Part shown: piece by piece, positions 1-64,000 of the stretch
Layout of the letters: every line of letters begins with the position of its first letter
How positions within the stretch are numbered: the first letter of the stretch is position 1
Source: Dehalococcoidia bacterium
Lineage (GTDB): Bacteria > Chloroflexota > Dehalococcoidia > Plut-88900
NCBI GenBank assembly: GCA_965207225.1
Contig: CBDBLV010000005.1
Coordinates: 1 to 64,000 of the forward strand
Reading direction: 5' to 3'
DNA: 64,000 bases
Position numbers and translations under genes: made by a program
Notes under the pieces: generated by a model
What the model was told of the DNA's origin: nothing
What the model saw: the letters and a program-made list of their open reading frames with translations, nothing else
Databases searched by the model: none

Positions 1-171
1 ATTTGTTCTCGGTTGAGCGCATCGTGCGCCATCTGCCCGGCCTTGAAATCCGGACCGCCCGAAGTCCGGGACCTGACCGACCTGTATCAGGAAGGCGATC
101 CGCGAGCCAAACAGCTGGCCACGAACTCAGCCTACGCAGCAGTGGTACGCGCCGTGCGCGGCCAAGCCTGA
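1..171 (+). CDS. 3' end of an unidentified gene (partial, probably frameshifted)
   Basis: Frame 1 reads ...VRDLTDLYQEGDPRAKQLATNSAYAAVVRAVRGQA* and stops convergent to mutM; no recognisable motif. Confidence 0.3.
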   Translation: MCSRLSASCAICPALKSGPPEVRDLTDLYQEGDPRAKQLATNSAYAAVVRAVRGQA

Positions 172-188
172 AGGCTGGGCGGAACGCG

Positions 189-1012
189 TCAGACCAATGC
201 CTGTTGGCAAGCCGGACAATAGTGGGTACTGCGTTGTCCAACCCGGATCCGCTCAATGGCCGTACAACAGCGCGGACAGGGTTCTCCGGTCCGGCGGAAC
301 ACCTGGTGCCGCGCCTGAAAGCGGCCGGGCACACCGCTGGGTGGTGAATAGCTGGAGACGAAACTGCCCCGCCAGGCAATGGCCGGTTCTCAACACATGG
401 CGGATGGTTCGGCACAGCGTCTGGCACTCCTTCAGGGTCAGGGACGCCGCGGGCCGTTCCGGGTGAATACGGGCCCGAAACAGGGCTTCATCGGCATAAA
501 TGTTGCCCACCCCAGCCCCGACGCTTTGGTCCAACAAGACGGCCTTGATGGCCGCTTGTCGGCGGGCCAGAGCCCCATGGAGCCAGCGGCCGGTGAAGTA
601 ACGGGACAGGGGCTCCGGCCCCAAGGGCGGCAGCACACGGTCCGCATCGCGCACCAACCAGAACCGTCCAAACTTGCGGAGGTCCAGATAGCGCAGTTCC
701 TCCCCGCCCTCCAGTCCCAGCACCACCTGCGTGTGCCGGTCCATCTCCCGGTCGCGAGGGCACCACGCGCAAGGTGCCGGTCATGCGCAGGTGCACCACC
801 AAAGTCCAGCCGGCATCCAGGCCCAGCAGCATGTACTTGGCCCGTCGTTGCAGTTCCCCAAACCGCCGGTTTCGGATCAGGTCGCAGAAACGGTCCGGAT
901 CGGGTTCCGCAATGGTGCGCGGCCAGAAGACCGATGCACCTTTGATTCGCCGGCCTTTGAGCAGGGGGCGCAGTTCCACAATGTGGGTCTCTACTTCCGG
1001 CAGTTCAGGCAT
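189..1012 (-). CDS. mutM: Formamidopyrimidine-DNA glycosylase Fpg/MutM, frameshifted in this sequence
   Basis: N-terminal MPELPEVET, HLRMTG, DLRKFG, GVGNIYADEALF and C-terminal zinc finger CPRC...RSTHYCPACQ are spread over three frames (ORFs 488..1012 and 253..744, plus the C-terminus). Confidence 0.92.
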
Positions 1013-1246
1013 CTTGGCAGAACCTCATTGGGGTTGGAATCGGGCGCCACCATCGGACATTCAAACAGCACCCCAGGTATACAGAACTGAGAAGGGTGCT
1101 GAAAAGAGTGACGCGGAGGCATCAGCCTCGTCTGTGGAAAGGATAAGTGGGACTGGGCGTCTACCAGTATCCGGGATGACGGACACATGATCGGGGATAT
1201 CGCGATCAGAGCGCACACCGGTCCGCGGGGACACAGGATGTGCAAC

Positions 1247-2735
1247 TCAGGCAGGATTGAGACAGACGGGGGGAAGAGGGCCCCAGGGATCCGCCAGTTT
1301 CGGCACATGGGGGGAGGGATGCCAACAAGACAGGGAGTTGCCCATCAGGCCCAGACGCGCCAACTGAACCAGGGGCACAAGAAGCTCCGGTGGCAAGGCT
1401 GTCAGCTGGTTGTGCTCCAGGTGCAGGGTGTGCAGCCGGGGATTGTGAGCGAAGAGATCGGGCGGCAGCACCGTCAGATGATTGCGGGCGAGGGTCCAGG
1501 ATGCGCAGGTCGGAAGTGTGGGTAAAGAGGTCCGGCGGCAGGGCCGTCAGCCGGTTGTGGAGCAGATCCAGGATCTGCAACTGGGGAGTGTGGGTGAAAA
1601 GGTCCGGCGGCAGGGCCGTCAGCCGGTTGTGGAGCAGATCCAGGGATCTGCAACTGGGGAGTGTGGGTGAAAAGGTCCGGCGGCAGGGCCGTCAGCCGAT
1701 TGTCGGCCAGTTGCAGGATCTGCAGCTGGGGAGTGTGGGCGAAGAGGTCCGGCGGCAGGTTGGTCAGGCGGTTGTGGGACAGATCCAGGACCTGTAGGCG
1801 GGGAGTGTGGGCCAGGAAGCCGGAGGACAACACGGTCAGGTTGTTGGCATCCAGGTAGAGGGCCTGTAGGTGGGGATTGTGAGCGAAGAGGTTCGACGGC
1901 AAGGCTGTTAAGGCATTGGCGCACCGCGGAAATGCCCCCAGCCAGCGTTGGTAGTGGTGGTACCACGGGGCATAGGGATCCAGACCCAGGTCCAGAACGC
2001 GCAGCTGCGGCAGGTCCGCGAACAGAGTGGGGGGCAAGGCCGTCAGGGGCGTTGCACCCCAGATCAAGTTCCTGCAGTCGGTTCAGGCCGGCAAAGTCAC
2101 CGGGGCGCAAAGTGGTCAGGCTCTCCACCTGCAGCGCAGTGAGGGCGGTCAGGTCGGCGGCCGTCACCTGCCTACAGCGGGACACACCCGGCACTGCCGC
2201 GGTGATGGCGTCCACCACACCTTGCGTGCGGCCCTGTAGGGGCCCGGTCCCGCAGACTGCATCCTCCGTCCACCAGCCCAAGGTGAGGGTATAGGCCAGA
2301 AAGCCCACGCCATCCAGACGCGCATCGTCCACGTAGCGCACCGTTCCGTCCGTGGTCCACGTGCAAACCGAAAGCCCGCGGCAGGACTGTCAGGGGGTAG
2401 CCCTTGGTCATCCACCGGCCGGGCATTTGCCACGGTCGCCGTCACCGCCTGCTGGGGACGGAAGCCGGAGGGCATGGTGAAGAGCACGGCAGGAACTTGG
2501 CGGGCCTGTGTACTGTACCGGCGAACGGGTGCTGCCGAGGGTGGCTGTGGACCCGGTTCCCGGTGCGAGTCAGTTGCCAGGCACCTTCCCAGTGCAGGGT
2601 CAGGTTGGCATAGGGCCCCTGCTGCGGGTACGGCTCCGCGGCAAAGGCCGCGTCCGGACCCAGCAGCACCAGCAGCAGACCCAGCACCAGCCCGATCCCG
2701 TACCGGCCATGCATACCCGTGGCCCCTGTCAGCAT
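1247..2735 (-). CDS. Secreted leucine-rich-repeat protein (typical-class LRR), multiple frameshifts
   Basis: Signal peptide MHGRYGIGLVLGLLLVLLGPDAAFA, N-cap VCGTG...CRQVT, 24-aa repeats LPPDLFAHTPQLQxLxLxxNRLTA; pieced from ORFs 1619..2341, 1474..2067, 1206..1580 and 1247..1471. Confidence 0.8.
1510..1830. repeat. Tandem ~72-bp LRR-coding repeats, some near-identical
   Basis: gtgtgggtgaaaaggtccggcggcagggccgtcagccg recurs at ~72-73 bp spacing; one copy has an extra G (cagggatc) that causes a frameshift. Confidence 0.85.
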
Positions 2736-2769
2736 CCTGTCCTCTCGTCGATGGGCAGGCCCCCTGATG

Positions 2770-4510
2770 GGTAACGCATGCGAGGGTTCGCCCCGCGGTG
2801 GAAAGCGTCGGGGATCGCGAAAGAGGTGGCGGGGCAGGCAGGGCAGTCTTGTGGCCCACTGGTCCAACTTCTGAAGCCGTATCAGATCCCGGAAGAGATC
2901 GGGGTCCAGCGATCTCAGCGGGTTGTCGGCCAAGTCCAGATACCGCAGGTGGGTAAGCCCGGCCAGGAGATCGGGATCCAGCACACTCAGGTCATTGAGG
3001 GCCAAGTCCAGCAGTTGCAGCCGAGGATTGTGGACGAAAAGGTCCGGCGGCAGCTTCTTCAGTTGGGTGCGGGAGAGGTCCAGGGTTAGCAGATGGGGAT
3101 TATGGGCAAAAAGGTCGGGAGGCAGTTCGGTCAGCGGATTGCCTTCCAGATCCAGTTCCTGCAGCTGGGGCAATGTGGCAAAAAGGTCCGAGGGCAGGAT
3201 AGTGAGGGTATTCCAGCAGGGCCAGTGCGAGTCCCGCCCGGGGCCCAGGTACAACTTGCGCAGCTGACCCATGTTGGCGAAGAGTGCCGGATCCAGCGTC
3301 GTCAGCCCGTTGCATCCCAGATCCAATACGTGCAGACTGGTGAGCCCTTTAAAGACCTCCGGGGCCAGGATCGTCAGCCGGTTGTAGGAAAGGTCCAAGT
3401 AACGCAGGTGGGGGGTGTGGACAAAGAGGTTAGGGGGCAATTCAGTCAGCCCGTTGCTTTTGGTGTCGCCGTGATCCCGCCAGGTGTGATCCCCCAGGTT
3501 CAACACCTCCAGAAGGGGAGTATGTGCGAACAGCCCGGGGGGTAGAGCTGTCAGCCGATTGTCGTCCAGTTCCAGCACCCGTAACTGCGGGTTGTGAAGA
3601 AAGAGGTCCGACGGCAGCGTGGTCAGGTTGTTGGAGGAGAGATTCAGCACCTCCAGGGCGGGAGTGTGGGTGAAGAGGTCCGATGACAGCATTTCCAGCT
3701 GGTAGCGGCTTAGGTGCAGAGTCTGCAGCCGGGGGTTGTGGGCGAACAAATCCGGCGGCAGCGGCGGAGCAGAACTACTGTAGCCGGTGGGCCACCGCGC
3801 CAGCTGCAGGTACCGCAGGCGGGGTAGAGCCGCTAGGAGATCCGGCGGCAAAGGGGGAACTGCGCTACTCGACCATACCAAGTTCAGGCCTTCCAAACGA
3901 GGGTTATGGGCGAACAGGTCCGAAGGCAGGGGGCTTGCTTCCTGCCAGTGCAGGTGTAGTGTCTGTAGTTGGGGCAGGCCAGCGAAGGGACTCCGGCGGT
4001 AGGGGACTTGCTTCCTGCCAGCGCAGGTGTAGTGTCTGTAGTTGGGGCAGGCCGGTGAAGAAATCCGGCGGTAGGGGGACTTGCTTCCTGCCAGTACAGG
4101 CGCAGTTCTTGCAGGTGGGGCAAGTTGGCCAGGAGATCCGGGGCCAGGATATCTGCACCATTCCACCCTGACCTGGCCCAAGAAACGAAGCCGAGATCCA
4201 GGGTCTGCAACTGGTCCAGGCCGACAAAGAGGCCGGAGGGCAGCTCTCCCAGCAGATTGTTGCCCCAAATCCAGAACTTGCAATTGGGGGGTGTGGGCAA
4301 AAAGATCCGCGGGCAGCGTGTCCAGGGCGAAATCATTCAGGTGCAGCTCCTGCAACTGGTCCAAGCCGGCAAAGAGGTCGGATGGCAGCGGAGCCAACCC
4401 CATGCTGATCCTGTTCCAGTTCTCAATACGTCTCTCTTGCCCAGAGGGATGGGCGAGGGCCCCAGCCTCCCAAGTGCAGGCTCCGCAACTGGTTCAGGTC
4501 GGCGAAGCGG
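2770..4510 (-). CDS. Long leucine-rich-repeat protein, 5'-truncated at the junction, frameshifted
   Basis: Many LPxDLFxxxPxLxxLxLxxNxL repeats (ORF 2442..4403 and alternate frames); the LRR pattern (FADLNQLRSLHLGG) continues up to ~4510; 3' boundary approximate. Confidence 0.8.
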
Positions 4511-5096
4511 TGAATTCCGCCACGCCGACGCCACCGTCCCTGCCCAGGTCGAAGCCCTCGTCGCCGACACCCTCGCCCGCCACGGCAGCGTTGACATCCT
4601 CGTCAACGGCGCCGCCTACCAGACCGAGACCGGCCCCGTCGCCGAGGTAACGGAACAGGAGTGGGACTCGGGGTTGAACCTGTTTCTGAAGGCGCCGTTT
4701 CTCGGGTGCAAGTACGCCATACCCGCCATGCTCAAGGGCGATGGAGGGGTCATAATCAACATATCCTCGGCGGTCGTGCTTCGGGGGAGCACCTTCTCTC
4801 TGCCCTACTCAGTGGCCAAGGCAGGCATCATCCAGCTGACCAAGACTACCAACAGCCAGTACTGCCGGCAGGGGGTCCGAGTCAACTGCATCCTGCCCGG
4901 CGTCATCGACACCCCCGGGTCCCGGCGCGTCTCCGCCTCGCCTTCCATCGCCGCCACATACGCCGATGGCATCCCCGTGGGCCGCATGGGACAGCCCGAG
5001 GACGTCGCCAGGCTCGCCCTCTATCTCGCCTCCGACGACGCCGAGTACGTCGCAGGCGCCAGCTTCCTCATCGACGGGGGTATCAACAACTTATGA
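4511..5096 (+). CDS. Short-chain dehydrogenase/reductase, N-terminally truncated
   Basis: DILVNGAA, NISS, YSVAK (YxxxK), VRVNCILPG; the Rossmann TGxxxGIG motif is missing because the preceding sequence is LRR on the opposite strand. Confidence 0.88.
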
Positions 5097-5407
5097 TGGA
5101 AGAACCGAAACACATTGAAATCACCGAGGAAGGACTGGCCGTCCAGTGGGACGACTCCCATCGCAGCGTCTACCCCTTCAAGCCCCTGCGCGAACAGTGC
5201 AAGTGCGCCAACTGCATCGACGAGTGGAGTGGCCGCCGGATCCTCGATCCCGACTCCGTCTCGCCGGACATCGAAATCCTAGACTTCATCGAGATCGGCC
5301 GCTACGCCGTCCAGTTCCTCTGGAGCGACGCCCACGAAACGGGAATCTACTCCTTCGCACTCCTAAGGTCCCTATGCGGCTGCGAGCTGTGTAAGCAGGT
5401 GGGCTGA
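5093..5407 (+). CDS. DUF971 / gamma-butyrobetaine hydroxylase N-terminal-like protein
   Basis: WDDSHRSVY..LREQCKCANC, IGRYAVQFLWSDAHETGIYSF. Confidence 0.88.
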   Translation: MMEEPKHIEITEEGLAVQWDDSHRSVYPFKPLREQCKCANCIDEWSGRRILDPDSVSPDIEILDFIEIGRYAVQFLWSDAHETGIYSFALLRSLCGCELCKQVG

Positions 5408-5440
5408 GATAGACCCTTGCGGATTGGGGCTGGGTGGGAC

Positions 5441-5470
5441 CGCTCATACTGAGCGTAGTCGAAGTGTGAG
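5441..5470. repeat. REP-like palindromic element (CTGAGC-n-GTCGAAG family)
   Basis: cgctcatactgagcgtagtcgaagtgtgag between convergent genes; related copy at 35820. Confidence 0.55.
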
Positions 5471-5500
5471 GGGAGGACTGGGATCCACTTTTATGTCTTC

Positions 5501-5704
5501 CTATCCCAGGAACCTCATTATGGCTGCTACTGCTCCAAGCCCCATGAACTGAAGCACCACAATCCATTTGATCAGGTCGAACTTCAGGTTGCCGAGGTCA
5601 CCTTTGATCTCAGCCTTGAGGTTCGCGAGGTCTTCCTTGGTCGCGTAGTGCTTCAGTTCTTCGCGAAGTTCGGAGCGGGTTATAGGGTGTTCTGCGGTGG
5701 TCAT
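5501..5704 (-). CDS. Small coiled-coil protein with C-terminal TM helix (DUF1640/CCDC90-like)
   Basis: ATKEDLANLKAEIK...LIKWIV plus a hydrophobic tail. Confidence 0.7.
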   Translation of the reverse strand: MTTAEHPITRSELREELKHYATKEDLANLKAEIKGDLGNLKFDLIKWIVVLQFMGLGAVAAIMRFLG

Positions 5705-5735
5705 TGTTCGGTTTCAGCCAAGTTTAATCTCTAGT

Positions 5736-5765
5736 AGTATATTAGTGTCATTCACACCTAGTCAA
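5736..5765 (-). promoter_or_regulatory. Putative sigma70 promoter for the DUF1640-like gene
   Basis: TTGACT-N18-TATACT on the minus strand. Confidence 0.55.
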
Positions 5766-5834
5766 CGGGGGCACTCTGATTAGTCAAGTAAAGACCTAAC
5801 ATCAGTCGGCGTAGAATTAAGCTGGCTAAATGCC

Positions 5835-6536
5835 CTATCTGAACAGCTGCAGGAACCGGTCCTCGTACTCGGAGAAGAGGCCCCAGCGCTCCAGCTCCCG
5901 GCGCAGGTCGTCCGGGTCTGCGGACTTATTGGCAACCCGCATGAACATCTCCTCGATGCGGCGTCGGGCGTCACCCGTCGCCCCCGACGAGTCCACCCCC
6001 AGCAGCCCCGACCCCTGCAACTCTCGCACGTTCCCCTCCAGCGACCTAGAGGTCAGGTCGTGGATGAACTTCAGCAGTGACACGTCCCACAGCTCGTCGA
6101 TGCCCCGGATGATCCCGACCAGGGGGTCGTCCCCCACGTCCTTCTCGATCCTGTCCATCACCGAGTGGAACGTACCGCTGACGATGTTCAGGTTCTCTTG
6201 CTCGTTCCGGTAGTTGTAGAGGATGCCGGGCACGTTGGGCCCCTGTTCCATGATTAGCCGCTCGAAGTAATCTTTTGCTCCGTCCCCGAACCCTTCCAGG
6301 TTAAGCATGTACCCAGGCGTCACCACGCGCGGCTGCTGCGAAATCACCCGGCCCTCCCGTATCACCGTATCGTCCGACGCCTCCACCACGCCCGAGTAGG
6401 CCGGCTTGGTTAGCAGGAAGTACCGCACGTTGGTCGTCCCGAAGGTGGACAGGTTCCGCTTGGGGGCGCGCAACACGTGCGTGTTCTCGATTGCGTAGCC
6501 TATGCGGTCATCCTTGGGGTCGAACTCGTCATCCAT
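5835..6536 (-). CDS. Conserved hypothetical protein
   Basis: Coding-like ORF; IGYAIENTHVLRAPKRNLSTFGTTNVRY...LWDVSLLKF...WGLFSEYEDRF. Confidence 0.75.
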   Translation of the reverse strand: MDDEFDPKDDRIGYAIENTHVLRAPKRNLSTFGTTNVRYFLLTKPAYSGVVEASDDTVIREGRVISQQPRVVTPGYMLNLEGFGDGAKDYFERLIMEQGPNVPGILYNYRNEQENLNIVSGTFHSVMDRIEKDVGDDPLVGIIRGIDELWDVSLLKFIHDLTSRSLEGNVRELQGSGLLGVDSSGATGDARRRIEEMFMRVANKSADPDDLRRELERWGLFSEYEDRFLQLFR

Positions 6537-6550
6537 GCTGTGTGTCGGGG

Positions 6551-7141
6551 CTAGGACAGGCTTGCAAGCTGCTCCCTGTACTCCTTCATGTACAGGTCGT
6601 ACTGGGTTTCCAGTTGCGCCTTCGCCTTGCGCCACTCCATCTGGAACTGCGGGTGGTTTTCCATGTGCTGCATGTCTATCGGGGGCATGCCCTGCTGTCG
6701 GGCCACCTGGGAGAGGCGCATCTGCATGTCCCGCTTCAGGTTCTCGTACGCCTCTTTCCTCTGCATCTCCCCCTGCCCCGTGTAGTGGTTGAAGATCTGC
6801 CGCATCCTGCTGAACACGTTCTCCACGGCTCCCGGGTCCTTCTTCGTCAGCTTCAGCCCGTCCATCGCCAGCCTGTTGCGGTCCTTGGCGGCATCGGTAG
6901 TCGGGAGGGCGAGATTGCGGATCAACACTTCCTCGATCCCCTCCACCAGCCCCGACCGCTCAGGCCCTTCATCGTACTTCCCCAGCTCCGAACGAAGGTT
7001 GGCCTCTCTGTTCAGGAACTGCGCCGCCAGCTTCTGCCCCTCCTCCTTGAACCTCGACCGCTGAAGGTCCTCGGCAGAAGCCTTGCCGAGCTTTTCTACT
7101 CTTTCTAACGCCCTCTCCAGGGCGCTGGGAATCCTGTCCAT
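6551..7141 (-). CDS. Conserved alpha-helical hypothetical protein (DUF6657-like)
   Basis: N-terminal IPSALERALER motif, charged helical sequence; 14 bp upstream of the next gene. Confidence 0.65.
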   Translation of the reverse strand: MDRIPSALERALERVEKLGKASAEDLQRSRFKEEGQKLAAQFLNREANLRSELGKYDEGPERSGLVEGIEEVLIRNLALPTTDAAKDRNRLAMDGLKLTKKDPGAVENVFSRMRQIFNHYTGQGEMQRKEAYENLKRDMQMRLSQVARQQGMPPIDMQHMENHPQFQMEWRKAKAQLETQYDLYMKEYREQLASLS

Positions 7142-7338
7142 GGGTCCGTCTCCGGGAAATTAGACCTTAGCTTCAACGATAACAACCGCCACACCACATG
7201 ACATTGTACCAAACACCCCATCGCCCACCTATAGCCAACATCACTATGGGCGGAGAGGGGTGGGGGTGCAAGGGGGGGAGCATGGGAGGCATGTACAATG
7301 GTCACAGGAATTGGGGCAAAGAGGGGACAGGCGTGACC

Positions 7339-8529
7339 ATGATGATGCAACCGAAAAGATGGCTGGGCAGACTGCTTTGTTGCCTGCTTGGGCTGATTGT
7401 CATGGCGGCGCTATCGGCATGTGGCTCCGACATGCCGCCAACAGCAGCGACGTCACCCGAACTCGATAGAGAAGCGTTAGTTGCACTGTACAACGCAACG
7501 GATGGCCCGAACTGGCGCAACAATGGAGGCTGGCTGAGCGATGCGCCTATAGGCGAATGGTACGGGGTAACTAGTAGGGAAGGCCGTGTTTCACAACTGG
7601 ATCTCAATATGAATGGATTGCGTGGGGAGATACCGGCAGGGTTGGGTGACCTGATCAAACTGAAATCGCTGAGGCTCAATGGCAATGATTTGAGTGGAGA
7701 GATACCGGCGGAACTGGGCAACCTCAGCAGCTTGGAATGGCTGAATCTCGGTCACAATGGATTAACTGAAGAGATACCGGCGGAACTGGGCAACCTGGCC
7801 AGCCTGAAAAGTCTGCTCCTCGGTACCAATAATCTGACCGGAGAGATACCACCGGAGTTGGGTGACCTCGCCAACCTGGAATCGCTGCGCCTCAGCTTCA
7901 ATAGAGTGAATGGCGAAATACCCCCGGAGTTGGGCGACCTTGCCAACCTGAAATGGTTATACCTCGATTTCAACGAGTTGAATGGAGAGATACCACCGGA
8001 GTTGGGTAACCTCGCCAACCTGGAAACTCTGTCTCTCGGTGACAATACATTGAGTGGAGAGATACCCCCAGAGTTGGGCAACCTTGCCAACCTTAAAGGG
8101 CTATTCCTCTCTAGCAACGAACTGAGTGGAGAGATACCGCCGGAGTTGGGCAAAATCCCCAAGCTTGGCGAGCTGTATCTCGGTGACAATGCATTGAGTG
8201 GAGAGATACCGCCGGAGTTGGGTAACCTTGTCAACCTGCTAGAGCTGGGCCTCAGCTACAATGCATTGAGTGGAGAGATACCACCGGAGTTGGGTGACCT
8301 TGTCAACCTGCTAATGCTGTTTCTCAACTACAATGACTTGAGTGGAGAGATACCGCCGGAGTTGGGTAACCTTGTCAACCTGCTAGTGCTGGACCTCAGC
8401 TATAACGACTTGAGTGGAGAAACACCGCCCGAGTTGGGTGACCTCGCTAACCTGAAAGCGCTGGACCTGAGCGACAATGACCTGAGTGGAGAAATACCGC
8501 ACAAGGAAGACCCAATTTACCCTAAGTAG
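7339..8529 (+). CDS. Plant-type LRR lipoprotein (eukaryotic-like protein)
   Basis: Lipobox LSACG, N-cap REALVALYNATDGPNW...WYGVT, 13 repeats of LxxLxLxxNxLSGEIPPELGxL. Confidence 0.92.
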   Translation: MMMQPKRWLGRLLCCLLGLIVMAALSACGSDMPPTAATSPELDREALVALYNATDGPNWRNNGGWLSDAPIGEWYGVTSREGRVSQLDLNMNGLRGEIPAGLGDLIKLKSLRLNGNDLSGEIPAELGNLSSLEWLNLGHNGLTEEIPAELGNLASLKSLLLGTNNLTGEIPPELGDLANLESLRLSFNRVNGEIPPELGDLANLKWLYLDFNELNGEIPPELGNLANLETLSLGDNTLSGEIPPELGNLANLKGLFLSSNELSGEIPPELGKIPKLGELYLGDNALSGEIPPELGNLVNLLELGLSYNALSGEIPPELGDLVNLLMLFLNYNDLSGEIPPELGNLVNLLVLDLSYNDLSGETPPELGDLANLKALDLSDNDLSGEIPHKEDPIYPK

Positions 8530-8680
8530 CGAGGTGCCGCTGGAGTTGGGCAAACTCAGCGACCTGGAAGGGCTAATGATTGACGGAACCCAGTTGAGCG
8601 GCTGTATACCAATCCCGCGAATGCAACTCAACGGCACCATTTCTAACGTATCTACCCTAGGCGGCCTGCCGTACTGCTAA
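8522..8680 (+). pseudogene. Out-of-frame final LRR and C-cap of the preceding LRR gene
   Basis: LSSEVPLELGKLSDLEGLMIDGTQLSGCIP...LGGLPYC in a different frame. Confidence 0.7.
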
Positions 8681-8858
8681 GACCCCGTGCCCGCGCTCAC
8701 CACCACCCACCCAGCACAGAACGCCACTGCTCCACCTCCCTCGTAGACCACCGCGAAAATCGCACCCAGCCCGGCTTTACTGATCTCCGTGGAAAGCGGT
8801 CCTCCTATCGCTGTCACCAGTGCCAGGTTGCGGAGAGACCTCTACGAAAGGGGCGACG

Positions 8859-8887
8859 TTGCCCCTCCCCCCACACCTACCTATAAT
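8859..8887 (+). promoter_or_regulatory. Putative sigma70 promoter of the pheS operon
   Basis: TTGCCC-N17-TATAAT, 40 bp upstream of the pheS ATG. Confidence 0.65.
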
Positions 8888-8927
8888 TGCCCCCGACTCT
8901 CGATCCACTTTCCCCTGTGGATTTCAC

Positions 8928-9965
8928 ATGATTCAGCAAGTTGAAGAATTAGCTTCCAAGGCATTATCGGAGCTTGAGCCATTGGCCGAGCAGGAAGCGC
9001 TGGAGAAGTGGCGCGTCTTGTATCTCGGGAGGAAGGGGTCGCTGACACAGATGCTGCGGGGGGTAAGCTCGTTGCCGGTGGAGGAGCGTCGGGAGGCGGG
9101 GTCGGCGGCGAACCGGGCCAAGAAGAAGCTGGAGGGAGCGCTCTCCGAGAAAGAAGAGTCGCTGAAGCAGCAGGAGCTATCGAAGAGGCTGGGCGAGGCC
9201 ATAGACGTCACGCTGCCCGGCCATCCCGTGGAGCTCGGGCGCCTGCACCCGACCACCCAGATGCTCCGGGAGATATGCGGGGCCTTCAACAGCATGGGCT
9301 TCCAGGTGGTCGAGGGGCCGGAGGTGGAGTGGGACTACTACAACTTCGAGGCGCTGAACATCCCCCAGGGCCACCCCGCCCGGGACATGTGGGACACCCT
9401 CTGGATAGACTACGAGAACGAAAAGGGCGAACGCCCGATGCTCCTCCGAACCCACACCTCGCCGATGCAGATAAGGGTGATGGAGAGCCGGGAACCGCCC
9501 ATCAGGGTGGTGGTGCCGGGACGCGTGTACCGCTACGAGGCCACGGACGCCACCCACGAGAGCATCTTCTTCCAAGTGGAGGGCCTCGCCGTCGACAAAG
9601 GGATAACCTTCGCCGACCTGAAGGGCACACTGTTCGAGTTCGCACGAATGCTGTTCGGTGCCGAGCGCAAGGTTAGGTTCCGCTGCGACTACTTTCCCTT
9701 CGTGGAACCGGGCGTCGACATGTCCATCGACTGCTTCCTGTGCGAGGGACAAGGGTGCCGGGTGTGCAGCGGGACGGGGTGGATAGAGATCATGGGCGCC
9801 GGCATGGTGCATCCCAAGGTGCTGGAGCGGGTCGGGTACGACCCCAGCGTGTACACGGGGTTTGCGTTCGGGCTCGGGCCCGAGCGAATAGCCATGCTCA
9901 AGTACGGCATAGACGACATCAGGCTATTCTATTCCAACGACATACGGTTCCTGAGGCAGTTTTAA
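8928..9965 (+). CDS. pheS: Phenylalanine-tRNA ligase alpha subunit
   Basis: [40 protein letters not shown]. Confidence 0.98.
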
Positions 9966-9977
9966 GGGGGGAGAGAC

Positions 9978-11435
9978 ATGGTTAGCACGATGCCGTCCCG
10001 GTCCCAGGAGATAAGGAGCAAGCTGCGCCACCCGATCATCGACTCAGATGGGCACAACCTGGAGCTGAACCCCGCCCTGCTGGACTACGTGCAGAATATC
10101 GGGGGCCGGGACACAAGGGACCGGTTCGAGGAGATGCTGAAGTTCAGCGAGAAGCACGAGTGGGTGGAGATGTCCGACGAGGACCGTCGCTACAACTGGC
10201 TCACCGCACCGGCGTGGTGGGGGATGCCGGCTAGCAACACGTACGACCGGGCCACGGCCTCTCTCCCGAAATTGCTCCATCGACGGATGGACGAGCTGGG
10301 CATCGACTACGCTGTAATCTACCCAACCTGGCGCCCGGGCCTCATGCGGTTCCAGGATGAGCGTGACGACGAGATCAGGCGGGTTTCGTGCCGGGCGTTG
10401 AACGCCTACCACGCCGACATCTACGGCGAGTACTCCGACAGGATGACCCCCGCGGCGATGATCCCCATGTACACCCCCGAGGAAGCCATCGACGAGCTTG
10501 AATACTCGATCAAGACGCTCAATCTCAAGGTGCCGGTGATAGCCAGCTTGGTGCGCCGCACCATACCAAAACTGGAAGAACAGGCCCCCGACCTTGCGTG
10601 GCACGTGCATCGACTCGATACCCTGGGGCTGGACAGCGACTACGACTACGACCCGTTCTGGGCCAAGTGCATGGAGCTTGGCACGGCCCCTGCCTGCCAC
10701 GCCAGTGCATTCGAATGGGAGGCCCAGGGCTCGATATCAAGCTACGTCTACAACCACATCGGGGCGTTCGCCAAGGCCAGCGAGGCGTTTTGTAAGGCCC
10801 TGTTCATGGGCGGGGTGACGCGCCGGTTCCCGGACCTCAACGTGGCCTTCCTGGAGGGAGGGGTGGGGTGGGCCTGCTCGTTGTACGCCGGGATCATCTC
10901 CCACTGGGAAAAACGGAACGGCCGCGAGATCTGGAAGCTGGACCCCAACACCGTCGACAAAGAGATGATGCTCGGGCTCATAGACCAGCACGGGCACAGG
11001 TCAATGCAGGCCAGAAGGTCCGATATCGAGCGGATGATAGAGGCCGGGGACGCGACTCCCAGCCAGGTGGATGACTGGCACCGGGTCCAGATGGAGTCAG
11101 TGGAGGAGATGCAGGACCTGTTCATCAAGCCCTTCTACTTCGGCTGCGAAGCCGACGATCCCATGAACGCCTGGGCTTTCAACACCAAGGTAAACCCGAT
11201 GGGTGCGAGGCTGAAGGCGGTGTTCAGCTCGGATATCGGACATTGGGATGTGCCTGACATGTGTGAAGTGGTAGAGGAGGCCTACGAAATGGTGGAGCAC
11301 GAGATGATGTCGGACACCGACTTCGAGGACTTCGTTTTCACCAACGCCGTGCACCTGTATGCAGACATGAACCCGGACTTCTTTAAGGGGACGGCAGTGG
11401 AGTCGGATGCGGCTCGGGTGCTGAACGGCGCCTAG
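9978..11435 (+). CDS. Amidohydrolase_2 family protein, array copy 1 (type A)
   Basis: IDSDGH, FLEGGVGW, FGCEADD, FSSDIGHWD. Confidence 0.9.
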   Translation: MVSTMPSRSQEIRSKLRHPIIDSDGHNLELNPALLDYVQNIGGRDTRDRFEEMLKFSEKHEWVEMSDEDRRYNWLTAPAWWGMPASNTYDRATASLPKLLHRRMDELGIDYAVIYPTWRPGLMRFQDERDDEIRRVSCRALNAYHADIYGEYSDRMTPAAMIPMYTPEEAIDELEYSIKTLNLKVPVIASLVRRTIPKLEEQAPDLAWHVHRLDTLGLDSDYDYDPFWAKCMELGTAPACHASAFEWEAQGSISSYVYNHIGAFAKASEAFCKALFMGGVTRRFPDLNVAFLEGGVGWACSLYAGIISHWEKRNGREIWKLDPNTVDKEMMLGLIDQHGHRSMQARRSDIERMIEAGDATPSQVDDWHRVQMESVEEMQDLFIKPFYFGCEADDPMNAWAFNTKVNPMGARLKAVFSSDIGHWDVPDMCEVVEEAYEMVEHEMMSDTDFEDFVFTNAVHLYADMNPDFFKGTAVESDAARVLNGA

Positions 11436-11503
11436 GCGTTGACCCAGTCCTGGATTCCCGACTTCTCGTAAATGGCAGGCATGTAGGACAGGAAGAACAG
11501 AGA

Positions 11504-12973
11504 ATGGTCGCGACTAAGGGCTCTCGGAGCCAGCAGATACGCAGCAAGCTGCCCCATCCGATTGTGGATGCGGACGGGCACATACTGGAGCTCACGCCCG
11601 TGCTCTCGGACTACGTCTACCAAGTAGGTGGGGCTGACGCCCGGGACCTGTTCGACAGGACGATGGTCGGGGCAGCGGAGACGGGGAACGCGGCTACAAT
11701 CGGCGGCAAAACGTGGTTCGAAATGGACCTGGAGGAGAAGAAGGAGGCGTGGTTCTCGGCGCCGCCCTGGTGGGCCATGCCGACACGCAGCGCCCTGGAC
11801 CGGGCCACGGCCACCGTGCCTCGGGTCCTGAACGACCGCATGGATGAGCTGGGCATGGACTACGCCGTCCTGTACACCACCACCGGCCTGGCCTTCGACC
11901 TGATAGAGCCACAGGAGCAGAAACTCATCGTGGTCCGGGCCATCAACGCCTACGCGGCGGACATTTACAGGCCTTATTCCTACCGGATGACGCCCGCGGC
12001 CATAGTGCCCATGGACACGCCGGAGATCGCTATAAGGGAGATGGAGTACGCGGTAAATGAGCTAGGGCTGAAGGCGATCATGCTGCCGGGTCGGGTGAAG
12101 AGGCCAATCGGGAAGTACCGGGATGACCACCCGGGCTCCGAGAGGTACATCAGTAAAATGGACGTCATCGGCATTGATAGTGATTACGACTACGACCCGT
12201 TCTGGAAGCGGTGCCAGGAGATGAGGATAGTGCCCGCATCCCACGGCAGCGATGCCGGCTGGGGCGCTATCAGCGTCAGCAACTACGTATTCAACCACCT
12301 GAGTTCCTTCGCCTACGCCCACGATACGTTCTGCAAGGCCTTGTTCATGGGCGGGGTGACGAAACGGTTCCCGGGCCTGAACTTCATGTTCCTGGAGGGC
12401 GGGGTGGGCTGGGCGTGTAACCTTTATTCGGACATCATAGCCCGCTGGGGAAAGCGGAACGGAAATATGATCGGGAGGCTGGACCCGAGCAAGATTGACC
12501 TGGAACTGGCTATGGCGCTCGCCCATGAGTACGCGGAGGGCCGGATTGCGGAGCACTTGGACGAGGTACGGGTCAATTTTGCGGCCCCCCGCCCCACCCC
12601 GCCCGAGCTTGATGATTGGCGTCACGTCTCCATGGAAAGCATCGAGGAGATGAAGGACCTGTTCGTCGGACCCTTCTACTTCGGTTGCGAGGCTGATGAC
12701 CCGATGAATGCCTGGGCCTTTGACTCCAAGGTCAACCCGATGGGGGCGAAGCTGAAGGCGGTATTCAGCTCGGATATCGGACACTGGGACGTGCCGGACA
12801 TGCGAGAGGTAGTGGAAGAGGCCTACGAGATGCTGGAGCACGAGCTGATGACGGAGGACGACTTCCGGGCCTTCGTTTTCGAAAACGTGGTGAATATGTA
12901 CGGGCAAGTGAACCCCGACTTCTTCAAGGGGACCGCCGTGGAAAAGCAGGCAGAGGAAGTGTTGAATGGTTAG
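11504..12973 (+). CDS. Amidohydrolase_2 family protein, array copy 2 (type B)
   Basis: VDADGH, ASHGSD, FLEGGVGW, FSSDIGHWD. Confidence 0.9.
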   Translation: MVATKGSRSQQIRSKLPHPIVDADGHILELTPVLSDYVYQVGGADARDLFDRTMVGAAETGNAATIGGKTWFEMDLEEKKEAWFSAPPWWAMPTRSALDRATATVPRVLNDRMDELGMDYAVLYTTTGLAFDLIEPQEQKLIVVRAINAYAADIYRPYSYRMTPAAIVPMDTPEIAIREMEYAVNELGLKAIMLPGRVKRPIGKYRDDHPGSERYISKMDVIGIDSDYDYDPFWKRCQEMRIVPASHGSDAGWGAISVSNYVFNHLSSFAYAHDTFCKALFMGGVTKRFPGLNFMFLEGGVGWACNLYSDIIARWGKRNGNMIGRLDPSKIDLELAMALAHEYAEGRIAEHLDEVRVNFAAPRPTPPELDDWRHVSMESIEEMKDLFVGPFYFGCEADDPMNAWAFDSKVNPMGAKLKAVFSSDIGHWDVPDMREVVEEAYEMLEHELMTEDDFRAFVFENVVNMYGQVNPDFFKGTAVEKQAEEVLNG

Positions 12974-14405
12974 TACGACACCTTCAAGGAGCCAGGACCT
13001 GCGGGCCCGGGTCGGGCACCCGATCATCGACTCGGACGGGCATTTCCTGGAGGTGATGCCGCTGGTCGAGGAGTTCGTGGGGGAGGTCGGCGGGGCGAAG
13101 ATGAAGGAGCGTTACAGGCAGGGGATGGACGAGGCCGTCGGCGTCCCCTGGCACGAGATGTCCCAGGAGCAGCGCAACTACGAATTTGTAACGGCCCCAG
13201 GGTGGTGGTTCGAATCGTCAAGCACGCTGGACAGGGTGACAACTACCATCCCGAAGCTGTTGCACTCCAGAATGGACGAGATTGGGATTGACTACTCGGT
13301 GCTGTACCCGACCCAGGGACTCTTCTTCGATCGTATCCCGGGCCCCGAGGTGAGGCAGGTGGGGTGTCGGGGGTTGAATGCGTACATGGCCGAGGTATTC
13401 GGGCCGTGCGCCGACCGGATGACTCCCGCGGCGGCAATACCAATGCAGACCCCGGAAATGGCCATCGAAGAGCTGGAATTTGCCGTGAATGAGCTCGGGC
13501 TCAAGGTAGCGATGATCCAGGGTCGGGCGATTCGTACTCTTATCAAGGTCGAAAAAGAGTTCCCTGAGCTGGGGAACGTGGGGCGCAGGATGGATGTCCT
13601 GACCATCGACAGCGACTATGACTATGATCCCTTCTGGGCCAAATGCGTTGAACTGAAGGTGGCCCCGGCGTCCCATGCAGCTAACATGGGCTGGGGCACC
13701 CGCTCGACGTCGAACTACATGTACAACCACATGAGCACCTTCTCGGTGGCCCACGAGACCCTCGCCAAGGCCTTGTTCCTCGGGGGGGTGACGAAACGGT
13801 TCCCGGAGCTTAGGGTGGCGTTCCTGGAGGGAGGCGTCGGGTGGGCGTGCAGGCTCTTCTCGGACATCATCGGGCACTGGGAGAAGCGAGGCGGAAGGGG
13901 TATAAGAGAGCTCAATCCACGACACCTGGATGTGGACGAGGTGATGGGCTACATCGAGGAGAAGGGGGAGCCCTCCCAGAAGGCACGGCTGGAGGAGATA
14001 CGGGGGTTATACCAGGCAGGAGAGCCTGCCCCCGAGGAGATTGACGACTTTTCCCGTGTCGGCATGGAACGGGTGGAAGAGATGCTGGACCTCTTCGTGC
14101 AACCCTTCTTCTTCGGGTGCGAGGCGGACGACCCGATGAACGCCCACGCATTCAACACCAGGGTGAACCCGCTCGGGGCCCGGCTACGGGCGATATTCAG
14201 CTCGGATTTCGCACATTGGGATGTACCAGACATCAGGGAGGTTGTTGAAGAGGCCTACGAGCTGGTGGAGCATGAATTGATGTCTGAGGAGGACTTCCGG
14301 GACTTCACGTTCACCAATGCGGTGCACTTCTACGGGGACATGAACCCCAACTTCTTCAAGGGGACAGTGGTGGAGGAAGAGGCGGGCAGGGTGCTGAAGG
14401 GATAG
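12966..14405 (+). CDS. Amidohydrolase_2 family protein, array copy 3 (type C)
   Basis: IDSDGH, ASHAANMGWGTRS, FSSDFAHWD; overlaps copy 2 by 8 nt. Confidence 0.9.
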   Translation: MVSTTPSRSQDLRARVGHPIIDSDGHFLEVMPLVEEFVGEVGGAKMKERYRQGMDEAVGVPWHEMSQEQRNYEFVTAPGWWFESSSTLDRVTTTIPKLLHSRMDEIGIDYSVLYPTQGLFFDRIPGPEVRQVGCRGLNAYMAEVFGPCADRMTPAAAIPMQTPEMAIEELEFAVNELGLKVAMIQGRAIRTLIKVEKEFPELGNVGRRMDVLTIDSDYDYDPFWAKCVELKVAPASHAANMGWGTRSTSNYMYNHMSTFSVAHETLAKALFLGGVTKRFPELRVAFLEGGVGWACRLFSDIIGHWEKRGGRGIRELNPRHLDVDEVMGYIEEKGEPSQKARLEEIRGLYQAGEPAPEEIDDFSRVGMERVEEMLDLFVQPFFFGCEADDPMNAHAFNTRVNPLGARLRAIFSSDFAHWDVPDIREVVEEAYELVEHELMSEEDFRDFTFTNAVHFYGDMNPNFFKGTVVEEEAGRVLKG

Positions 14406-14450
14406 AATACACACTAACTAGGGCTAACGGACCGAAAGCGGGGGAACTCA

Positions 14451-15920
14451 ATGGTAACTACAAGGCCGTCCAGAAGCCAGGAGATTAGGAGCAAGGTTGG
14501 GCACCCGATTATCGATGCGGACGGACACACGCTGGAGCTAACACCCGTGCTCTCGGACTATGTGTACGACCAGGGCGGTGCCGACGCCCGGGACAAGTTC
14601 GAGGAGATGATGCAGGGGGTCCCCGAGGCTGCTTCAGGGGGTGGTACTACAAACAGCAACTGGTTCTCCATGACGCCAGAGGAGCGCAAACGGAACTGGG
14701 AGCCCGCGACCCCCTGGTGGTTCGCACCCACTACCAACGTCCTCGACCGGGCCACTGCGACCCTGCCCAAGGTCCTGAACGAGCGGATGGACGAGTTGGG
14801 GATGGACTACGCCGTGTTGTACACGACGTTGGGCCTCGGGTTTGACCGAATCCAGGGGCAGGAACAGCGGTTCATCGTGTGCCGGGCCATGAACGCCTGT
14901 GTAGCGGACCTGTACCGGGAGTATTCGCACCGGATGACTCCCGCGGCAATCGTGCCGATGGACACGCCGGAGATCGCCATCCGAGAGATGGAATACGCCA
15001 TCAATGATCTCGGGCTGAAGACGATAATGCTCCCGGGTCGGGTGAACAGGCCCATACCCAAGCACCTGGATGAGCACCCCGAGGCCGAAGGCATAGCCCG
15101 CTATATCGACCTGATAGGCATCGACAGCGCATACGACTACGACCCCTTCTGGGCCCGCTGCCAGGAGATGGGCATCACGCCCGCCTCCCACGGCAGCGAC
15201 TTCTTCTGGGGCGCCGTATCGGTCTCCAAGTACATGTTCAACCACCTTAGCGCCTTCGCCCACGGCCACGACGCCTTTGCCAAGGCACTGTTCATGGGCG
15301 GTGTGACCAAGCGCTTCCCGGGCCTGAACTTCATATTCCTGGAGGGCGGAGTCGCCTGGGCATGCAACCTTTTCTCGGACATTATTGGTCACTGGGAGAA
15401 AAGGAACGGCAAGGCAATAGATAGGCTTAACCCTCAGCATATCGACCAGGAACTGATTCTGGACCTGTACCGGGAGTACGGCGAAGAGATCATGCAGTCC
15501 AAGATGGATGAGATTCGGGAGATGTACGCCAACCCCGACCCCCATCCCGCCGAGGTGGACGACTTTTCCAACGTCCCCATGGAGAACATCGAGGAGATGC
15601 TGGACCTGTTCATCGAGCCGTATTACTTCGGGTGCGAGGCTGACGACCCGATGAACGCCTGGGCCTTCAACACCAAGGTAAACCCGATGGGCGCCCGCCT
15701 GAAAGCGGTGTTCAGCTCGGATATCGGACACTGGGACGTCCCGGACATGCGAGAGGTAGTGGAGGAAGCCTACGAGCTGGTGGAGCACGAACTGATCAGC
15801 GAGGAAGACTTCCGGGACTTCATGTTCACCAACTCGGTCAACCTTTACGGCAAAGTCAACCCCACCTTCTTCGACGGAACGGCGGTGGAGTCGGAGGCCA
15901 GAGAGCTTCTGGGACGCTAG
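14451..15920 (+). CDS. Amidohydrolase_2 family protein, array copy 4 (type B')
   Basis: IDADGH, ASHGSD, FSSDIGHWD; most similar to copy 2. Confidence 0.9.
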   Translation: MVTTRPSRSQEIRSKVGHPIIDADGHTLELTPVLSDYVYDQGGADARDKFEEMMQGVPEAASGGGTTNSNWFSMTPEERKRNWEPATPWWFAPTTNVLDRATATLPKVLNERMDELGMDYAVLYTTLGLGFDRIQGQEQRFIVCRAMNACVADLYREYSHRMTPAAIVPMDTPEIAIREMEYAINDLGLKTIMLPGRVNRPIPKHLDEHPEAEGIARYIDLIGIDSAYDYDPFWARCQEMGITPASHGSDFFWGAVSVSKYMFNHLSAFAHGHDAFAKALFMGGVTKRFPGLNFIFLEGGVAWACNLFSDIIGHWEKRNGKAIDRLNPQHIDQELILDLYREYGEEIMQSKMDEIREMYANPDPHPAEVDDFSNVPMENIEEMLDLFIEPYYFGCEADDPMNAWAFNTKVNPMGARLKAVFSSDIGHWDVPDMREVVEEAYELVEHELISEEDFRDFMFTNSVNLYGKVNPTFFDGTAVESEARELLGR

Positions 15921-15946
15921 GGCCGCACCCCCATTTGGAGAAAACA

Positions 15947-17389
15947 ATGGTAAGTACCACACCATCCAGGTCCCGGGAGACAAGGAGCAAGGTCGGGCAC
16001 CCGATTATCGACTCCGACGGGCACACGTTGGAGATCGGGCCGATACTGCTGGACTTCGTCGAGAAGATAGGCGGCGGGGACATCAAGAAGCAGTACGAGG
16101 AGGCCATGCACAAGGCGTGGAACCTGCGTTGGTACGACTTGTCTGCTGAGGAGAGGCGGTATGAGTTCAGCACTGCGCCAGCGTGGTGGGTGATGCCCAC
16201 GAAGAACAGCCTGGACCGGGCCACGGCCTCGATACCACGGCTGCTAAACGAGCGGATGGATGAGCTCGGCCTCGACTATGCCGTTCTATACCCGACACGG
16301 AGCCTGCTCCTTGACCGGATCCCCGACCCCGAGGTGCGGCAGGTCGGGAGCCGGGCAGTGAACGCCTACCACGCCGAGCTATACGGTGGCTACTCCAGCC
16401 GCATGACCACCGCCGCCGCCATCCCCATGCACACCCCCGAGGTCGCCACTGAAGAGCTGGACTACGCAGTGAACGAGCTGGGCATGAAGGTGGCGATGAT
16501 CGAGGGTCGGTCCCTGCGACCCCTGTCCCAGGCCAAGGATGCTCCATCCCACCTGGCTTACCTGAATTCCCGCATGGACGTCATAGGCCTCGACAGTGAC
16601 TACGACTACGATCCGTTCTGGGCAAAGTGCATGGAACTGAACATCGCCCCTGCTTCTCACGCGGCGAACCTGGGCTGGGGCACCCGCTCCACGTCGAATT
16701 ACATGTTCAACCACATGGCCACCTTCGCCCTCGCTCATGAGCCCGTGGCCAAGGCCCTATTCATGGGTGGGGTGACGAAGCGGTTCCCGGGTCTCAACAT
16801 CGCCTTCCTGGAGGGTGGGGTGGGGTGGGCGTGCCGGCTATATGCGGACATGGTCGGGCACTGGGTGAAACGCAACGGCGTGGACATCATGAAACTCGAC
16901 CCAAAGAACCTGGACGTCGACGCCCTGATGAAGATGGTCGAAGAGAGCGGCGAGCCCTCCCAGAAGGCCCGACTCAAGGAGATCCGGGACTTCTACCTGG
17001 CCGATGAGCCCGCCCCCGAGGAGCTGGACGACTGGTCCCACGTTCCTATGGAGCGGGCCGAGGAGATGCTTGACCTGTTCGTGAAGCCCTTCTATTTCGG
17101 CTGCGAGGCCGACGACCCCATGAACGCCCACGCCTTCAACTCCAAGGTGAATCCCTATGGGGCCCGGCTGCAAGCGGTGTTCAGCTCGGACATCGGGCAC
17201 TGGGACGTGCCGGACATGCGGGAAGTCGTGGAGGAGGCCTATGAGTTGGTGGAGGACGAGCTAATCACCGCAGATGACTTCCGGGACTTCACCTTTACTA
17301 ACGCGGTCAACCTCTACGCGGGCATGAACCCGGACTTCTTCAAGGGCACGGTGGTGGAGGAAGCGGCTGATCGAGAGTTGGGGGGTTAG
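15947..17389 (+). CDS. Amidohydrolase_2 family protein, array copy 5 (type C')
   Basis: IDSDGH, ASHAANLGWGTRS, FSSDIGHWD; most similar to copy 3. Confidence 0.9.
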   Translation: MVSTTPSRSRETRSKVGHPIIDSDGHTLEIGPILLDFVEKIGGGDIKKQYEEAMHKAWNLRWYDLSAEERRYEFSTAPAWWVMPTKNSLDRATASIPRLLNERMDELGLDYAVLYPTRSLLLDRIPDPEVRQVGSRAVNAYHAELYGGYSSRMTTAAAIPMHTPEVATEELDYAVNELGMKVAMIEGRSLRPLSQAKDAPSHLAYLNSRMDVIGLDSDYDYDPFWAKCMELNIAPASHAANLGWGTRSTSNYMFNHMATFALAHEPVAKALFMGGVTKRFPGLNIAFLEGGVGWACRLYADMVGHWVKRNGVDIMKLDPKNLDVDALMKMVEESGEPSQKARLKEIRDFYLADEPAPEELDDWSHVPMERAEEMLDLFVKPFYFGCEADDPMNAHAFNSKVNPYGARLQAVFSSDIGHWDVPDMREVVEEAYELVEDELITADDFRDFTFTNAVNLYAGMNPDFFKGTVVEEAADRELGG

Positions 17390-17397
17390 AGAAGGCT

Positions 17398-17841
17398 GTG
17401 ACACTTGGACTAAACACGCTCGTTAGACAATCTTTCCTAGAGGAATTAAGAACGAGGGTTGGTCCGCTTAAGAGATTTGGGCATGGAAGGTCATTGTATA
17501 GAGAAGAACGAGGAGATCGACGTTTCTTTATTCGATATTCCAGAGTTTTCAAGGACTACAGCACGCTGTGGGGTTTGACCGATAGGGATCTTTCGGAACT
17601 GGAACGATATCATTCATTCATATGTCTTTTGTGGCCCAATCAGTGTGAACCCTTACTTTTGCCCATTAAGGAATTCGCTCCTCTTTTTCGAAGTTCCTCC
17701 CAAGACAAGAACGGGATGTATCTGGCAACCTTGCATTCCGCCAAGGAAAATGGTGTATTAGAGTTTAGAGTTAGTAATCCTCCGAGAAAGTTTGATGTGC
17801 GGCGTTGTTCGGGATGGAGACAACTAGGCACAGACAACTAA
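17398..17841 (+). CDS. Hypothetical protein, AT-richer than flanks
   Basis: 147-aa ORF filling the gap before pheT (3-bp spacer); visibly lower GC. Confidence 0.65.
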   Translation: MTLGLNTLVRQSFLEELRTRVGPLKRFGHGRSLYREERGDRRFFIRYSRVFKDYSTLWGLTDRDLSELERYHSFICLLWPNQCEPLLLPIKEFAPLFRSSSQDKNGMYLATLHSAKENGVLEFRVSNPPRKFDVRRCSGWRQLGTDN

Positions 17842-17844
17842 GTA

Positions 17845-20226
17845 ATGAAAGTATCTCTCAAGTGGCTCCGGGACTATGTGCCCGTGTCCCTGGAGCCGAA
17901 GGAACTGGCCCACAGGCTGACGATGGCGGGTATCGAGGTGGGGGACGTGGAGGAGGTGGGTGAGGCGTGGGAGGGCGTGTGTGTCGGGAGGGTCCGGGAG
18001 GTGAACAAGCACCCCAACGCCGACCGACTGTCCCTCTGCACCGTAGACCTGCCCAACGAGACCTTCGAAGTCATCTGCGGCGCGCCCAACGTGGCTGCGG
18101 GCCAGAACATCGCCTTTGCCAGGGTCGGGGCAGAGCTTGTTGACGGCCATTCCGGCAAACCTGTAAAGCTGAAGGCGGCAAAGATCCGGGGCGTGGTCTC
18201 AAGCGGCATGATCTGCTCTGAGAAGGAGCTGGGCATGTCGGAGGAGCACGAGGGGATTCTCGTGCTGCCGGAGGATGCGCCGCCGGGCATGCCGCTCCTC
18301 GAATACCTCGGAGACACCATCCTCGAACTGGAGCTGACACCCAACCGCCCCGACTGCCTGTCTATGCTCGGGGTAGCTCAGGAGGTGGCGGCCCTTACTG
18401 GTGGGCGGGTTACGGCTCCTGAAGTGACCTATGACGAAGAGGAGATAACGGCAGGGGAGATGGCAAAGGTGGAGATCAGTCACTCGGACTTGTGCAGCCG
18501 GTATACGGCAAGTATTGTGTCGGGCCTGAAGATCGGCCCTTCTCCGGCGTGGATGCAGGAACGGCTTAAGGCCTGCGGGATGCGGCCCATCAACAACGTT
18601 GTGGATATAACCAACTACGTGATGATGGAGTACGGGCAACCCCTTCACGCCTTCGACTACGACAAGGTGAAGGACCACCGTATAATCGTGCGCCGGGCGA
18701 GGGCCGGAGAGCGCCTGACGACCCTCGACGGCGAGGACCGCCCTCTGGATCCCGAGATGCTCCTAATCACCGACCCCGACGGCCCCATCGGCCTGGCAGG
18801 GGTGATGGGTGGCGCCAATACCGAGGTCACGGAAGATACCAAGACCCTTCTGTTGGAATCAGCGAACTTCAACAACGTGAACATCAGGCGCACGTCGACA
18901 AGGTTGCGGCTGCGAAGCGAGGCGTCCTTGAGATTCGACAAGGGCCTGAGTTCCGAGCTTCCTCCCAGAGGCCTGCGCCGTGCAACCCAACTGCTGGCCG
19001 CATTGGCTGAAGGAAAAGTGGCGAAAGACATCATCGACGTTTATCCAGGGGCCCGGGAGCGGGCAACCCTGCACCTAACCGAGGATCGGATACAACAGGT
19101 GTTGGGCATATCCATACCGATGGACAAGGTGCGGGGTGTTCTGGAGTCGTTGGGGTTTGAATGTAAGGAGTCGGGAGCGGGTGAATTGAAGGTGTCGGCG
19201 CCCTACTGGCGCACCGACATAAGCATCGAGGACGACCTGGTGGAGGAGGTAGCCCGCATCTCCGGATACGACGACATCCCCACTACACCCCTATCAGGTC
19301 GGATCCCTCCCAACGAGCCGGATGAAGCCCGGGGCCTGAGGGAAAGGGTGAAGGACATCCTGGCCGGGTGCGGGATGCAAGAAGTTGTGAACTACTCGCT
19401 GTCGGACCTGAAGGGGTTGGAGCAGGCGGGACTTTCTCACTTGACAGGAGTCGACTCGTTGAAGGTGGCGAACCCGTTGAGAGTCGAGCAGGAGTACTTG
19501 AGGCTTAGCCTGAGGCCCGGCCTGCTTGCCAATGTGGAGCACAACCGGAAATACCATCACGGGCCCTTGCTCATGTTCGAGGCAGGCAAGGTGTACATGC
19601 CCAAGAACGGTGCTCTCCCCGAGGAGCAGGAGGTACTGGCGGGAGTCGTGACCGGCAACGTCGACGACCCGATGGACGGGTTCCTTCGGTCCAAGGGTGT
19701 GCTGGAGACGATGTTGGGCAGGCTGGGCGTCGAGGCCCGGTTCGAGCGAGGCGAAAGTGAAGGTCTACACCCGGGCCGGGTGGTTGAAGTGTCCGCGAGA
19801 GGTGATAGGTTAGCCGTGATGGGAGAAGTGCATCCGCAAGTGCTGGAAGCGTTTGATATAGATGGTGCCTCGGTGCACGTGTTTGAAGTCGATCTGGGTA
19901 AGCTTAGAGCGCACCTCCCGACAGCCAAGCGGTACAGGCCCGTGTCCCGGTATCCGGGAGCGCTTCGGGACCTGGCCCTGATCGTGAATGCGGAAACACC
20001 GTCTCGGGCAGTGCAGGAAGTGATCACATCCTTCCCGCTGGTGACATCGGTCGAGTTGTTCGACGTATACTCGGGCGACCAGGTTGCAATGGGCAAGAAG
20101 TCGCTGGCGTTCCGGGTCCTCTACCAGTCGCCGAGCAGGACATTGAGCGAGCACGAGGTCACGATGGTGCAGGCGCAGCTCCTGGACAAGCTGGGTCGGG
20201 AGACGGGTGCAGTGTTGAGGGGATAG
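17845..20226 (+). CDS. pheT: Phenylalanine-tRNA ligase beta subunit
   Basis: MKVSLKWL, HPNADRL, TPNRPDCLS, GQPLHAFD, DLVEEVAR, C-terminal FDX-ACB. Confidence 0.98.
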   Translation: MKVSLKWLRDYVPVSLEPKELAHRLTMAGIEVGDVEEVGEAWEGVCVGRVREVNKHPNADRLSLCTVDLPNETFEVICGAPNVAAGQNIAFARVGAELVDGHSGKPVKLKAAKIRGVVSSGMICSEKELGMSEEHEGILVLPEDAPPGMPLLEYLGDTILELELTPNRPDCLSMLGVAQEVAALTGGRVTAPEVTYDEEEITAGEMAKVEISHSDLCSRYTASIVSGLKIGPSPAWMQERLKACGMRPINNVVDITNYVMMEYGQPLHAFDYDKVKDHRIIVRRARAGERLTTLDGEDRPLDPEMLLITDPDGPIGLAGVMGGANTEVTEDTKTLLLESANFNNVNIRRTSTRLRLRSEASLRFDKGLSSELPPRGLRRATQLLAALAEGKVAKDIIDVYPGARERATLHLTEDRIQQVLGISIPMDKVRGVLESLGFECKESGAGELKVSAPYWRTDISIEDDLVEEVARISGYDDIPTTPLSGRIPPNEPDEARGLRERVKDILAGCGMQEVVNYSLSDLKGLEQAGLSHLTGVDSLKVANPLRVEQEYLRLSLRPGLLANVEHNRKYHHGPLLMFEAGKVYMPKNGALPEEQEVLAGVVTGNVDDPMDGFLRSKGVLETMLGRLGVEARFERGESEGLHPGRVVEVSARGDRLAVMGEVHPQVLEAFDIDGASVHVFEVDLGKLRAHLPTAKRYRPVSRYPGALRDLALIVNAETPSRAVQEVITSFPLVTSVELFDVYSGDQVAMGKKSLAFRVLYQSPSRTLSEHEVTMVQAQLLDKLGRETGAVLRG

Positions 20227-20242
20227 AGGGAAAGAGGCTGAT

Positions 20243-21331
20243 ATGAAATTCGGGTATTTCAACCAGCTGCAGATGCCGAAGCCGTGGCCCGAGAACGCGG
20301 AGGCTAAGCTCTACAAAGAGGCAATGGCCGAGGCGGTCTTGGCGGAGGAGGTCGGGTTTGAATATTACTGGCAGACGGAGCACCACTTCTACCCGGAGAT
20401 AGGACACAGCTCCGCGCCCGAACTTTTCCTGGCGGCCCTGGCCCAGCACACTTCCAAGATAAGGCTGGGGCTGGGTGTGGTCGTGCTACCCTGCAACCAC
20501 CCCTTCCGCGTGGTGGAGTTCGTATCGACGCTCGACATTCTGTCGGGCGGACGGGTGGAGATGGGTACGGGGCGGGGGGCGTCGGTCTACCACTCCGAGG
20601 CCTTTGGCTATGATGCCGAGGGGGCGAAGGAACTGTGGGACGAGTCGATCCAGGTGATTGCCTCAATGTTCGTTGATGACCCGTTTCCCGGGTGGAAGGG
20701 GACACACTACGACCTTCCACAGCGGGACCTGGTGCCCAAGCCGATACAGAAGCCCCACCCGCCCATGTGGCTGGCGGCAACCCAGCCCGCTACGTTTGCC
20801 AAGGCGGCGCGGATGGGGCTCGGGATCCTGGGTTTCAGTGCCATTGAACCGGAGAAGATGGTACCCGCGATCAACGCATACAAAGACGCCATGTCCGAGT
20901 GCGAGCCCGTAGGCGGATACGCGAATCACCAGATAGCGGCCTTTGCCATCAGTAACGTGGACTCCAATTACGCGGTGGGTCGGGACAAGGCGTGCGCGGC
21001 GGCCAGGTGGTACTTCGGGGACAACGATGTGCCTCTGCAGAAGCTCCGCTTCGGGAGCCACGGGGGCAAGTACTACGAGGAGGCCGCAGGCGGGAAACGA
21101 CAGGGCGTGCTAGAGTCGATACTGAACCGCACCAACGACGAGTTGATCGATGACGGGATAGTGATAGGCGGTGACCTGGACTCGACGTGCCGGGGAATCG
21201 AGAAGTGGATGGGCCTCGGCGTTGATCAGCTTCTGTTCATGGTCCAGGCCGGAGAGACGACCCACGAGGACACCATGCGGGCCCTGGACACCTTCGGCAA
21301 CAAGGTGCTGCCGAAGTTTCGGGAGAAATAG
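20243..21331 (+). CDS. LLM-class flavin-dependent oxidoreductase
   Basis: WQTEHHF, SSAPELFLAALA, DILSGGRVEMGTGRG, PKPIQKPHPP. Confidence 0.93.
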   Translation: MKFGYFNQLQMPKPWPENAEAKLYKEAMAEAVLAEEVGFEYYWQTEHHFYPEIGHSSAPELFLAALAQHTSKIRLGLGVVVLPCNHPFRVVEFVSTLDILSGGRVEMGTGRGASVYHSEAFGYDAEGAKELWDESIQVIASMFVDDPFPGWKGTHYDLPQRDLVPKPIQKPHPPMWLAATQPATFAKAARMGLGILGFSAIEPEKMVPAINAYKDAMSECEPVGGYANHQIAAFAISNVDSNYAVGRDKACAAARWYFGDNDVPLQKLRFGSHGGKYYEEAAGGKRQGVLESILNRTNDELIDDGIVIGGDLDSTCRGIEKWMGLGVDQLLFMVQAGETTHEDTMRALDTFGNKVLPKFREK

Positions 21332-21397
21332 GACCCTCTCTTGCTCCTATTATTGGATTCCAATTGCGACTAATGACTCCTATCATCCTATAGGAGA

Positions 21398-22084
21398 ATG
21401 ATAATGGCACGTTTCCGCACAGTTATGAAATGGGTAGCGAGATGGATAGTATTGATATCACTTTGGCTGGCGGATGCACTGATTTGGCTAATGTTAACGA
21501 CTCGCCGAGATGAACGTCGAATCCGCGCAACGGAACGAATACCCTGGTCCAAGGGGCTAAAGCATAGGTTGATGAGGCGACAAAATAATATCTGTGTTTA
21601 TTGTGGCAATCGAAGAACTGCTCCTAGTTTTGACATTGACCATATTGTTCCCGTTGTCAGAGGAGGTTCTAACGAAGAAAGTAATCTCCAAGTTATCTGT
21701 AAACCATGTAATCAGCGAAAAGGTCTCCAAACAGACGAAGAGTTCCGGGCTCGATACGCCAGATTGGTCCCTCGAAGACAAATGACGCCGCCAAGACGAC
21801 GCATAACGCAGGGTGAGTTTAGAGAAGAGACGCGACGTACAACGCAGGCGGACGCCGTTCGAGCATTTAGGAAGACGCGCTTTATTTCCAAGCGCAGCAA
21901 AGTCGTTAGCGGTTGCCTCATTCTAGGAGGAATAATTGCCCTCAGCGTCTTTATAGCCCTGGCTCAAGCCGGTGCTGGAGGAGGCATAGTACTGTTGCTT
22001 GCGCTAATCTTTGGTGGAGCTGCAGCATTCGGTGTCTGGCTGCGAGCACACATGACTGGTGCCATGATAGAAGATGAGGCGTGA
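21398..22084 (+). CDS. HNH endonuclease-domain protein with TM segments
   Basis: CVYC...IDHIVPVVRGGSNEESNLQVICKPCN; hydrophobic N-terminal and two C-terminal helices. Confidence 0.85.
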   Translation: MIMARFRTVMKWVARWIVLISLWLADALIWLMLTTRRDERRIRATERIPWSKGLKHRLMRRQNNICVYCGNRRTAPSFDIDHIVPVVRGGSNEESNLQVICKPCNQRKGLQTDEEFRARYARLVPRRQMTPPRRRITQGEFREETRRTTQADAVRAFRKTRFISKRSKVVSGCLILGGIIALSVFIALAQAGAGGGIVLLLALIFGGAAAFGVWLRAHMTGAMIEDEA

Positions 22085-22119
22085 CGGGAAGGGCAATTGT
22101 AGACAGAGAGCCAGCTACG

Positions 22120-23490
22120 CTACGAAGCTGCCTGAAGAAGCTTCTCCGCCGTTCTCTGCCCCTGCTGAAACACAACTTCCTCGTCGACCACGGTATGGCG
22201 ACCGTTCTTTATGACTATCCGGCCGTCGACCAGGACGGTGTCTACGTTGCGGGTGAGACTGTAGAGCGCAATATCCCGCTCGACGTGGTATATGGGGTAG
22301 TTCCAGGGATCGTCGAGGGAACGGATAATAATGTCGGCCCTTTTGCCGGGCTCCAGGCTGCCGACGATGTGGTCGGCCTTCAGGGCCCGGGCCCCGTTGA
22401 TGGTCTGGATTTTCAGCAGGTCGTCGGGGTAGAGTACCTGGCCCTCCTCCCGGGCCATGTTGTAGGCCAGCAGGGTGTTCTGGCCGAAGACCCAGGTCTT
22501 GTTCACGTCCAGCCCAAACCCGACGTTCAGGCCCCGGTGATAGAGCTCCGGGATGCGGTTGGGGAAGTTGCGGCGCTGCCCGTAATAGAAAGAGTTGCCC
22601 GGCACCCAGGCGATGGTCAAGCCGGAGTCCAGCACGGGCTGCATTTCGGGTTCTCTGATAACGTTGCTGTGTATGAACAGGCATCTGGAGTCCAGGACTC
22701 CCTTCTCCGCCCAGTGGATATAGGCGGGCCGACCGTCTCGCTGGGAGTCTCCATCGGACATAGACTGGTGAGAATTGAAGGTCACGTCGTTCTCGTCGGC
22801 GCAGGCCTTGGCGGCTTCCATCAACTCGTCGGTCTGGGTGCCGCTGCCATAGATGGCGACATGGCCGCGGACGAGGGTGTCGGGATCGGTGTTCCGCTTT
22901 AGCTCGCCGCCCAGGAGGGACAGGGAACGCTTGGTGTCAAAGGGGGCGCGGTTGATGTTCAAGTGGCCCTCGCCCCCGACATCCATGAGCCACGGGTCCC
23001 CGACCCAGGCCCGGATCCCAAGAGCGTTGCATGCATCGGCGACTGCGTCGGTGCTGTGTACGGTGCCGGGCTCGGTGAAGGAGGTGAACCCATTGCGCAG
23101 CATGTCCAGGCCGGCCAGCATGGCGCTAGCGTGCTCCTCCTCATCGCCGAGGGCGTTGAAGAAGCGCTCATAGCGGCTGGCGATCCACTTTCCCGCACCT
23201 GCGGAGGAGGCCACTCCGTCCTCCAGCAGCTTACTGGGCAAGCGGCCCGAGACGTGGTAGTGGAGGTCGATGTAGCCCGGATGGACAGCCCCGCCCCGAG
23301 CGTCGAGGGTGCGGAGAGGTTTGAACCGGGAAGTGAGCTCAGAGTCAGGGCCGACGGCAACGATATTGCGGCCCCGGACGGCGATGGCGCCGTTTGGGTG
23401 CTTGGAGTTATCAGCGTCCATAGTGATGACGTAGGCGTTGCAGATGAGGAGGTCACATCTCTCGGGGGCGGTTTCGTCAACGTTGGACAT
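22120..23490 (-). CDS. Amidohydrolase (chlorohydrolase/deaminase-like)
   Basis: PGYIDLHYH, GLD, GSLEPGKRAD. Confidence 0.9.
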   Translation of the reverse strand: MSNVDETAPERCDLLICNAYVITMDADNSKHPNGAIAVRGRNIVAVGPDSELTSRFKPLRTLDARGGAVHPGYIDLHYHVSGRLPSKLLEDGVASSAGAGKWIASRYERFFNALGDEEEHASAMLAGLDMLRNGFTSFTEPGTVHSTDAVADACNALGIRAWVGDPWLMDVGGEGHLNINRAPFDTKRSLSLLGGELKRNTDPDTLVRGHVAIYGSGTQTDELMEAAKACADENDVTFNSHQSMSDGDSQRDGRPAYIHWAEKGVLDSRCLFIHSNVIREPEMQPVLDSGLTIAWVPGNSFYYGQRRNFPNRIPELYHRGLNVGFGLDVNKTWVFGQNTLLAYNMAREEGQVLYPDDLLKIQTINGARALKADHIVGSLEPGKRADIIIRSLDDPWNYPIYHVERDIALYSLTRNVDTVLVDGRIVIKNGRHTVVDEEVVFQQGQRTAEKLLQAAS

Positions 23491-23529
23491 TGATCTCTCC
23501 AGCGAGAACTTATGTGGCTTTGCTGAACG

Positions 23530-23979
23530 CTAGCCCTTGCGCTCGACGGCAAGGAGCTTATTGAGCCGTCGTTGATGTCGCTCTTCGCCCGAGAACTCCG
23601 CCCCAAGAAATGCCGCCACCACTTCTCGGGCCAGCTCCCCCCCGATAATCCGCGCCCCGAGGCAAAGTACATTCATGTCGTCGTGCTCGACCCCCTGGTG
23701 GGCGGAGTAGGTGTCGTGGCACATGCAGGCGCGGACGCCGGTGACCTTGTTGGATGTTACGCAGGCCCCGACCCCGCTGCCGCAGACCATGATGCCCCGT
23801 TGGGCTTCGCCTGATGCTACTGCTCGGGCAACGGCCTCGGCGTAGTCGGGGTAGTCATCGTCTTTGTCGAATTCATGGGCTCCGAAGTCCACTAGCTCAT
23901 GGCCCTGGGCCTGGAGCCAGGGGACGAGCTCCTGCTTGAGGGGCAGTCCTGCGTGGTCGGCGCCTATGGCAATGCGCAC
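23530..23979 (-). CDS. rpiB: Ribose-5-phosphate isomerase B
   Basis: IGADHAG, DYPDYA, CGSGVG, HDDMNVLCLG, RHQRR. Confidence 0.95.
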   Translation of the reverse strand: MRIAIGADHAGLPLKQELVPWLQAQGHELVDFGAHEFDKDDDYPDYAEAVARAVASGEAQRGIMVCGSGVGACVTSNKVTGVRACMCHDTYSAHQGVEHDDMNVLCLGARIIGGELAREVVAAFLGAEFSGEERHQRRLNKLLAVERKG

Positions 23980-24040
23980 GGTTTCAATCTCTCCGTTAAT
24001 AGGGACGCCGTGAAGTATATCGAGACGGGGAGATGCGGGT

Positions 24041-25027
24041 CTAGACCGCCGCCAGTTCGAAGCCGGCGGCGTGCATCTGGCACATGTTCCCGTGCTCCGA
24101 CACGTACCTGTATGCGGAAGTCGCTGCTATCACCCCCTGGGCCGCCGAGGTGATGGTCTGCTTGAGCTCTCCCGTGGCGTCAGTCACGTCACCAGCGGCG
24201 AAGACGCCCGAGACCGTGGTCTCCCCCATCTTGGAGACCCTGATCTCGCCCTGTGAGTTGGTCATCACACCCAGGGGAAGCGCGAGCCGGCTCCTCGGGT
24301 CTGCACCGATCTCGATAAATATTCCATCGACATCCAGCTCTGTTGAGCCTTCGTGGGGTCGATCCAGAGCGATGCGGTCGAGTTTGTCCTCTCCGATGAG
24401 ACCGATGACGTTAGTGCCAGCGATCTGGGCTACGTTCTCGGACTTGTTGACCATTTCGATGTTCACGGGCTCCGGCCGGGTGAGCTGGTCTTTGCGGTAG
24501 ATGAGATAGACCTGCGAGGCGTACTTGCCGAGGAGGACTGCGCCCTTGGCCGCGGCATCTCCACCCCCGACCACGGCGACGGTCTGGTCTCGGTAGAGAG
24601 GGGCGTCGCAGGTGGAGCAGTAGGAGACCCCTTTGCCCAGGAGGTCGGACTCGTTGGGGAGGCCGAGCTTGCGGCGCTCCCGACCCACAGCGAGGATGAT
24701 CGCCGTGCTCTGGTACCGGCCTTCGTGGGCGGTGGAGATAAAGCAGTTGCCGTCGTTCTGGATATTCGTGACCTCATCGGTGACGATTTCAATGTCCAGG
24801 TCCTCTACCTGCTTCTTCATCGCCAGCATCAGGTCAAAACCGTCGATATGGGAGATGCCGGGGTAGTTTTCGATGATGCTGCCGGTGGCGGTCTCACCCC
24901 CGAACTCGTCACCTATGACCAGGGTTTTCATCTGGTATCGCGCCGAGTAAAGGGCCGCCCCGAAGGCCGAGGCCCCCTGCCCGATTATCACTACGTCGTA
25001 CGCGTTCTTGCTCCTGTTTCTTGCCAT
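24041..25027 (-). CDS. trxB: Thioredoxin-disulfide reductase
   Basis: GQGASA, GVSYCSTCD, VGGGDAA, GVFAAGD. Confidence 0.88.
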   Translation of the reverse strand: MARNRSKNAYDVVIIGQGASAFGAALYSARYQMKTLVIGDEFGGETATGSIIENYPGISHIDGFDLMLAMKKQVEDLDIEIVTDEVTNIQNDGNCFISTAHEGRYQSTAIILAVGRERRKLGLPNESDLLGKGVSYCSTCDAPLYRDQTVAVVGGGDAAAKGAVLLGKYASQVYLIYRKDQLTRPEPVNIEMVNKSENVAQIAGTNVIGLIGEDKLDRIALDRPHEGSTELDVDGIFIEIGADPRSRLALPLGVMTNSQGEIRVSKMGETTVSGVFAAGDVTDATGELKQTITSAAQGVIAATSAYRYVSEHGNMCQMHAAGFELAAV

Positions 25028-25159
25028 GATAGTTGCTCCGGGATATGGGTCTTCTTCGGTATAGGGTCGCGTGGTCCTCAATACAAATGATAACTCACAC
25101 GCGTTTGAGCAACCGAGGGCAAGGCAAATATGGGGGTTTCAAGGGAAACTCAGGAGCAG

Positions 25160-25714
25160 CTATGAAGACGGGAAGATGTGTGCCAAGTCGAGGGCGAGGC
25201 CGGGGAGGGTCGGGGAAGAGAGGGTGTCAGGGACAGCGAATTGGCCGGCCTCCTGAAATTCTTTGCCGTGGAGGGCTAATACGGAGATGGTGTGGGTGTC
25301 AGGATCGACCAGCCAGTACTCCCGGACGCCGCTTTCAGCATAGATCTCCCGTTTTGATTCTCGGTCTTTGCTCGCCGTGGACGGTGATATGACTTCTACG
25401 ACCAAGGCAGGCACCCCTTGTATGTTGACCTCAGTGATGATGGACTGCTGCTCGCTGGAGACAAAGACAATGTCTGGCTGTAGTACGTTGGTTTGGGAGA
25501 GAAGAACGTCATAGGGAGCAATGAACACTTCACCGAGTCCCCTTTGCTCAACGAAGTCTCCAAGAATACGGGCCAAGCGGAAAGTAATTCTCTGATGTGT
25601 AGTATTGGGGCCGGGTACCATAAACAATTCTCCGCGGAGGAGCTCCCACCGCTCATCGTCGGGGGTGTCGAGGTAGTCCTCGTAGGTCAGGGAAGCGGGT
25701 CGGGTTTCAACCAT
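25160..25714 (-). CDS. Uma2 family endonuclease
   Basis: LTYEDY..PDDERWELLRG, QPD, LVVEVISPST, GVREYWLVDP. Confidence 0.92.
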   Translation of the reverse strand: MVETRPASLTYEDYLDTPDDERWELLRGELFMVPGPNTTHQRITFRLARILGDFVEQRGLGEVFIAPYDVLLSQTNVLQPDIVFVSSEQQSIITEVNIQGVPALVVEVISPSTASKDRESKREIYAESGVREYWLVDPDTHTISVLALHGKEFQEAGQFAVPDTLSSPTLPGLALDLAHIFPSS

Positions 25715-25735
25715 TGGGGAGGGGTCCTGTCGGGG

Positions 25736-26800
25736 CTAGGTGGTTTCTATTTGGAGGTCGTCTGGGGAGTAGCCGAATTGGATGAGGAGCTTATGGCACA
25801 TTGACTTTAGTTGATCCTTGGTCCGGTTGGTATAAACATACCATCCAGAGTCACCGATGGGTTTGGGGCGATTTGCTGGGGTTGAATTTCCGTCCAAATG
25901 CCAACCCCCGAGCCTGCCCACTTTGCTAAATTCAGTTCTGTGTCGCTCGTATACCGCTTCGCCCAATCTTACCAGTACATTGCTCCAGTATCTGACTTCA
26001 AACCTCTCTCCACAAAACATGAAGCTCACAGGGTTTGGGCCTTTGCTTCTATGAGGATATCGGGAGTCTGGCCCCTGCATGCCAAATTGAGTAGGAGTTG
26101 GGAAAGGTATGGACATCAGCGGTGTGGGCGTCGACTTTGGTAAACCGGACAGGAAGCGCTTTATCTGATCCAGGCTGGCCCCAAAGCCACACAACTCCAT
26201 CACCTTTTGATTGAGCAGAGCTAAGAACTGGTCATCAGGATCGGTAATGAGCTGATTCCACGCCTTGGGCAAGGCTTCTTCGATCTTCTTGTCCTGCCAC
26301 AATCTATACAGGTTACCTTCGGCCAACCCTACGGCAACGCCGGAGCGGACACTCTCCTTGGACAGGAAGTCTATTAGGCTATCCGTCGTTTGCGAGACAT
26401 CAGGATGTCGCAGCTCTATTACGCTAAACCGTCTTTCCTCCCAGCTTCCTTCCTGCAAGGGCAGATAAAACCACCAAGTTAGGCCGTTAGTGAGAACTGC
26501 CAGGGGCACTCCTTCTCTAAATGAATAGTCAAGCAGTTGCGGAGCGTGGTTACCAAGGTCTTCGCTGGGCCTTTTGGCTTCCAGAAATACTCTGTCTCTG
26601 CCATCGAGGCGTAGTGCATAGTCGACTTTTCGGCTTCCCACGGAGTGTTCGGGTTTCACTTCTTCGATATCAAAGGTGTCCCAGCCCAGGGCATTTAGGA
26701 CACGCAATATGACGCCTTGCTTGACAGCAGCTTCGTCTAGGGCCGGGATTGATGAATTGGACCGGATACGTTCTATCTCGGCTGTTAGGCGGTCGTTCAT
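25736..26800 (-). CDS. Type I restriction HsdR N-terminal-like (PD-(D/E)XK) nuclease with extra C-terminal domain
   Basis: EAAVKQGVILRVLNALGWD, VDYAL, EAKR, QLLDYSF, LTNGLTW. Confidence 0.8.
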   Translation of the reverse strand: MNDRLTAEIERIRSNSSIPALDEAAVKQGVILRVLNALGWDTFDIEEVKPEHSVGSRKVDYALRLDGRDRVFLEAKRPSEDLGNHAPQLLDYSFREGVPLAVLTNGLTWWFYLPLQEGSWEERRFSVIELRHPDVSQTTDSLIDFLSKESVRSGVAVGLAEGNLYRLWQDKKIEEALPKAWNQLITDPDDQFLALLNQKVMELCGFGASLDQIKRFLSGLPKSTPTPLMSIPFPTPTQFGMQGPDSRYPHRSKGPNPVSFMFCGERFEVRYWSNVLVRLGEAVYERHRTEFSKVGRLGGWHLDGNSTPANRPKPIGDSGWYVYTNRTKDQLKSMCHKLLIQFGYSPDDLQIETT

Positions 26801-26848
26801 AGTCGCATTTCTGGACGGGGTGGTGGTGGGTGGGGCCAAGTATACTCC

Positions 26849-26968
26849 ATGTTATTGCAACGCAATTTCGAGACCATCTATAGACACCTTGTCGACGAAT
26901 GGGTAATGTATGACAACTTGGGAACGCCGCCCGTACTCCTGGCAGAAGGAGGGCTAGCTAGTGATTGA
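26849..26968 (+). pseudogene. C-terminal remnant of a zeta-toxin-like/AAA ATPase gene
   Basis: Translates as RNFETIYRHLVDEWVMYDNLGTPPVLLAEG, matching the recalled C-terminus of that family; the P-loop part is absent. Confidence 0.55.
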
Positions 26969-27179
26969 ACAGACGGATACAGTGGACGAAAAGCCAATGA
27001 ACGCCGACAACGCAGCTGCGCTGGCCGCACTGCAGAGGGCTGCCATAAAGGCACGTCACCACACCTTGGCTCTCAATGGCTCGGTTCTGATTCGGAAGGA
27101 CGGTGAGTATGTATATGAGTCGGACCCCACCGTCCTATTCCCGGAAGGGATGGGTGACGAGCCAACCCCCCAACCCTAA
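26961..27179 (+). CDS. Small hypothetical protein (likely partner of the zeta-like ATPase)
   Basis: ALQRAAIKAR...VLIRKDG; GGAGG RBS; overlaps the remnant stop. Confidence 0.55.
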   Translation: MIEQTDTVDEKPMNADNAAALAALQRAAIKARHHTLALNGSVLIRKDGEYVYESDPTVLFPEGMGDEPTPQP

Positions 27180-27203
27180 CGGCTTCATCATAAGGAGCTT
27201 CCC

Positions 27204-28409
27204 ATGAGCCTGGTACTGAAGAATGTCAACATCATCGATGCCACCACCCCCGAGGTCCGGACCGAACGCAATGTGCTTGTCGAGGACGGAGTCATCCGGC
27301 AGGTCACCTCGGGCCCGGCCCCCGACGCCGACCAGGTGGTAGACATGGACGGGGCGTACGTGCTGCCGGGGCTTTGGGATGTCCACACGCACCTGAACAA
27401 GGGCACCTACGGCCCGGAATCGGTTGAGGAGGAGGCCCTTGACCTCGTGCCGCGGGTGCTGGAATACGCCCGGAACAGCATGGATGCTCTCAGCATGGGC
27501 GTCACGTCCCTGCGTACGGTCGGGGTGCAGGAGTGGGCGGATGTTGCGCTACGGGACGCGTTCTCGGCGGGTAAGTTCAAAGGGCCAAGGCTATTCTGCG
27601 GGGGCCATGCCCTGAACACCACCGCGGGCCACATGGCCGACGTCGACAAGCCCATCGACGGCCCGGTCGCCATGGTGAAAGCCGTCCGCAACGAGATCAT
27701 GCACTACGTCAACCACATCAAGCTGGTGACGACCGGCGGGATCATAGGCACGGGCCACGACGTGATGACGAACATCACCTGGCTGAGGGGCGAGGTGGAA
27801 GCCGCGTTAGCTATAGCCAAGCAGAGGGGCGTCCCCGCGGCCGTCCACGCCACTGTGCCCGAGGCCATAAAGTGGGCAGTGAGTGCGGGATGCCGGTCAA
27901 TAGAGCACGGCTACGTGATGGATGAAGAGGCAGCCAAAATGATGGCTGAGACCGGCACCTATTACGTTCCCACCCTGGCCCTGAGCCACCTCACCCCCGA
28001 GCAGGCCGACTCCGAAGGCGCTATTGCATATTGCCAGCACCACCCCCTTCCCGACGAGTTCCGGGAGCGGGCCAACTTCTTCGCACCCATACATGATGAG
28101 TCTTTCCGAATTGCGCTGGATGCGGGCGTAAAGATAGCCAGCGGCTCCGACCAGGGGCCGCCGGGAGAAGCAGCGCTGATGGAGATCGAGAAGCTGTCTA
28201 AGGTGGGGCTCGGGCCTTACGGTGCGATTGTCGCAGCTACGCAGACGTCGGCGGAGGTATGCGGGGCGGCGGACAAGCTCGGGACCATAGAGCCAGGCAA
28301 GTTCGCCGACTTCATCGCCATCGATACCAACCCCCTGGAAAACATAGAGAACTTGCGCAGACTGCAGTTAGTCGTGGCCCGGGGCGAGGTGGCGGTGGAC
28401 AAGCGGTAG
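27204..28409 (+). CDS. Amidohydrolase_1 family (prolidase-like)
   Basis: PGLWDVHTH, IKLVTTGG, AVHA, SIEHG, GSD. Confidence 0.92.
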   Translation: MSLVLKNVNIIDATTPEVRTERNVLVEDGVIRQVTSGPAPDADQVVDMDGAYVLPGLWDVHTHLNKGTYGPESVEEEALDLVPRVLEYARNSMDALSMGVTSLRTVGVQEWADVALRDAFSAGKFKGPRLFCGGHALNTTAGHMADVDKPIDGPVAMVKAVRNEIMHYVNHIKLVTTGGIIGTGHDVMTNITWLRGEVEAALAIAKQRGVPAAVHATVPEAIKWAVSAGCRSIEHGYVMDEEAAKMMAETGTYYVPTLALSHLTPEQADSEGAIAYCQHHPLPDEFRERANFFAPIHDESFRIALDAGVKIASGSDQGPPGEAALMEIEKLSKVGLGPYGAIVAATQTSAEVCGAADKLGTIEPGKFADFIAIDTNPLENIENLRRLQLVVARGEVAVDKR

Positions 28410-28412
28410 GAG

Positions 28413-29912
28413 TCACCGCCGGGTACGGGCCAGCGACTTATCCCCCATCCCGACCTTGTGATGTGCCGACCCGTGCATCGCTGATAGAAGCATCGAGAAT
28501 AGCAGGATGCTTCCGCCTATCAGGTAGGCTCTATTCAGGCCCGACACAAAGGCGTCGTAGGCTCCCTCGGAGATAACGTCCAGCCTCGGTTGGTGACCGA
28601 AGGACGTCATGATGATGGTGACTACAGTGGTGGCCACGGCTATGCCGGTGATGTTGGCGGAGGTGCGGATCACGTTGAGCAGCGCTGCCACTATCCCGAA
28701 ATTGGACTGCGGCTGATCGCTCATAATCGTAGTGCCGTTGGCTGCATTGAACAGCCCCGACCCGATGCCCGCCAGCACCAGGCACATGAGCACGTAGCCG
28801 GTGGAGGAGTCGGCGGAGATCCGGGATAGGGAGAGGAGAGCTGCGGCTTCGAATGCCTGCCCCGCAGTCGCAATAGCCCGGCTTCCAAAACGGTCCGAAA
28901 GGTAGCCGCTTAACGGGCCGAGAAGTCCCATACATAGGGCGCCCGGCGCGAATATCAGACCGGCCCGGAATGGTGAATAGCCCATTACCTGGATGATGAA
29001 AAAGGGCATAAGGAATGCCACCGAAGAGCTTGCGAAGAAGTTTAAGAAGCGTGCCGAGGCCCCCATGGAGAAGCGCCAGCTCCTAAAGAGGCCCAGATTC
29101 AGCATCGGGTGGCTGTTCCTCATTTGCCACCAGATGAAAGCCGAAAACAGCAGCACGGAGGCTGTAAAACTAATGATGATAGGGGGAGAGCTCCAGCCGA
29201 ACCTGTGGCCGTTGCTCATCCCCATCAATAGGCCAAGAAATGCCCCCGCGGACAGTCCGGCCCCTACCCAATCGAAATTGCGCCAACTCGCGGCGGCCCC
29301 CGAGCTCGGCACCATTGGCTTGAAGGCAAGGAGAGCAAGGAACAACGCAATCACACCTAGGGGTATGTTCGCCAGAAAGACCGCCCGCCACCCGACGAAA
29401 TGCACCAGCAGGCCTCCGATTGTGGGCCCCGACGTAAGCCCCGACCCTATTATCGCCGTGTAAAGCCCTATGGACTTCCCGCGCTCGCTTTCCGGGAAGT
29501 TGGACGAAATTATGGCCATGCCGTTGCCCTGGATTCCGGCGACGCCGATTCCCTGGATTACCTTCCCAATCACGACTATGGGAAATACGGGAGCAAACCC
29601 ACCCACCGCCGCCCCGATCATGTTGATGACCCAACCCAACAGGAAGACCTTCCTGCGCCCGATTATGTCCGCGAGTCGTCCGACCGGCATGAACATGCTC
29701 GCAGTGGTAAGAACATAGGCCAGGTATATCCACTGGACAGTGGGTATGTCCCGACTGAACTCCTCGGAGATCACGGGAAGGGCGATGCTGACCCCGGCCT
29801 GATCAACAACCGTAAGGTAGGTGCCGAAGGCTACCGCGGCGTACACCCACCACTTGTGGTTCGGGCTTTCGACCACGGCCCTGGCCGGGCCGGGGAGGGC
29901 TATCGAGAACAT
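28413..29912 (-). CDS. MFS transporter, DHA2/EmrB-like (14 TM)
   Basis: VSIALP, GRLADIIGRRK, GWRAVFLANIPLG. Confidence 0.92.
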   Translation of the reverse strand: MFSIALPGPARAVVESPNHKWWVYAAVAFGTYLTVVDQAGVSIALPVISEEFSRDIPTVQWIYLAYVLTTASMFMPVGRLADIIGRRKVFLLGWVINMIGAAVGGFAPVFPIVVIGKVIQGIGVAGIQGNGMAIISSNFPESERGKSIGLYTAIIGSGLTSGPTIGGLLVHFVGWRAVFLANIPLGVIALFLALLAFKPMVPSSGAAASWRNFDWVGAGLSAGAFLGLLMGMSNGHRFGWSSPPIIISFTASVLLFSAFIWWQMRNSHPMLNLGLFRSWRFSMGASARFLNFFASSSVAFLMPFFIIQVMGYSPFRAGLIFAPGALCMGLLGPLSGYLSDRFGSRAIATAGQAFEAAALLSLSRISADSSTGYVLMCLVLAGIGSGLFNAANGTTIMSDQPQSNFGIVAALLNVIRTSANITGIAVATTVVTIIMTSFGHQPRLDVISEGAYDAFVSGLNRAYLIGGSILLFSMLLSAMHGSAHHKVGMGDKSLARTRR

Positions 29913-29924
29913 GCGGAGTGCGGG

Positions 29925-30158
29925 CTACCCATCGCCGGGCTGAGGCCCGTTTTCTTCGATGTCGGGTGGCTCGGGCGTGGGTTCCGGGGCGAGGGGCATC
30001 ATGACGGCGAGGAAGAGGTAGAGGAGCACAGAGAAGCCTGCGAAGAAGAGGAAGACGATGAAGATGGTGCGGACTATAGCGGGGTCCGTGCCGAAGTGCT
30101 CCCCGAGCCCCCCGGCGACTCCCCATATCCTGCGATTTGTTCGGCTTCTGTAGAGCAT
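29925..30158 (-). CDS. PspC domain protein
   Basis: LYRSRTNRRIWGVAGGLGEHFGTDP plus TM. Confidence 0.88.
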   Translation of the reverse strand: MLYRSRTNRRIWGVAGGLGEHFGTDPAIVRTIFIVFLFFAGFSVLLYLFLAVMMPLAPEPTPEPPDIEENGPQPGDG

Positions 30159-30174
30159 GGCTGATGTCAGGAGC

Positions 30175-30924
30175 CTAGGAGTGAGGTATCTCTTCTCCCT
30201 CCCGACGTTCGAGACGGGACGCGCCGGCAGTCTGAATATCCCCAAGCTCCGGCTCGCCTTCGTAGAGGAGGATGGAAGCGCCGCTGAGGTCTGCCTGCTC
30301 TATGGCGCCCCGCACGTTAATCGTGGCCTGGCTTGCGCCATTGAGCACCACCGACGCCCGGTCAATGGAAAAGTGCTGCAGCGTCAGAACGCTGGCCCCC
30401 GAGGCTCTGACCGACAGTTTGTCCGCGGAACCGGCCAGGGTGATCTTGCTTGCGCCGTTGATGCGGAGGTCGGCCTCCCGGGCCTCGACGTAGCCCTCCA
30501 AAACACTGGAGCCGGAAAGACTGATACTCAGGTCGTTGGCGGAGGAAAAGCCCTCCAGCGTCGCCCGGCTGGCGCCCGTGAGCATGACTCCCAGGAGCTC
30601 TGGCATGGTGATGCGGGCTCGTAGGGAAACCTCGCTGTAGTCACCGGCCTCGAGGCCAATGCGAAGGGTGTCGCCCTCCTTTTCAGCTTCGACCAGGTCT
30701 ACCACGTTGTCATCGGCGGAGATGGAGACGCTGAACTGGGCCGACTCCTTGATCTCGACATGGAAAGCGTTGCCAATGTTTATCCTTGAGAAACCCTCCA
30801 GGGGCTTGATCTGCGATACCACCTTCCCTGACCCCGGAACAGCCGGCCTTCCGGCCTGGCGCCTCGCTACGAGGACGATCATGATGAGCAGGATGATTAT
30901 GACCGCTATGATTACGAGTCCCAA
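30175..30924 (-). CDS. DUF2807 / GIN-domain adhesin-like membrane protein
   Basis: N-terminal TM, GSGKVV, repeated SGAS/GASR beta-solenoid motifs. Confidence 0.85.
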   Translation of the reverse strand: MGLVIIAVIIILLIMIVLVARRQAGRPAVPGSGKVVSQIKPLEGFSRINIGNAFHVEIKESAQFSVSISADDNVVDLVEAEKEGDTLRIGLEAGDYSEVSLRARITMPELLGVMLTGASRATLEGFSSANDLSISLSGSSVLEGYVEAREADLRINGASKITLAGSADKLSVRASGASVLTLQHFSIDRASVVLNGASQATINVRGAIEQADLSGASILLYEGEPELGDIQTAGASRLERREGEEIPHS

Positions 30925-30981
30925 GTCGGTCTCTCTTTCCTTCGCTGTTTCGGTATGTGGGCGTTCATTCCGGCCAGCTTG

Positions 30982-31929
30982 TCACTGCCTTACCAGCTTG
31001 ACCAGGCTGCGCATCTCCTGGGGCTCATCCTGGAGCCGTGCGTACATGGTCCAGGACACCTCGGCGACGTAGATATCGCCGCGGGAGTCAACTGTAATCC
31101 CGTGCGCGGCCAGGAACTGCCCGGGCCCGTCGCCCTGGGTTGGCATTCCGGCCCTTGCCAGCAGCTTGCCGTCTACGTTGTAGACGCTGACCCGATTCCC
31201 GACGTTGGGGGCGTCGTTGAAGTAGGAGTCTCCGCAAAGCTCGGCAATGTAGATGTTGCCGTCGGGGCCCAGGGCCATGCCCGCGGGCTTCCAGATGTTC
31301 TGCCAGATGTGCTGGAGCTTGCCGTTGGTGTCGAAAATCTGCACCCGGTTGCACTCCCGGTCCCCGACTATCACGTTGTCGTCGTTATCGACCAGGATCG
31401 TGTGGGGGATGACGAACTCGCCCGGGTCGATGCCCGGGGCGCCCCATGAGAACAGGTGTCGGCCGTCGGGGCTGTACTTGTGGACGCGTGAATTACCGTA
31501 GCCGTCGGAGACGAACAGGTCTCCGTTCCTGGGTGAAACGGCAACCTTGGTGGGCTCGTTGAAGGCCAGGCCGCTCCAGCGGGTGGGAGGGTGGTGGGGC
31601 TGTCCGATGGTGGAGACGACTCGGCCGTCCAGGGTGCAGCGTCGGACGGAATGGTCTTTCTGGTCGGCGAGGTACATGGTGTCGTTGGGTGCGTAGGTAA
31701 TGCCGTGGGCGGTGGTGAAAACACCCTCCCCCCAGGACCCGACAAACGTCCCGTCCGCCTCGAACATGATGACCGGATGATCTCCGCGGTTGAAGACGTA
31801 CACGCGGTCGTTGGCGTCGACGGCAACATCGGCGCATTCGTGGAAGGACCAGCCGTCGGGTAGCTGCGCCCAGTTTTCATGGGGAACATAGGTGAATTCA
31901 CCGCTGCCAAGGGAAACCGACGTGGACAT
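30982..31929 (-). CDS. NHL-repeat protein (peptidyl-alpha-hydroxyglycine alpha-amidating lyase-like)
   Basis: VYVFNRG, AHGI, VSDGYGNSRVHKY, DRECNRVQIFD. Confidence 0.92.
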   Translation of the reverse strand: MSTSVSLGSGEFTYVPHENWAQLPDGWSFHECADVAVDANDRVYVFNRGDHPVIMFEADGTFVGSWGEGVFTTAHGITYAPNDTMYLADQKDHSVRRCTLDGRVVSTIGQPHHPPTRWSGLAFNEPTKVAVSPRNGDLFVSDGYGNSRVHKYSPDGRHLFSWGAPGIDPGEFVIPHTILVDNDDNVIVGDRECNRVQIFDTNGKLQHIWQNIWKPAGMALGPDGNIYIAELCGDSYFNDAPNVGNRVSVYNVDGKLLARAGMPTQGDGPGQFLAAHGITVDSRGDIYVAEVSWTMYARLQDEPQEMRSLVKLVRQ

Positions 31930-31999
31930 TAAGCACCCCCCGTGCCCCGGGAGCCGGGGCGAAATTCTCGGCTCATCCTAAGGAGGGGAGGGGGACAAG

Positions 32000-33223
32000 T
32001 CAATCGGGAGTACGCTTTCCCAGCGCGGGTAGAAGGAGTCCCGACACGGCAAGGGCAAGGCTGCCGAAGGAGATTACGAACAAGGCGAGCCGGAGGTCCT
32101 GCGTGGCGTCGTCGATAATTCCCACAACGAGGGGGCCGAGGAATCCACCCGCCCAAAGGATGGTGAACATGACGGAAACGGCAACGGTCAGCTCCCGGGG
32201 TCGGATGCCCGGGAGTTCGTATAGCTGGGTCATCATCAGTGGTATGAAGCAGAAAGAGAGCCCGTTTATGCAGCCAAGTAGGATAAGAGACGGGAGGGAG
32301 TCGGTGAACAGGAGCCCTGCAAAGGTGGCCCACATTGCTACACCGCAAACGGTGAGGACCAGAGAGGGTCGGTTCACGAGGGCAGGCACCACGGAAACGG
32401 CAATTTTGCCTGGAGTGCTGGCCAGGGAAATCATACTAATGACCAGCCCGCTCAGGAAGATGGTGAGTTGATATTCGTCGCGGGCGTAAATCGGCCAGAA
32501 GGAGTTGAATCCGAAACGGGCGGCAATGGCGCCGCTGATACCGAAACCGAGGACCCAGGGTTCTTTGTACTTAAGCAAGGCCCTGATGGGAGAGCCGACC
32601 TGGGACTGCATTCCGGCGCGGAACTCGGGTGTATAGCGGTCCTTGCCCAGCACCAGCCAGGTCAAGGTGGCTAAGAGGGTGATGGCGGACCATGCGAAGA
32701 GGGTGTGTCTCCAGTTGTCCAGAATGGCAAGAATTACGGGGATGACTAGAAATCCTACCCCTCCCATACTGTCGATGAAACTGAAGATCAGGCCGTTGGC
32801 GAGGGGGATGCGCCGCCTCGGGACCCACTGCAGTACGACCAGGGTCCTGGGAACCTTGCAGACTATGTAGGCAACGCCGAGAAGAAGCCGGGTGCTGAGA
32901 AGGATGATGAAGGTCGGAGCCCAGCCGTTGAGCGCAGTGAAGAGTGCGGAAGCGATAAAGGCGATACTCGCAACGCGCCAGGGCCTGTACCGGGAGAGCC
33001 ATAGATTGGCGGGAATTTCGAAGGCGAGGTTGCCGAAAATGACTGCGGAGGAGATGAGTCCAAGCTGGGTGGCTGTAAGGCCCATCTCATCACGAATATC
33101 GGGGAGGAGGAGGCCGATGGTGAGGGCCGAGATGTCGATGAGGGAATAGTTCGTTATAAAGGTGCCGACGACGACCCATGCGTAGGTGGGAGAGTCGGTG
33201 GGCCGACGGATGAGGCGCATCAT
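32000..33223 (-). CDS. MFS transporter (paralog 1)
   Basis: 12-TM pattern; MMRLIRRPTDSPTY N-terminus shared with paralog 2. Confidence 0.88.
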   Translation of the reverse strand: MMRLIRRPTDSPTYAWVVVGTFITNYSLIDISALTIGLLLPDIRDEMGLTATQLGLISSAVIFGNLAFEIPANLWLSRYRPWRVASIAFIASALFTALNGWAPTFIILLSTRLLLGVAYIVCKVPRTLVVLQWVPRRRIPLANGLIFSFIDSMGGVGFLVIPVILAILDNWRHTLFAWSAITLLATLTWLVLGKDRYTPEFRAGMQSQVGSPIRALLKYKEPWVLGFGISGAIAARFGFNSFWPIYARDEYQLTIFLSGLVISMISLASTPGKIAVSVVPALVNRPSLVLTVCGVAMWATFAGLLFTDSLPSLILLGCINGLSFCFIPLMMTQLYELPGIRPRELTVAVSVMFTILWAGGFLGPLVVGIIDDATQDLRLALFVISFGSLALAVSGLLLPALGKRTPD

Positions 33224-33289
33224 CGGCAAATTCCGATGTAGTTCATAGAGGGGTGAAGCCGTGATTGGGGGAGCATCGGACCATCAAGG

Positions 33290-34552
33290 TCAGGATATCC
33301 CTTGCTGTTGAGAGGAAGAAGGGTGTTGGCCAATCGGGGCCCGGGTCCTGAATGCCGACAGCAGGAGTGCTGCGACGCTGAGGCTGAAGCTGCAGAAGGA
33401 GATGACCAGCAGGGCGAACTGCAGGTCCTGGGTGGCATCGTCGATGACGCCGACGATAAGGGGGCCGAAGAAGCCGCCAACCCACAGCAGGGTGAACATC
33501 ACCGACACGGTCACCGTGAGCTCCCGGGGCCGGATTTCGGGGAGTTCGTAGATCTGGGTCACCATCAGGGGGAAGTAGCAGAATCCTATCCCGTTCACAA
33601 AGCCGAGGAGCAGGAGCAAGACGGCGGAGTCGGTATACAGCATCCCCACGAAGGAGCCGAAGGTGAGCAGTCCGCTGGCAAATAGCACCATGGACGGGTG
33701 CTTGACCAGCGAGGGGATGATGGAGACGGCCAGCTTGCCCGGGGTGCTGGCGATGGAGACCATGCCTATTACGATGCCGCTGAAGGTCAGGGTGATGTCG
33801 AAGGCGTCCAGGGTGAAGCTGGGCCAGAAGGTCATGAAACCGATGCGGGCGGCTATGGCGCCCCCGGTGCCGAATCCCATTATCCAGGGCTCCCTGTACT
33901 TGAAGAGCGCCCTCAACGGAGTCCCGACCTGGGACTGTATACCGGCCCGGTACTCGGGTGTGTAGCGGTCCTTCCCCACGACCAGCCAGACCACGGCCGC
34001 ACCGAATATCATCGCCCCCCAGGCGTAGAGGGTGAGCCGCCAGTCGTCCAGCAAACCGAGGACGACGGGGATAACCATGAAGCCTATCCCGCTCATGCTG
34101 TCGATGACACTGAATATGATCCCGTTGGCCAGGGGGATGCGGCGTCGGGACACCCACTGCAGCAGCACCAGTGTCCGGGGCACCTTGCAGACCACGTAGG
34201 CAAACCCCAGAAGCAAACGCATGACCAGAAAGATGACGAAGTTGGGCGACCAGCCGTTGAGAAGGGTGAGCAGGGCGGAGGCGATGAAGGCAATGCTGGC
34301 GATGCGCCAGGGCCGGTATCGGGAGAGCCAGGCGTTTGCGGGAATTTCGAATACCAGGTTGCCCACCACCACGGCGGAAGAGAGAAGCCCCTGCTGTGTC
34401 CCGCTCAGCCCCATCTCCCGGGAGACGGAGGGCAGGAGCAGCCCGATGGTCAGGGCGGCTATATCCACCAGGGAGTAGTTGACCATGAAGGTGGTGATGA
34501 CCACCCAGCCGTAGGTCGGGGAGTCGGTGGGGCGTGTGAGCAGGCGCATCAT
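33290..34552 (-). CDS. MFS transporter (paralog 2)
   Basis: 12-TM pattern; close paralog of 32000..33223. Confidence 0.88.
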   Translation of the reverse strand: MMRLLTRPTDSPTYGWVVITTFMVNYSLVDIAALTIGLLLPSVSREMGLSGTQQGLLSSAVVVGNLVFEIPANAWLSRYRPWRIASIAFIASALLTLLNGWSPNFVIFLVMRLLLGFAYVVCKVPRTLVLLQWVSRRRIPLANGIIFSVIDSMSGIGFMVIPVVLGLLDDWRLTLYAWGAMIFGAAVVWLVVGKDRYTPEYRAGIQSQVGTPLRALFKYREPWIMGFGTGGAIAARIGFMTFWPSFTLDAFDITLTFSGIVIGMVSIASTPGKLAVSIIPSLVKHPSMVLFASGLLTFGSFVGMLYTDSAVLLLLLGFVNGIGFCYFPLMVTQIYELPEIRPRELTVTVSVMFTLLWVGGFFGPLIVGVIDDATQDLQFALLVISFCSFSLSVAALLLSAFRTRAPIGQHPSSSQQQGIS

Positions 34553-34561
34553 GGGAGAGTG

Positions 34562-35767
34562 CTAAGGTTCCTTCCGGCCGATCAACGCCAGAACTACCCC
34601 AGCCGTGGTCAGGGTCAGGGGGGAGAAGGCGGCGACCGAGAGGCCCGTGCGCAGGTCTGTGACGTCTCCGATGTAACCGGTGACCATCGGGCCCAGGGCC
34701 GAGCCCGTCCACAGGCAGCTGAAGTATACGGCCACGGCTACTGCCACCTCCCTTTCCCTTATGCCGGGCAGCCTGTAGATCATCGTGAGCATGGCCGGGA
34801 TGAAGCACATGCACATCCCGTTGACGATGCCGAACAGGAAAAGCAGCGGCGCCGACCCGCTGGATACCATCCCGAAGGATGTGACCGACATCAGGATCCC
34901 GCAGACCATCAAAAGGTAAGGCGTCCGGTTGGCGATGGCGGATATGAGGGTGACGCCGAGGATCATCGGGCCCTTGGTCATGCCCGCTATGCCAAGGATC
35001 AGGCCGACGGTAACCAGGGCCGTTCCGTAGGTGTCGTCCAGGTAGGTGGGCCAGAAGGTTGCGTAGGCCGACCGCGCCCCCGTGATGCCCGACACCCCGA
35101 ACCCCAGAATCCAGGGAACCTTGTAGCGCCACAGGACGCGCATGGGTGTGCCGCCCGAGATCTCCGTGGATTGGGGCATCTCCTCTTTGGGCCTGTCCCG
35201 GCCCCAGAGCAACCAGACGAAGGCCCCCGCTGCGCTGACTATCGCCCAGATGTAGAGGGTCCTTCGCCAATCGCCGTCGGCCAGCCAGAGGATGGCCGGG
35301 ATGAGCATGAACCCGAAACCTATCGTGGTCTCCAGGATGCTGAACATGATCCCGTTGGCCCTGCCGACCTGGCGGCTCGGGATCCAGTGGATCAGGAGGA
35401 TGGTGCGGGAAGCCTGCGTGCTCAGGTAGATGAACCCCAGGCCGATGCGGGCGATGAACAGGACGAGCAACGTCGGGGCAAACCCTTTGAGGGCAACAAA
35501 GGCGGCAGCCGCGGCGAAGGACACCACCGAGGAGCGCCAGGGCCGGAATCGAGAGAAGAACCAGTTGGAGGGCACCTCGAAGATGAGGTTGGTGAACATG
35601 ATCGAGGCGCTGAGCCAGCCCTGCTCGGTCAGGGAGAGGTCCAGGTCTTCGGCCATGCCCGGGAGCAGGAACCCGAGGGTCTCGAAGGCAATTACGACCA
35701 TCGAGTAGTTGACGGCAAACATGCCTACCAACGTCCAGCCGTAGTTCTTGCCCCTGGCCGAAAACAT
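34562..35767 (-). CDS. MFS transporter (paralog 3)
   Basis: 12-TM pattern; shared FEVPSN..SRFRPWR and LPGIRERE motifs. Confidence 0.88.
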   Translation of the reverse strand: MFSARGKNYGWTLVGMFAVNYSMVVIAFETLGFLLPGMAEDLDLSLTEQGWLSASIMFTNLIFEVPSNWFFSRFRPWRSSVVSFAAAAAFVALKGFAPTLLVLFIARIGLGFIYLSTQASRTILLIHWIPSRQVGRANGIMFSILETTIGFGFMLIPAILWLADGDWRRTLYIWAIVSAAGAFVWLLWGRDRPKEEMPQSTEISGGTPMRVLWRYKVPWILGFGVSGITGARSAYATFWPTYLDDTYGTALVTVGLILGIAGMTKGPMILGVTLISAIANRTPYLLMVCGILMSVTSFGMVSSGSAPLLFLFGIVNGMCMCFIPAMLTMIYRLPGIREREVAVAVAVYFSCLWTGSALGPMVTGYIGDVTDLRTGLSVAAFSPLTLTTAGVVLALIGRKEP

Positions 35768-35819
35768 GGCGCCAAGCTTATCACGGGGACAGCGCCCTAC
35801 CCCCATTCCGCTCTTGAGA

Positions 35820-35845
35820 CCCTTCGACTCAGCTCAGGGCGAGCG
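35820..35845. repeat. REP-like palindromic element (CTTCGAC-n-GCTCAG family)
   Basis: cccttcgactcagctcagggcgagcg in an intergenic region; reverse-orientation relative of the 5441 element. Confidence 0.55.
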
Positions 35846-35933
35846 AAATGCCCATCCCCCTATCAGGCCGGAGTGGGGGATAAGAGCTGGAGGTACGATG
35901 TAGTAGAATGGCAGCTACTGCCGGAGGATGTGC

Positions 35934-37088
35934 ATGGCCAAGAACGGTTACCGCATAATCGATTCCGATATGCACGTCATGGAGCCCACGGACCTGTGGG
36001 AGCGCTACCTGGACTCCCATTACGTAGACCGCGCTCCGAAGTCCGTGCCCCGACATCGCGGCGACCTGGTGATGATAGTGGAGGGCCAGGAGATGGCCGC
36101 CGAGGCCCAGTGGGAGATAGAGCTGGCGGACGACCCGGAGTGGCTCGCCAACTACGCCGACGCCCTCGCCAACGACTGGGACGGACCATCGCAACGTCGA
36201 GCCATGGACAGCGAGGGCCTGGACATGGCCATCCTCTACCCAAGCCGAGGTCTTTATGCCCTGGCCGTCGATGGCATGGAGCCGGGCCTTTCCTCGGCGA
36301 TTGCAGTCGCTTATAACCGTTGGCTCCACGACTTCTGCGCAACGGACAAGGCGCGGATGCTGGGGGCGGGGATGGTCTCGCCATTCGATATATCCGGTGC
36401 GGTAAAGGAGGCCCGGAGGTCTGTGGAGGAATTTGGGTTCAAGGCCGTGTTCATGCGTCCTAACGTGGTCAATGGGCTCAACTGGTACGACTCAGCTTAC
36501 GAACCTCTGTGGGCCGAAATCGAAGAACTGAACGTGGCTCTAGGATTTCACGAAGGGTCGGATGCCGGGGTGCCGCAGACGGGAGATCGGTTCGTCGGCG
36601 ACAGCTGGCTGATGCACCACACCTGCACTCACCCGATGGAGATGATGCTGGCAATGGTGAGCATGGTGGGAGGAGGCGTCCTGGCCCGGCACCCGGGGCT
36701 GCGGGTCGGGTTCCTGGAGGGGAACTGCTCCTGGGTCCCGTGGATGCTGTGGCGTCTGGACGAGCACTACGAACTGGTCGGGAGGTACGAGTCGCCGGAG
36801 TTGACGCAGGAGCCGACAGAATATTTCAAGCGGCAGTGCTGGGTGTCGGTGGAGGCGGACGAGGAGCCGGCGCTGTCCATTGAGGGGTCGGCGCTGGAGG
36901 GGAACGTGGTATTCTCCACTGACTACCCGCACAAGGACTCGAAGTTTCCCAAGGCCGTGGAGTCCTTTCTGAAATCGGGTTTTTCGGATGATATGAAGCG
37001 CAGGATTCTGTGGGACAACTGTGTGCGGATGTACGAGTTTGGGGGAGGAGATCTTCAAGAAACAACGGAAGGAGCCAAAAGTGGGTGA
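35934..37088 (+). CDS. Amidohydrolase_2 family protein
   Basis: IIDSDMHVMEP, GFHEG, GFLEG, FSTDYPHKD. Confidence 0.92.
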   Translation: MAKNGYRIIDSDMHVMEPTDLWERYLDSHYVDRAPKSVPRHRGDLVMIVEGQEMAAEAQWEIELADDPEWLANYADALANDWDGPSQRRAMDSEGLDMAILYPSRGLYALAVDGMEPGLSSAIAVAYNRWLHDFCATDKARMLGAGMVSPFDISGAVKEARRSVEEFGFKAVFMRPNVVNGLNWYDSAYEPLWAEIEELNVALGFHEGSDAGVPQTGDRFVGDSWLMHHTCTHPMEMMLAMVSMVGGGVLARHPGLRVGFLEGNCSWVPWMLWRLDEHYELVGRYESPELTQEPTEYFKRQCWVSVEADEEPALSIEGSALEGNVVFSTDYPHKDSKFPKAVESFLKSGFSDDMKRRILWDNCVRMYEFGGGDLQETTEGAKSG

Positions 37089-37893
37089 GCTTGACGGCAA
37101 GGTTGCGATAGTCACGGGGGCGGGGAGACTGCGGGGTATAGGCAGGGCGGCTGCCGTGGCCCTGGCAGAATTGGGCGCCGACGTTGTTCCCACGGGTACG
37201 GGCCGGGACCCGTCCCGCTACCCCGAAGCCGAGAAGGCGGTCGGGTGGAAGGACATCGAGAGCACGGCGGAGCAGGTGAGGGCCCTCGGGCGGAGGGCCC
37301 TGCCCCTCGTCGTAGACGTGGCGGATGCCGACGACGTAGCGACGATGATCGAGAAGACCGTCAAGGAGCTGGGCCGGCTGGATATCCTGATAAACAACGC
37401 AGCCTTCGCCCGGGGCCCGGACCGCGTCCCCACCATCGAGCTGAACGATGATATCTTCCAGAAGGTGGTGGACATCAAGATCCGGGGAACCTACCTGTGT
37501 ACGAAGGCCGTGGCCAAGGTGCTGATTGCCCAGGGGCAGGGCGGGAAAGTGGTCAACGTGGCGTCGGTGGCAGGGAAGTCGGGGTCGGAGGACACGCTGG
37601 CCTACTGCGCGGCCAACTTCGCCCAGGTGGGGATGACCCAGACGCTGGCCCGTGAGCTGGGCAAGTTCGACATCAACGTGAACTGCGTCTGCCCCGGGTG
37701 GGTGGACACGTCACGGCTGGACCATCTGAAAGTCGGGGACTGGTTCGACAGGATGGCCATGGAGACGCCCATCCGAAGAAACGGCACCGACGAGGAGGTC
37801 GGAGAGTTCGTCGCCTACCTTTGCACGAAGGCAGCTTCGTGGATCCACGGCCAGTCCATCAACATGGACGGCGGCGGGTTTATGACCCACTAG
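37081..37893 (+). CDS. Short-chain dehydrogenase/reductase
   Basis: VTGAGRLRGIG, LINNA, YCAAN (YxxxK altered), VNCVCPG; GTG start with RBS. Confidence 0.9.
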   Translation: MGELDGKVAIVTGAGRLRGIGRAAAVALAELGADVVPTGTGRDPSRYPEAEKAVGWKDIESTAEQVRALGRRALPLVVDVADADDVATMIEKTVKELGRLDILINNAAFARGPDRVPTIELNDDIFQKVVDIKIRGTYLCTKAVAKVLIAQGQGGKVVNVASVAGKSGSEDTLAYCAANFAQVGMTQTLARELGKFDINVNCVCPGWVDTSRLDHLKVGDWFDRMAMETPIRRNGTDEEVGEFVAYLCTKAASWIHGQSINMDGGGFMTH

Positions 37894-39907
37894 CGCCGGC
37901 CGGCTCCAGTTCCAGCAGGGAAGCGCCCTTCATAACCTGCATCCCGGCCTCGCAGGACACCCGGGTCACGACTCCGTCGTAAGGGGCGGCGATGTGGTGC
38001 TCCATCTTCATGGCTTCCAGCACCACCAGGGTCTGCCGCGCCGACACCTCGTCGCCCTCCTTGACCCGCACCTGCGCTACCACCCCCGGGAGGTGGGCAG
38101 TAATCTCTGTCTCTGCACCGGGGCCCGCGGCCTGACTCCCCGCCACGCCCGTATAGATCTGATCGGACGCGGCCAGCAGGTAGTCGGCGTTGTTGTAGTG
38201 GACGAGTAGGCCATCGTCGGTGGGAGCGGCCTCCACGGTCCAGGTCTCCTCGTCCACGGTGGCGATAGTACGGCCGTCGGAGGTGAGAGATAGGGTCAGG
38301 TCGAAGTCAGTGTTGGGGGTATGTACGTTCCAGGCAAGGGCGCCGGGCTTGTTGGAGACGTTGGCGGTCACGTTCCCGCCGGAGTGCGTGAAGGCGTACA
38401 GCATGTCCTGTCTGCCCATGCGCCAGGCTCCGGCTCTGCTCCAGATATCGCCGGCCACCTGATGGTTCTGGGTGGACTCGTATCCGGCCAGCCCCGAGGA
38501 GACTAGCCGGTGGGCTATCGCCGAGGCCAGGGCCTGCACGGGCAGCTCGCCCGCAGGGGCCAAGCCGGGTTCTATGCTGCGCCCGACGTATTCGGTGTCA
38601 ATTGCTCCCGACTCGAAGTCCGTGTCCCGGGCGATTACTCGGAGCATCTGGAGGTTGGTCGGAACTCCGGAAACCACGTAGGCGTCCAGCGTGTCGCGGA
38701 GCCGTCGGACAGCCTGTTGGCGGTCCTCGCCGTAGACAGCGATCTTGGCAAGAAGGGAGTCGTAGAAGACCGGCACCTCGAACCCTTCGTAGACGCCTAC
38801 GTCGTGGCGGACCCACGGGAGCGAGGGTGGTGAGAAGCGAACCAACGGGCCCGCGCCGGGCATGTAGCCCGCTCCCGGGTCTTCGGCATAGACCCGGGCT
38901 TCGATGGAGTGACCCCGGGCCTTCACGTCGGACTTCTTAATGGGCAGTTTCTCCCCGGAGGCAGCTAGAAGCTGGAGGCGGACCAGGTCCAGGCCCGTGA
39001 CCCATTCGGTGACCGGGTGCTCGACCTGGAGTCGGGGGTTGACTTCGAGGAAATAGAAGTTGCCGTCGGCGTCCAGCAGGAACTCGACCGTGCCTGCGTT
39101 CGTGTAGTCAACAGCGGCGGCCAGGGCCAGGGCCGAGCTTTCCAGGCCCTTCCGGATCTTCGGCGTGACGGCCACGGACGGTGTCTCCTCGATAACCTTC
39201 TGGAAGCGTCGCTGCACGGAGCACTCCCGCTCCCCGAGGCTCAACAGGTTTCCATGGGTGTCGCCGATGATCTGCACCTCGATATGCCGTGGCCGCACAA
39301 CGTGCTTTTCGAGGATGACGGTGTCGTTGCCGAAGGAGGAGAGGGCCTCGCGTCGGGCGCCGGCCATGGCTTCTTCCAGCTCCCCAGGCTCGGCGACAGT
39401 GCGCATACCGCGACCTCCGCCCCCGAAAGCGGCCTTGATGAGGACTGGATACCCTATCTCCTCGGCCTTCCGGGTGATTTCCTCGGGGCTGAGGCCCTCC
39501 ACGTAGTAGCCGGGCACCACGGGTACGCCGGCCTCCTGGGCTCGCTTTTTTGCCTCCGACTTGTCTCCCAGGAGGCGGAGGATGTTGGGAGAGGGGCCAA
39601 TGAAGACGATTCCGGCGGAGGCGCAGGCCTCGGCGAAGCTGGGGTTTTCAGAGAGGAAACCGTAGCCGGGGTGGACGGCCTGTGCCCCGACGCTCAAGGC
39701 GGCTGAGACCACGGCATCGATGTTGAGATAGCTGTCGGTGGCGGGCCCCGGGCCTACGTGGACTGCCTCGTCGGCGAAGCGGACGTGGAGGGCGTTGCGG
39801 TCAGCGTCGGAGTAGACGGCGACGGTGGAGATGCCCATATCTCGGCAGGTGCGCATCACCCGGACTGCGATCTCGCCCCGGTTGGCTATGAGGACTTTGT
39901 CAAACAT
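37880..39907 (-). CDS. Biotin carboxylase/BCCP subunit (methylcrotonoyl-CoA carboxylase alpha-like)
   Basis: KVLIANRGEIA, HPGYGFLSEN, GGGGRGM, RLQVEHPVTE, EAMKMEH. Confidence 0.95.
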   Translation of the reverse strand: MFDKVLIANRGEIAVRVMRTCRDMGISTVAVYSDADRNALHVRFADEAVHVGPGPATDSYLNIDAVVSAALSVGAQAVHPGYGFLSENPSFAEACASAGIVFIGPSPNILRLLGDKSEAKKRAQEAGVPVVPGYYVEGLSPEEITRKAEEIGYPVLIKAAFGGGGRGMRTVAEPGELEEAMAGARREALSSFGNDTVILEKHVVRPRHIEVQIIGDTHGNLLSLGERECSVQRRFQKVIEETPSVAVTPKIRKGLESSALALAAAVDYTNAGTVEFLLDADGNFYFLEVNPRLQVEHPVTEWVTGLDLVRLQLLAASGEKLPIKKSDVKARGHSIEARVYAEDPGAGYMPGAGPLVRFSPPSLPWVRHDVGVYEGFEVPVFYDSLLAKIAVYGEDRQQAVRRLRDTLDAYVVSGVPTNLQMLRVIARDTDFESGAIDTEYVGRSIEPGLAPAGELPVQALASAIAHRLVSSGLAGYESTQNHQVAGDIWSRAGAWRMGRQDMLYAFTHSGGNVTANVSNKPGALAWNVHTPNTDFDLTLSLTSDGRTIATVDEETWTVEAAPTDDGLLVHYNNADYLLAASDQIYTGVAGSQAAGPGAETEITAHLPGVVAQVRVKEGDEVSARQTLVVLEAMKMEHHIAAPYDGVVTRVSCEAGMQVMKGASLLELEPAGASGS

Positions 39908-39929
39908 AGAAGTCGCTTTCGAGTTCGGG

Positions 39930-41564
39930 TCACATCCGGAAAACGCCGAAGCGGGTGTCGGGTACCGGGGCGTTGAGGGCGGCGGAGATGCCCAGGGCCA
40001 GCACCATTCGGGTGTCGGCGGGATCAATGATGCCGTCGTCCCAGAGTCGGGCCGTGGAATAGTAGGGGCTTCCCTCCGTCTCGTAGCGTTCCAGGATCGG
40101 GTTCTTGAAGTCGTCCTGCTCCTGCTCGGACATGGACTCGCCCTTGACTTTCAGGTTGTCCATGCGGAGGGTGAGCAGGGTGTTGGCCGCCTCCCGACCA
40201 CCCATGACCGAGATTCGGGCGTTGGGCCACATCCACAGCTGCCGTGAGTTATAGGCCCGGCCGCACATGCCGAAGTTTCCGGCCCCAAACGAGCCGCCGA
40301 AAATCAGGGTGAATTTGGGCACCTGGGCGTTGGACACGGCCATGACCAGCTTCGCTCCGTCCTTGGCCAGGCCCCGGTTTTCGTATTCCTTGCCGACCAT
40401 GAAGCCGGTGATGTTCTGCATGAAGAGCAGGGGCACCTTGCGCTGGCAGCACAGCTCCACGAAGTGGGCGCCCTTCTGGGAGGATTCGGAGAAGAGGATG
40501 CCGTTGTTGGCCACGATGCCGATGGGATAGCCCATTACCCGACCAAATCCGCAGACCAGGGAATCACCGTAGAGGGCTTTGAACTCCTGGAATTCGGAGC
40601 CGTCCACCAGGCGGGCTATGACTTCACGGGTGTCGATGATGGTGCGGAGGTCCTTAGGGAGGAGACCGTAGATCTCTTCTGGGTCGTAGGCGGGGGGGCG
40701 GGGCGGGGTGAGCTCCCAGGGAAAGTCTTTCTTCACGGGAATGCCTGCGACGATTTCGCGGGTGATGGCGATGGCTTCCTCGTCGTTGGCTGCGTAGTGG
40801 TCGGAGACGCCGGAGATGCGGGTATGAACGTCGGCGCCGCCGAGCTCTTCGACGGTTACTTCCTCTCCGGTAGCGGCCTTCACGAGGGCCGGGCCCCCGA
40901 TAAAGATCGATCCCGTACCCTTGACGATGATCGATTCATCAGCGATGGCGGGTACGTAGGCGCCACCGGCGGTGCAGAAGCCCATCACTACTGCGATCTG
41001 GGCAATCCCCTGCGCCGACATTACCGATTCGTTATAGAAGACCCGGCCGAAGTGCTCCTTGTCTGGGAAAACGTCGGCCTGGAGAGGTAGGAACGCGCCT
41101 GCGGAGTCGACCAGGTAGATGCACGGGAGCCGGTTCTGGAGGGCAATCTCCTGGGCACGGAGGTGCTTTTTGACGGTAAGTGGGTAGTAGGCGCCGGCCT
41201 TCACCGTGGCGTCGTTGGCCATGATCATGCACTCGCGGCCGCTGACTACGCCGATGCCCGTGACGATACCTGCGGAATGGGCCTGGCCGTCATACATCTC
41301 CCACGCAGCCAGTGCGCTGAGCTCCAGGAAGGGGCGGTCGTGGTCCAGGAGCTTGTCTATGCGCTCTCGGGCGGTCATCTTGCCCCGGGCCTTGTGCCTG
41401 GCTACCGACGCCTCGGGGCCACCCTGTTTTACGATATCCAGCCGCTCCCTCAGCTGCTCCAGAAGGCCAATCTGGTGGGCCCTGTTCTCCTGGAACTCAG
41501 GGGAATTGGTGTCGACATAGCTGCGAATGACGTTGAATTTACGTTCGTCGCTAACGGTGACCAA
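39930..41564 (-). CDS. Carboxyltransferase subunit (methylcrotonoyl-CoA carboxylase beta-like)
   Basis: [45 protein letters not shown]. Confidence 0.95.
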
Positions 41565-41625
41565 TACAGTTCCTCCTTTGCCGACGCGGGACTCCGCTGC
41601 GTCTGCATCGAGTCCTCCAGCGGAA

Positions 41626-41655
41626 ATGGTAAGGACGGGGTTGATAGGGTGTCAA
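41626..41655 (-). promoter_or_regulatory. Putative sigma70 promoter of the carboxylase operon
   Basis: TTGACA-N18-TACCAT on the minus strand. Confidence 0.5.
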
Positions 41656-41724
41656 GTTTGGAGGTTGCGTCGAAGCCATGTGCTATCCTTCCCTCACCTT
41701 GTCGGAACCGGGAGGTGGGATTCC

Positions 41725-43251
41725 ATGACTTCATCGATAGTCCACGGCAGGTATGTCATAACCAGGGCCTCGGGAGCCGAGACCAATGTGCTGGAAAACG
41801 GGGCTGTCTATGAACGGGACGGGGTGGTGGAAGATGTGGGGCCGGTCGGGGAGATTAAGCGTCGCCACCCGGATACACAGGTGCTTGGCGGAGACGAATT
41901 CCTGGTTATGCCGGGGCTGGTGAACGCCCACCATCACGGCAAGGGAGTCAGCCCCCTGATGAAGGGCAGCTTGGACGACCACCTGGAGTATTGGATGGCC
42001 GACTCCTGGGGCCGCAAACCCGTCGACATGTACCTGGATACCCTTTATTCCTGCATGAAGATGCTGCGCTCTGGCGTAACCACGGTGATGTTTAACCTGA
42101 GCCCCGGGTCGGCGGCGGACCTCTCCGAAGACTGCAAGAAAGCGCTGACGGCTTTTGCGGATGCGGGAATGAGGGTTAATTTCTCCGTTTACGCGGAGAC
42201 CCAGTACCGGATCGTCGCCGAAGACGAGTCGGTGTTCCTGAGCCGGCTGCCGACAGACCTCGCGGCCCGGGCCAAGGCAGTGCTGGATGACGAATACATC
42301 TCCGACGATGACTACATAGCCCTTTCCGAATCTTTACATGCGTCGGACCACGACGGCGAGTTCGTTAAAGTGATGCTCTCTCCCGCCAACGCTCACTGGT
42401 GCTCGGATGCGCTGCTGGAGAGGATGCGGGCGTCGGTAACTAGGTTGGGCACGGGGTTGCACATCCACCTGGTGGAGAGCGTATACGAGAAGCTAATCGG
42501 CCTGAAGCTGTACGGGAAATCGGCACTGGCCCACCTGGACGACCTGGGCTTCCTCGGGCCCGACGTGTCCCTGGCCCATGCAGTGTGGCTGACGGCAGCG
42601 GACATGGACCTGGTCAAGGAACGGGGCGTCCACGTCTGCACGAACCCGAGCTCCAACCTGAGGCTGCGGACGGGCATCGCTCCCGTAGCGGAGATGGCGG
42701 CCCGGGGGCTGAACCTAGCCTTGGGCACGGACAGCACCTCCATAAACGAGGACGAGGACTTTCTCCAGGAGATGAGGCTGGCTCACCGGCTGCACAGGAA
42801 CCCGGGGGTCAATTCCGCAACACTGACAGCGGACAAGATCGCGAGCATGGCCACGCTGGGCGGGGCCCGGGCCACGATGTTCGAAGATGTCGGTGCCCTT
42901 GAGCCTGGCAAGAAGGCCGACCTGATCACAATTAAGCTGGACTCCGTCACCGAACCCTACCTGGACCCCGAAGCCCCGATAGTTGACGCCCTGATATACA
43001 AGGCAAGGGCCACGGACGTGGACACGGTAATGATCGGGGGCCGGGTGATGGTGGAGGGGGGTCGGGTGGTGAGTGTGGACGAGGAGAGAATGTTGGAGAA
43101 TCTGAAGGCGGAGCTTGCGCAGCCGCTATCGGAGGACGACAAGTCGCGGCGTCGGACGGCAGAGGAGCTGAAGCCCTACATCCAACGCTTCTACGAGGCA
43201 TGGGACCCGGGCCAAGACAGGCCGTTCTACGTATACAACAACGCGGAGTAA
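41725..43251 (+). CDS. Amidohydrolase (deaminase/chlorohydrolase-like)
   Basis: PGLVNAHHH, HIHLVES, LAHAVW, NPSSNLRL, GTDS. Confidence 0.92.
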   Translation: MTSSIVHGRYVITRASGAETNVLENGAVYERDGVVEDVGPVGEIKRRHPDTQVLGGDEFLVMPGLVNAHHHGKGVSPLMKGSLDDHLEYWMADSWGRKPVDMYLDTLYSCMKMLRSGVTTVMFNLSPGSAADLSEDCKKALTAFADAGMRVNFSVYAETQYRIVAEDESVFLSRLPTDLAARAKAVLDDEYISDDDYIALSESLHASDHDGEFVKVMLSPANAHWCSDALLERMRASVTRLGTGLHIHLVESVYEKLIGLKLYGKSALAHLDDLGFLGPDVSLAHAVWLTAADMDLVKERGVHVCTNPSSNLRLRTGIAPVAEMAARGLNLALGTDSTSINEDEDFLQEMRLAHRLHRNPGVNSATLTADKIASMATLGGARATMFEDVGALEPGKKADLITIKLDSVTEPYLDPEAPIVDALIYKARATDVDTVMIGGRVMVEGGRVVSVDEERMLENLKAELAQPLSEDDKSRRRTAEELKPYIQRFYEAWDPGQDRPFYVYNNAE

Positions 43252-43254
43252 CCC

Positions 43255-44466
43255 ATGCCCGGCGTCCTCGAAGGCTTAAGGGTCCTGGACATCGCGTCCA
43301 TGTGGGCGGCGCCCCTCATCGGGGCATACCTGGCAGACCAGGGAGCAGGGGTGATAAAGGTCGAGCCCCCATGGGGAGACCAGGCCCGACGCACCTTCAG
43401 CAGCCCTCCCCTTCCCAATGGGCTGAGCAGGTCTTGGCTGGTCGCTGCTCGAGGGAAGAAGGGGATAGCCGTCGACATCTCCAAGTCCGAGGGGAAGGAC
43501 ATAGTCTACGCCCTCGTCGAACGCTCCGACGTTCTGATAACAAACTTCCGCTCTCCCGTCGCCCGACGCCTGGGTTACGACTACGAGAGCCTGCGAGCAA
43601 TCAACAAGGGGCTGGTCTACGCAAGGGTTGGAGCGTATGGGGAGAAGGGCCCCTATGCAGAAAAGCGGGGCTACGACCGCATATTCCAGGCCCTTTCAGG
43701 GATGATGAGGAAGTCGGGCCCGGAAGGAGTACCGCGTAACGCGGGCATTTGGGCGGCGGATATGTCAGCGCCGTGGGCCATGTGCTACGGGATTGCACTG
43801 GCGCTGATGGACAGAGAGAAGTCGGGAGAAGGGCAGGAGGTGAGCACCTCACTTCTTCAGATGTCGATGGCGATGCAGGCGGTGGACCTGGTGAAGGCGG
43901 ACTCGGAAATGGGACCGGGTGGGGAGTCGGGGGAGGAGTACGCCAACCAACCGCTTTACCTGCCGTACCAGTGCTCCGACGGCGAATGGGTCAACATCGT
44001 CGTTATCACCGACAAGGAGTTCCAGGGTCTCTGTGAAGCCCTGGAGATAATGGATCTGTTGGAAGATGCCCGGTTCTCGACACCCCTCGGCCGGATCCAA
44101 AACGGTGAAGTGCTCTTCCAGGTGCTGGCAGGTGTATTCTCGACGCGGCCGCTGCCAGAGTGGCTAAGGATACTGGAGGACCATGATGTCCCATGCGCTC
44201 CGGTGTTGGGCACCGACGATGTGTTCGAAAGTCCGCAAATCGAGGCTAACGGATTCATTGCGGAGGTCGACTACCCCGGAGTCGGGAAAACGCGGATGAT
44301 AAACGCTCCCGTCAGGTTAAGCGGGAGAACGGGACAGGTCGGGGCCCGAGCCCCAGGGCTGGGGGAACACACTGAGCAGGTCTTGAGAGAGCTGGGGTAT
44401 TCGGAGGAACGGATAGGGAAATTGGAGAGGGATGGCGTGGTGGTACGGGGGGAAGCGTCCGGTTAG
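43255..44466 (+). CDS. CaiB/BaiF family CoA transferase
   Basis: LEGLRVLD, LADQGAGVIKVEPP, GYD, APGLGEHT. Confidence 0.93.
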   Translation: MPGVLEGLRVLDIASMWAAPLIGAYLADQGAGVIKVEPPWGDQARRTFSSPPLPNGLSRSWLVAARGKKGIAVDISKSEGKDIVYALVERSDVLITNFRSPVARRLGYDYESLRAINKGLVYARVGAYGEKGPYAEKRGYDRIFQALSGMMRKSGPEGVPRNAGIWAADMSAPWAMCYGIALALMDREKSGEGQEVSTSLLQMSMAMQAVDLVKADSEMGPGGESGEEYANQPLYLPYQCSDGEWVNIVVITDKEFQGLCEALEIMDLLEDARFSTPLGRIQNGEVLFQVLAGVFSTRPLPEWLRILEDHDVPCAPVLGTDDVFESPQIEANGFIAEVDYPGVGKTRMINAPVRLSGRTGQVGARAPGLGEHTEQVLRELGYSEERIGKLERDGVVVRGEASG

Positions 44467-44476
44467 AATTTCACAT

Positions 44477-44665
44477 ATGAGACTGACTTACACTGCTTCC
44501 GAAGCCCGGACGCGGTTCTCGGAGGTCATGCGGAGAGTGCGAGACGGAGACACTATTGTTGTGACTTATCGCGGAGAACCCGTAGCCGAGATTCGACCGC
44601 TGGAGAAGCGTGCACAGACGCTAGAGAAACGGCCTAGAGAACTGGAGCGGCGGGGCGTGCTGTAG
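44477..44665 (+). CDS. Phd/YefM family antitoxin (probably truncated, orphan)
   Basis: YTASEARTRFSEVMRRV..G..IVVTYRGEPVAEIRP; no toxin gene follows. Confidence 0.8.
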   Translation: MRLTYTASEARTRFSEVMRRVRDGDTIVVTYRGEPVAEIRPLEKRAQTLEKRPRELERRGVL

Positions 44666-44788
44666 CCGGCGAGGAGCCAAAGGAAACCCTTCACATTTAG
44701 GGAGTTCGTACCTGGTGCTTTACAGTGGTTTCCGGGAATTATTTCCAACTGCAGGTACCCGAGATTCGTGGCGTTTCCGGGTCAAGAG

Positions 44789-45175
44789 TCAGGGAATCTC
44801 TATCCTGCTAAGGCGGCCGGTCCTCCCAATTCGGAAGATATAAGGCCTTGGAGTCTGTGCCATCACCCCGAGGATGCGTTCGTATGCCCGAAGGAAGCAG
44901 AGGGTCTTTTCCCATCTCTTGGCCTCGCTGCCCCACAAATAGAAGCATCCCATCTGGTATTGCTTTATAGCGGAAAGTTCAGACTGTTCCAAGTGATGTC
45001 GGCTATCGTGACCGATTAGCGTCCACCCCCTACCGCCGATTTCCGACATCCACTCGTCGTCTGGAGAATCTATAGTGAAGTGCGTTTGGTGGTACTCGAT
45101 AGGGATCGGCAGTCTTAGAAGGCCCAGTGCCCTTGGTAGGGATGTGCCGACATCCCTGTCGAAGAAGAAAACCAC
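44789..45175 (-). CDS. PIN-like (VapC45-type) toxin
   Basis: FFFDRDVG, DDEWM..IGGRGW.LIGHD. Confidence 0.75.
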   Translation of the reverse strand: MVFFFDRDVGTSLPRALGLLRLPIPIEYHQTHFTIDSPDDEWMSEIGGRGWTLIGHDSRHHLEQSELSAIKQYQMGCFYLWGSEAKRWEKTLCFLRAYERILGVMAQTPRPYIFRIGRTGRLSRIEIP

Positions 45176-45177
45176 GA

Positions 45178-45864
45178 TTACGCCGGCACACCTTCGAATT
45201 GGAGCCCGCTGATAGCATCGTCAGATGAGATGCCGAAATCATCGACGATGTCGTCCAGGCTTTCGCCGGCGTTCCACCTACCCTTCAGCACCCAGGTAGG
45301 TATGCCGCTCACTGTGGGAGCGCCGAAGGAGAGTCGCGGATCGATCTTCACAGGTGAGTCCCTGCCGGCCAAGTGCCAGACGAGGGCCAGGTCATGCTCG
45401 TAATCAAACTCGGCTAGCCGGGCTGCCATCATTTTTTCCCACCCCAGTTGACCACCCACATCTGCCACGATTACTTCGTTTAGTATGGGTGCGTCTTCAT
45501 ACTCAGTCCACTGTAGCATCAACCTCATACCATCCGTTTTGAATCTATAGGCGGCGAAGGGGTATTCAGAGGAGAAAGTTGTCTGCATATATTGCCTTGT
45601 GCGGGCAATCGATTCCAGAGATACCCCTAGCTGACGAAACACAGCAACCACTGCGACTTCCACTAATTCCAGGTAGGAGAGGTGCTCTCGTGCAATGCGG
45701 CCGGATAAAGCTGCCGTACCGATAGGCAGTCGACGATGCGTCCAGTTTGTGACAGTTTGAGGAGTAACTCGGGAAAAACGCGCAGCATCAGCCACAGTGT
45801 AGGCGGGGAGGTACAGCCTCCTACGCCAAGGCTCTATTCCTCTTTCGGCTGTCATAATGGGCAT
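45178..45864 (-). CDS. DUF433-domain protein (VapB45-type antitoxin)
   Basis: N-terminal HTH (YTVADAARF), IDPRLSFGAPTVSG, AGESLDDIVDDF. Confidence 0.85.
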   Translation of the reverse strand: MPIMTAERGIEPWRRRLYLPAYTVADAARFSRVTPQTVTNWTHRRLPIGTAALSGRIAREHLSYLELVEVAVVAVFRQLGVSLESIARTRQYMQTTFSSEYPFAAYRFKTDGMRLMLQWTEYEDAPILNEVIVADVGGQLGWEKMMAARLAEFDYEHDLALVWHLAGRDSPVKIDPRLSFGAPTVSGIPTWVLKGRWNAGESLDDIVDDFGISSDDAISGLQFEGVPA

Positions 45865-45935
45865 TGTGGGTATCTTTCGTCTCGAGGACACTGTGGGATG
45901 TGCAGGTTCAATTGTAACAAACGTCGATATCCGGG

Positions 45936-46589
45936 CTACGCGCCCTTCACCGCCCGAGCTATGTACGCACACCCGAGCATGTAGTCCTGGCGCTCCAGGC
46001 TAGGCACGACCCTTTCCAGCTCGTCGTAGGGCTGGCCCTTGGCGAAGATCCTGTTCATAGATCCCCTGACCCCCACCCATCGCCACGTCCTGAACCGCAC
46101 CTGGAAATAGAGGTTGAACAGCGGGCCGAGGAGGCCCTGGGCGTGCTTAACTCCCCCGTTGACCAGCCGACCCCCGGGCGCCATTGCGTCGATCACCCGG
46201 GTCACGGCGGGCGGCGAGATTAGGACTTCGGGCACAAAGTAAGCCAATACTGCGTCCAGGGGGCCGGGGATATCCACCTCCCGGGCGTCGCCCTGTATCA
46301 GGGTCACATTTTCCCAGCCGTTCCGTTCGACCTTCTCCCGGGCGATGTCCAGCATGTCCGGGCTGAGTTCCACGCCGATGATCCTACCCTCGGGCCCGAC
46401 ACCCTGCTGGAGCATATCGAAGCTGAGCCCTGTACCGCATCCCAGGTCCAGGACCGTTTCTCCGGGTTTCAGGTCCAGGCGTCGGATGGCGTAGGGCCGG
46501 ATGCGGTCAGAGAAACGTTTGCCCTTGTCGTAGTCGGCGGCGTGGAGCCGGTAGCGGTCCCTCTGGACCTGGGGATCGTAGGTGTTCAT
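45936..46589 (-). CDS. Class I SAM-dependent methyltransferase (paralog 1)
   Basis: VLDLGCGTG, GVELSPDML, QGDA. Confidence 0.92.
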   Translation of the reverse strand: MNTYDPQVQRDRYRLHAADYDKGKRFSDRIRPYAIRRLDLKPGETVLDLGCGTGLSFDMLQQGVGPEGRIIGVELSPDMLDIAREKVERNGWENVTLIQGDAREVDIPGPLDAVLAYFVPEVLISPPAVTRVIDAMAPGGRLVNGGVKHAQGLLGPLFNLYFQVRFRTWRWVGVRGSMNRIFAKGQPYDELERVVPSLERQDYMLGCAYIARAVKGA

Positions 46590-46596
46590 GGGGAAG

Positions 46597-47250
46597 CTAT
46601 TTGTCCCTGGTTGCCCGGGCCACGTAGACGCAGCCGTAAAAGTAGTTCCATAGCTCCAGGTTGGGGGAGGCAGCTTTCAGGGTGTCATAGGGCTGGCCCC
46701 TGCCGATCATCCTTTTGACGACCCGCTTCATTCCCACCCATCGCCAGGTCCTCCACCTCGCCTGGAAATAGATATTGAAGAGGGGGCCAAGGGGCCCGCG
46801 CGCATGCTTTACGCCGGATGCCACGAGTCTGCCGCCGGGGCCAAGCGAGTCGAGGGCGCGGCGAATGGCCGGAGGCAAATAGAGAATCTCCGGCACGAAA
46901 AAGGCCAGTACAGCATCGACGGGGCCGGGGATTTCTACGGCGCTGGCATCACCTTCGATGAGGGTAACGTTGGTCCAGCCGTTGAGCTCGACCCTTTGGC
47001 GGGCCAGCTCCATCATCTCGGGGCTCAGCTCCAGGCCGATAATCCGCCCCTCGGGCCCGACATCCCGATGAAGCCGTTCGAAGCTTATGCCCGTACCGCA
47101 ACCGAGATCGAGAACTGTTTCTCCCGGTTTTAGATCGAGGTGTTGGAACGAAGCGTCCCGGACGCCGTCCAGCCAACTCATGGCGCTATCGTAGGTGGCG
47201 GCGAAGTCACGGTAGCGGTCTCTGGCGCCTCGGGAGTCGGGGGTGGTCAT
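46597..47250 (-). CDS. Class I SAM-dependent methyltransferase (paralog 2)
   Basis: VLDLGCGTG, GLELSPEM, EGDA; same 217-aa length as paralog 1. Confidence 0.92.
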   Translation of the reverse strand: MTTPDSRGARDRYRDFAATYDSAMSWLDGVRDASFQHLDLKPGETVLDLGCGTGISFERLHRDVGPEGRIIGLELSPEMMELARQRVELNGWTNVTLIEGDASAVEIPGPVDAVLAFFVPEILYLPPAIRRALDSLGPGGRLVASGVKHARGPLGPLFNIYFQARWRTWRWVGMKRVVKRMIGRGQPYDTLKAASPNLELWNYFYGCVYVARATRDK

Positions 47251-47275
47251 GGATTGCGCCCAGTTAGGGGATGGG

Positions 47276-47392
47276 GATTGATTGAGCTCGATTGAAGGTT
47301 GATTGAACGTGATTGTAGTTGATTGATCATCGATTGAACTTGATTGAAGGTTGATTGAACGTTGATTGAATGCGTAGCTAGTTTGATTGAAT
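47276..47392. repeat. Helically phased array of GATTG(AA) direct repeats
   Basis: Motif starts at 47280, 47290, 47301, 47311, 47321, 47332, 47342, 47353, 47364 and 47385 (spacings 10/11, one 21). Confidence 0.9.
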
Positions 47393-47512
47393 GACGCCTA
47401 AATGTTGGAGAAAAGTTTTTCACTGTGTTTGGGAGAGGATTGTGAGGGTATGGATATTGGGTGGGCATGGAAGATTTAGCGGAATGCAGGTGGTGAGTAG
47501 GGACTCGGCTGA

Positions 47513-47542
47513 ATTATAGCACAGACGTTTTGTCAGAATCAA
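47513..47542 (-). promoter_or_regulatory. Putative sigma70 promoter firing toward the repeat array and methyltransferases
   Basis: TTGATT-N18-TATAAT with an extended -10 (TGcTATAAT) on the minus strand. Confidence 0.6.
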
Positions 47543-47566
47543 GGGGATGGACATGGGGGATTATAC

Positions 47567-47781
47567 GCCTGCCAGCCCTACGAATATCGACAGTCAAAGG
47601 TGTTTGTGCTAGATTGCCCATTGCGAAAGACACCTGGCGTCACTTTGTGTGCCGACGCTGGGATAAAGGCATGGGTTTCTCCATGCCCCCTTGTGACCTT
47701 AGCGTTGGCACAGGTGTCTTTCGCAGGAACCCTGCCCGTTGCAAGGGGGCACCTTGTTGGGACTCTGCGTTTCTGGCAGGC
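47567..47781. ncRNA. Candidate structured element/ncRNA (nested inverted repeats, rod-like)
   Basis: 9-bp, 15-bp, 10-bp and 7-bp nested stems in an intergenic region; family not recognised. Confidence 0.5.
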
Positions 47782-47832
47782 CACTCCCTTTAACGGGACG
47801 AACAACTACCTATAACGTAAAGGCGAACTGCC

Positions 47833-48744
47833 ATGCACCGTTTCAGAATCTTCCGGTATCTTCTTGTCAGGCTATTAGTCGGAGCCGCGTTAATCCTAGC
47901 CATTCTGATGGTGGCTGTTGGGTGCTCGTCTGAAGCACCCGGGGCAATGATACCCGTTGAACGTGCCGATTCTCCTACTCCTCAACCGGATGCTACTGCA
48001 GGGTCGACAAGAGACTCTACGGAAGCGCCGTCACTCACCGATACGCCACGCCCAACCCCGACACCGCGCCCTACGCCTACACCTGAGAGCCGAGTAGCAA
48101 CAAGTGGGATATGTTCTCCAGTTGATTACTCTGAGATTTGGGTGGTCCTGACACCATATGTAAAGGGTGTTGCATGTATAGAGACGGATGAAAGGCATGG
48201 TTCCGGTTTTGTAATTGAGAACACTGATTCGGGAGAGGGTATCCTGTTAACTAATGCTCACGTGTTAGGATTTGATCCTGAATACATCACGGTTCATTTA
48301 GACAATGTTGTTTACAGTGCTGAAATAGTGAAAATTAGTGAAGAGCAAGACTTGGCGATGTTGCGAATCTGCTGTGGCAGTTTTAATGCATTGGATATGG
48401 CAGAGAGGTATGTGGAATTATATGAAGCTATAGTCGTTTTAGGATTTCCCGATGGGGAGTTTTATTACAGCTACGGATTCGTAAATGATTCGATAGATGG
48501 ACATTACACAACCTCTGCTGCTGCATATCCAGGCAGTAGTGGCAGCCCAATGTTAATGACCACGTTGACAGGTATAGAAATTGGAGAAAAGGGAATACTG
48601 CAAAACCAATTCTCCAAGCGTTTTGAAAATGGCGGTAAGCTGATAGTGGCAGGAATTATAACGGCTAAAGAGAGGCATTCTTATGGAGCCGCGTATGCTA
48701 TCTCTCATCACGACGTAAGTGAGTTTGTCGCTGGTGACTGGTAA
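47833..48744 (+). CDS. Trypsin-like serine protease lipoprotein with Pro/Thr linker
   Basis: Lipobox AVGC, PTPTPRPTPTP, GSGF, TNAHV, DLAML, PGSSGSP; lower GC. Confidence 0.85.
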   Translation: MHRFRIFRYLLVRLLVGAALILAILMVAVGCSSEAPGAMIPVERADSPTPQPDATAGSTRDSTEAPSLTDTPRPTPTPRPTPTPESRVATSGICSPVDYSEIWVVLTPYVKGVACIETDERHGSGFVIENTDSGEGILLTNAHVLGFDPEYITVHLDNVVYSAEIVKISEEQDLAMLRICCGSFNALDMAERYVELYEAIVVLGFPDGEFYYSYGFVNDSIDGHYTTSAAAYPGSSGSPMLMTTLTGIEIGEKGILQNQFSKRFENGGKLIVAGIITAKERHSYGAAYAISHHDVSEFVAGDW

Positions 48745-48792
48745 AAGATGGATCGTTAGCTTGATAACTTGTTGTATATAATTTCCAAGTCA

Positions 48793-49242
48793 ATGGAATC
48801 CATGCTGCAACCATACAACTACTACCTAAACCGGAATCCGCAGAAGGACGGCTTTCGAATAGTACACCGGGACGACTGCGAATGGATGTACCTTGTTAAG
48901 GACCCCGTTGCGCTCGGATTGTTCGTCTCACCTGACAACGCAGTTAAGAAGGCCCGGAGGCACTATGATCAGGCACGGATGTGTCTCTACTGCTCTCCGT
49001 CGGGAGACGGGTCTCGTATAGACGCCAAGCGAGTGTGGGAGGTGCTAAAACTTATAGACATGGGATCGGGGTACAGCAACTCAGTCACAAATTGTGAGCG
49101 TAAGTGGTGTGCAGAGAGGGGGCTTGTGAAGGGGAGTGAGGGAGAGAATGGGCCTATACTCACATTGACGGATTGTGGGATGTGGATGCTCTGTCACTGG
49201 AGCCGCATCTATGGCGACAAGCAGGATGAGGTGAGGGAATAG
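48793..49242 (+). CDS. Hypothetical Cys/His-containing protein
   Basis: YYLNRNPQKDG..VHRDDC...CLYCS putative metal site plus a C-terminal extension; start uncertain. Confidence 0.65.
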   Translation: MESMLQPYNYYLNRNPQKDGFRIVHRDDCEWMYLVKDPVALGLFVSPDNAVKKARRHYDQARMCLYCSPSGDGSRIDAKRVWEVLKLIDMGSGYSNSVTNCERKWCAERGLVKGSEGENGPILTLTDCGMWMLCHWSRIYGDKQDEVRE

Positions 49243-49310
49243 GCGACTTCTCACGTTATGGCAGTTAAGGAAGGCCCAGAATTTCAAAACCACACTTTCA
49301 GAGAGAACCG

Positions 49311-49463
49311 ATGAGGGAGATTAGCGAGGAGACATCCTTCACCCTGGAGTCGACCTATGGCTCGGTAAGGCCTTCCACGAGGCCAGAAGACTTTGAGGAG
49401 TTAATCCGAATCGCCAAAGATGAAAAGGTCGAACGTTCGCCCCGAAAGTTAATGGAAGAATGA
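49311..49463 (+). pseudogene. Probable C-terminal remnant of an AbrB/MazE-type antitoxin
   Basis: TLESTYGSVRPSTRPEDFEELIRIAKDEK resembles recalled antitoxin C-termini; DNA-binding N-terminus and toxin absent. Confidence 0.4.
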
Positions 49464-49498
49464 GATTCCCTGATACGAAGGCCATTCTTAGTTAAACG

Positions 49499-49530
49499 AA
49501 AGGCCCCCGAGAAAACTCGGGGGCCTTTTT
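49499..49530. terminator. Rho-independent terminator (probably bidirectional)
   Basis: aaaggcccccgag-aaaa-ctcgggggccttttt immediately 3' of the tRNA. Confidence 0.88.
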
Positions 49531-49536
49531 CTGTCT

Positions 49537-49611
49537 TGGTAGCGGGGGTTGGATTCGAACCAACGACCTTCGGGTTATGAGCCCGACGAGCTGCCACTGC
49601 TCCACCCCGCG
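49537..49611 (-). tRNA. tRNA-fMet (CAT), initiator
   Basis: 5' CGCGGGG, GGG-CTCATAA-CCC anticodon arm, TTCGAAT, encoded CCA. Confidence 0.97.
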
Positions 49612-49659
49612 TCGGGTGCCGAATAGAGAATTTGAACGTTCTGTACGTGTCTTAATGCA

Positions 49660-52796
<3,137 letters not shown>

Positions 52797-52850
52797 TACA
52801 TTAAGACCCGGACAGAACGTTCTTCTCTATTCGGTTGTTAATGTGCTCCT
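52797..52850 (-). promoter_or_regulatory. 23S processing stalk (pairs with 49620-49660) and boxA-like element
   Basis: cattaagac..acagaacgttc.ttctctattcgg complements ccgaatagagaa..gaacgttctgt..gtcttaatg; GCACATTAACAA boxA-like. Confidence 0.75.
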
Positions 52851-52983
52851 TAGACAAACAAGCGGCCCGATGTTCCTCAAGCCGCTTTTGAGTACTCATC
52901 AGGTTGTTGTGGGTTGTCAGTACGTCAATTTGGTGTGTGGCCGACTTTCTCGGCGGTACCTGTCTGTCTGAGGTGTAACGGGA

Positions 52984-53012
52984 AGTATATGATGCCCCTG
53001 GAAGGGTGTCAA
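52984..53012 (-). promoter_or_regulatory. Strong sigma70 promoter of the 23S-tRNA unit
   Basis: TTGACA-N17-TATACT about 190 bp upstream of the 23S 5' end. Confidence 0.85.
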
Positions 53013-53255
53013 GGCTTTCCCTTCCGGGTCCCCTGTACCGTGCATCGTCACCTCAGTCCAATTTTACTTCCCAAACTCGCACTAAATGCTATTGTAAACA
53101 CGGCTTTCCGGGACTATTGTTTCATGCGCTTAAATTCGGGGATTGGGCACATGGCGGAATAACCTGATTTCCGGGCGCCGAAAGGACGAGATGAACGGAA
53201 TAAGGGCCAGGGGTGGGGTGGTGGGGACCCGCGGGCCGCTGAGAGGCTGACAGAG

Positions 53256-54650
53256 ATGCCTGTCGGAGAGCTGGCAATGCTGCTAGCGGCGTTCATCTTC
53301 GCCGTGACGGCGGTCATCGATAAGCTGATGACTCGCCGGTTCAAGCCCCTGCCAATGTCGGCGCTGGCTGTCACGGGGGGTTCCCTGTTTGCGCTGTTGC
53401 TCATGTTCGTCACCGGGGAGGCATCAAAACTGCCCGACACCCCGGTGGCGTACCTGGCCCTGAGCGCTGCCGGTGCTTTCCTGGCCCTGTGCATCGGGAT
53501 GCCCTTCTACTTCCGGTTCCTGGCATCTGTGGACGTGAGCAAGGCCTCCCCGATCATGAGCGGATTGCAGGCGCTTCTGGCCGTGCTGATCGGTCTCTTG
53601 CTGCTGCAGGAAGACTCCTCCCCATTGAGGCTGGCGGGGATTGGGACAATCGTGGTGGGGATGTACGTGCTGACCTTCTCGCAGAGGAGGCAGGTGGAGG
53701 CATCCCAGGCGAAGTGGCTCGGGGTGAAGGGGGTCCTGTTTCTCGTGTTCATCGTGGCCACCTGGACCGGAGGCACGACCCTCCAGAAGCTGGCCGTCGA
53801 CGAAGCAGGGCCGATTCTGGTAAATGCAGTCAGGTTGGCCCCGGTGGTGCTGTTCCTTTCGATGATGGCGACAGCGAACATGGACTTCCTCCTGGGCAGC
53901 GACACCCGGGCCCGCAGCCGGTCCCCCAGGAGCCTGGCAGGTCGCAGGTCCAGGACGGAACAGCAGCTATCCAGCGCCATGAACCAGCTGTTTCGGATGC
54001 CGCGCCTGCTCCATGTGCCGTATTGGGCTAAGGCTCGGGCACCGATGCAGCCTGCGATGCGACACATACCGGCGCGAATCCGGCCGCCCGTATACTGGGA
54101 CCGGCTGGATAGCCTGGGAGAGAGCATTCGGGCCCTCGGTGGAGACTTCGTGCAGGTGGAGAGGGGTCGGGCCAGGGGCGGCCTTCGGTTTCGGATAGAT
54201 TTGCCCGGGGCCTACGCCCCGGAAGCCACCCTTACGGCCATGCCGGAGGTGGCGTCGGCGCGGTGGACGGGGCAGTGGGCGGGCAACCAGAGAGTCGAGA
54301 TAGCGCTTCATCCGCCGGATGGAGGTATTCGCGTGGGCCTGGGCCCGACCCTCGGGGGGGCGGGACCCATGATTGGATCGGGTAGAGTCAGGGTTATCAA
54401 GTTCGGAAGCAGGAGCGTATTGCCAATCCTGTTTCCCGTGCTGAGCGGTTCCCTGTCAATGGGTGTGGCGAGCCTTCTGATGCTCGTGGCCCTGGATAGA
54501 GTGGGGCTCGCCGTAACCCAGGTGCTCATGAGCACTCAGCTGGTCTGGATAGCGCTGATGTCGGCATTCGTATTGAGAGAGAGGCTGAGCTGGAAGACGC
54601 TGGCAGGGATAGGCGCGACGGTTCTGGGAGTAGTACTGGTGGTCCTTTGA
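53256..54650 (+). CDS. DMT/EamA transporter with large soluble insertion
   Basis: Two EamA repeats (LLLQE..., FVLRERLS) interrupted by a long hydrophilic segment. Confidence 0.85.
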   Translation: MPVGELAMLLAAFIFAVTAVIDKLMTRRFKPLPMSALAVTGGSLFALLLMFVTGEASKLPDTPVAYLALSAAGAFLALCIGMPFYFRFLASVDVSKASPIMSGLQALLAVLIGLLLLQEDSSPLRLAGIGTIVVGMYVLTFSQRRQVEASQAKWLGVKGVLFLVFIVATWTGGTTLQKLAVDEAGPILVNAVRLAPVVLFLSMMATANMDFLLGSDTRARSRSPRSLAGRRSRTEQQLSSAMNQLFRMPRLLHVPYWAKARAPMQPAMRHIPARIRPPVYWDRLDSLGESIRALGGDFVQVERGRARGGLRFRIDLPGAYAPEATLTAMPEVASARWTGQWAGNQRVEIALHPPDGGIRVGLGPTLGGAGPMIGSGRVRVIKFGSRSVLPILFPVLSGSLSMGVASLLMLVALDRVGLAVTQVLMSTQLVWIALMSAFVLRERLSWKTLAGIGATVLGVVLVVL

Positions 54651-54672
54651 ACAGGAGGATAGGGATTGCGGT

Positions 54673-55698
54673 TTGGGCATAGGTGAGCTGATGGCCCTGC
54701 TGGCTGCGGCGACAGTCGCCTGCAGCAGCGTCCTGAACAAGTACCTGACCCGAAGGATGGACGTGGTTCCTTTGAACGCCACGCGCACTACCGGCGCGGC
54801 TACCTTCCTCCTCATTCTCTACTTCGCTACCGGCTCCGCGAATGATCTTGCTTCCGTCGACTATGGAAGCCTTGCCGTGATAGTCGCGGGGGGACTGATA
54901 ACGACGCTTGTCGGGGACACGATCTTTCTCCGGTTTCTCCGCACCGTGGACGTTGCTAAGACAAGCACCATGGCCCAGGCTCTCATCACGCTGCTCATGG
55001 TCGGGGCAGGGGCTTTGCTGCTGAATGAGGAAGTTACCTGGCTTACGCTGCTGGGAACCGCACTGGTCATCGGCGGGATTTACTTGCTGGGCAGAACGGG
55101 AGCTTCGTCTGCAGAGCCGGGGAAAGGTCTCCTGAGTCCTGCGAAGTTTCTGACCCTCTTGTTCATCGTGTCGATTTGGGTCACGGGGGTTGGAATGATG
55201 CGGGAAGGACTGAGGGAGGTGGACCCATTCACTGGAAACGCGGCGAGGATGGTCGTGATATCGGCATTTCTGATTACTGCACTGGGGATGCAGCAGGGGC
55301 AGAAGCTCACGGCCGAGATGTCGGGGCACCGACGCGAGCGTCGGATAGCTCAGCCGAACGTTGCCTACCAACCCTCTCCCGAGACCCAGTACCCTCGACC
55401 CGCAATTACCATGCGTCCGGGCGCGGAGACTCGTGCGTTGCACCCGCGGGGACCGCAGCTCCACAAGGTAAACGTGGGCCTGGGGGTGCTGTCGGGCAGC
55501 CTGAGCCTGGGACTCGGGACTACTTTCATGTTCGTGGCCCTGAAGGAGACCGGGGCCGCTACTACCATGGTGCTGTTCAACGCTCAGTTCCTGATACTCG
55601 CGCCTCTGTCGATGATCGTGCTGCGGGAGAGGCTGAACATTAGAGCAGGCGCAGGGATACTGGTCACCATGGGTGGTATCATAATCGTTGTGATTTAA
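54673..55698 (+). CDS. DMT/EamA transporter with short insertion
   Basis: LLLNEEVT, IVLRERL; hydrophilic loop at the same position as in the upstream paralog. Confidence 0.85.
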   Translation: MGIGELMALLAAATVACSSVLNKYLTRRMDVVPLNATRTTGAATFLLILYFATGSANDLASVDYGSLAVIVAGGLITTLVGDTIFLRFLRTVDVAKTSTMAQALITLLMVGAGALLLNEEVTWLTLLGTALVIGGIYLLGRTGASSAEPGKGLLSPAKFLTLLFIVSIWVTGVGMMREGLREVDPFTGNAARMVVISAFLITALGMQQGQKLTAEMSGHRRERRIAQPNVAYQPSPETQYPRPAITMRPGAETRALHPRGPQLHKVNVGLGVLSGSLSLGLGTTFMFVALKETGAATTMVLFNAQFLILAPLSMIVLRERLNIRAGAGILVTMGGIIIVVI

Positions 55699-55734
55699 GG
55701 GGGTTTCACCCTCATCCCGACTCCCTTTCCAGCT

Positions 55735-56028
55735 ATGAAGACTGGCGTGTGCGTGATAAGGCTCCGACTGCCGGAGAACGGGTCCCTCAAGGGGAAGCGG
55801 CGGATAGTCAAGTCCCTGACGGCCCGGGCTCAGAACAAGTTCAACATCTCCATCGCCGAGGTGGACGACCTGGACCTTTGGCAAGCCGCTACCATCGGGT
55901 TCAGCTGCGTGGGCAACGACGCCACCTTCGTCAACGATGTCCTCTACCGTGTCTTGAGTTTCATAGAGGCCACCGCCCAGGACTCCGAGGTGCTGGACTA
56001 CCAGACCGAGCTCCTGGAGGTCTTCTAG
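55735..56028 (+). CDS. DUF503 (YlxP-like) protein
   Basis: SLKGKR..VKSL...KFNISIAEVDDLDLWQ. Confidence 0.92.
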   Translation: MKTGVCVIRLRLPENGSLKGKRRIVKSLTARAQNKFNISIAEVDDLDLWQAATIGFSCVGNDATFVNDVLYRVLSFIEATAQDSEVLDYQTELLEVF

Positions 56029-56051
56029 CGCCCCCGACCCGGTGACAGCAG

Positions 56052-58340
56052 TTGGACTCCAGGGACGTACTATCCACCATCAGGCGCCATCCCGACTACG
56101 ACGGGCAGATAGTCCACGTCCAGTCGATCCCCAGGAAGCAGCCTTCTTTCAGGATTGAGCGCACGAAGCTCAAGCCCGCGTTGGAAAGAGCCCTTGAGGA
56201 GTTGGGGCTGGACAGGCTTTTCTCCCACCAGGCCCGAGCCCTTGAATTCCTGGCCGAAGGCTCCAACGTTATGGTCGCTACCCCCGCTGCCAGCGGCAAG
56301 AGCCTGGTCTATAACGCCGCCGTGTTGACCCGAATCCTGGAGGAGCGGGCATCGGCGGCGCTCTACATGTTCCCGACCAAGGCCCTCGCCCAGGACCAGT
56401 GGCGGGCATTGAAGGAACTGCTGGACGCCGACAAAGGCCTGGGAAAGATTAACGTCAGCACCTTCGATGGGGACACGCCGACCGAGGAACGGGGTCGGGT
56501 GCGGAGATCGGCACAGATAGTCCTCACCAACCCCGACATGCTCCACTTCGGCATCCTGCCCAACCACAAGAACTGGAGCCGCCTGCTCAGCAAGCTGAAG
56601 TACGTTGTCATCGACGAGGCTCACGTTTACAGGGGCGTCTTCGGGTCCCATGTGGCCAACATCCTCCGGCGACTCCAGAGGGTGTGCAAGCTGTACGGCT
56701 CCTCGCCACAGTTCATACTCTGCTCCGCTACCATTGCGAACCCTAAGCAACATGCCGAGACCCTGGTTGGGCGGCCTTTTGAGGTTGTGTCGGAGGACGG
56801 GTCGCCCAGCGGGCACAAGACCTTCACCTTCTGGAACCCCCCGATCATCGACGAGGCCCGCAGCATCCGCCGCAGCGCCACCACCGAGGCCACTTTCCTC
56901 TTCACCAAGCTCGTGGCCCGGGGGGTGAGAACGCTGGCTTTCGCCCGCACTCGACGCGTGGCCGAGCTTATCTACATGTACTCCCGGGAGAGCTTTGACC
57001 TGACCATCCCAGAGCTGAGCCGGCGCATCAGCCCCTACCGGGCGGGCTACCTAGCCGAGGACCGGCGCCGCATCGAACGCGGTCTTATAGACGGTGAGCT
57101 TCTCGGGGTCTGTGCCACCAACGCCCTGGAGTTGGGCGTCGACATCGGGGACCTGGACGCTACTATTCTGACGGGATACCCGGGCACCATCGCCAGCGCG
57201 TGGCAGCAGGCGGGACGGAGCGGGCGGCGGGGGGAGGGGTCTCTTACGGTGATGATTGGTCAGGCCAACCCGCTGGACCAGTATTTCATGCGCAACCCCT
57301 CGGACTTCTTCGACAAGGCCCATGAGCATGCTTTGGTGTCACCATCCAACCCCTACATCCTGGAACCGCACCTGCTTTGCGCCGCCTACGAATGGCCCCT
57401 GGCCAACCTTGACCTCAAGCTGTTCGGGGAGGGGATGAAGGAGATTGTAGAGCGGCTGGAAGCCGAGGGTGCGCTGAGGGAGATGAGGGGTCGGTGGCAC
57501 GTATCCCCGGAGATCGACTACCCCGCCGAGGGAGTCAACATCCGCTCGGCGTCCAGGAGCAACTACCAGGTGGTGGTCGAGGGCACGGGCCGGGTCATCG
57601 AAACCGTGGACGAAGCCACCGCTTTCTCCCAGGTCCACCCGGGCGCCGTTTACCTTCACCAGGGGGAGTCGTTCCTGGTCACTGACCTCAACCTGGATAC
57701 AGGTCTCGCCTTCGCCCGGCCCACGGACGTCGACTACTACACCCAGACCAACCACACCACGGACATCCGCATAGTCCAGGTGGAAGAGGAGAAGCGGGCG
57801 GCAGGGGTGGGGGTGTACCGGGGATGGGTGGAGGTCTCCAATACCATCTGGGGCTTCAAGAAAAAGAAGCGCATCACCGAGGAGTTTCTGGACGAGGAGA
57901 TACTGGACCTGCCCTCGCAGGTCTACCACACGCAGGCTCTCTGGTTCGACATCCCTCAGTCTGCCCAGGACCGGATCATGAACGACCACGTCGACTTTCC
58001 CGGCGGACTCCATGCCGCCGAGCACGCAGCCATCGGCCTGCTCCCGATGTTCGCTATGTGCGACCGCGCCGACATCGGAGGACTCTCTACGCCCATGCAC
58101 ATGGACACGGGCCGACCCCAGATCTTCATCTACGATGGCCACCCCGGCGGCGTCGGGATCACGGAGAAGGGCTTCGAACTCATCCGGGAGCTCTGGCGGG
58201 CCACCCTGGACACCCTGGAAGGCTGCCCCTGCGAATACGGCTGCCCCAGCTGCATCCAGTCTCCGAAATGCGGCAACAACAACGAGCCCCTGGACAAGAC
58301 CGCCGCCCGCTACATTCTCGAGGCCCTGCTGGCGGAATGA
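56052..58340 (+). CDS. DEAD/DEAH helicase with DUF1998 (YprA/MrfA/SftH/Hrq1-like)
   Basis: ASGKS, PTKALAQDQ, DEAH, SAT, QQAGRSGR, C-terminal CPC..GCPSC. Confidence 0.95.
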   Translation: MDSRDVLSTIRRHPDYDGQIVHVQSIPRKQPSFRIERTKLKPALERALEELGLDRLFSHQARALEFLAEGSNVMVATPAASGKSLVYNAAVLTRILEERASAALYMFPTKALAQDQWRALKELLDADKGLGKINVSTFDGDTPTEERGRVRRSAQIVLTNPDMLHFGILPNHKNWSRLLSKLKYVVIDEAHVYRGVFGSHVANILRRLQRVCKLYGSSPQFILCSATIANPKQHAETLVGRPFEVVSEDGSPSGHKTFTFWNPPIIDEARSIRRSATTEATFLFTKLVARGVRTLAFARTRRVAELIYMYSRESFDLTIPELSRRISPYRAGYLAEDRRRIERGLIDGELLGVCATNALELGVDIGDLDATILTGYPGTIASAWQQAGRSGRRGEGSLTVMIGQANPLDQYFMRNPSDFFDKAHEHALVSPSNPYILEPHLLCAAYEWPLANLDLKLFGEGMKEIVERLEAEGALREMRGRWHVSPEIDYPAEGVNIRSASRSNYQVVVEGTGRVIETVDEATAFSQVHPGAVYLHQGESFLVTDLNLDTGLAFARPTDVDYYTQTNHTTDIRIVQVEEEKRAAGVGVYRGWVEVSNTIWGFKKKKRITEEFLDEEILDLPSQVYHTQALWFDIPQSAQDRIMNDHVDFPGGLHAAEHAAIGLLPMFAMCDRADIGGLSTPMHMDTGRPQIFIYDGHPGGVGITEKGFELIRELWRATLDTLEGCPCEYGCPSCIQSPKCGNNNEPLDKTAARYILEALLAE

Positions 58341-58343
58341 GAC

Positions 58344-59108
58344 ATGAAGGTTAGGATTCTTGGGGCGCACCAGCTCGAGACCCGGGACACGAGACTGACC
58401 TCGTTCCTGGTCGACGGCGTTCTGGCCATGGATGCCGGTAGCCTGACCTCGGGGCTGACACTGGCGGAACAGGAGTCTGTGAAGGCTATACTGATAACCC
58501 ACCACCACTTTGACCACTGCCGGGACCTGCTCACCTTCGGCCTGAACACCCGGGGCAGCACCACTGATGTCTACGCCTGCCCCGAGGTGCTGGAAAGCCT
58601 TTCGGCAAACCTCGTGAACGGGGCCATCTACCCCGACCACACCCTCTCTCCCGCGGACTGCCCATCGTTGCGATTCAATCCACTCATGCCCGGAGAAGAG
58701 AACAGAATCGGAAGCTATTGCGTGTTGCCTATGCGCGTACCCCACGGCCCCCCGACTTACGGCTTCCAGGTAACGGGCCCCGAAGGTCGGCGCTTCTTCT
58801 ACAGCGGGGACACGGGGCCCGGGTTTTCGCAAGGGTGGAGAGCTATTTCGCCGGACTTAGCCTTCATAGAGACCTCGTACCCCGACCGCATGGAAGACGA
58901 CGCCCGCTCTCGGGGCCATCTGACCCCGTCCCTCCTCGCCGCCGACTTGGATACAATCAGGCGAGAGTGTGGTGGACTCCCCAGGATTTGGGCCGTGCAT
59001 CTCAACCCCCGCTACCAAGAAGAGATCAAGGAAGACCTCGCGGCTGTGTCTCGGGAGTTGGGAATCGAGATAAAGGCCGCCTTCGAAGGGTTGGAGTTGG
59101 AGGTCTAG
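58344..59108 (+). CDS. MBL-fold metallo-hydrolase (class II cNMP phosphodiesterase-like)
   Basis: DAGS, ITHHHFDH, YSGDTG, GHLTP. Confidence 0.88.
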   Translation: MKVRILGAHQLETRDTRLTSFLVDGVLAMDAGSLTSGLTLAEQESVKAILITHHHFDHCRDLLTFGLNTRGSTTDVYACPEVLESLSANLVNGAIYPDHTLSPADCPSLRFNPLMPGEENRIGSYCVLPMRVPHGPPTYGFQVTGPEGRRFFYSGDTGPGFSQGWRAISPDLAFIETSYPDRMEDDARSRGHLTPSLLAADLDTIRRECGGLPRIWAVHLNPRYQEEIKEDLAAVSRELGIEIKAAFEGLELEV

Positions 59109-60236
59109 ATGGCAAATAGAAAGGGTGCATTCGTCTACCGGGACGCAATGTCGAGGCACGTGCTCCGGGACGACCACGTCTTCAAACCCGTGCGTCTGCG
59201 CTACACCTACGAGCTGCTGGATGATTTCCGGGCTTTCGAGGTAGAGAACGGCCGGCTGGTCGACCCCCGGCACGCCACCGACGAAGAGGTCCAGACCTTC
59301 CACACCCCCGACTACGCCGCAGCAGTCAAGTCTTTCAGCGAAGGCCGATTGCTGGTCGACCCGGGCCGCTACAACTTCAGCCAGTACGGCGACAACCCGA
59401 CATATCCCGGAATGTACGATGCAGCGACCCTGGTGGTCGGCGGGTCCCTGCTGGCGGCAGACATGATTGTCGATGGCGAGGTAGATGCCGCCTTCAATCC
59501 AGGCGGTGGCCTGCACCACGCCGCTGCCGGCTTCACGTCGGGCTTCTGCGTTTTCAACGACGCCGTGATAGCCATCAAGCGGATGGTCGAGCGGGGCATG
59601 AAGGTGGCCTACGTCGACATCGACGTCCATCACGGCGACGGCGTCCAAAACGCCTTCTACGACACAGACGCCGTGCTAACAATCTCAGTCCACGAATCCG
59701 GGCGGTTCATCTTTCCCGGCACCGGTTATCCCAACGAAACGGGTACGGGGTCGGGTACGGGTTACGCCGTCAACCTCCCCCTCGCCCCCTACACGGATGA
59801 CGAAATCTACCACGAAGCCTTCGACCAGATTGTTCCGCCCCTGGTCCATGCCTTCGCCCCCGACGTCATTGTCACTCAGCTCGGCATCGACACCTACCAC
59901 TCCGACATCCTCGGCCACCTGTACATAACCACGGAGGGCTTTACTACCGCCGTCCGGAAGCTGTCGGGGATGGCCGACCGGTGGCTGGCCCTCGGGGGAG
60001 GGGGATATGATGTGGAAGCCGTGGCCCGATGCTGGGCCCTGGCCTACGGGGTGATGCTGCAACATGAATGGCCCGACGAGACGCCCGCCTCCTACAGGGA
60101 GAGATCAGGGATCGAGACCCTGAGGGATGCCTCAGGGCCCAGGCTGGAAGAAGGAGACAGGGACAAGATAAGGGAGTTCGCCCAACGCAGTGTGGAGGAG
60201 GTGAAGAAGGAGGTGTTCGGGTATCATCGCGTGTAG
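59109..60236 (+). CDS. acuC: Acetoin utilization protein AcuC / histone deacetylase family
   Basis: GGLHHA, GFCVFND, DIDVHHGDG, GGGGY. Confidence 0.9.
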   Translation: MANRKGAFVYRDAMSRHVLRDDHVFKPVRLRYTYELLDDFRAFEVENGRLVDPRHATDEEVQTFHTPDYAAAVKSFSEGRLLVDPGRYNFSQYGDNPTYPGMYDAATLVVGGSLLAADMIVDGEVDAAFNPGGGLHHAAAGFTSGFCVFNDAVIAIKRMVERGMKVAYVDIDVHHGDGVQNAFYDTDAVLTISVHESGRFIFPGTGYPNETGTGSGTGYAVNLPLAPYTDDEIYHEAFDQIVPPLVHAFAPDVIVTQLGIDTYHSDILGHLYITTEGFTTAVRKLSGMADRWLALGGGGYDVEAVARCWALAYGVMLQHEWPDETPASYRERSGIETLRDASGPRLEEGDRDKIREFAQRSVEEVKKEVFGYHRV

Positions 60237-60254
60237 CACAGATTTGGAAATGCA

Positions 60255-61175
60255 ATGACAAACGTGAAATTTGGGCCCTTATACAGCCGGATACATGAGC
60301 TGGTTGGCATCAAGGAGTTCGCAGATACCACGGTGCAGATGGGCTTCGACGCCATCTGGGTCCCCGACACCCTGATCACCCGCGAGCACGCCCTGGACTG
60401 GACTCCCGTAGTCGGGGCTTTCGCCGAGCACACCAAGGACATCATGCTGGGCACCTGCGTTGTCGTAGTGCCCCTCAGGTACCCGGCTATCCTTGCCAAG
60501 CAGGTCGCAACTATCGACTACCTCTCCGGCGGAAGGTTAGTGCTCGGTGTCGGCGCAGGTCCGAGGACCAACCGCAATCTCGAGGCTACGGGTGTCGACC
60601 CCCGGGAGCGCGGCGCCCGCACCGACGAGGCCCTGGAGATATTGAAGGGCCTCTGGTCCGACGAGCCCTTCACCCACAAGGGCCGTTTCTACGATTTCGA
60701 GGATATGTACATGGAACCCAAGCCCGTGCAGAGGCCGGGCCCCCCCATTTGGGTCGGTGGGCATTCGGAAGGGGCACTGCGGAGGACCGGACGCTTCGGA
60801 GACGGGTTCATGCCGACATCTATTACGGCAGCGACCTATGCTCGTGCTGTAGTCAAAATCGAGCGTTACGCCGAAGAGTTCGGCCGGGACCCGAGTAGCA
60901 TCGTCCGCTCCATGCACCTGTCATTCAGGGTCGGGGACAGCGAGGCAGAGGCTTCCGCCCAGGCCTCGGAGGACATGACCAACAGGATGGGCAGACCAGT
61001 CAAGATACTGCCTCAAGATAGCGCCGTCGGGACGGTTGACGACTGCCTCCGGTCTTTGGAGCGCTTTATGTCCTGCGGCATTGAGCACATCGTCGTAAAC
61101 CCCATATGCAAGAGACCCGAGTTCATGGGCCAGATGGAGCTGTTCGCCACCCAAGTCATGCCCAGGTTCCAATAA
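60255..61175 (+). CDS. LLM-class flavin-dependent oxidoreductase
   Basis: IDYLSGGRLVLGVG, PKPVQRPGPPIWVGG. Confidence 0.92.
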   Translation: MTNVKFGPLYSRIHELVGIKEFADTTVQMGFDAIWVPDTLITREHALDWTPVVGAFAEHTKDIMLGTCVVVVPLRYPAILAKQVATIDYLSGGRLVLGVGAGPRTNRNLEATGVDPRERGARTDEALEILKGLWSDEPFTHKGRFYDFEDMYMEPKPVQRPGPPIWVGGHSEGALRRTGRFGDGFMPTSITAATYARAVVKIERYAEEFGRDPSSIVRSMHLSFRVGDSEAEASAQASEDMTNRMGRPVKILPQDSAVGTVDDCLRSLERFMSCGIEHIVVNPICKRPEFMGQMELFATQVMPRFQ

Positions 61176-61208
61176 GCACCCTCGAAAATGAATTTCAGGA
61201 GCGATTAA

Positions 61209-62141
61209 ATGCCCGACCCCAAGTTCGGCGTCATATACAGCAGGCTGCACCCCGTGGTTCCCATCCCCGAGTTCGCCCGGACGATTGAAGACTCCGGTTA
61301 CGACTCCCTGTGGGTCACCGAGGGCCTGGTCAACGAGATGCCCGCCCTGGACATCATCTTGGCCCTGGGTGCATTCGTGCAGCATACCCAAGGCATTACT
61401 GTCGGGACCTGCGTGGTCATTGCGCCCTTAAGGAACCCCGCCATCCTTGCCAAGGAGACCGCAACCCTCGACTTCCTCTCCGGGGGTCGAGTGGTGCTGG
61501 GGGTGGGAGTTGGAGGCTCCTCCAACTCCCGGTCCGATGCCTTCGACGTTTGCGGTGTCGATCCACGCCAGCGCGGCGCCATCACCGACGAAATGTTGGA
61601 GATCATGACCAAGCTCTGGACCGCCCGACCCGTCAGCCACGAGGGCAGGTTCCACTCCTTCGAAGACATAGAGATGGGCCCGGCGCCCGTCCAGAAGCCC
61701 CACCCTCCCCTCTGGGCCGGAGGTGAGGCCGAAGGTGTATTGCGCAGGGCGGCCAAATGGTGCCAGGGCTTCGTTCCTAGTAACCCGGGGGTGGAGGAGT
61801 ACGCGCGGCTTTGGGGTCGGATAGAGGGTTACGCCGACAAGTACGGCACCGATGCCTCCAGGATAACCCGGGCGGTGCACCTTTACTTCGCCATGGGTGA
61901 GAGTCGAGAGGAAGCGCGGGAGACGGTGAGGGCCACACTGGCGGAACGGTACGGTTACGAGCCGTATCTCCCCGACCCCCGCGCCATACTAATAGGCACC
62001 CCCGACGACTGCGCCCAGACCATCGAGGACCACATGAAGATTGGCATAACCCACTTCGTCCTCAACTGCGCAAGACCCCTCCCGGAGGTAAAGGGAGACT
62101 ACGAACGCTTCGCTGAGACGGTCTTGCCTCGGTTCAGGTAA
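61209..62141 (+). CDS. LLM-class flavin-dependent oxidoreductase (paralog)
   Basis: LDFLSGGRVVLGVG, PVQKPHPPLWAGG. Confidence 0.92.
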   Translation: MPDPKFGVIYSRLHPVVPIPEFARTIEDSGYDSLWVTEGLVNEMPALDIILALGAFVQHTQGITVGTCVVIAPLRNPAILAKETATLDFLSGGRVVLGVGVGGSSNSRSDAFDVCGVDPRQRGAITDEMLEIMTKLWTARPVSHEGRFHSFEDIEMGPAPVQKPHPPLWAGGEAEGVLRRAAKWCQGFVPSNPGVEEYARLWGRIEGYADKYGTDASRITRAVHLYFAMGESREEARETVRATLAERYGYEPYLPDPRAILIGTPDDCAQTIEDHMKIGITHFVLNCARPLPEVKGDYERFAETVLPRFR

Positions 62142-62144
62142 ACG

Positions 62145-64000
62145 CTACTTCTCAGTAGCCACCCAGATCCTTTGGCCATCCGTCTCCACATGGATAGCCC
62201 CGACCTCCGCCGTGATCAGGATGCGGCCCGGTGGCACCCGACTCGCCAGCGTGGCAAGGGTCTCGGGGTGGGGATGACCGTAGCGGTTGTCGGCCCCCGA
62301 GGATATGAGAACAAGGCCCGGGTCTACGGCTGCTATGAACTCGGGGGTGGAGGAGGAGTTGCTGCCGTGATGGGGCGTGGTCATGACGGTGCTGTCCAGG
62401 GGAGCGCCTTGTCTTAACAGGTAACTTTCGGAGAAGGCCTCAATGTCCCCTGTAAACAGGAAGCTCGTCTCCCCGTACTCCAGCCTGAATACCACCGAAT
62501 TGTTGTTGGCGTGGGCGTCCGTCCCGACCAGGGGTCGGGGTGGTGGGTGGAGGATGTGTAGTCCGAGTTCTTCTCCGACCAGCACCCGGGTCCCGACCCG
62601 TGCTTCCAGCGGGGTAATGTCTTGTCGGCTTAGGAGAGCCTCCCACGCCCGGTAGTCGGCCTCGTTACCCGGTGTAGTGCAGTTAACACCGCACTGGATG
62701 ACGCTCCCGACCTCGTACCTCTCCATCAGCCCGGCTAGCCCCGAAAGATGGTCGGTGTCAGGGTGAGTGAGAACGACGAGATCAATTTTGCGATGCCAGG
62801 GGGGCAGATGCTGGCCAAGCTCCAGGATGAGGGTGTCGGGGTCCGGACCACCATCCACCAGCATGGTCACAGGGCCCGGGGCCTGGATGAGGAACGAATC
62901 GCCTTGGCCCACGTCCAGGACAGTGACCTTCAGCCTTTTATCCGTGGAAACGCCGGAGAATATGAAGAAGGCGCCTAGAAGTATGGTCGCCGACAGCAAT
63001 AGAGCCGATCTTGGGCCCAGCAAGACCGAGACCTTGGGCCTTGGCACGCTGCGAAGGCTCGGGAACTCCGGAAGGTCCGAGCGGTGGAGGGCCTTGGGCC
63101 AACGTCGTCGGGCCCACCACAGGAGCCCGAGCCAGAGGGCATAGTAGAGAAGAGAGAGGTAGGGGGCTATCGGTCCGGCGTCCACAGTCAGGCCCGGGAC
63201 CCGGGCAAAGAGCCCGATCACCGCCGTCATCCACATCAGCCACGGCCATGCAATCCACGATAGCACCTGCCCCGCCGCCTCCGACACCATCCCCCCCACC
63301 CCGACCACAAAGGCGGAAACTAGGGCCGGAGGCATAACCGGTAGGACCAGCAAGGTCGCGGGCAGGCCCACGGGAGAAAGAAATTGGAAGTTAACGGCAA
63401 CAACGGGCAGAGTGGCCAGAATTGCGGCCAGGGAAATAGCAGTGGCTTCTACGAAGAACTTGACGACGACTCCTGCTAGTCCCTCGGGCTCCCAGTGCCG
63501 GGCCACTAGCTTCAGGCCCCCGGCCCGGAACCAGGGCCCGAGAAGCAACAGGCCCGCCATGGCCAGGAAGCTGAGCTGAAAGGAAAGTTCTGCCAGGAGG
63601 TCGGGGTCGATGACGACCATGACGGCCGCGGCGGCGGAGAGCGCCGTCAGGCCGCTTCGCTGCCTTCCAAGGTAGATCGCCCACAGGTATAGGGTTGCCA
63701 TGATCGCTGCCCGGGCCACGGGCGGCGAGAACCCCGTCAGCAGGGCGTAGGCCCACACAAAGACCAGGGGGGCAATGATATATAGCTGCCTCCTCCTGCC
63801 GAGGACCGTCGCGCTTCCCAGGCTCACCAGCCCCACCAGGATTCCCACGTGCAGCCCCGAGATTGCTACCAGGTGCGTCGTCCCGGTCTGAGCCAGGTCG
63901 TCCCTCAGTTCGGAGGGCAGCCCGCTCCGAATTCCCAGCAGAAGGGCCTGTGACAGGGAGGCATGGGGCTCGGGGAGCGACTCGCCGAGCGATCCGGCCA
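62145..64000 (-). CDS. comEC: ComEC/Rec2 competence protein (5' end outside the window)
   Basis: HLVAISGLHVG, RAAIM, SFQLSF, DVGQGD, LTHPDTDH, HHGS, YGHPH. Confidence 0.95.
   Translation of the reverse strand, partial: AGSLGESLPEPHASLSQALLLGIRSGLPSELRDDLAQTGTTHLVAISGLHVGILVGLVSLGSATVLGRRRQLYIIAPLVFVWAYALLTGFSPPVARAAIMATLYLWAIYLGRQRSGLTALSAAAAVMVVIDPDLLAELSFQLSFLAMAGLLLLGPWFRAGGLKLVARHWEPEGLAGVVVKFFVEATAISLAAILATLPVVAVNFQFLSPVGLPATLLVLPVMPPALVSAFVVGVGGMVSEAAGQVLSWIAWPWLMWMTAVIGLFARVPGLTVDAGPIAPYLSLLYYALWLGLLWWARRRWPKALHRSDLPEFPSLRSVPRPKVSVLLGPRSALLLSATILLGAFFIFSGVSTDKRLKVTVLDVGQGDSFLIQAPGPVTMLVDGGPDPDTLILELGQHLPPWHRKIDLVVLTHPDTDHLSGLAGLMERYEVGSVIQCGVNCTTPGNEADYRAWEALLSRQDITPLEARVGTRVLVGEELGLHILHPPPRPLVGTDAHANNNSVVFRLEYGETSFLFTGDIEAFSESYLLRQGAPLDSTVMTTPHHGSNSSSTPEFIAAVDPGLVLISSGADNRYGHPHPETLATLASRVPPGRILITAEVGAIHVETDGQRIWVATEK

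Follow-up and report, generated by a model that had tools for sequence, protein, structure and literature searches.

A helically phased array upstream of a methyltransferase gene in a Dehalococcoidia bacterium is one copy of a dispersed, modular intergenic repeat

Operators recognised by regulators of the OmpR/PhoB family (e.g. pho boxes) typically comprise several head-to-tail repeats with a period of 10-11 bp, lying upstream of or overlapping the -35 element. Phased direct repeats of 10-11 bp also recall the iterons of parC; parC of plasmid R1, tubC and iterons are single loci on a replicon, situated beside their cognate partition or replication genes. Among interspersed repeats, BOX elements have the architecture boxA-boxB(n)-boxC, with a boxB module of ~45 nt, and can fold into structured RNA. 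To our knowledge, almost nothing of the regulatory or repeat biology of uncultured Dehalococcoidia has been described, and literature searches on Dehalococcoidia repeats and on phased direct repeats returned nothing on the dispersed repeat family reported here. BOX elements of Streptococcus pneumoniae are mentioned as repeats in the portion of a review drawn on here (PMC10969869), which also describes the Correia elements of Neisseria as lying mostly immediately upstream of genes, as carrying sigma-70-like promoters able to drive the neighbouring gene and as containing a site for the host DNA-bending protein IHF. BrickBuilt of Porphyromonas gingivalis is, in the available part of its description, a MITE with an internal minisatellite that is present at 19 copies per genome (PMC4596501).

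The stretch of DNA analysed here (the window) is 64,000 nt long, and an earlier note on it had described a ten-motif array phased at one helical turn, with an exact 21-bp block recurring 52 bp apart, between a promoter and two methyltransferase genes. The sequence, together with a listing of hexamers, bears out these observations: ten GATTG(A) motifs lie at 47280-47390 with successive spacings of 10, 11, 10, 10, 11, 10, 11, 11 and 21 bp, i.e. 105 bp over 10 periods or a mean of 10.5 bp, the 21-nt block gattgaaggttgattgaacgt is present at 47290 and again at 47342 (offset 52 bp), and the surroundings comprise a sigma-70-like site and tandem SAM methyltransferase genes on the minus strand (Table 1). 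The hexamer GATTGA begins on the plus strand at 47276, 47280, 47290, 47301, 47321, 47332, 47342, 47353, 47364 and 47385. A degenerate unit, GATTGT, begins at 47311, a variant that the GATTG(AA) of the earlier note allows. Across the whole window GATTGA is not enriched (26 matches against 27.3 expected from shuffles), and 10 of the 26 matches are packed into the 115 bp of the array. Tandem Repeats Finder reported periods of both 11 (8.8 copies, score 102) and 21 (4.4 copies, score 92) for 47278-47370. On the gene strand both the array (C 0.28, G 0.08) and the leader (C 0.35, G 0.09) are rich in C and poor in G.

The array is one copy of a dispersed, modular intergenic repeat that is restricted to a single genus. 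Clusters of GATTGA (at least 3 hits, with gaps of no more than 24 bp) number 36 in the window's genome (G000), against 0 for each of five control hexamers whose frequency is similar to or lower than that of GATTGA; a 3-unit pattern gave 45 matches and its reversed control 0; and 39 copies bear the anchor of the family. Read on the strand of the downstream gene, a copy opens with an anchor of ~38 nt (..TTTAGGCGTC[A/G]TTCAATCAAA[C/A]CAGCTACGAG), where conservation within the family is highest, and continues with between 1 and 10 units, each made up of (G)TTCAATCAA and 2 variable nt and spaced 11 or 10 bp from the next. Copies are ~60-300 nt long and share no conserved ORF. Short forms (1-4 units) usually lie upstream of a gene's promoter; long forms (6-10 units) tend to alternate spacings of 10 and 11 bp, with a mean of 10.5, and bring both a promoter-like site of their own, of the extended -10 type, and a 200-250 nt leader that is poor in G. 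In a logo built from 278 units in 84 arrays, TT at -2/-1 is present in 94-98% and AA at +5/+6 in 93-97% of units, 9 nt of each unit being near-invariant and the linker positions carrying only 0.18-0.44 bit. The 194 spacings obtained from the same arrays are 11 bp in 169 cases and 10 bp in 25, with no other value. The earlier note had named a 21-nt coding period in homologous loci, or uniqueness of the array, as grounds against its own reading; most related spacings are 11 nt, so that two units span 22 nt, and the array has 39 copies in the genome. With copies dispersed in this way the array is not a locus-specific site, and the lack of a nearby gene for a binding protein, on which the note had remarked, is no puzzle, since such a factor could be encoded anywhere.

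Anchor counts differ widely among nine species of the genus (G005 45, G000 39, G008 34, G007 15, G006 8, G001 4, G002 4, G003 2 and G004 0). Besides G000, 7 of the 8 remaining species of the genus gave the two-unit pattern, as against 0 of 32 other genera. In G005, 28 of the 45 anchors are exact to the 38-nt pattern, nearly all of them being one variant. Four closed chromosomes carry family copies, which makes it unlikely that these are assembly artefacts. At some copies the element adjoins REP-like palindromes and a second repeat module. Literature searches with TTCAATCAA, TTGATTGAA and 11-mers gave, among the matches listed, only primers and unrelated eukaryotic sites.

The history of the window copy can be read from the orthologous methyltransferase loci of five related species (G008, G005, G007, G004 and G001), in which the gene immediately downstream of the element has orthologues of 72-89% identity. 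The array is absent from all five, each having TATAAT-N7-ATG, a leaderless arrangement, that runs straight into codon 2; with these empty sites and the 39 dispersed copies, the earlier notion of a special cis-element of the methyltransferase locus falls away. Comparison of the sequences indicates that the window copy is a lineage-specific insertion of the long form, carrying its own promoter-like site, and that it entered an originally leaderless methyltransferase gene at a point after the -10/ATG and ahead of codon 2. In all five species the segment just in front of the start codon is matched by GGCGTATAATCCCCCATG, at 47552..47565; CTGGGCGCAATCCATG at the right junction compares with CTGGCAGGCGTATAATCCCCCATG at the left, and the copy is flanked by an imperfect duplicate of 16-24 nt of the promoter-start segment (two filled/empty pairs compared). 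The predicted promoter within the insertion comprises a -35 TTGATT (47542-47537), an 18-nt spacer, TG (47521-47520) and a -10 TATAAT (47518-47513), and TGCTATAAT, homologous to this site, is also present in other long-form copies. The left module could be aligned with copies C1:52451, C5:298314 and C5:1229674, and the window anchor is laid out as a lone unit, a conserved 12-nt gap and then the first array unit. A ~93% identical contig from another study carries the same insertion, and no listed indel falls in the array.

Table 1. Coordinates of the array, the insertion and neighbouring features in the window
Feature	Coordinates	Strand	Remarks
Second, paralogous class-I SAM methyltransferase, 217 aa	45936-46589	-	Tandem pair kept in five related species
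Class-I SAM methyltransferase, 217 aa, gene downstream of element	46597-47250	-	Methyltransf_25, E = 1.1e-16
73-codon ORF spanning array	47247-47468	-	TGA overlaps methyltransferase ATG (ATGA); judged non-gene
Degenerate second promoter-start copy (CTGGGCGCAATCCATG), right junction	47248..47263	-	Contains present start codon 47250-47248
Whole lineage-specific insertion, ~301 nt	47251..47551	-	Promoter-like site, left module, anchor, array; boundaries approximate
Array of 10 phased units	47276..47392	-	Minus (gene) strand unit = TTCAATCAA + 1-3 nt linker
Anchor module AGGCGTCATTCAATCAAACTAGCTACGCATTCAATCAA	47362..47399	-	3 mismatches to 38-nt family pattern
Left module of long form (CCATGCCCACCCAATATCC...GTGAAAAACTTTTCTCC)	47400..47470	-	Common to other long-form copies
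Predicted sigma-70-like promoter site within insertion	47542..47513	-	10/12 consensus positions
Remnant of ancestral leaderless promoter + start	47552..47565	-	TATAAT 47565-47560, CCCCC, ATG 47554-47552

The array end faces a gene start in 30-31 of the 39 copies, and the anchor-side gene runs in the same direction in 13 of 39; both counts use gene calls from a crude ORF heuristic, which got some orientations wrong (that of recA, for example). Half of the arrays with at least 6 units (4/8) point at the 3' end of a convergent gene, not at a start. Genes beside the element include those for methyltransferases, a peptidase and metabolic or housekeeping functions. Clear promoter sites (TTGACA-17-TAnnnT or TGnTAnnAT) can be recognised at copies, and in 16 of 38 a strict promoter regular expression has a match in the interval that separates the array from the start. 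Arrays lie ~18 to 86 nt from the promoter, with no preferred helical phase (at recA the array ends at about -36), which makes a classical fixed-position activator or UP-like mechanism unlikely. The window copy and C5:298314 have their arrays between the promoter-like site and the ATG, at 30-33 nt from the latter. When strands are assigned by the local sign of GC skew, 28 copies have the gene-like strand 'lagging' and 11 have it 'leading'; the genes themselves divide 1137 against 1116, with no skew-linked bias, and GC skew is therefore an unreliable replication marker here.

For at least 22 of the 39 copies, the downstream flank also adjoins an array in another species, those at recA, gyrB and rpsB among them. 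Between G000 and G005, identity at orthologous loci is 0.89-0.97 in the anchor, 0.53-0.80 in the upstream flank and 0.78-0.96 on the promoter side. Array length past the anchor 38-mer is 33 nt in G000 versus 74 nt in G005 at recA, and 11, 22 and 0 nt in G000, G005 and G008, respectively, at gyrB. Presence of the element is itself polymorphic: at a 2-hydroxyacid dehydrogenase locus it occurs in G000, G008 and G005 and is absent in G007, G001 and G004, occupying the place of the former -10 box with no clean target duplication, and G001 and G004 also lack it ahead of rpsB and gyrB. The rpsB locus of G007 looks as though the stretch between two CAATCAA motifs had been deleted. Further CAATCAA motifs that the composite carries outside the array are 29 and ~60-73 nt apart, which are not clean multiples of 10.5, in a count that allowed one mismatch and includes some spurious offsets (e.g. 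25 for 21).

Short, non-coding, multicopy and present or absent at orthologous sites, the element has these features of a MITE; terminal inverted repeats are lacking, since no inverted repeat was found that links one end of the window copy to the other and the family alignments show unrelated ends. No matching transposase was found for it among the three candidates examined (PF01797, PF01548 and an IS481-like IS). The Y1_Tnp profile (PF01797) had no hit in any of the 9 genus genomes, whilst control genomes scored, and with the repeats being direct and unstructured an origin as REP/BIME elements with a RAYT or IS200-type transposase was dropped. The IS110-type PF01548 occurs in 4 of the 9 (G005, G002, G006 and G004), is absent from G000, G008 and G007 and is abundant in the element-free G004, a distribution that does not follow element numbers, and IS110-type mobilisation was also set aside. 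The IS481-like IS, with 4 copies and beside two element copies, has unrelated ends and sits in REP-like palindromes. Finally, a search for similarity to plasmid or phage records gave no match, and such an origin was rejected.

As the variable-number tandem module of the repeat, the array would present phased protein sites on a portable cassette, a reading to which we give an even chance. Cores spaced at one per helical turn would offer multiple sites on one face of double-stranded DNA, and a predicted trans-acting protein would occupy them; an OmpR/PhoB-type regulator is a candidate because of its 11-bp head-to-tail geometry, a nucleoid-associated protein or a recombinase being equally possible. 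The cassette would then influence, or be maintained at, the adjacent promoter. The protein platform proposed by the earlier note is retained in part: non-coding, phased 9-nt cores with variable linkers fit such a platform better than they fit a coding repeat or slippage only, whilst its confinement to one locus is given up. The array may bind protein and may affect transcription, and the protein loading and DNA bending that the note had in mind may likewise take place on it. A bolder version, which we offer tentatively and consider rather unlikely, is that a clade-specific OmpR/PhoB-like or new nucleoid protein polymerises head-to-tail on TTCAATCAA arrays, putting ~15-45 promoters per genome (including those of recA, gyrB, rpsB and rpsO) under one control with unit number tuning occupancy, and that long forms would, in addition, serve as mobile cassettes of promoter and leader that turn leaderless genes leadered, as at the window methyltransferase. 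The chief competitor to protein sites, unlikely in our judgement, is a minisatellite without sequence-specific function, in which slippage acts within a selfish or decaying interspersed repeat, gene conversion keeps the copies alike and insertions upstream of genes are tolerated. Such a repeat would be expected to differ in unit number between orthologues, as observed, and the deletion-like rpsB locus of G007, the 21-nt superunit of the long arrays with its exact block 52 bp apart, the copy number of 0-45 across nine species of one genus and the filled and empty sites at orthologous loci all speak for it, as do anchor variants that are homogeneous within species, which gene conversion or recent spread, rather than selection, could explain. 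Slippage and conversion should, however, homogenise the linkers too, yet only the 9 core nt are near-invariant and the 2 linker nt are left at 0.18-0.44 bit; at least 22 of 39 copies have been retained at the same loci though the intergenic flanks have diverged to 53-80% identity, and the orientation bias (31/39) demands an extra assumption.

Three further readings fare less well. An element acting at the RNA level, whose C-rich, G-poor, unstructured leader or read-through transcript would present UC every 10-11 nt as a Rho-loading (rut) site, or would set translation, e.g. by coupling via the TGA/ATG overlap, is in our view decidedly improbable. Rho favours unstructured RNA with C>G and spaced YC, and the leader has both this composition and a lack of predicted structure (MFE -18.8 kcal/mol, z = +0.72); in addition a rho gene is present in the genome (protein 49), orientation is fixed relative to the downstream gene, and the window and C5:298314 arrays lie between promoter-like site and start codon. 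Most copies, however, are short forms upstream of a recognisable promoter, and would consequently be transcribed only by read-through, the anchor-side gene is co-directional in just 13/39 (crude calls), and 4 of the 8 arrays with at least 6 units run into the end of a convergent gene. A structured RNA or known RNA family was dropped on the same z score and on an Rfam search that gave no family at threshold, its sole row at E <= 1 (CRISPR-DR36, 20.8 bits against a gathering score of 38) being taken as chance. It is very doubtful that the array encodes a heptad-repeat peptide (SINxQSx) in the 73-codon ORF on the minus strand, even though the frame is open, its stop overlaps the methyltransferase start, the alternating 10/11 spacing amounts to a 21-nt, 7-codon period and an ATG beside the -10 box is, by eye, in the anchor's frame in several long forms. 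Since none of the three frames of the gene strand meets a stop triplet in the unit, an open frame is to be expected from its make-up alone; the same nucleotides are kept whatever the frame, the array's cores falling 4/4/4 over the three frames of the ORF; the majority of arrays are spaced 11+11 and sit upstream of promoters; and the equivalent ORF in three orthologous copies, read by eye, ends after ~15, 52 or 85 codons. A Pfam search of the 73-codon ORF gave no match, and with cores in all frames, an unconserved ORF and mostly 11-nt spacing the coding repeat was abandoned. Least credible of all, and contradicted by the number and spread of the copies, is the centromere-like (parC, tubC) or iteron site for a partition or replication system that the earlier note had suggested by analogy: the likeness of 10-11 bp phased repeats is the sole point in its favour, against 39 dispersed chromosomal copies, absence of the element from the orthologous locus in five species, neighbours among which no partition or replication gene was found and a want of plasmid or phage similarity.

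Whichever reading holds, the family provides a compact, countable cis-element (0-45 copies per genome) that fronts recA, gyrB, rpsB and rpsO, and the differences in unit number between species amount to a natural variant series for phased arrays acting on promoters. The window copy is a clear case of an insertion that parts a leaderless promoter and start codon from their gene and supplies a promoter-like site and a long leader. The family is also a genus marker in metagenomes and a source of assembly breaks. Should a binder exist, its regulon could be read directly from the copies; should none exist, the family would be a well-defined minisatellite-bearing interspersed repeat without inverted ends.

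Set beside the described systems, the element shares with parC, tubC and iterons phased direct repeats of 10-11 bp that would place sites on one DNA face, and differs in having 39 dispersed chromosomal copies rather than a single locus beside cognate partition or replication genes, and in lacking both genes of that kind in its vicinity and any similarity to plasmids or phages. Its head-to-tail repeats, 10-11 bp centre-to-centre, and a recA array ending at ~-36 resemble OmpR/PhoB operators; these, however, have a core of 6-7 nt, whereas here 9 of 11 nt are kept and the promoter distance is not fixed, and they do not lie inside a conserved cassette of 40-100 nt copied to ~40 loci. With its conserved flanking module, variable tandem units, intergenic placement and occurrence in one genus of the 33 sampled, the family comes close to BOX and BrickBuilt elements, a resemblance of architecture only. 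BOX elements are likewise modular, interspersed and intergenic, with variable internal tandem modules, and often cluster with other repeat families, but boxB is ~45 nt and foldable as RNA, whereas the present array is unstructured and has a helical-turn period. Correia elements share placement upstream of genes and sigma-70-like promoters, and in the portion of the source drawn on here are typical MITEs with terminal inverted repeats and no internal phased tandem array, unlike the present element (PMC10969869). BrickBuilt, as far as the available part of its description goes, is likewise multicopy, strictly intergenic and of limited host range, with variable short tandem units, conserved 'leader' and 'tail' parts around them and promoter elements aboard; it has small inverted-repeat ends, where we found none, and its units are 23 nt without spacers, in contrast to the 10-11 nt units described here, whose 9-nt core and variable linker give one core per helical turn (PMC4596501).

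Direct reading of the window bears out the ten phased GATTG(A) motifs that the earlier note had described at 47276-47392, 105 bp covering ten periods: on the plus strand GATTGA starts at 47276, 47280, 47290, 47301, 47321, 47332, 47342, 47353, 47364 and 47385, and a degenerate unit, GATTGT, lies at 47311. The recurring 21-nt block is likewise present (copies at 47290 and 47342), periods of 11 and 21 are reported for the array by Tandem Repeats Finder, and ten of the 26 GATTGA occurrences in the window (27.3 in shuffles) fall inside the 115 bp of the array. The proposed placement between a promoter and two methyltransferase genes also stands, as a sigma-70-like site precedes the array and both genes lie 3' on the same strand. 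What did not survive a genome-wide scan is the array as a single site, since 39 anchor loci were found, the anchor being the conserved ~38-nt module that precedes the units.

Features of the window around the array and elsewhere (window coordinates)
Feature	Position	Strand	Remark
Sigma-70-like promoter-like site	47542..47513	minus	consensus match
SAM methyltransferase gene, first	46597-47250	minus	
SAM methyltransferase gene, second	45936-46589	minus	
Anchor of window copy	47399-47362	minus	
Promoter-like site	47587-47615	plus	
Imperfect hairpin	47620-47727	plus	single-copy
Trypsin-like peptidase gene	47833-48744		
PIN_10-domain ORF directly after ORF with C-terminal DUF433	44789-45175 and 45178-45972	minus	
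72-nt (24-codon) tandem repeats	1382-1811, 3909-4141, 7617-8500		periods 72, 144, 216

The same 39 loci count is obtained in this genome (G000) with a 24-nt anchor (<=5 substitutions) and with a 38-nt pattern (<=3 mismatches). The window forms the beginning of contig C5 in a 4.03-Mb assembly, where a three-unit pattern gives 45 matches at ~25 loci (reversed control 0). Clusters of at least three GATTGA hits number 36 genome-wide, against 0 for each of five control hexamers, and these 36 clusters all share a common ending sequence. Read on the methyltransferase-gene strand, opposite to GATTGA, the anchor is ..TTTAGGCGTC(A/G)TTCAATCAAA(C/A)CAGCTACGAG, followed by units made up of (G)TTCAATCAA and two variable nucleotides, and in many copies then by AAAACCCCACCCCC. 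Across 278 units in 84 arrays, conditioned on exact CAATC, 94-98% of units retain the flanking TT and 93-97% the flanking AA, linker positions hold 0.18-0.44 bit, and the spacing is always either 11 bp (169 times) or 10 bp (25 times); since the array walk ends at the first unit without exact CAATC, the numbers of units are minimum counts. Short forms have 1-4 units, spaced mostly 11+11, with CCACGCGAAATCCCCAGAAATCCC and, often, further repeat modules before them; 6-10 units are found in eight copies, including that of the window. A distinct left module (CCATGCCCAACCCAAAATCC...GTGAAAAyTTTCTCTCC) and a tendency to alternate 10 and 11 bp are common to the window copy and those at C1:52451, C5:298314 and C5:1229674, and the first three of these also carry TGCTATAAT further upstream.

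A second module, AACAATCAAA..GTGCCTGAA..GCAAAACAATCAA, contains two more CAATCAA motifs 29 nt apart and occurs (as AACAATCAAAgccGTGCCTGAAAnnGCAAAACAATCAA) at 20 loci in G000, e.g. C3:162475-162512 and C5:316104-316141. It accompanies many element copies in sister species; the four element-rich species hold 20, 31, 22 and 11 copies of it, and the others almost none. REP-like palindromic repeats (..CCCTCTCCCT..AGGGAGAGGGGGATCAAGGGGGTGAGGGTTCCC..) are abundant and adjoin the CAATCAA elements, forming mosaics at many loci, e.g. L103 and L125 upstream of rpsB, and C5:73710-73800 in G000.

A two-unit pattern was found in seven of the eight other species of the genus (G001-G008; reversed controls 0) and in none of 32 other genera sampled from the family and class. 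Anchor counts per genome are 45 in G005, 39 in G000, 34 in G008, 15 in G007, 8 in G006, 4 each in G001 and G002, 2 in G003 and 0 in G004. With one genome per species, the three-unit pattern matched 61 loci, 46 of them with anchor in four closed Dehalococcoidia MAG chromosomes; the remaining 15, in unrelated organisms and anchor-less, are taken as chance or other tandem repeats.

Two filled and empty site pairs were compared in detail. Orthologues of the methyltransferase pair (72-89% identity) occur in G001, G004, G005, G007 and G008, and in all five the ATG of the first gene directly follows a TATAAT box and 7 C-rich nt (in G008, ..GGCGTATAATCCCCCCATG), no TCAATC motif being found in the 300 nt upstream of any of the five. 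The ancestral-type GGCGTATAATCCCCCATG is still present in the window at 47569-47552, and ~301 nt (47551-47251) separate it from the resumption, ATG ACC ACC CCC GAC, at 47250. This stretch holds, in order, the minus-strand promoter-like site, the long-form left module, the anchor and the array, and its right junction bears a degenerate second promoter-start segment (CTGGGCGCAATCCATG at 47263-47248, vs CTGGCAGGCGTATAATCCCCCATG at the left junction). Judged against these orthologues, the window copy is an insertion. The second locus is a 2-hydroxyacid dehydrogenase gene, where G000, G008 and G005 carry the long form; in G007, G001 and G004 the TTGACA-17-CATAAT promoter is uninterrupted, and the 45-nt leader contains AGGAGG. 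Here the element lies at the position of the former -10 box and has brought along its own TGCTATAAT.

The stretch 46400-47787 recurs in one piece, with 92 differences, in contigs of another study's run (labelled sponge metagenome), and none of the indels listed lies inside the array; the insertion is therefore stable in a relative differing by ~7%. The window methyltransferase, a leaderless gene, now stands behind a ~255-nt leader with no obvious Shine-Dalgarno sequence, and an overlapping ATGA suggests that it could be coupled to upstream translation. Leaderless starts (TATAAT-like box, 7 nt, ATG) are seen at window 47552-47565, at the methyltransferase orthologue loci L109-L113 and at recA in L090, L041 and L019; the orthologue and recA starts suggest that leaderless mRNAs may be common in the genus.

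Several other features adjoin the array or share the window. The plus-strand hairpin is very stable (MFE -60.5 kcal/mol for 120 nt, z = -6.7; 0/200 shuffles fold as well), had no Rfam match at E <= 1, and lies just 3' of the plus-strand promoter-like site and ~100 nt upstream of the peptidase gene, of which it could be a structured 5' leader. Downstream of both methyltransferases, on the same strand, the PIN_10 and DUF433 ORFs may form a toxin-antitoxin-like pair, and the translated consensus of the 72-nt repeats looks like leucine-rich-repeat coding sequence.

For at least 22 of the 39 copies the downstream flank is common with an array-bearing locus in another species, a lower bound because the arrays compared were limited to those with three exact units; the dehydrogenase copy is one further case. 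In front of gyrB, four species share the exact nucleotide at which the element ends and differ in unit number. In front of rpsB, three species carry the element, and G007 retains just the second module, joined to the last unit, as if the sequence between CAATCAA motifs had been deleted; neither gene has the array in G001 or G004. Between G000 and G005, anchor identity at five orthologous loci is 0.89-0.97, with 0.53-0.80 in the 100 nt upstream and 0.78-0.96 in the 100 nt on the promoter side. The family is thus for the most part old and inherited vertically, with occasional gain, loss and change of unit number.

By crude ORF-based gene calls, 31 of 39 copies (30 before filtering) have the array end pointing toward a co-directional gene's start, and the eight exceptions include at least one miscall, recA, whose start lies 36 nt from the array. 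The genes faced include those for S15, S2, GyrB, RecA, Glu/Gln-tRNA synthetase, fructose-bisphosphatase, a tRNA, three CoA-transferases, sulfite or nitrite reductase, amidohydrolases and an ABC ATPase, among which no single functional theme was seen. Short forms have a recognisable promoter between array and gene (TTGACA-17-TAnnnT or extended -10), promoters throughout being consensus matches; a strict regex matched in 16 of 38 copies, with more discernible by eye. The distance from array end to promoter is ~18 to 86 nt, with no preferred helical phase found. Several faced genes are leaderless (TATAAT-like, 7 nt, ATG), the array ends at about -36 of recA in three species, and four of the eight arrays with at least six units instead face a convergent gene at its 3' end.

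A coding repeat is rejected: the CAATC cores fall 4/4/4 across the three frames of a 73-codon ORF (47247-47468), which is open by construction because no gene-strand frame of the unit contains a stop triplet; most arrays are spaced 11+11; in three orthologous copies the corresponding ORF stops after ~15, 52 or 85 codons; and the array-spanning ORF has no Pfam match. Nor is the 271-nt leader a structured RNA (MFE -18.8 kcal/mol vs -21.1 +/- 3.3 in shuffles, z = +0.72) or a known RNA family, Rfam giving a single sub-threshold match. A classical MITE is rejected, no inverted repeat joining the element ends having been found, and plasmid or phage origin found no match in the collections searched. 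Two transposase families were screened: Y1 (RAYT) is present in 0/9 genus genomes, which argues against a REP, and IS110-type genes do not track copy number. In G005, IS110-family genes (e.g. C1 593437-593877 and 2717469-2717909) lie ~1-2 kb from CAATCAA elements (595176, 2716728), which may reflect insertion into repeat-rich intergenic regions. An IS481-family insertion sequence (~1313 bp, rve and HTH domains, four copies in G000, e.g. L070:1629-2941, C1 ~39.1-40.4 kb, and L085:1624-2934, C4 ~457.4-458.7 kb) interrupts REP-like palindromes within their loop (..GGCCATTG|TATAGACCGGGG..); two copies have a CAATCAA element 137-175 nt away, to which they are unrelated.

Helical-turn 9-nt cores, head-to-tail and with free linkers, a strongly conserved anchor, a fixed gene-ward polarity and long retention before the same genes together favour recognition by a trans-acting factor. 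Anchor variants are near-uniform within G005 and mixed in G000, and the constancy of the core could stem from either selection or gene conversion; one of the two main rivals, a functionless minisatellite kept uniform through gene conversion, seems to us rather unlikely beside that polarity and retention. Recognition is placed on double-stranded DNA because, for most copies, the promoter of the faced gene lies downstream of the element. The other main rival, a role at the RNA level for the C-rich, G-poor, unstructured strand, e.g. as a Rho-loading leader, appears improbable. Recognition of the phased cores on double-stranded DNA by a trans-acting protein is the reading to which we give middling confidence: the protein would sit on successive cores along one DNA face, with occupancy set by unit number. 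OmpR/PhoB-type regulators use the same 11-bp head-to-tail geometry; such a regulator, a nucleoid-associated protein or an element-maintaining recombinase would fit equally.

Motif and word searches of the main texts of openly available papers found no description of the family. Its closest described kin are modular interspersed repeats with internal tandem units, such as BOX elements, which are similar to it in this respect. The same likeness holds for BrickBuilt of Porphyromonas gingivalis, which has 23-nt units between leader and tail parts, occurs as 19 intergenic copies and shows promoter activity (PMC4596501). Correia elements are placed upstream of genes, with promoters and an IHF site (PMC10969869). 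The present family is set apart by its helical-turn period with core and linker, its lack of inverted ends, and its occurrence as two forms, one of them a cassette of promoter plus leader.
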